20,000 nucleotides of DNA from Perkinsus olseni. Lineage: Eukaryota. The position numbers and the translations under genes are program-made. This document shows, one piece after another, positions 1-20,000 of this stretch; position 1 is the first letter of the stretch, and each line of letters starts with the position of its first letter. The notes beneath the pieces are model-generated. The model was not told where the DNA came from and searched no databases. It saw only the letters and a list, made by a program, of their open reading frames with translations. The stretch spans positions 51,017-71,016 of the forward strand of contig JABANN010000107.1 in NCBI GenBank assembly GCA_013115125.1, in the 5' to 3' direction.

Positions 1-832
1 TCTGGACCCCTTCAACTCGGGTTCAGCGCGGCAGTCGTCGGTTACGGCCAGCTGGAGAGGCTTTGGTTCGAGGATGACAGATAGATGAATGGTAGTAGTG
101 GGATGTGGCACTCGCCCCCTAGCATACGCCTTGTCGACTGACCGACCATCATCATTGCATCTACGGCGCACTGGAAAGATGCAACACGGGAAAAGGAGGC
201 CACTATGGCGCGCGGCGTGGGTAGGGGGGTTGAACTATCAAAGCACTGGGCCAGTATTCGCTAACCGCTGTCTGCTGCTACGTGTTATAGTGACCTCATT
301 TTGAATTTTTCCCGTTACAAGAGCCAGCATCATTTCCCTGATCATCGTCTCCTGGTGCAGCTCTGAGGGGCCACTGCTCTGCGGTCCACAGGTTGTGGAT
401 GACCGTCCTCTCAGTCCTTGAATGGTTGTGGGTAGCTGGATGGAGCTTCTCTGTCGGGCTTACCCACTCTTCCTACACTCCTGTACTACCGGCCGGGCGG
501 TTAGGGGTCGTGGGCGGCTCTCATGTGCCGCCGCAGCCTGTAGGAGAATTCGACTTGTATCTAGGGCTTGTTGCTCGACTGGGGCCGAGTCTTGGCATCA
601 AGATTAGCGTCAAGACTCAAGCTAGGCCTGCTCAGCAGGCCGTACCTCTGGCCCGTCTCATGACGAAAAGAGTCTCGGCGATGCTCCCAACAAAGCAGAG
701 GGAGTGTCAACAGCTGACTCCGTGCGGGGATCTATTATTGAACAGAAGGGGAATTTTTGGCGTTGAGTTCCCAGGGTGGCTGAGCAGAGTGGATCGCTCT
801 AGGGTGTCGATATTCGGGCAGTTTATTCCCCC

Positions 833-1930
833 ATGAAGAGCTTCCTCCAAATCCTCGCTTTGGAGTCTCGTCTCTTCGAGACCCTACTGAAGAGGAGGAG
901 CGGTCAAGCAGAGTGCAGCGGGGGGCTCTTGTTCGTTTTCTCGAGCCTGGTGCCACAGAAGCGATACACACTGGACTGCCCTCGAGAGGAGATTCTAGTG
1001 AGTCCACCACCATCATACATCTTCGTTATGAATGAGGATCTGTGTGGTGTCTATCCCACCCCTACTGGTGTATATATTAGGAAACCATTAGAACGTGGGG
1101 AGGAGGTCATGGTACTGCAGCCAGGCTTTCAAGGTACCAAGGCTGTCTACTATTACCATAATGACAAATCACAACTATTCGTATTGTGTGAGGATAATCG
1201 TAAGTTGATTATTTATGACCTGATAACGGAGAAGAGTGTGGCGTACTCCATTCTCGGACTCCCTGGTAACGGCTCCCGCAGCAGCAAGAACGCCGACCTC
1301 GTCTGCAATCCGCTCTTCGCCTTCTTCCTGGCTGCCACTGGACACCTCTTCTGTATCGACTTGCGTACGGTGGACGATGATGCCTTGCAAGCCAAGCTGA
1401 TATGGACCAGTCCTCACTCAGCCTCGCCGGAGAGTTCCTACGGGACGGTCAGATGCATGACAGGTGCGCCCGAGGCGGTGATGGTGACCATGGCTCATGT
1501 TGGTGACATCACTACCTATTTTCTCGGTATTGAGCATCCCGAGAAGCCGCCGCTGTATTTCACCGAGCTTTGTAAAACGGTCAATAGCCTCGGTCTCCAC
1601 TTGCCCTCGGATCATGCCGTTATTATACCTTTTGATGACCATCTCAATGGCTTCGTGATGAGGACCTATGAGCATGGCTGCTCCTATAGACTGTCACTCC
1701 TGAGCGACCTCGGTCACTCTATTGACATCGGCTACCGATTGCCGACTCGCCAGAGCCTGCAGATTGTGATTGGTGCCAAGGACGTTATATACATGATGAG
1801 GCAGGACACCTCAATGGTGTCCGCTGCCTACGAGTCATCTGATGGAGGTACTGCTTTGAATGGGGCGGCCAAGCGTAGGCGGACCGTTCAGGCCCCCTGC
1901 TGGATCTCCACACACTACGTCTTTCTTTGA
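833..1930 (+). CDS. Intronless hypothetical protein, tandem family copy 1 (365 aa)
   Basis: Long ATG-to-TGA ORF. Clear paralogy with 2171-3286 and 4235-5371: shared TLDCPREE...CEDNRKLI block, HLFCID...QAKLI motif, LQIVIGAKDVIY motif and a terminal hydrophobic/Tyr strand. Confidence 0.85.
   Translation: MKSFLQILALESRLFETLLKRRSGQAECSGGLLFVFSSLVPQKRYTLDCPREEILVSPPPSYIFVMNEDLCGVYPTPTGVYIRKPLERGEEVMVLQPGFQGTKAVYYYHNDKSQLFVLCEDNRKLIIYDLITEKSVAYSILGLPGNGSRSSKNADLVCNPLFAFFLAATGHLFCIDLRTVDDDALQAKLIWTSPHSASPESSYGTVRCMTGAPEAVMVTMAHVGDITTYFLGIEHPEKPPLYFTELCKTVNSLGLHLPSDHAVIIPFDDHLNGFVMRTYEHGCSYRLSLLSDLGHSIDIGYRLPTRQSLQIVIGAKDVIYMMRQDTSMVSAAYESSDGGTALNGAAKRRRTVQAPCWISTHYVFL
971..1223 (+). repeat. Near-identical ~250-bp in-frame cassette, copy 1 of 3
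   Basis: ctggactgccctc...gataatcgtaagttgattatttatgacctga. Matches 2306-2547 and 4370-4622 at the DNA level. Confidence 0.95.
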
Positions 1931-2170
1931 TTGCTTCATTCTCTTTCGGCTTCCCTCTCCTGAACTTAATTCGTGATGGTGACCCCTTTGTCGTGGCATC
2001 ACCATGTGAACCATTTCCTAGCATCTCTCTCAATTTCTTATCCGGTAATGGACTTGAGTTGCCTGGGAAGCTACAAGACAATCCAGACTGTCTTCGTCTG
2101 GAATCGTCGGCTTCGTCACTGGGTGGCAAAGTATCCCTTTCGCATAGTTACTGTAGAGTTGTTTCCGTGA

Positions 2171-3286
2171 ATGAGGCTGCCTGCAGAGATTATGGCTTTG
2201 GAGCTTCGAGTGCTCGAGACCATGCTGGAGAAGTCGGGCAGGTCGGGGACGCTACCCGAGGTTGGGAAGGCATACATGGATTTCTTGGGCACTCGACCGT
2301 GTACGCTGGACTGCCCTCGAGAGGAGGTCCTAGCGAACCCACCACCATCATACATCTTCGTTATGAACGAGGATCTGTGTGGTGTCTATCCCACCCCTAC
2401 TGGTGTATATATTAGGAAACCATTAGAACGTGGGGAGGAGGTCATGGTACTACAGCCAGGCTTTCAAGGTACCAAGGCTGTCTACTATTATAATAATAAC
2501 AACAAATCACAACTATTCGTATTGTGTGAGGATAATCGTAAGTTGATACAGTACAACCTTTCCGACTCGCCCGTAGGCCAAGGCGTGACCACTGAAGTCC
2601 TAGGCCTACCAAAAGCTACTGCCCTCAATAAGACCGCATCACAGCTCCTCTACACCGATGACTTCGTCTTTATCATTTTCCCTACCGGCCACCTCTTCTG
2701 CATCGACCGACTCGATATACGGGACGCGGCCCAGGCGAAGCTCATCTCCGCGGACCGACTCGATGCAGGGAGCACGCGGAGCCTGCTTTCGGTTCCTGGC
2801 GATTCGAAGGCGGTCAAGCTAGCAGTGTTGGGCTACCGAAGATTTAAGATGATTACTCTCAAATTAAAACAGAGGAGAAGCCCGTTGTACTTTGAAGAGG
2901 ATACTGAGGAGCTTGACGTGGCATCGAAGCTCGGTGAGACTAACAGTGAGATGATGCTAGTCCAGGATGTAGCCGGCCAGTGTCTCGCCGTGATGGCCAG
3001 GTCCGGCGGAGTTAGCGGGTGCCGAATTTTCCTTTGCAGCAGATCCCTGAGGCCTCTGGGGAAGGCTCTGGTGTTCTCTAATGAGTACCAGCCAGTGCGC
3101 AACCTGCAGGTTGTCTTTGGCGCGGATGATTTGGTATACGTTCTCCGCGAAGATAATACTCTGGTCGAGCGCTTCTTAGAGGAGGACTATGATCCCGAGT
3201 CGGTTCATGAGTCGGAGTTGCGTGGCGACTCAGACGCTGACTACTCGAGAGCCTGCAGGCTGGCCACTTACTACATTTATAGGTGA
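2171..3286 (+). CDS. Intronless hypothetical protein, tandem family copy 2 (371 aa)
   Basis: Long ORF, collinear with copies 1 and 3 over its full length, with the same conserved blocks. Confidence 0.87.
   Translation: MRLPAEIMALELRVLETMLEKSGRSGTLPEVGKAYMDFLGTRPCTLDCPREEVLANPPPSYIFVMNEDLCGVYPTPTGVYIRKPLERGEEVMVLQPGFQGTKAVYYYNNNNKSQLFVLCEDNRKLIQYNLSDSPVGQGVTTEVLGLPKATALNKTASQLLYTDDFVFIIFPTGHLFCIDRLDIRDAAQAKLISADRLDAGSTRSLLSVPGDSKAVKLAVLGYRRFKMITLKLKQRRSPLYFEEDTEELDVASKLGETNSEMMLVQDVAGQCLAVMARSGGVSGCRIFLCSRSLRPLGKALVFSNEYQPVRNLQVVFGADDLVYVLREDNTLVERFLEEDYDPESVHESELRGDSDADYSRACRLATYYIYR
2306..2547 (+). repeat. Near-identical in-frame cassette, copy 2 of 3
   Basis: The core 2339-2488 differs from 1004-1153 at only 2 of 150 nt, both synonymous. 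Confidence 0.95.
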
Positions 3287-4234
3287 ATGCTGTTGATAAT
3301 TAGAAGTTGAAGAATGGTTGTGAGTGGCGATACCAATTTTTACATTGTCTCATTTGCTGCCACTGGCGTTGTGTCATCAAACTCGGAGGAGGTGGAGAAG
3401 TTGAGGACGGTGTGGTATGGAATCAGTCACGGGGGTTGTAGTTGTCTTGCTCTGAATAAATTTTCTACTTTGATCTGCACGAGTTGCTAGTTCGCTGGTA
3501 CTCGGTATCTCGATGGTTCTCTCAGGTCACGCTCACGAGTCAGGCATGTCTCTTTCTCTTGCAGGGGACAGGAGACTCGCCAGCTCGTTGTTGGAATGGT
3601 GCTAAGATGCAATATCAAGTAAACTGAATCAGGTGTATTCCCACCCCTAAGCCCCCATAGTGAACCCTCTAGTTCCCTAGTCTACGCGTGGACAGGAACG
3701 GGCACTCCGTGCTGTGCACGCTGCTGCGTTGTCGGTAGCGAGTTCCCCGGCCCTGATTAGCGGCCTCGACGCCGTACGTTCTGTCTCGCTATAGCACCGG
3801 TACCTGGACACCGTCCTGGTCTCAGTGCCCGACTGACGGGGTCTTTCCCGTGGATAGCGCCGTAGTTGCTCGCCGAGCTATCATTCACACCTCAGAGTTA
3901 TCCCGTGTTCATTTCATGTGTTACCGTGTCACGAAAATCTGGGCCATCCGTATGAGAATTCTTACCCCCTCTCTTCTCATAACCATGCCCACTTGGCCTG
4001 CGCCTCAGGTTGCTACTAGTGACAGCCACGGTAATGGGCTGCAACGAGAAGTGAATCCTACTTCAGGTCTAGTGCAATAGTTGTCCTAGAAGATACCCTA
4101 GACAGTGAGGCGTCAGCCCTACTTGGCGCCTCATGACTAGGGGCCACTGGTTGAACTGTTGTGAGATGTGGCCATTGGTTGTCCGAGTATATCCCTCAAC
4201 CTTCAGTTCTTTCCCTCTGTGATTTTTCCTCGAT

Positions 4235-5371
4235 ATGAAATTGCCGCCCCACGCCATGGCCTTGGATTTACACCTCTTCGAGTCGGTGGTGCAGAAGTCT
4301 GCCGGTATGGGCTCCTTGCCTGAGTTGATGTGCGAGTTCGCCCCTTACATCGGGAAGAGGGAGCTTACGCTGGACTGCCCTCAAGAGGAGGTCCTAGTGA
4401 ACCCACCACCATCATACATCTTTGTTCTGAATGAGGATCTGTGTGGTGTCTATCCCACCCTTACTGGTGTATATATTAGGAAACCATTAGAACGTTGGGA
4501 GGAGGTCATGGTACTACAGCCAGGCTTTCAAGATACCAAGGCTGTCTACTATTATCATAATAACGAATCACAACTATTCGTATTGTGTGAGGATAATCGT
4601 AGGTTGATTATTTATGACCTGAAAAGCAGCCCCAAGCCAACCAGCATCGTAGTTGAGGTCCTGGGCTTGCCCGGTTCCAAGAGTAGCTATATGGATGAAA
4701 GTGGCGTGGAATTAGCTTGCACTGACGACTTTGTCTTTGTCCTCTCCGGTGCCCAGCGTATCTTCTGCATCGATCGACTTGGGGTCGTTGATAGCGCCCA
4801 AGCTAAGCTCATTTGGTCTGCCCGCTTCACGATGGTTGAGAACAGCCATCTGATGATAGATCCTCGGGAACCTCGGGCTGCGCAGCTGATATTATCATGT
4901 TCTTCCGAGTCACAGCATCCGTGGGTCCTCCTCGCGCTGCAGTTGAAAACCCGCCGAGAGCCTCTTTACTTCAGCAAGGCCTTCAGCGCGATTACCCCAC
5001 AGGTGAGTAGAGATGAGGATGAAGATGAGGAGGCTACTGCTGTATACGACATTCAACCTGTTGGTCATCACGTCTTGGCAGTGCACCACGCTGCCCCCTT
5101 CGTCGGAGAAGAGGCGATCACGCTTTGCAATCGGCAAATGTATGCCCTAGGCCCACCGATGCCTCTGTTGGACCTCTACGAGTATCATGAACCACAGAGG
5201 AAGCAGCTAGTTTGTGGGGAGAGAGACCTCATCTACACCATTGGTGACGCCTCCTTTGATGCCGCTGACATAAACAATGCCAGCGCGAGAGTCGGGAATA
5301 AGAAAAGAAGAGTCGCCCGAAGACCGGGATCGGCGTCTCTAATTGGATCTTATTACGTTTCTAAGAAGTGA
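4235..5371 (+). CDS. Intronless hypothetical protein, tandem family copy 3 (378 aa)
   Basis: Long ORF. The N-terminus MKLPPHAMALDLHLFE aligns with MRLPAEIMALELRVLE of copy 2, and the same conserved blocks are present. Confidence 0.87.
   Translation: MKLPPHAMALDLHLFESVVQKSAGMGSLPELMCEFAPYIGKRELTLDCPQEEVLVNPPPSYIFVLNEDLCGVYPTLTGVYIRKPLERWEEVMVLQPGFQDTKAVYYYHNNESQLFVLCEDNRRLIIYDLKSSPKPTSIVVEVLGLPGSKSSYMDESGVELACTDDFVFVLSGAQRIFCIDRLGVVDSAQAKLIWSARFTMVENSHLMIDPREPRAAQLILSCSSESQHPWVLLALQLKTRREPLYFSKAFSAITPQVSRDEDEDEEATAVYDIQPVGHHVLAVHHAAPFVGEEAITLCNRQMYALGPPMPLLDLYEYHEPQRKQLVCGERDLIYTIGDASFDAADINNASARVGNKKRRVARRPGSASLIGSYYVSKK
4370..4622 (+). repeat. Near-identical in-frame cassette, copy 3 of 3
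   Basis: The core 4403-4552 differs from 1004-1153 at 6 of 150 nt. Confidence 0.95.
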
Positions 5372-5707
5372 ACGTTACTTCGCTTTCGTCAACCAATCTC
5401 ATCTGTCATGAGGGTGCTCCGGGGTCGCGTTCCACAGGTCTGGGCTACTGGGCCAATGCCACAGTGATGTGATCCGGATTCTAGTAACAGTCTCAGGGTC
5501 GAAGTCACAGGCCTCGGTGGGGCGGAGTGCCTCCTCGTCTTTTGAAGTACAGCTGCCGTGACTCCGTGCTTACTTACCAGGTCTCGCCTCCGGTCGGGTA
5601 CTGGGCAACTGTCCTGGGGTCCCGGAGGCCTGGGATGAGCGCTGGTACAGGCGTGATGGTCCACCAGAGCTTCTCGGGCCGTCTCAGATTTGTTCCTCTC
5701 CTGTGTC

Positions 5708-7819
5708 ATGTGTAATACAACTGTTCCCAGCGGCCGGGATGAAGCAGCGTCATCTGCTGCCAGCACAACCTCCTCATCGGAATCGACTTGTTCTGGGGAG
5801 CCCAGGCTACCACTGCAAATGGAGATCTCTCTGCGCAGCAAGGTGGGACTGAGTGGGCTTAGAGGATCCTCCCCTGAGACTCCAGTGGGCGGCACTTCCC
5901 CGTTCTTCAGTCCTTAGTAACCATGATGAGTGTACGAAGCAAGGAGTGGTCAGTCATGGACGACCTATGGCGAACCTCTTCTATGCTCAACAGACGGGAG
6001 AGGCGACCAGGGGTCAACATGGACGTAACGATCGGACTGAGGGACCGATCAATGTCTGACCGATCCTTATCGTCACAGTAGGTTGACACGCTCCGTGTGG
6101 AGAACATGACTTGGCGAATGAGAAACAAGTGGAAGAACCATGTGCCCTCCGAGATAGACTACGAGGATGATGCTAGTGTAAGAAGAATGCAATTTCGTGG
6201 CGCGCGACAAAGCTTGGGTGATCTCAGCCGGACTCTGCAGGCATCGACGAGTCTTGCAAAGGCCTTCTTGACGTTATCAAGGACCACAATGAAGATATTG
6301 AAGTCGAGACTAGCCGGTAAAATAATGCGGCGGAGCGAAGTTTTTTCTGCTATCTTTGACTGAGCCCATTGCCTCTAGGATCCTAGCTGGAGCTCCCTTC
6401 GCCAGTACCTCTCTGAGCAGCGTCTTCCGTCACGAGTAAGGCAGGCGCCTACCGATCGGGAATCATGCGCAGCTTTCAGTCACTACCACGGCTTCCTGCT
6501 GGACATGGATGGTGTCCTTCACCAGTTCGGCAAGGCTATCCCTGGCGCCAGTGAGTTCATGACCACACTCAACGCTGGGCAGGTAGCCGCCTCCTTGGGT
6601 CGAGGCTTCTTCTTCACACTTCCATAGGTGCCGTACATGCTGCTGACCAACGAGTGTCGGTACACTACGGAGGAGTTGAGTCGGAATCTATTGAGCATAC
6701 TGGGGGTTAGCATACCCGCCAACCAGATCTACACGGCGGCTAACAGTAGGTCGCCACCTGCTCGGCCTCCCGCCGCTACTACGATCTCTCAGGTGCTGCG
6801 GACTTCTTCTGTCGGCTGATGGCTAACGGCTGGACGGGCGTGGTCTACATCGTCGGTGAGGTGCGTCACGGCTGGGATGAACCGTCACCCCTGCTAGCAT
6901 TTGTGTGATCAGATTGGTCTGGTCTCTACGGTGAGGCAGGCCTTTGTCAAACATGGGCTGCCGGAAGACTCGGTTGTCACGGGTGATACCAGGAGAAGTC
7001 GATCGCCGAAAGAAATTGATTACGTCCTCATCGGCTCGGTAACCAGCAATCTCGGTGAACAGAGAAACGCCGCAGCCAGGGATCGAACCGGCGTGATGCT
7101 ACGTCCTCCGCCAGGTCCACTCTGACAACACTCGGTACGTCGAGTACGCCTGCTCCTGCGTACAGGAAGGAGCTCGGCTCCTCTTCACCTGTCCTGATTA
7201 CTACGAGGTAGACCCTCTCCCCGTCCCTCCACCACATCCACTCCTTAGGTGACGTCGGATGGCAGCTACAAATTCGGCATGCCGATGCCGGCGGTTGAGA
7301 CCATATCCAAAGTAGACGGCCGCCACTACTACTGCTGCTGCTGCTGCTGGGCTTCATAACCGCCTTCAGGTTACTCATGCGTCCTCGTACAACCTGGGCA
7401 AGCCCAACCCACATATGCTCCGAATGGCTCGGCAGCGGTTGCTGTCACAGTATTCCCGTGGCCGCACCCCAGGGCTGGGGCCAGTCCTTTTTGTTGGCGA
7501 CTCTCTAGGTGCTTGCTCACCACTGGTGTGTCACCTGTCACCACCCATCTCACAGGTACGGACATCCGTACGGCTATTGAGAACGGCATAGACTGCGCCT
7601 TGGTCATGAGCGGGTGCACGGATGAACAACAGTTGAAGAGAAGCCCACTCCTCCCAAACTTCGTACCAAATTTCGCCCTATTCATCTGCGCTGTTTACCC
7701 TCCGTCAGGTTTTTGTGAGTATCAAAGAGCTCATGGCCGCCTATGGGAGCGGCTCGCTGGTGCCTTGCGTCCCCGACCTCCCAAGCAGCGCTGGGGTGGC
7801 CGCAGCAGCAGTGCACTGA
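5708..7819 (+). CDS. HAD-superfamily class IIA hydrolase (NagD/phosphoglycolate-phosphatase-like) with an N-terminal extension; spliced
   Basis: Predicted GT-AG exons: 5708-5842 (tentative), 5911-6024, 6082-6177, 6228-6316, 6379-6435, 6480-6582, 6628-6745, 6793-6860, 6913-7038, 7115-7207, 7249-7311, 7370-7508, 7556-7662 and 7709-7819 (13 exons plus the tentative first). They give one open frame with motif I FLLDMDGVL, motif II LLTN, motif III GKPNP, motif IV VGDSLGTDI and then ALVMSGCT...PNFVF. The start is uncertain (5708 or 5923). Confidence 0.88.
7326..7349 (+). repeat. (CTA)2(CTG)6 microsatellite inside an intron of the HAD gene
   Basis: Read directly; lies in predicted intron 7312-7369. 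Confidence 0.8.
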
Positions 7820-8074
7820 TAACGCTTCACACCCTGTCTATAATGAAGCTTCCTCAGCGTACACGTTACGCGAGGTGTCAATTTTTTGACGGGCTCGAGT
7901 CCTCGGAGAGGATCGTCAATGGTCACTCCCCTCGATCGGTTCCTGTGGATCATCTGATGCTACTCGCGAGATGAGCCAACTAATGTGTCCTTATAGACTT
8001 AACGGCAGTCTCGCGTTAGTGAATTCATATGAGGAGGCACACGGACATTAGGGAACGTTTCTGGGGGAGTCCGC

Positions 8075-11000
8075 ATGACTGCCTGTGAGAGTGATGCAGA
8101 ACAAGAGGACTGGCGAGAGTTTCAGAGAGCGACTTCACCCAGCGAACACTGTGCGGCACCTGACGCGGGCTTGCTGCCCGGACGTGCAGCTGTCCGTAGG
8201 TGCGGGCTCTAAGGAAGACGGGCTAGGTGGCGGTGAAGAAATGGAAGCGATCGCACAGAGGCAGCATGCTACCACTCGGGATAGCGCTGTGCAGGAAATA
8301 CAAGCCGGGAGGGGTGACTGTGTGGTCCCAGAGCGCACCAAGAATGGCCAAGTGGGGCCCACTGCGGCCCAGGGTTCAGCTCCGGGAAAGAGCCGGAGCA
8401 CTCACGACCTACCCCGGCTCGAGGAACTGATAGAAAAAGCAGTAAACAGGCGATCGGGCATGAAGGTGGTGTAATTGTCATTCCGGCTGCTCAGATGGAA
8501 GACGCCGGGCCGAGTCCAACCCATGAGACCACATCCACTCCGATCTCAGAGTCTAGCAGATCACCCTCTGTCGTGTCCGAGGACTTTCACGAGATACGGG
8601 TACGAGAAATCTCCTTCGCGGTGCTAGCGTTGGCTCCAGGCTTGCGCGCCCGTCCTCACGGACTACGACCTGGAGGACCAAGAAGCCAGCAAGATGCGGA
8701 TCTTCGTCCACTCGGAGTACCGCCGTCTCAGTTATCACACCGAGCCTGCACCTTCAGAGCTCAGGCACGGTCGGCACGCAGTTGGCTGGTTCACTGATAT
8801 CTCCTCCCCAGCGGACATACGGGAGTGTATATTCGCCGCGGTGGACAGCATCGTCGATGATGGCGCGAAGGTGTTCAAATTACGCTCCCGGAAGTCGGGT
8901 AAACTACTCTTGTGAGAGTCAGGGCGTTCCGCTCCGCTAAGGTACGATCATCGGCCTGGACTCGGACGAAGATCTCCCCAAACTCACCAAAGGCGAACAC
9001 TACGACCTGCTGGTCGGCGACCGCCTGGCCAGCCTTGGTCATGACAATGATGATGCAGCAAGTGTGGGGACGGGCTTCTGCCGCGGCACTCAACTGTGTA
9101 TGCTGCAGATGACTCGAGATGGCGGAGGTTGAGGGTATCAATCGACCCCATGAAGCATATGGAGACCACCAAGGCCTTGGAGAGGTGGCCATGGTCCCAC
9201 TCATGACTGCCAGGGGTTCGACCATCTGGAATCACTGTCTAGGCGCCTCTATTCGAGTTCGTGATGCTCAATAGCCGAGCCTGCTCCTGTCTCGGCACTC
9301 TTTCATCAGTGCATCAGGATGTGCCGCGGCACCAACCTTCTAAAACACACGGACCATGGCCACCCACACTTGCGGCAATTCCAGCTCTCGACTGACCACC
9401 AAAGGCTGCTGTGGTGAGCTCGTCCTGACTGGTCCACCTTTCGCGCAACTGATTATTATTGATGAGGGTGTTGTGGTTCTCTTGCTGTTGCCCTGTTCAT
9501 CGAATGCCGCACACGCTGCAATGCGTAGATGTGGACTCAACCCATCTCCCCATGCGGCAACTTCTCCCCGGCTAGAGCCTATCTGCAGGTACTCAGCAGG
9601 TCAAGACCGCAAGGAGTCCATAATGTCTCTTGCTGACGTGTGTGAGCTCAGGCTCGGACAGCAAACCCCCACTTTCCTCAAGTGAACCGTCCAAACCTCC
9701 CATCACAGTCGAGCGACTTGTTGGCTAGGTATCGGCTGCCTATGCTCCAGCATCTCTCCTTCTCACTCATCTACAAGCCTAGCGGCAGCGAGAAGGTCAC
9801 AGCACTGGACCTCACTTGCAAGGACGAATTCGAGTTAGGATTCGGGGAGCACTCGCTCTCACCGGGGTGATATCGTCAGGTACGACATCTGGCTGACTGG
9901 CCTCAAGGCCCTCCTCTGCGCCCAGCGGAATAGTAGGCGTTGCCTCTAGGCTTAGCCAGGGCAAGCCAGCGGCTAGGCACAATATCGAAGGAACAGCTCT
10001 TGGCACACTCGAGGAGGTTCAGGGACGCCTTGGAGAAGCAAAAAGTTCGAGTGAAGGTGTGCCCCATTCTATCGTCCTGCTTGATCACGACTTTTCAACT
10101 CGTAGTTGCTTGAGATGGATGAAGTGAAGGAGCGTGGCACAGTTGGTCTCTATGACTGTGTGAAAGTGTCAGAAAGTGAGGAGGCCGATATGGTATAATC
10201 AGCTCGAGTGTATTGCAGGTGCTTCTCCCAAGCAGCTCCGTGCTAAGCTCGAACGTTTACGAGATCGTCTTAAACACGTCAGGGCCGCACTCAATCGAGT
10301 CTTGGAGAACCGAGGTCCTTCGGAATACCTCGAAGTGCAGCTTTCCGCTACATCATCCTTAGGAGACGAAGAAGCTGTGCGTGACCAGGATGGGTCGGCC
10401 CCACTCACCGGCGTGGAATGGACGATTTCCTCGGCCGCAGAACCGGCGTACGAACGTGTTAAATCTTCTTCACTCCGGTGATTGACACCACTGCTTCAGC
10501 TACTCATCACTCCTGTCGGACGTGACTGATGTTGAGGATGAGGAAATGGAGGCCTCGCGTGCGGTTGAGCTCACCGACGGTGTACTCTTATCCTCATTTG
10601 CTCGTGGCGCCCGAGTACCCAAGCCTCAGGTATCTTATATACTGGATCGAGTCAGCTCCGACCTGCTTACCTTGGAAGGTGAGTCATTCAGGCGACCACT
10701 CGCTGTTTGTGATCATCCTTAACCTGCTCCGCAAGACGACTGAGCGGACTTAGGTCGAGGCACACAACCGGCAGGCGACAGGGGAACTCGACTCCGAGGG
10801 CTAGACCAGTCACTTTGGAAAGCCGAGGTCGACATCGAAAATGTCGAGGACATGTAGCTAAGCGATGCTCATTGCAATGCGGGTCGCGCTGAGCAACGCG
10901 AAGCAGGCTGGTGCCATCTCTTCTCAGGCGCCAACGTCTCCTCGAGGCCCGGGATAGGGATTCCGGTAGGGCAATAGGTCTGTTGCAGAGTCTTTGTCGG

Positions 11001-11233
11001 GAACACCGGTCACAGGTGCACTGTTCGGCGTACTGCCAGCTCCCCTGGTCGCGGATATGCGCTCTTCCCTGGACGTTATCGGTAACCAAGCAGAAGAGAC
11101 TTTATTCAGCGGTGTAGAAGCCTTGAAGGAGTGAGTACTGCTTCTGAGTCATATCCTTATCGCAGCTCGAGCATTCAGGTTGTTTGGGAAGGGAAAGCTG
11201 GAGGAGAGAGTACAGCTGCCGCCCGGTCCATGA
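8075..11233 (+). CDS. PH-domain protein (plant PRAF/PLC-like PH) with a disordered N-terminus and a coiled-coil C-terminal half; about 20 exons
   Basis: PH exons 9318-9413, 9589-9681, 9729-9833 and 9880-9932 splice to MCRGTNLLKHTDHGHPHLRQFQLSTDHQRLLWYSAGQDRKESIMSLADVCELRLGQQTPTFLKYRLPMLQHLSFSLIYKPSGSEKVTALDLTCKDEFEYDIWLTGLKALL. This fits the G..LLK / F.LS.D...L.W / GQ.T..F / SFSLIY / LDL.CKD..E...W..GLKAL pattern. Downstream exons encode KQLRAKLERLRDRLKHVRAALNRVLE and DQSLWKAEVDIENVED. The outer boundaries (ATG 8075, TGA 11231-11233) are less certain. Confidence 0.8.
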
Positions 11234-11889
11234 CGAGCAATCAGTTTATCGTTCAAATCCGGCTCGTGTTGGCAAGTTGTGCTTCTTCGGTGGAGGAATC
11301 CGCTTGCGATAGTTAGCCGTATAGGAACACGCAAGATACCAAACTACATCCAGGCCACGCCACCTGCCGTCTGTCTCTCGCCGAGCGCATAGTTGCTGTA
11401 GTGGTCGAAGTTGCTGCTTCGTACAGTGCTAGTAGCATGCTAGTAGCACGCTAGAGCCTATGTATTGCTAGAGTTCGAAACGTCCGTGAGAGGGTGCTGG
11501 ATTGCACGGCAATAGCAGCAAGTAGGATGTCAACACTCTACCGAAAGCAGAAGTGCGCTTGCTGATTGTGTACCACGGAAGGTCTCATCCGAGTGATTGA
11601 AAAATTGTTGATCGACCGCTGTCGAAGGACGCAAGCAACGGCTTATGACCAGTCACAGGAAGACTAAGCTCGAATCCCGGGACCCGTCGTAACTAAACTC
11701 GGAGTCATCGAGGCTTGAAAATCAAACCATTCGGCTAAGATAAGCCAGAAAACAAATGCTCCAATAATGAAGGAAAGTCACCCCCTGTTAAGCGGGAGAG
11801 AGTCCAGTCAGGACTAGGCAACCCACAGGCGAGCTGAAGAATGGCCTTGAAGGTTTCAGACGGAAACAACTGGACTCCAACAGTCCGAC

Positions 11890-14073
11890 TCATGGCATTG
11901 AGGGAAACGTTGGCCTCCTGGACATCGATATTTCCAACTTGGCGGGCCCATAGGTCAACCTAGCTTTGACTTCAACCTCGGATATATCAGAACTGTGCTT
12001 TATGTCTGAGGAGATTACATCGTGGGTGGAGCCAAGTGGATTGAATAAAGAGACTCAAATTATTCAGCGTAAATCACGCCTAACTGCCGTAGGTCTGAAG
12101 CGATCTATTTGTAGGCCCGTATGCCGAACAGTATGTCAGCAAGCAAGAAGGCACTTCTTAGAGCCGAACGTTGGTTCTGATGTGCACGAAAGAAGTGCGT
12201 TAGGAAAGCTGTGCTCGTGGCACCATGCGACTCCGTCTTCTGAATTTAATCTCGATGATGGTTCGTCATCCGAGATCGGGGCACAATGTTCAAGTCGCGA
12301 GGGCATCCCCGTCTACGACCCTCAAAGGACGCACCTGAACGAGCTGCCGCCCTCAGCGTTGCTGCGCATCTGTTTTCCTGTGAGGGTAACTATCCAAGTC
12401 CCCTCTGGCACTTCATGCCCTCGAACTGACACGTTGGCTGTGGTTTCGTTTACGAGCAGCGGAACCGGTGATTTAAGCTGACGTGAGTGTGTTAAGAGGG
12501 GGCGCACGAAGTGGAGAGCAGCTTACGCGTAGGGTTTCCAGAATACAGCTCTCCACGAAGGGGAGTTGGTCAAGATCGTCGTTGGTCTCCGGATCGTGGC
12601 CGAGAATGTCCACTTCTTCCCGAGCTCTCGCTTGTGCATCAGGATAGAGACAGAGGTAGTAGAGGCACCAGGAGAGAGCGGCAGATGTGGTCTCACTGCC
12701 AGCGAAGAACAGCCTGAACAACAATAAGATCAGTCGCTCGAACATCGTAGGAACGGTCAGCTCACGTCACAATATTCCCCTCGAAGTCGTGCTTGTCCAA
12801 TTGCAGGAGCCCGCTGAGTAGATCCGATCTTTCACGTCCTTCCCATTCTGCCCTCCTCTGCACGGCGAGATCATCCGCGAACTTGTTCAGTCGATCGATA
12901 CTTGCATAGAACTGGGCGGAGAAGAACGACACTGCCTGTCATCCTCGACACGCAATTCACCTTCTTTATTATCGGGTTCAGATTCCAGGGGAAACGGTTT
13001 CGTGTGATAGAGGGAAGAATCGCACTGAAATCCAGTATATAAATTGATCCTTCCACGAAGTGGAAAATGGACTGAGCGATCTCCCGGGAACCGGGGGGAA
13101 CCGTGATGCCTGAGAGAGACGAACTCCCGACTGCCAGTTGGAGGGCGCTGTTACAGACGACCATCAACTTGAGACGCGATTCTCACCGTCGGGGTTGAGG
13201 AAATAGAAATCCATTCCAAAGGTAGTGAGGCATAAGACGTCGAGCGAGCATAGCATAAGCCAGTTGGTCGGCTCCCAAACAACCCGACCGTCACAATCTA
13301 GAGTCCGTAATTGTCGTACCTAGAGAGCCCCAGTAGGGACTACCCCATTGTAGCAGCGAGTAACTGATGACCTACCAGTCTTTTGGCGACGACTGCCATT
13401 GCGGGAACCATCTCTGCCGAGTTATGTTCGTTTAACGCCGGAGCTGCCAGCCTCCTGTTGCGCTTCCACTCCTCTCCCTCCGCAGTCAGCATGCCAGGAA
13501 TTGGCAGCAGCTTGTCCTTGTTGAATGCCCTTATAAAATTATGTGGACGCTCCTTAAGAACTCCTTTGATCGTCTCATAATTCGTCAAAACGACCGATTC
13601 TTGACCCATGATTCTGAAAAGCATTCTCAACAATCAGCCTGATTGAACCAAATGACAGAATATCGACGCGTCGCCCCGCAGAGTTACTTAATCGCGAAGG
13701 TATCGCCATAAGTATCGGCCAAGATCTCCAAGCCATAGAGAAAGTGCTCAGAGGACCTCGGGACGAATCCGAAATAAGGAATGGGCTGAGGGAAGTCGTC
13801 AAATGAATAGATTGGTCCGTAGGAAGCGAGCATGACAGTGGTCAGTCGACATTGACCACTCCTAGCGGGAGGTGAAGCCACGCTCACCCCGGGAGTTCCT
13901 CCGAGTCTGTCACACAGTGATGGTCGCTGTCTACGCCGCTTAGTGGCTCGGTAGAGGTAGACGGCGGCCACCACTGCCATCCCCGAGGCCATGAAACGGG
14001 GGAAGTGGCGGGAGCGCACCAATGATCGGATCTCGTTGACGAGGCCTGGAAGGACTTCGGCGAGTCGAATCAT
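11890..14073 (-). pseudogene. Cytochrome P450 paralogue 1 lacking the heme-binding segment (probable pseudogene)
   Basis: N-terminal anchor, PGPIPYFG hinge, C-helix WKRNRR, I-helix AGSETT and K-helix ETLR are present in exons collinear with paralogue 2. The last exon jumps from the acceptor at 12006 straight to the ...IKHSSDISEVEVKARL sequence. PQRW and FGSGPRRCPG are missing, and the spliced frame stops at 11989-11987. Confidence 0.8.
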
Positions 14074-14408
14074 TATTGGAGAATGAGCGCTCCAACCTTC
14101 CAGGCTGAGCTTTGGGTCCGGACTCTGTAGGATAAAGACGAGAAACACATCTCGGTGAGACATATCGCTCGCCCGACTAGTACACCCTGCTAGCCCTCGA
14201 GGGAGGGCGGTCAACTGTTTGCACCATAACTTAGTACAGTGTGTCTATTTGACACGGGCCCCAAAGAGAGGTGAGACCGGACTCGAGAGGAGCTCTGAAA
14301 AAGCTGATCCCCTCTAGGATCCAGAGTGAACGTACGCTCAATAGCATGACGAGTGTCGCGTTCGTTGACCTAGGCGCCTAGTTATTCGCTTCCCCACTCA
14401 CTCTAACC

Positions 14409-14606
14409 TTTACTCTTCCCCGTAGATGTCACGGGGGGGAGTCCCCCCCGGGGGACATTTTGCGCATGCGTGTGTGCATGCGTCTGGAGACACGCTCTCT
14501 TACTCTCCACTCTGCTTTCTGGGGTTTTCTACTTCTCTCTCCCCCGTTTTTTACTTTCCCCCGTAGGGGACACGGGGAGACACTGCGCATGCGTGTGTGT
14601 ATGCGT
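14409..14606. repeat. Imperfect direct repeat pair (14409-14483 and 14550-14606) upstream of P450 paralogue 1
   Basis: Both units read tttact..ccccgtag....cacgggg... and end in tgcgcatgcgtgtgtg(c/t)atgcgt. The 23-mers at 14461-14483 and 14584-14606 differ at one base. Confidence 0.75.
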
Positions 14607-15829
14607 TTTTAGATCGATATCTTCGATCCCGCTATTACGGCTCATCACTCGTAATCATACTGAACTGGGGATGTTTGTTTTCGTATGGGAAATGTTGTTA
14701 TTCAGTACGATTGTCACGCTTTCTAATGCTTGAGGCTAATGCCTCTATGGCTAGCCTACAATCATCAGTAGTTCCGGACTTGAGTTCTAGTGGTCCGAGT
14801 GACCTGGCTACACGAGGAACGCACGTGTGCACTGGAACGAACGTATGCACCACGATCAAAGGCACGGGCAATCTCAAAGAGAGCTATCTCAACGTAACTC
14901 TCCTCAACGAGTTGAATGATAAAGCACTTAGGCGTAGCAGTTGACAGTGGACAATTTCACAAGGGCTCATAAGCAGCGAAAACCGCGAGGTAACTCACAG
15001 TTTTCTCGCACGTCATTCTTATATCTTTCGGCGACTTTGGTCGGAAGGGTAAGGCAAGGTTCTAAAAGGCTCCTTACAGTAGGAGAGCAATGAACCGCAT
15101 TACCCCGCAATGCCTCATTGAATGAAGCGCTCTTCGAATAAGGGTATTACACAAAAGATTTTTTTGTAAGCCTCCTTACGGGCCTTATCTAACGTACTCT
15201 TGAGTTACTTAAGTACTTCTTCAAGAAGTCTTCTTGGGTTGCGTAATAAAACTAATAACACAACTCGGGATTAATCCCAACAATAATAGTACAAACAATG
15301 CCAATACCAACGATGATGTAGTAGTGGGAGTAGATACCGAAGATCTTGTACGATCCTAAGTTTTTAATAACAATTTTTACGTGACCTTAATCATACTAAC
15401 TTATGAGAATGATATCGAATCTACTATCGTGAAGACGCTAGTAGATTCTATAAGCTCAAGTAATGCGCACACGCCCAACTACCATCAGAGAAAAGAGACA
15501 ATAGTTCGCGCAACAGTACCGTAGGTGATCCTCGGAGGGATCTTATGGGGATTCCTGCTCTCATCTTTACTTATCTTGCCGGACCTCCATTCCGCTCGAG
15601 CCTGACCCGCATGGACATTCGCGGAGCACCTTCACTTCTCGCTCGCCAAAACCCCTCGAGCATTTCTGACTTTGAAGCACTAGCTCCCTGCACCACAATA
15701 CCAAGTGATAGGCGTGACGTCATGCTATATTGAGAAATGATATTTTCAGCCAACGCAGTGTCGTGACGATGCTTGGTTCCCTGGTAGCCATGCTGTATGC
15801 GTGGGGCCTTGCACGCAAAACTACCTGGC

Positions 15830-15924
15830 CTTGTTGGCATTGCCAACAAGCTGCCAACTTGGCAGCTTGTTTCGGAGTTGCCCCGAGAATGGCGCGGAAA
15901 CAATGTTTCCGCACCATCCTCGGG
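15830..15924. repeat. Cluster of three inverted repeats
   Basis: cttgttggca-t-tgccaacaag (15830-15850); aacaagctgccaa-c-ttggcagcttgtt (15845-15871); cccgagaatggcgcggaaaca-a-tgtttccgcaccatcctcggg (15882-15924, 19 of 21 paired). Confidence 0.9.
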
Positions 15925-16691
15925 CTTGCTCGAGAGGCACGACCACTCGAGTGCTTCACATCGGCAAACGTCCAACTAAGCCGGGATCGGCATTGGACTA
16001 TAAACTCACACACGACTCCAGTACGATGGGCCCAACTTCAAGATGATGCTATTCTCCAGCCGAAGGCACATGACGTAGAGTGAAGTCGATGGATCCACGC
16101 AGAGCACGCCTTCTAGCTTTCACATTTGGTCGTCTCCATTTCGGGGACGAAAGGCAGGGAAATGGTCGACTTCAAATAGACGAACGCGTCGTCCTGACCG
16201 TTCACGAACAGATGATAGACAAACATGAAATTCACTCAATGAATCGCAGAACAATGTTCTGAGAACATGATTGAGGGTGTAGTCCGCGAGGTTTTGCGCC
16301 GCTAGGAGCCGGCTCATGCTTTGCACGGCAGATTCATGCCAAACGCCTGAGAGTGTTGAAGTCTCACATGGCCCGTCGGAACTGAACTCAAGCTCATCTA
16401 GGATTTAATGAGACTTAGCATCAGAACATATGATTGTCGACGACAACAGAAGCAACTTGCTTCAAGCAAGAAAAGCCTCAACTGCTATAGTAACTGTAGC
16501 AGTTGAACTATAGAATAGTGCTAAGCCAAGCCTTGCGAAAGAATGGAAAACCCTGTTTATGTCTTAACTCTAAGCAAAACGCTATTCGTAGTGAGTCGGG
16601 GTTAACTTGAGGATTGCTCTAACTTGAAGCCTTTATCTTGCCGATTGGCCTCGGGTCATCCAGCCCTCAACGACAGTGGTGCTACAGAAGA

Positions 16692-19163
16692 TCAACTCTG
16701 TCTTCTGGACATCGAGATTTCTAAGTTAGCTGGCCCGAAGGTGAATCTAGCTTTGACTTCAACCTTGGATATATCAGAACTGTGCTTTATGTTTTCGAAA
16801 TGACGTAGGATCATCGCCAGCACCATAGTGCCCTCTTTGATTGCCATACTCGATCCGGGGCAGCGGCGAGGACCGGAACCGAATGCCAAGTGCTCTTGAA
16901 CACGAGCTCGGTCTACGCCGCCGTCGGAGGTCAACCAACGCTGTGGGCTGAGGAGATCACTTTGTGGACGGATCAAACTAGGTAAGTCATGAATACCAAA
17001 CCTGATGGCTCGTCATCCGAAGTTGGGGCACAACGTTCAAGTCGCATCACGACTGCCGTAATGGCTCTCCAGTTCACGACCCTTCAAAGACTCACCTAAA
17101 GAAGCTGCCGCCCTCAGCGTTGCTCCGCATCTGCTTGCCTGTGAGGGCAACTATCCAGGACCCCACTGGCACTTCATGTCCGCAAACTGACACGTTGGCT
17201 ATGGTCTCGTTCACGATTACGGGAGCCGGTGATTTGAGCTGATGTGCGTGTGAGGCGGCATACATGAAATGGAGAGCAGCTCACCCGTAGGGTTTCCAGA
17301 ATGCAGCTCTCCACGAAGGGTAGTTTGTCGAGATCGTCGTCGATGTCCGGGTCACGGCCCAGGGTGTCCACTTCTTCCCGAGCCCTCGCTTGTGCATCAG
17401 GGTAGAGACAGAGGTAGTAGAGGCTCCAGGCAAGAGCCGCAGATGTGGTCTCAGTGCCAGCGAATAAAATCCTGCACAACAATGCTATCCTTCACTTGAA
17501 CCACTCAAGTAGGTTTCCCCTACGTCACTATGTTTCCCTCGAGGGCACGCTTGTCCAGTTGCAGTAGCTTGCTGAGCAAGTCCGATCGTCTACACTCTCC
17601 CCCTTCTGCCCTTCTCTGCATGGCGAGGGGGGGGGGGGGGGGGGCCCCCCCCCCCCCCCCCGGGGGGCCCCGGGGGGGGGGGGTTGGGGGGTGGTGGGGG
17701 GGGGGGGGGGTGGGGGGGGGTGGGGGGCGGGGGGGGGGGGGGGGGGTGGGTGGGTGGGGGGGGGGGTCGGGGGGGGGGGNNNNNNNNNNCGGGGGGTTTT
17801 GCTTTCCCCGGGGGGCGCGGGCCCCCCCCCCCCCCCCTCCGCGCGGGGGGGGGGGGCGCGGCCCCCCCCCCCCCCCCCTCGCCATGCAGTTCACCAGTGG
17901 CGAACTTGTTCAATCGATCAATGCTCGTGTGGAACTGGGTACGGGTGAATGATGGCGGCGGTTGTCAGTGACAGCCTATGACTATGAATACGAACCTTAC
18001 ACTTCTTATCATCGGGTCCAAATTCCAGGGAAAATGATTTCGAGTTATGAATTGGAAGCCAGCGCGATCCATCACATACGCTGCCCCTTCCACGAAGTGG
18101 GATACTGATTCAGCAATCTTCTTGAAGCCAGTGGACACCGTAACGCCTGAGAGAGATGATGAACAAGTAGGTGGCGGTGAATTCAACTGGGTTGGATGTG
18201 GCTGTTAGGGACGAGTCACTCCACGATTACAGTACCACATTCTCACCGTCGGGGTTGAGGAAATAGAAATCCATTCCGAAGGTGGTGAGGCATAAGACTT
18301 CGAGCGAGCATAGCATAAGCCAGTTGGTCGGCTCCCACACAATGCGACCGTCACAATCTAGAGTCCGCAATTGTCGTACCTAGAGAGCCCCAGTAGGGTC
18401 TACCTCATCAGACTTGCGAGAGGCTGCTGACTTACCAATCTTTTGGCTACGACTGCCATTGCAGGAACCATCTCTGCCGAGTTATGTTCGTTGAACGCCG
18501 GAGCTGCCAGCCTCCTGTTGCGCTTCCACTCCTCCCCTTCCGTGTTGAACATACCAGGAATTGGGAGCAGCTTGTCCTTGTTGAAGGTCCTCAAAAGATT
18601 GTGTGGGCGCTTCTTGAGAATTCCTTTAATCGTCTTACAATCCGTCAAGACGACTGATTCTCGGCCCATGATTCTAAAACACCGTTCTAAAAAATCGTCC
18701 TGCTTGTACCGGCTGATGGACAAAGCGACCCGTTCACGGTGAAGGTTCACCAGATTTACTTGATCGCGTAAGCATCACCATACGTATCGGCCATGATCTC
18801 CAAGGCATAAACGAAGTGCTCGGCCGACCTCGGGACGAAGCCGAAATAAGGAATGGGCTGAGAAAAGTCGTTGCATGGACAGGGAAGACTCGTGATGGAG
18901 CGAGCATGACAGTGGTCAGTCGACATGGACCATTCACGGTGGGGGCTACAGCTACCCTCCGTGAGTGCTACGCCCACCCCGGGAGTTCCGCCAAATCTGT
19001 CACAGAGTGATGGGCGCCGTCTACGTCGTCTGATGGCCCGGTAGAGGTACACAGCAGCCACCACTGCAATCCCCGAGGCCAGGAGGCGGGGGGAGAGGCG
19101 GGAGCGCGCCAATGATCCAACCTTATTGAAGAGGCCGAGAAGGGCGTCGGCGACTGGGAGCAT
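16692..19163 (-). CDS. Cytochrome P450 paralogue 2 (spliced, 9 predicted exons; exon 6 interrupted by a gap/poly-G stretch)
   Basis: MLPVADALLG...AVVAAVYLYRAIRRRRRR anchor, PGPIPYFG, WKRNRR, AGTETT, ETLR, FFSPQRWL (PERF-like) and heme motif FGSGPRRCPG. GT-AG junctions are in the same positions as in paralogue 1. The CYP family cannot be assigned by eye. Confidence 0.88.
17627..17878. other. Poly-G/poly-C low-complexity stretch with a 10-N scaffold gap (probable sequencing/assembly artefact)
   Basis: Ns at 17780-17789 are flanked by G/C homopolymers. The stretch sits mid-exon, where paralogue 1 reads NKFADDLAVQRRAE without interruption. Confidence 0.85.
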
Positions 19164-19891
19164 GTTTGCGGAGTGAACGCCTGAGGCCCGAGAGGCCGAG
19201 AGGGCCAAAGACTCCCGTTGATGATGGAGCACAGCGTACACTGGAAATGCCCGAGAGGGACCTCAGCGCGAACGTCACGTCTTGCTCTGCCGCCGGACTC
19301 GCATTTGCCTCTTTGACAAGTTTCCACTCCGTGATGCGGAGCGGTTGCACGCATGCCCTGAGTGAGCCCATGTTCATCGGATGAACTTCATCCAACGCAA
19401 TATGTTCCCACGGAATGAGCTTGCTAGCACAACTCCCACGACACAGCCCGACGACCTGCAGTGCGATTGTGCCAGCGTCTTATGTACCGTCGTCGACTGC
19501 GTCGGGACTTCATAATATGCCAGCGCGTTTTGAAACCTGAACGCATGTGGCCACGCATGCGCATTTGAGGGTGTACGCATGCCCTGCGCATGATCACTTA
19601 TTCGCTAATAACTCCATAGCCAGTTAGCTATCGGCCACCCGACGAACTTCGGTAGCATGGGCCTCTCAGCCTCTACCCGCTGTATGTATCTCAACTTCGT
19701 ATCTGTTGTACATTTCGAACTAAACATGATCAACGACGAACAAAATTTCCGAATTTCACTTGCTCAACAACCAAAGGTTCTGGGAACTTGCTGGGAATTA
19801 GAAGTGCTTTTCGCGCTCGAACTGCCGCGCAGTTGTGTCAATCTTAGAATCGCAGCGGGGAGATTTCCGGTATGGCTCAAGTTGACCACCC

Positions 19892-19975
19892 GAAATTGAT
19901 GTCCTTATCAGCGAAATTGACTTCCTCAACCATGAAATTGTGTGCCTTATTCGCGGAATTGAATTCCTTACTTGA
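19892..19975 (+). repeat. Degenerate 21-bp tandem repeat, 4 units
   Basis: gaaattgatgtccttatcagc / gaaattgacttcctcaaccat / gaaattgtgtgccttattcgc / ggaattgaattccttacttga. Confidence 0.75.
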
Positions 19976-20000
19976 GGCCTGCCGCTAAAATGACTTCTTT

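Follow-up and report, generated by a model that had tools for sequence, protein, structure and literature searches.

This locus raises the question of how neighbouring paralogues of Perkinsus olseni can be diverged in their flanks and nearly identical in one short internal block. An earlier note on the window (the whole 20,000 nt stretch of DNA analyzed) had described a low-GC block in frame within three ORFs (Table 1), and this description was borne out, all three ORFs being intronless. Among 150 core nucleotides, two differences separate copy 1 from copy 2 and six separate copy 1 from copy 3, four of them non-synonymous. The G + C count of positions 971-1220 is 110 of 250, with GC-richer flanks (0.53-0.58), and nucleotide identity in windows of 20 codons is 0.85-1.00 inside the block and 0.19-0.61 wholly outside it. 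Near-identity at synonymous sites is likewise confined to the block, with 24/575 same-residue codons differing in the core vs. 73/137 in the N-flank and 337/534 in the C-flank (10 pairs from 5 intact genes, the pairs not being independent). Exact 16-nt tracts outside the block were found in the gA-gC pair only, when six genes were compared. Genome-wide, six block copies could be identified, a lower bound in an assembly of 3353 contigs, and all of them lie inside genes of this family, which is small and not the large family with many dispersed copies that had been proposed. At the protein level, 17 of 33 P. olseni block rows have the same sequence across 51 aa, rows of related isolates not being independent; the count includes P0111, although its gene model skips half the block, and leaves out P0029 and P0030 because their models skip part of it.

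Table 1. Features of the P. olseni array (positions in the window).
Feature	Position	Strand	Description
g1	833..1930	+	intronless ORF, 365 aa; family with two N-terminal helices and beta-propeller
Converted tract copy 1	971..1223	+	core common to six copies 1001-1192
g2	2171..3286	+	intronless ORF, 371 aa; orthologue: P. chesapeaki FOL47_009593
Converted tract copy 2	2286..2547	+	core 2336-2530; codes for eight beta-strands (about residues 39-126)
Likely trans-splice acceptor for g3	4205..4206	+	Perkinsus spliced-leader letters in an RNA-like contig (run X8, L027:7622)
g3 as assembled	4235..5371	+	chimera: 5' part gene E, 3' part gene F
Converted tract copy 3	4370..4622	+	core 4400-4591
E-to-F switch interval	4463..4495	+	between codons 76 and 88; ~1.8 kb missing
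28-nt stretch of g3 (F) C-flank	5210..5237	+	also fits missing gene E

The block is very probably the product of recurrent non-allelic gene conversion, regional and mosaic, in an old paralogue array. Localized conversion had been one of the original proposals, and it is supported by separate trees of core and C-flank (protein level, 19 rows), which disagree: the C-flanks of three species cluster with their orthologues, the blocks with those of their own species. The array predates the divergence of P. olseni, P. chesapeaki and P. marinus. In the C-flank tree, P. marinus Pmar_PMAR020272 is the orthologue of g1; g1 and FOL47_009592, considered as an orthologue pair, were dropped, since the tree places them as non-orthologous. 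Core identity is 92-100% among the P. olseni paralogues (36 pairs), 52-77% between P. olseni and P. chesapeaki (54 pairs) and 72-82% between P. olseni and P. marinus (18 pairs), and C-flank identity among the P. olseni paralogues is 23-72%. A constraint that unites the nine P. olseni rows in a single clade lowers the likelihood by 502 lnL for the C-flank (p-AU 3e-47) and by 0.003 lnL for the core, yet the core gave an AU p-value of 0.008, which we read as unstable and not as support for conversion. A metagenome scan found no DNA of relatives, and the cross-species comparison is at the protein level.

In P. chesapeaki, too, neighbouring genes are alike in this zone, with versions particular to them (9591/9592: N-flank 96%, core 90%, C-flank 33%), and family-wide homogenization is absent from that species (core 39-90%, mean 58%). 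In two other clusters of the superfamily, high identity is confined to the 5' part of the genes: in C1671 it is 88-100% over ~120-180 nt from the ATG and then ~30-65%, in C1769 90-100% over 300-480 nt and then ~40-78%.

In the proposed mechanism, purifying selection would have kept the segment, which encodes roughly the first two blades of the propeller, sufficiently alike for homologous recombination to go on, and the flanks would have diverged past the similarity threshold for recombination. Tracts reaching into the flanks would be either prevented by divergence or eliminated by selection. The non-synonymous changes in copy 3 had been taken as an argument against protein constraint. This argument fails because its four amino-acid changes comprise two from gene E and two from gene F, the neighbouring genes that are the parents of a chimera; moreover, 17 of 33 P. 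olseni rows agree over 51 aa, and conservation between species is highest in the block. The expected common edges were not found either: with six copies aligned (15 pairs), the left ends of pairwise tracts fall at columns 38, 54-58 or 86-91 and the right ends at columns 238, 285, 302, 316 or 384, staggered and nested around a core of 198 columns. The left end of copy 2, for example, lies at 2302-2306 with g1 and g3 and at 2286 with the upstream gene gB.

The same shared stretch would permit unequal crossing-over, with chimeras, copy-number change and swapped variable ends as the outcome. The earlier idea of a recombination hub joining a constant module to variable C-terminal regions is supported by chimeric genes, at the level of contigs. 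Compared with protein record P0018, g3 agrees with gene E at 11/11 diagnostic residues as far as aa 76; from aa 88 onwards it agrees with gene F at all such residues, aa 129-378 being identical. About 1.8 kb is missing here, comprising the E C-flank, a spacer, the F 5' flank and one more block, and was lost at copy 3 by assembly collapse or deletion. The segment was searched for in G000 and not found there; in public runs it is represented by a 1594-nt contig at single-copy depth (X1 and X6). A second chimera (P0003/P0027), present in two other assemblies, joins the g2 N-flank to a gB-type C-flank that differs from the other gB types at 26-41/252 residues, in an arrangement g1-[g2N|gB-type C]-g1 (FOZ63_031129-031131), and the g3 group has five distinct C-flanks (38-50% identical) behind one near-constant N-flank. 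Unequal crossing-over via the block gives chimeric genes and copy-number change at the assembly level, where short-read misjoins are possible. At blocks of this kind, Perkinsus assemblies from short reads can drop entire genes and yield chimeric gene models. The C-flank of g1 is spanned gap-free by RNA-like contigs. The spliced-leader sequence by which the likely acceptor of g3 was assigned is that of PMC3101222.

The composition of the block calls for a separate explanation. GC3 amounts to 21-24 of 60-62 codons vs. ~38-39 expected (P<=1e-4), and CpG to 2-4 vs. ~10 expected, which is still low given a GC3 of 0.4 (P=0.03); GpC is just as low, a consequence of the small number of Ala codons in the segment. 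A position effect was rejected as the cause, since the homologous region in 12 distant family ORFs has a GC3 of 0.46-0.72. Converted regions usually gain GC (PMC2720389, PMC1852091), and raised GC3 in converted tracts is common, not universal (PMC3924838); here, tract GC3 is lowered, which makes the block a test case for GC-lowering conversion. The leading, if tentative, explanation of the low GC3, at somewhat less than even odds, is that repair free of GC bias has rewritten the stretch again and again and let it drift towards its mutational equilibrium. The minority changes in the core are mixed in direction, which gives no basis for claiming a RIP-like or methylation signature, and a literature search found no paper on Perkinsus DNA methylation.

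Alternatively, the A/T-rich codons could themselves be the selected feature, the block being constrained as nucleic acid, for instance as an RNA element common to the family, as a site that gives rise to small RNAs or is targeted by them, or as a protein-binding site for co-regulation of the family. The low GC3 and CpG and the higher GC3 of the 12 distant ORFs agree with this, but no sign of DNA or RNA constraint was found by Rfam (0 matches at E<=1) or folding (z -1.17 sense, 0.15 antisense); all five other frames contain stops, tract ends are staggered, and the protein version varies by species, which a fixed element would resist. This early suggestion is improbable.

A single recent sweep, in which one donor version, possibly of an A/T-richer paralogue since lost, was copied once into all P. 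olseni paralogues, would account for the composition unlike the flanks, for the star-like core tree with its very short P. olseni branches and for family-wide identity in this species only. It is nevertheless very improbable in view of at least four left and at least five right tract ends, the separate pairwise tracts in P. chesapeaki and two other clusters, and the lack of a low-GC3 relative among the 12 distant ORFs.

That collapse or polishing during assembly made the near-identity is hardly credible. A collapse-like defect does exist at copy 3, and elsewhere in the window (~17620-17890) there is a run of poly-G together with an N gap, but the independent contig sets of 4/4 public runs break at the blocks and five named P. 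olseni assemblies contain proteins with the same block. Copy-specific differences persist (23/198 core columns vary) and the repeat is present in the contigs of the runs, so the block is no polishing artefact.

The least probable explanation is a cassette, mobile or acting as a donor, that was inserted into the genes or copied over them. It draws on the sharp identity steps, the lower GC and, in the broken paralogue gD on C548, a transposon-like end that lies 2-3 nt before the edge of the core, a single event spotted in hindsight. It is largely refuted because tract ends are staggered and not common to the copies, the six matches include no cassette-only copy and all lie within family genes, and the segment is built into the fold and present at the same place in all orthologues, including those of P. 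chesapeaki and P. marinus.

Recurrent gene conversion is a known process, and its regional form is found here in a not yet described gene family, not in the undescribed kind of system that had been suspected. Searches of open-access titles and abstract openings for Perkinsus gene conversion, P. olseni gene families and F-box expansion gave no paper on this case, which is a clear one of sub-gene concerted evolution in Perkinsozoa. Clustered protocadherins of fugu, as described in PMC1852091, are similar in that tandem paralogues have one homogenized region including synonymous sites, adjoining a divergent one, and that homogenization is lineage-specific and absent from some clusters. Their homogenized region is 3' and its GC3 raised (54-69% vs. 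38-45%), whereas the Perkinsus tract is internal, spans 200-250 nt and has lowered GC3 (~0.39 vs. 0.65), with flanks ~33% identical as protein. In mammalian BMP8A/B, DDX19A/B and TUBG1/2 (PMC2720389, where TLR1/TLR6 is cited), one part of the gene clusters by paralogy and the other by orthology, and conversion with purifying selection is proposed to keep a shared binding region, as here. Whole exons are converted and GC is raised in those pairs; in Perkinsus, the tract covers only part of an exon, is common to at least nine paralogue types and is accompanied by chimeras and variable gene content. Primate Fbxo6/Fbxo44, proven F-box genes with fast-evolving C-terminal domains, underwent one ancestral event spanning the F-box and part of the next domain (PMC3984280); the Perkinsus family has putative F-box membership and, in this cluster, a family-wide tract behind the helices. 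In Tigriopus californicus, the GOT1 paralogues (PMC3728101) also form mosaics of high and low divergence and new gene combinations by conversion, with divergence islands in a converted gene, the inverse proportion of the Perkinsus case.

Conservation of the protein is highest in the block, which encodes about two blades of a predicted beta-propeller; two N-terminal helices precede the propeller. In the AlphaFold2 model of g2, the helices cover residues 4-21 and 28-40 (pLDDT ~60-68) and the propeller 43-371. Likeness to six-bladed beta-propellers was detected by Foldseek (E 6e-7, TM 0.46) and VIA (Z up to 15.2, rmsd 4.1, 252 aligned). CyRPA, NHL, kelch and sialidase propellers are alike in fold only, and with many tied families at 3-14% identity no function follows. 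Pfam gave no match above the cut-off for three full proteins, and F-box or F-box-like matches were found in 0/3 of these and in 0/8 N-termini at E<=10. The PDB sequence search with a 32-row profile stayed at chance level (best E 0.27). Long NHL-repeat matches of the profile search covered only positions ~100-180 and were rejected as generic blade likeness.

Functional leads came from the Atlas, with F-box/NHL and F-box/WD clusters at 0.82-0.85 and, for g2 itself, DCAF17-like clusters at 0.92 with low recognition. DCAFs are CRL4 substrate receptors whose helix-loop-helix box binds DDB1; one CPSF_A-family locus was found and is not identified as DDB1. A full F-box has three helices. The layout of F-box proteins, an N-terminal helical module and a C-terminal interaction domain, is present here as two helices followed by the propeller. 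The predicted complex with P. marinus Skp1 (P0116, without alignments) scored 0.56 vs. 0.00 for the best control and was graded weak; contact agreement was >=37% and partner pLDDT >=64. With scores of <=0.60, the mark was reached by just 5/78 solved complexes and by all 4 passing mismatches (of 180). The pass of the Skp1 prediction may be driven by solved F-box-Skp1 complexes. On these models, the family may with an even chance consist of F-box-like Skp1 adaptors, substrate receptors of an SCF ubiquitin ligase, which would combine a conserved N-terminal part with variable substrate-binding blades; for a lineage-specific family annotated as hypothetical, this is a first structural and functional lead.

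Rather unlikely is a further reading in which the A/T-shifted block acts in P. olseni as a break-prone exchange hub between a constant Skp1-binding front and changing propeller back ends. If true, isolates would differ in partly chimeric repertoires of ubiquitin-ligase substrate receptors, and the parasite would have a compact diversification device with conversion lowering GC.

A scan of the window for bacterial promoters and terminators, of a type not applicable to Perkinsus, gave no matches. The 28-nt stretch in the C-flank of g3 is possibly a second, short tract shared by E and F.

Six copies of the near-identical block were found in the source genome (G000, a eukaryotic assembly of 39.9 Mb and 3353 contigs with the window at C80:51017-71016), and all six lie within genes of one family. 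Three are in frame within the window genes g1, g2 and g3, the others in the paralogues gA, gB and gC. The best protein matches are hypothetical proteins of Perkinsus olseni (g2 at 96%), followed by P. chesapeaki and P. marinus (17 matches, of which 14 are named Perkinsus). Parts of all five C80 family genes are covered gap-free by contigs of two RNA-like runs, whose RNA status is a tool's guess, and no intron joints inside these genes were found among the contig joints listed for them. Spliced-leader letters (Perkinsus leader sequence in PMC3101222) are joined 30 nt upstream of the g3 start in the RNA-like contigs. One of the gA frameshifts is located within the block; the downstream one is real in the sampled runs, because it is covered by gap-free contigs of all four public runs.

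Location of family genes, further tandem clusters and neighbouring features (window positions unless a contig, C, or an extracted segment, L, is named)
Feature	Location	Remark
g1	833-1930	single ORF with block
g2	2171-3286	single ORF with block
g3	4235-5371	single ORF with block
gA	C80:48398-49541 (L007:7299-8442)	directly upstream of window genes; two frameshifts; block match
gB	C80:49746-50888	directly upstream of window genes; block match
gC	C548	sixth block match
gD	C548 (L009:2502-3132, minus)	broken
AAT/CAT repeat	2486-2504 and equivalent site in other copies	short; within block
Further tandem cluster	L028:1708, 3144, 4931, 7190 (C1671)	near-identity only at 5′ end of CDS
Further tandem cluster	L029:1216, 2947, 5414 (C1769)	near-identity only at 5′ end of CDS
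HAD-like hydrolase gene	~5690-7900	directly after array; leader letters at L027:9103; GT-AG introns
Spliced minus-strand gene	L027:1-660	just upstream of array
Apparent dispersed repeat	L027:713-745, 9605-9626	short
Two cytochrome P450 paralogues	~11900-14250, 16690-19250 (minus)	intron-containing
Poly-G/poly-C stretch	17620-17890	around N gap, within second P450 gene

A recount reproduced the 2/150 and 6/150 differences in the core, four of the latter six non-synonymous, and the GC content of 110/250 in block copy 1 reported in the earlier note. The core comprises 198 alignment columns, of which 175 are invariant across the six copies. When same-residue codons are compared over the ten pairs of five intact genes, the summed synonymous differences number 24/575 for the core, against 73/137 for the N-flank and 337/534 for the C-flank. 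The block edges, described before as common to the copies, are not: the left ends of pairwise tracts lie at columns 38, 54-58 or 86-91, the right ends at 238, 285, 302, 316 or 384. The reads do contain the repeat, since in 4/4 public runs the contigs are interrupted at the blocks. Most variable columns of the core fall in the AAT/CAT repeat, which varies in length and sequence (HND, HNN, NNN to NNNNN). In the broken paralogue gD, the 5′ part ends 2-3 nt short of the core; next come the end of a repeated element (288 nt), a duplicated stretch of 15 nt and, finally, the gene's last codons. This element end, which has four matches in the genome, resembles a hAT-type transposon end.

The protein comparison covered 19 proteins (three named species and two further records). 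In the C-flank tree, orthologues group across species: g1 with Pmar_PMAR020272 (100/100), g2 with FOL47_009593 (95/93), gB with 009594 (94/94), A/C/D with 009595-6 (100/99), and E/F/G with Pmar_PMAR020273 and 009591-2 (100/99). The paralogues therefore predate the species. Core identity is 92-100% among olseni paralogues, 52-77% between olseni and chesapeaki and 72-82% between olseni and marinus. Forcing the nine olseni rows into a single clade carries a cost of 502 lnL for the C-flank and of 0.003 lnL for the core; the core p-AU of 0.008 conflicts with this zero cost and was counted neither for nor against. Between orthologues the core is better conserved (53-85%) than the C-flank (36-69%). 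The six tandem members of P. chesapeaki lack family-wide identity (core mean 58%), but neighbours have species-specific versions of the same zone in common. In two further tandem clusters of the wider family, near-identity covers only the first 120-480 coding nt, with upstream and 3′ parts diverged; several members carry frameshifts or early stops. Together, the synonymous, tree, identity and other-cluster evidence points to regional gene conversion, apparently restricted to the protein's most constrained part. The feature is real, the process known and the family undescribed.

The proposed recombination hub, joining a constant module to variable C-flanks, gained support at the assembly level. 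In the protein records P0003 and P0027 from two assemblies, a g2 N-flank is joined to a gB-type C-flank. P0003 has a g1 C-terminus on one side and a g1 N-terminus on the other, as would be expected for unequal crossing-over via the block. The records examined from the assembly of P0003 (FOZ63) include three g2-type N-flanks vs two C-flanks and two gB-type N-flanks vs three C-flanks, which implies at least one chimera if sampling is complete. The g3 group has five distinct C-flanks (38-50% identical; the fifth, P0048, is a C-terminal model only), four of them behind a near-constant N-flank. All these hub observations come from fragmented assemblies, which are able to create identical joins. The gB-type C-flanks of P0005, P0032 and P0003 show 9-41 differences over 252 residues, in a patchy pattern that suggests recombination among themselves.

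The low GC3 of the core is an unexplained compositional twist in an otherwise known process. It amounts to 21-24 of 60-62 codons, whereas these residues at the codon usage of the flanks would give 38-39 (P<=1e-4, five copies treated as one observation). The lowest value of any 63-codon C-flank window is at least 0.51, and the homologous region in 12 distant ORFs, including the 5′-homogenised clusters, has a GC3 of 0.46-0.72. Mitotic conversion is mutagenic. A block repeatedly re-synthesised by repair may undergo mutation-driven drift towards low GC3, and this is the preferred reading. Nucleic-acid constraint on the block, an improbable alternative, found no support in the folding and Rfam analyses. 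Converted regions usually gain GC (PMC2720389, PMC1852091), which is not universal (PMC3924838); the latter was the sole match of a literature search on AT-biased ectopic conversion.

As assembled, g3 is a chimera of E and F, two adjacent genes fused in model P0018 from another assembly: it is E-type at 11/11 diagnostic residues up to aa 76, F-type at all from aa 88 and identical to F at aa 129-378. The four amino-acid changes in copy 3, cited earlier against protein constraint, fail as an argument, since two private changes come from each parent. A 1594-nt contig is present at unique-contig depth in runs X1 (209 vs 190-217) and X6 (90.5 vs 82-95). It begins where a block finishes, makes contact with 28 nt of the g3 C-flank and runs out in a 5′ flank that departs from that of g3 at 17/178 letters. 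In 4/4 runs this joint recurs together with the same 11 listed 5′-flank differences, and in run X8 a loose contig end corresponds to the E C-terminus. Searches of G000 recovered no E C-flank and no second 5′ flank; hence ~1.8 kb is missing between two blocks. Judged from contigs, assembly collapse is likelier than a true deletion in the source isolate. This chimera is one assembly-level correction to the window.

The AlphaFold2 model (mean pLDDT 75.8, pTM 0.74) consists of helices 4-21 and 28-40 followed by a beta-propeller, in which the block forms eight strands, about two blades. Fold-search matches are generic propellers, and Pfam searches with three full proteins and eight N-termini found no F-box. 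The Atlas gave two weak leads, both to cullin-ligase receptors: clusters of the F-box/NHL and F-box/WD types for a distant family member (0.82-0.85), and DCAF17-like clusters for g2 (0.92 at low recognition). Skp1 is encoded in G000. The predicted g2-Skp1 complex scored 0.56, the highest of three controls 0.00 (contact agreement at least 37%, partner pLDDT at least 64; tool grade weak). At scores no higher than 0.60, the mark was reached by 5/78 solved pairs and by all four passing mismatches, and the g2-Skp1 result may stem from resemblance to solved F-box complexes. An F-box-like role has roughly an even chance. In architecture and in constant-front, variable-back evolution the family behaves like an F-box family (PMC3984280); membership is putative.

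Model P0020 fuses the HAD-like hydrolase gene with a family gene. The minus-strand gene is strongly expressed: its contigs in the RNA-like runs have very high depth and a 198-199 nt skip with CT..AC ends. The apparent dispersed repeat is common to many unrelated contigs, with many loose ends and a depth in the thousands at 729. The poly-G/poly-C stretch has the appearance of an artefact of sequencing or scaffolding. The P450 paralogues are 77-91% alike, one 300-nt stretch reaching 91%.

Follow-up and report, generated by a model that had tools for sequence, protein, structure and literature searches.

The window, by which we mean the whole stretch of 20,000 nucleotides of Perkinsus olseni DNA analyzed here, contains two tandem cytochrome P450 genes on the minus strand, with a cluster of palindromes between them at 14370-16506 (Table 1). 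This intervening stretch was originally labeled spacer DNA. It is indeed non-coding, yet four or more repeat elements, among them R1 to R4, are nested in it. Within the second P450 gene, a low-quality G/C homopolymer tract around a 10-N gap (17627-17880) looks like an assembly artefact. Elsewhere in the window, three tandem intronless paralogous ORFs of 365-378 aa are located at 833-1930, 2171-3286 and 4235-5371, the first being without a Pfam match. Over their 5' thirds they hardly differ, a sign of possible gene conversion. A multi-exon gene lies on the plus strand at about 6480-7700, and its first exon carries what we take to be a HAD-family phosphatase-like motif.

Table 1. Coordinates of genes, host repeats and scars in the window. 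T is the 8-bp word of each scar; X9 and X10 are isolates described in the text.
Feature	Position	Strand	Description
Cytochrome P450 gene, intron-containing	11900..14090 (approximate)	-	PF00067 at 12473-12745 and 13340-13633; no scars
Host repeat R1	14220..14880 (end approximate)		miniature element (~258 bp, short terminal inverted repeats), in an interrupted copy whose right end was not recovered
Host repeat R2	14354..14812		459 bp, TG...CA ends, 4-bp duplication (CGAG), inserted in R1
Scar 1	14434..14456		T = GGGGGGAC, 23 bp; join slipped one base in C run; both centres fit
Scar 2	15088..15127		T = CAATGAAG, +32 bp; 18-nt filler 15096-15113; both centres fit
Host repeat R3	15198..15530		carries scar 3; 27-29 other letters in its place in X9, X10
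Scar 3	15215..15236		canonical 22 bp, T = ACTTCTTG, +14
Scar 4	15833..15865		T = GTTGGCAG, +25; two fold-back arms joined via common 6-mer; left centre misfit
Scar 5	15867..15924		T = TTGTTTCC, +36; left arm 2 nt, right arm ~28 nt; both centres fit
Host repeat R4	15957..16019	+	3' end of a family ending in a CA repeat; 39 other matches among 43 rows
Scar 6	16247..16268		canonical 22 bp, T = CAGAACAT
Outside two-hairpin rule	16434-16506		lone 1-nt-centred palindrome 16434-16446; 10-bp stem with 9-nt loop, 16478-16506
Scar 7	16449..16470		canonical 22 bp, T = GAAGCAAG
Tandem P450 paralogue	16690..19180 (approximate)	-	71-91% direct repeats with first gene; no scars (17600-17900 skipped)
Scar 8, outside cluster	19372..19393		canonical 22 bp, T = GTTCATCC; upstream of second P450 gene

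The family of R1 (about 258 bp; L006-L019) comprises at least 20 copies with TG...CA ends and 4-bp duplications. Inspected by eye, the duplication was present in 9 of 13 other copies, the remaining four having no right end. R2 is probably solo-LTR-like, and R4 appears to be a retroposon-like fragment. Contigs of X9 and X10, two diverged isolates (about 7% differing letters over 15924-16800), skip R2 altogether (joint 14348-14812).

Single-base-centred palindromes between the P450 genes

All ten palindromes with a 1-nt centre listed in the original prediction were located where it had placed them, and their excess over chance was confirmed: ten palindromes (arm of at least 7 bp, spacer 1) compare with a mean of 0.17 in 60 dinucleotide shuffles of 14370-16506. 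Every other spacer from 0 to 10 gave 0 or 1 palindrome with an arm of at least 7 bp in the same interval, so that only spacer 1 is enriched. The palindrome at 15882-15924 is present, but it is perfect only across its 9-bp core (15894-15912), the full arm being 21 bp with 2 mismatches. The four reported A-A'-A triplets, in which the right arm of one palindrome is the left arm of the next, have to be redistributed. In the strict form, three are inside the cluster (15215, 16247 and 16449) and one is outside (19372), while 14434-14456 and 15833-15865 are looser variants. For even-centred palindromes, which had also been listed, only a weak local enrichment remained (arm of at least 5 bp, 6 versus 1.63 shuffled; at least 6 bp, 2 versus 0.48), and none was detected in a 195-kb genome sample (14 versus 18 in the control).

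The ten palindromes collapse into six events. A seventh event, at 15088-15127, was missed originally and was exposed by the comparison contigs. Outside the cluster, lone 1-nt-centred palindromes were seen at 625-641 (arm 8) and 13631-13645 (arm 7), with no partner junction found for either.

The 22-bp scar and its ancestral state

The palindrome pairs, hereafter called scars, are built from an 8-bp word T. The canonical and commonest form is 22 bp long and reads T[1-7], the reverse complement of T, then T[2-8], which amounts to a net insertion of 14 bp. In the wider form, T[1-7] is followed by the complement of the last base of T, fold-back DNA, the complement of the first base of T, and T[2-8]. 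With k the word length, the window contains four exact scars at k=8 and 0 at k=5-7 and 9-12. The centre bases are as predicted at 13 of the 14 positions in the seven in-cluster scars, six of these 13 being fixed by the canonical definition. The single misfit, in scar 4, probably results from one later transition. Several features of the cluster are not accounted for by this two-hairpin rule: the even palindromes at 14370, 15267 and 16306, the stem at 16478, the palindrome at 16434 and the 18-nt filler of scar 2, for which a search of 870 kb of DNA allowing up to 3 mismatches gave no match.

A single-word or scar-free ancestral allele was found at scars 1-5, in paralogues or in isolate contigs. 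The original prediction had proposed a comparison of orthologous loci between strains, and multi-letter blocks are indeed absent in other isolates. At scar 1, 16 letters are absent at 14434 in the X9 and X10 contigs of the host repeat; the scar is carried neither by the related sequence L003 nor by the window's own internal duplicate near 14570. At scar 2, one X10 contig joins 15091 to 15124 and thus has 32 letters fewer, from 15092. At scar 3, five R3 paralogues (L002, L004, L041-L043) have the single word and are 14 bp shorter, and an X9 contig is without 14 letters at 15216. Both palindromes of scars 4 and 5 are absent from the orthologous X9 and X10 contigs (joint 15832-15924), where 15833-15923 is replaced by 38 letters containing neither. 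By eye, the window's long left arm, reverse-complemented, corresponds to these 38 letters, even over a stretch now missing from the window's right flank, which indicates that the arm was copied from the flank by folding back. The right flank of scar 5 afterwards lost about 11 bp. The converse situation was also encountered: at 14484 the window keeps a single word, and an R2 paralogue from X5 carries a different +14 scar there. In L004, a 36-letter insertion aligned at 15283-15287 reads, by eye, as a further two-hairpin event with an 8-bp word and a 22-bp arm.

No single-word relative of scars 6, 7 and 8 was seen directly among paralogues and isolate contigs, and the paralogue search returned none covering scars 4-7. 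Gap counts in X9/X10 (21 deleted, 18 inserted) indicate that at most one of scars 6 and 7 is absent there, which speaks against a wholly recent origin of the cluster.

It is very improbable that the palindromes form a functional array, be it of alternative hairpin switches in RNA or DNA, of sites bound by proteins or of precursors of small RNAs. Two weak Rfam microRNA matches do exist at 15881-15925 (30.7 and 25.4 bits), but they are far under the gathering scores (70 and 57), and the Rfam search returned nothing at gathering level. Moreover, the arms have no common sequence, lie within unrelated repeats, and are missing at five sites in paralogues and other isolates. The lack of a common arm sequence upholds the original preference for a process over a binding site; together with the relatives that keep a single word, it leaves a hairpin switch unsupported. 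In the reading that we favor below, the cluster marks a neutral repeat nest between two P450 genes that took seven or more hits, and it records past jumps instead of serving a function.

Abundance of the scar in the genome

The scar was surveyed in 40 fixed-offset stretches of the larger contigs, a non-random sample of 395 kb out of 39.9 Mb (about 1%). Exact k=8 scars numbered 59 (21 in 195,016 bp and 38 in 200,000 bp), and 0 were found in shuffles; the control of the 200,000-bp sample was a shuffle of two-base blocks, weaker than that of the first sample. Exact scars were 0 at k=7 and 9-11 over the 395 kb, with one per sample at k=6, and the even-centred analogue (T, its reverse complement, T) was 0 for k=5-11 in the 195-kb sample. 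Allowing up to one mismatch raised the count from 59 to 94, so decayed scars are common. The density in the sample is 0.15 exact scars per kb (about one per 6.7 kb), beside 0.45 1-nt-centred palindromes per kb (arm of at least 7 bp). Extrapolation from this non-random 1% sample puts the genome's total near 6,000 for exact scars and 9,500 for near-exact ones. Their distribution is clumped: none occur in 18 of the 40 stretches, and two stretches hold 10 and 12. Therefore the cluster in the window is dense but not unique.

An independent test used non-canonical neighbouring palindromes, picked without using their centre bases. A common inner word was shared by 22 of 88 such pairs at k=8, and by 1-9 at other k. 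After removal by hand of 4 duplicate rows, both centres were as predicted in 15 of the 18 unique pairs, against an expectation of 1 in 16. When the count was confined to the non-overlapping 395 kb, a common word was shared by 7 of 38 pairs, 5 of them with both centres right. Neighbouring palindromes up to 20 apart had a centre distance of 7 in 72 of 89 pairs. Finally, the scar words lean to T at position 2 and A at position 7 (142/384, 0.37 versus 0.24, p 9e-9), the corresponding value for T at 1 and A at 8 being 0.135, and 2 exact k=9 scars exist beside 192 at k=8.

Fold-back chimeras created by the library or the assembly are an extremely improbable source of the scars. The evidence does come from assembled contigs only, and the window includes the poor-quality tract described above. 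Against such an artefact, X5 and X7 contigs, from two studies, span 15830-15924, 16247-16268 and 16449-16470 with 0 differences and are thus identical over four scars, a contig being counted as bridging when it reached 31 letters past the scar; X5 possibly comes from the same study as the source assembly. The scars at 14434 and 15215 are whole in an X5 contig, with only 23 letters beyond them. At least half of the words of the stretch were found in seven runs of three studies, with no RNA run among the listed runs sharing them, and the common one-mismatch scars likewise argue against an artefact.

Proposed excision of transposons and the candidate makers

We propose that each palindrome pair is the repair scar of an excised cut-and-paste DNA transposon that had duplicated the 8-bp T, an origin which we hold to be very probable. 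Insertion would produce T-element-T, a state shown for hAT and Mutator-like element (MULE)-related copies elsewhere in the genome and supposed at the window sites. The transposase would nick one base into each flank and seal a flank hairpin with the lost base's complement at its tip, as is known for hAT and as the centre bases suggest here. A host nuclease would then open the hairpins off-tip, leaving 3' tails that, because both flanks end in T, would be exact complements over 8 bases. Annealing and ligation of these tails would yield the 22-bp string with its 14 additional bases. In the long-armed variants (scars 4 and 5), longer tails may have annealed on a chance 5-6-base match. What the sequences show is the product itself and, at five of the seven in-cluster scars, that it arose where a single T had been.

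Three mechanisms had been put forward originally: hairpin-type transposon excision repair, template switching and a hairpin switch. Only the first is retained, because neither of the others predicts the fixed length of 8 and the centres complementary to the word ends. Short-range template switching during replication, in which 8 bases are copied from the opposite strand and no transposon takes part, is improbable. In the four-point model (10.1101/038380), a single event can write any string of this kind and gives rise to new inverted repeats; this one-step origin of short inverted repeats resembles the scars, which differ in their fixed length. By our own mapping, however, the scar needs the switch order 3-4-1-2, with point 4 before point 1, a class unobserved in the human data of that paper. 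The model also sets no length of 8, and ties no distant hairpin pairs to one 8-bp word. The perfect even palindrome at 15267-15278, which has three differences from all five paralogues, may be a template-switch event or a quasi-palindrome correction.

Several points stand against excision, one being that tens of elements were found, versus about 6,000 extrapolated exact scars. This excess of two orders of magnitude would favor a hairpin-forming nuclease or domesticated transposase that cuts ordinary DNA with an 8-base stagger, repair then leaving the same scar at a place which never received an element. The same can be said of the filled sites, since no T-element-T allele was seen at any window scar among the matches listed (paralogues and four runs). 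Such an element-free route is nevertheless quite improbable. It needs T to be duplicated before the hairpins form, a duplication that insertion supplies naturally. Elements with 8-bp duplications do exist in the genome, one of them with fold-back arms at its ends.

Several elements were considered as makers. R1 and R2 were ruled out by their 4-bp duplications and are hosts of the scars. A 184-bp element with an 8-bp duplication (L007) was rejected as a large maker family, with only 1 full copy and 3 partial ones.

We consider a hAT element to be the probable main maker. An 8-bp duplication is typical of hAT elements, including Hermes and TcBuster (PMC6900584 and PMC3499496), and flank hairpins are produced by hAT as well as by MULE transposases (PMC5499845 and PMC6900584). 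The genome contains 11 hAT dimerisation-domain matches. In one contig, C521, a collapsed hAT has an open frame of 819 codons matching PF05699 and PF14291; a full-length relative from Perkinsus marinus has 76% identity. This frame also carries the DDE, CxxH and W motifs of hAT transposase. Their spacing agrees with PMC5499845. Another element, L037, is a complete hAT of 4,094 bp with an 8-bp duplication.

The C521 element is present as two copies with identical ends (contigs C521, C2937, C289, C1438 and C3003; L032, L067-L070), whose left and right flanks were matched through the duplication and not by assembly. Terminal inverted repeats are seen in copy A, and its 8-bp duplication is perfect. 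Copy B has lost a few bases from each end, and beside both trimmed ends lie fold-back arms that derive from one 8-bp word and have complementary 1-nt centres. This is what one would see had both flanks been cut to hairpins and then rejoined to the element. It would be less economical to suppose that the element had inserted into an older scar and later suffered damage at its two ends. By eye, an older scar, shifted by one base, overlaps the right flank of copy B. In addition, 1-nt-centred palindromes with arms of 16-64 bp occur in and beside old hAT genes (L039, L033, L035 and L036), indicating that the transposase genes were themselves scarred. Hermes shares the flank hairpin, and its nTnnnnAn preference (PMC6900584) goes in the same direction as the scar words, whose bias is weak (0.37). 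The elements themselves contribute only 4 hAT-type target words for comparison with the T2/A7-biased scar words.

The same hairpin mechanism driven mainly by a MULE with 8-bp duplications is possible, though rather unlikely. There are 18 MULE matches in the genome, six with open frames of 540-935 codons. A family sharing subterminal repeats with a MULE contig, C204, has 20 ends and is more numerous than the hAT copies found. Of its 8 A-ends, 7 have a partner among the B-ends at exactly 8 bp, and 6 of these pairings are perfect. One related pair reads by eye as 9 bp, and there are the 2 exact k=9 scars beside the 192 at k=8. This 8-bp family (L154-L172 and L144, collapsed) has 15-bp subterminal repeats and two different terminal motifs; it is linked to MULE by the shared subterminal repeats only, its interior not having been recovered. 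No terminal repeats were found within 13 MULE contigs. Muta1, a MULE of Aedes aegypti, has similar subterminal tandem repeats (PMC5499845 and PMC5225508), and forms flank hairpins with 8- or 9-bp duplications (PMC5499845).

However, MULEs are thought to excise cleanly. In yeast, Muta1 excision is about 90% precise when the duplication is present, and Muta1 shows no target preference (PMC5225508), whereas the scar words are biased. Fold-back arms on trimmed termini were seen by eye at 0 of 20 MULE-family ends, for which the search pattern selects intact ends, versus 1 of 2 copies of the C521 hAT. The 13 MULE target words carry T2/A7 at 9/26 positions (hand count), a value that does not separate hAT from MULE. 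The precise excision of Muta1 and its lack of target preference favor hAT, without settling the matter.

The hairpin route has known parallels. Ac/Ds excision likewise gives palindromes centred on the complement of the element-adjacent base, usually with microhomology (PMC5873905), and P-nucleotide insertions, flank hairpin, hairpin opening and microhomology joining are alike, yeast arms reaching about 20 nt (PMC5873905 and PMC1978519). In the same sources, products are short or mixed, with at most 3 nt in Candida albicans, versus one dominant +14 product here. TcBuster footprints in human cells consist of a few inserted bases or deletions, unlike the +14 scar (PMC3499496). That hAT footprints are short or heterogeneous in Candida, plants, yeast and human cells (PMC5873905, PMC1978519 and PMC3499496) counts against the excision reading. 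Unlike Ac/Ds, the P. olseni scar uses the whole 8-bp duplication as microhomology, and an extrapolated thousands of copies exist in a natural genome. The mechanism is an established one, met here in an unusually uniform and abundant form, for which the present analysis supplies candidate makers and ancestral states. No description of the scar was found in the Perkinsus literature covered, a coverage outside which most subscription papers and supplements lie.

Repair genes were searched in connection with the uniform product. Loss of Ku as its cause was not supported, since 2 exon matches at a single locus reveal a Ku-domain gene. The search also recovered one DRMBL gene, which resembles SNM1A (158 bits) more than it does Artemis (67 bits). 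A motif search for ligase IV was blank and equally blank in all controls, and three ATP-ligase loci of unassigned type were found. It is conceivable, though we regard it as unlikely, that P. olseni nearly always anneals the whole 8-bp duplication (perhaps through SNM1A/Pso2-type opening, without Artemis or ligase IV), that the main maker is a MULE, and that the genome holds 6,000-9,500 readable, datable records of jumps. If whole-duplication annealing by this route and a MULE maker were confirmed, insertion preference, turnover rate and isolate-specific markers could be obtained from sequence alone.

Excision is usually hard to see because footprints tend to be short and mixed; here it takes one fixed, countable shape. 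The scars also represent one route of non-coding DNA growth, at 14 bp per event, and vary between isolates. Altogether, they make past transposon traffic, and the repair route that followed it, readable in an understudied alveolate that parasitizes shellfish.
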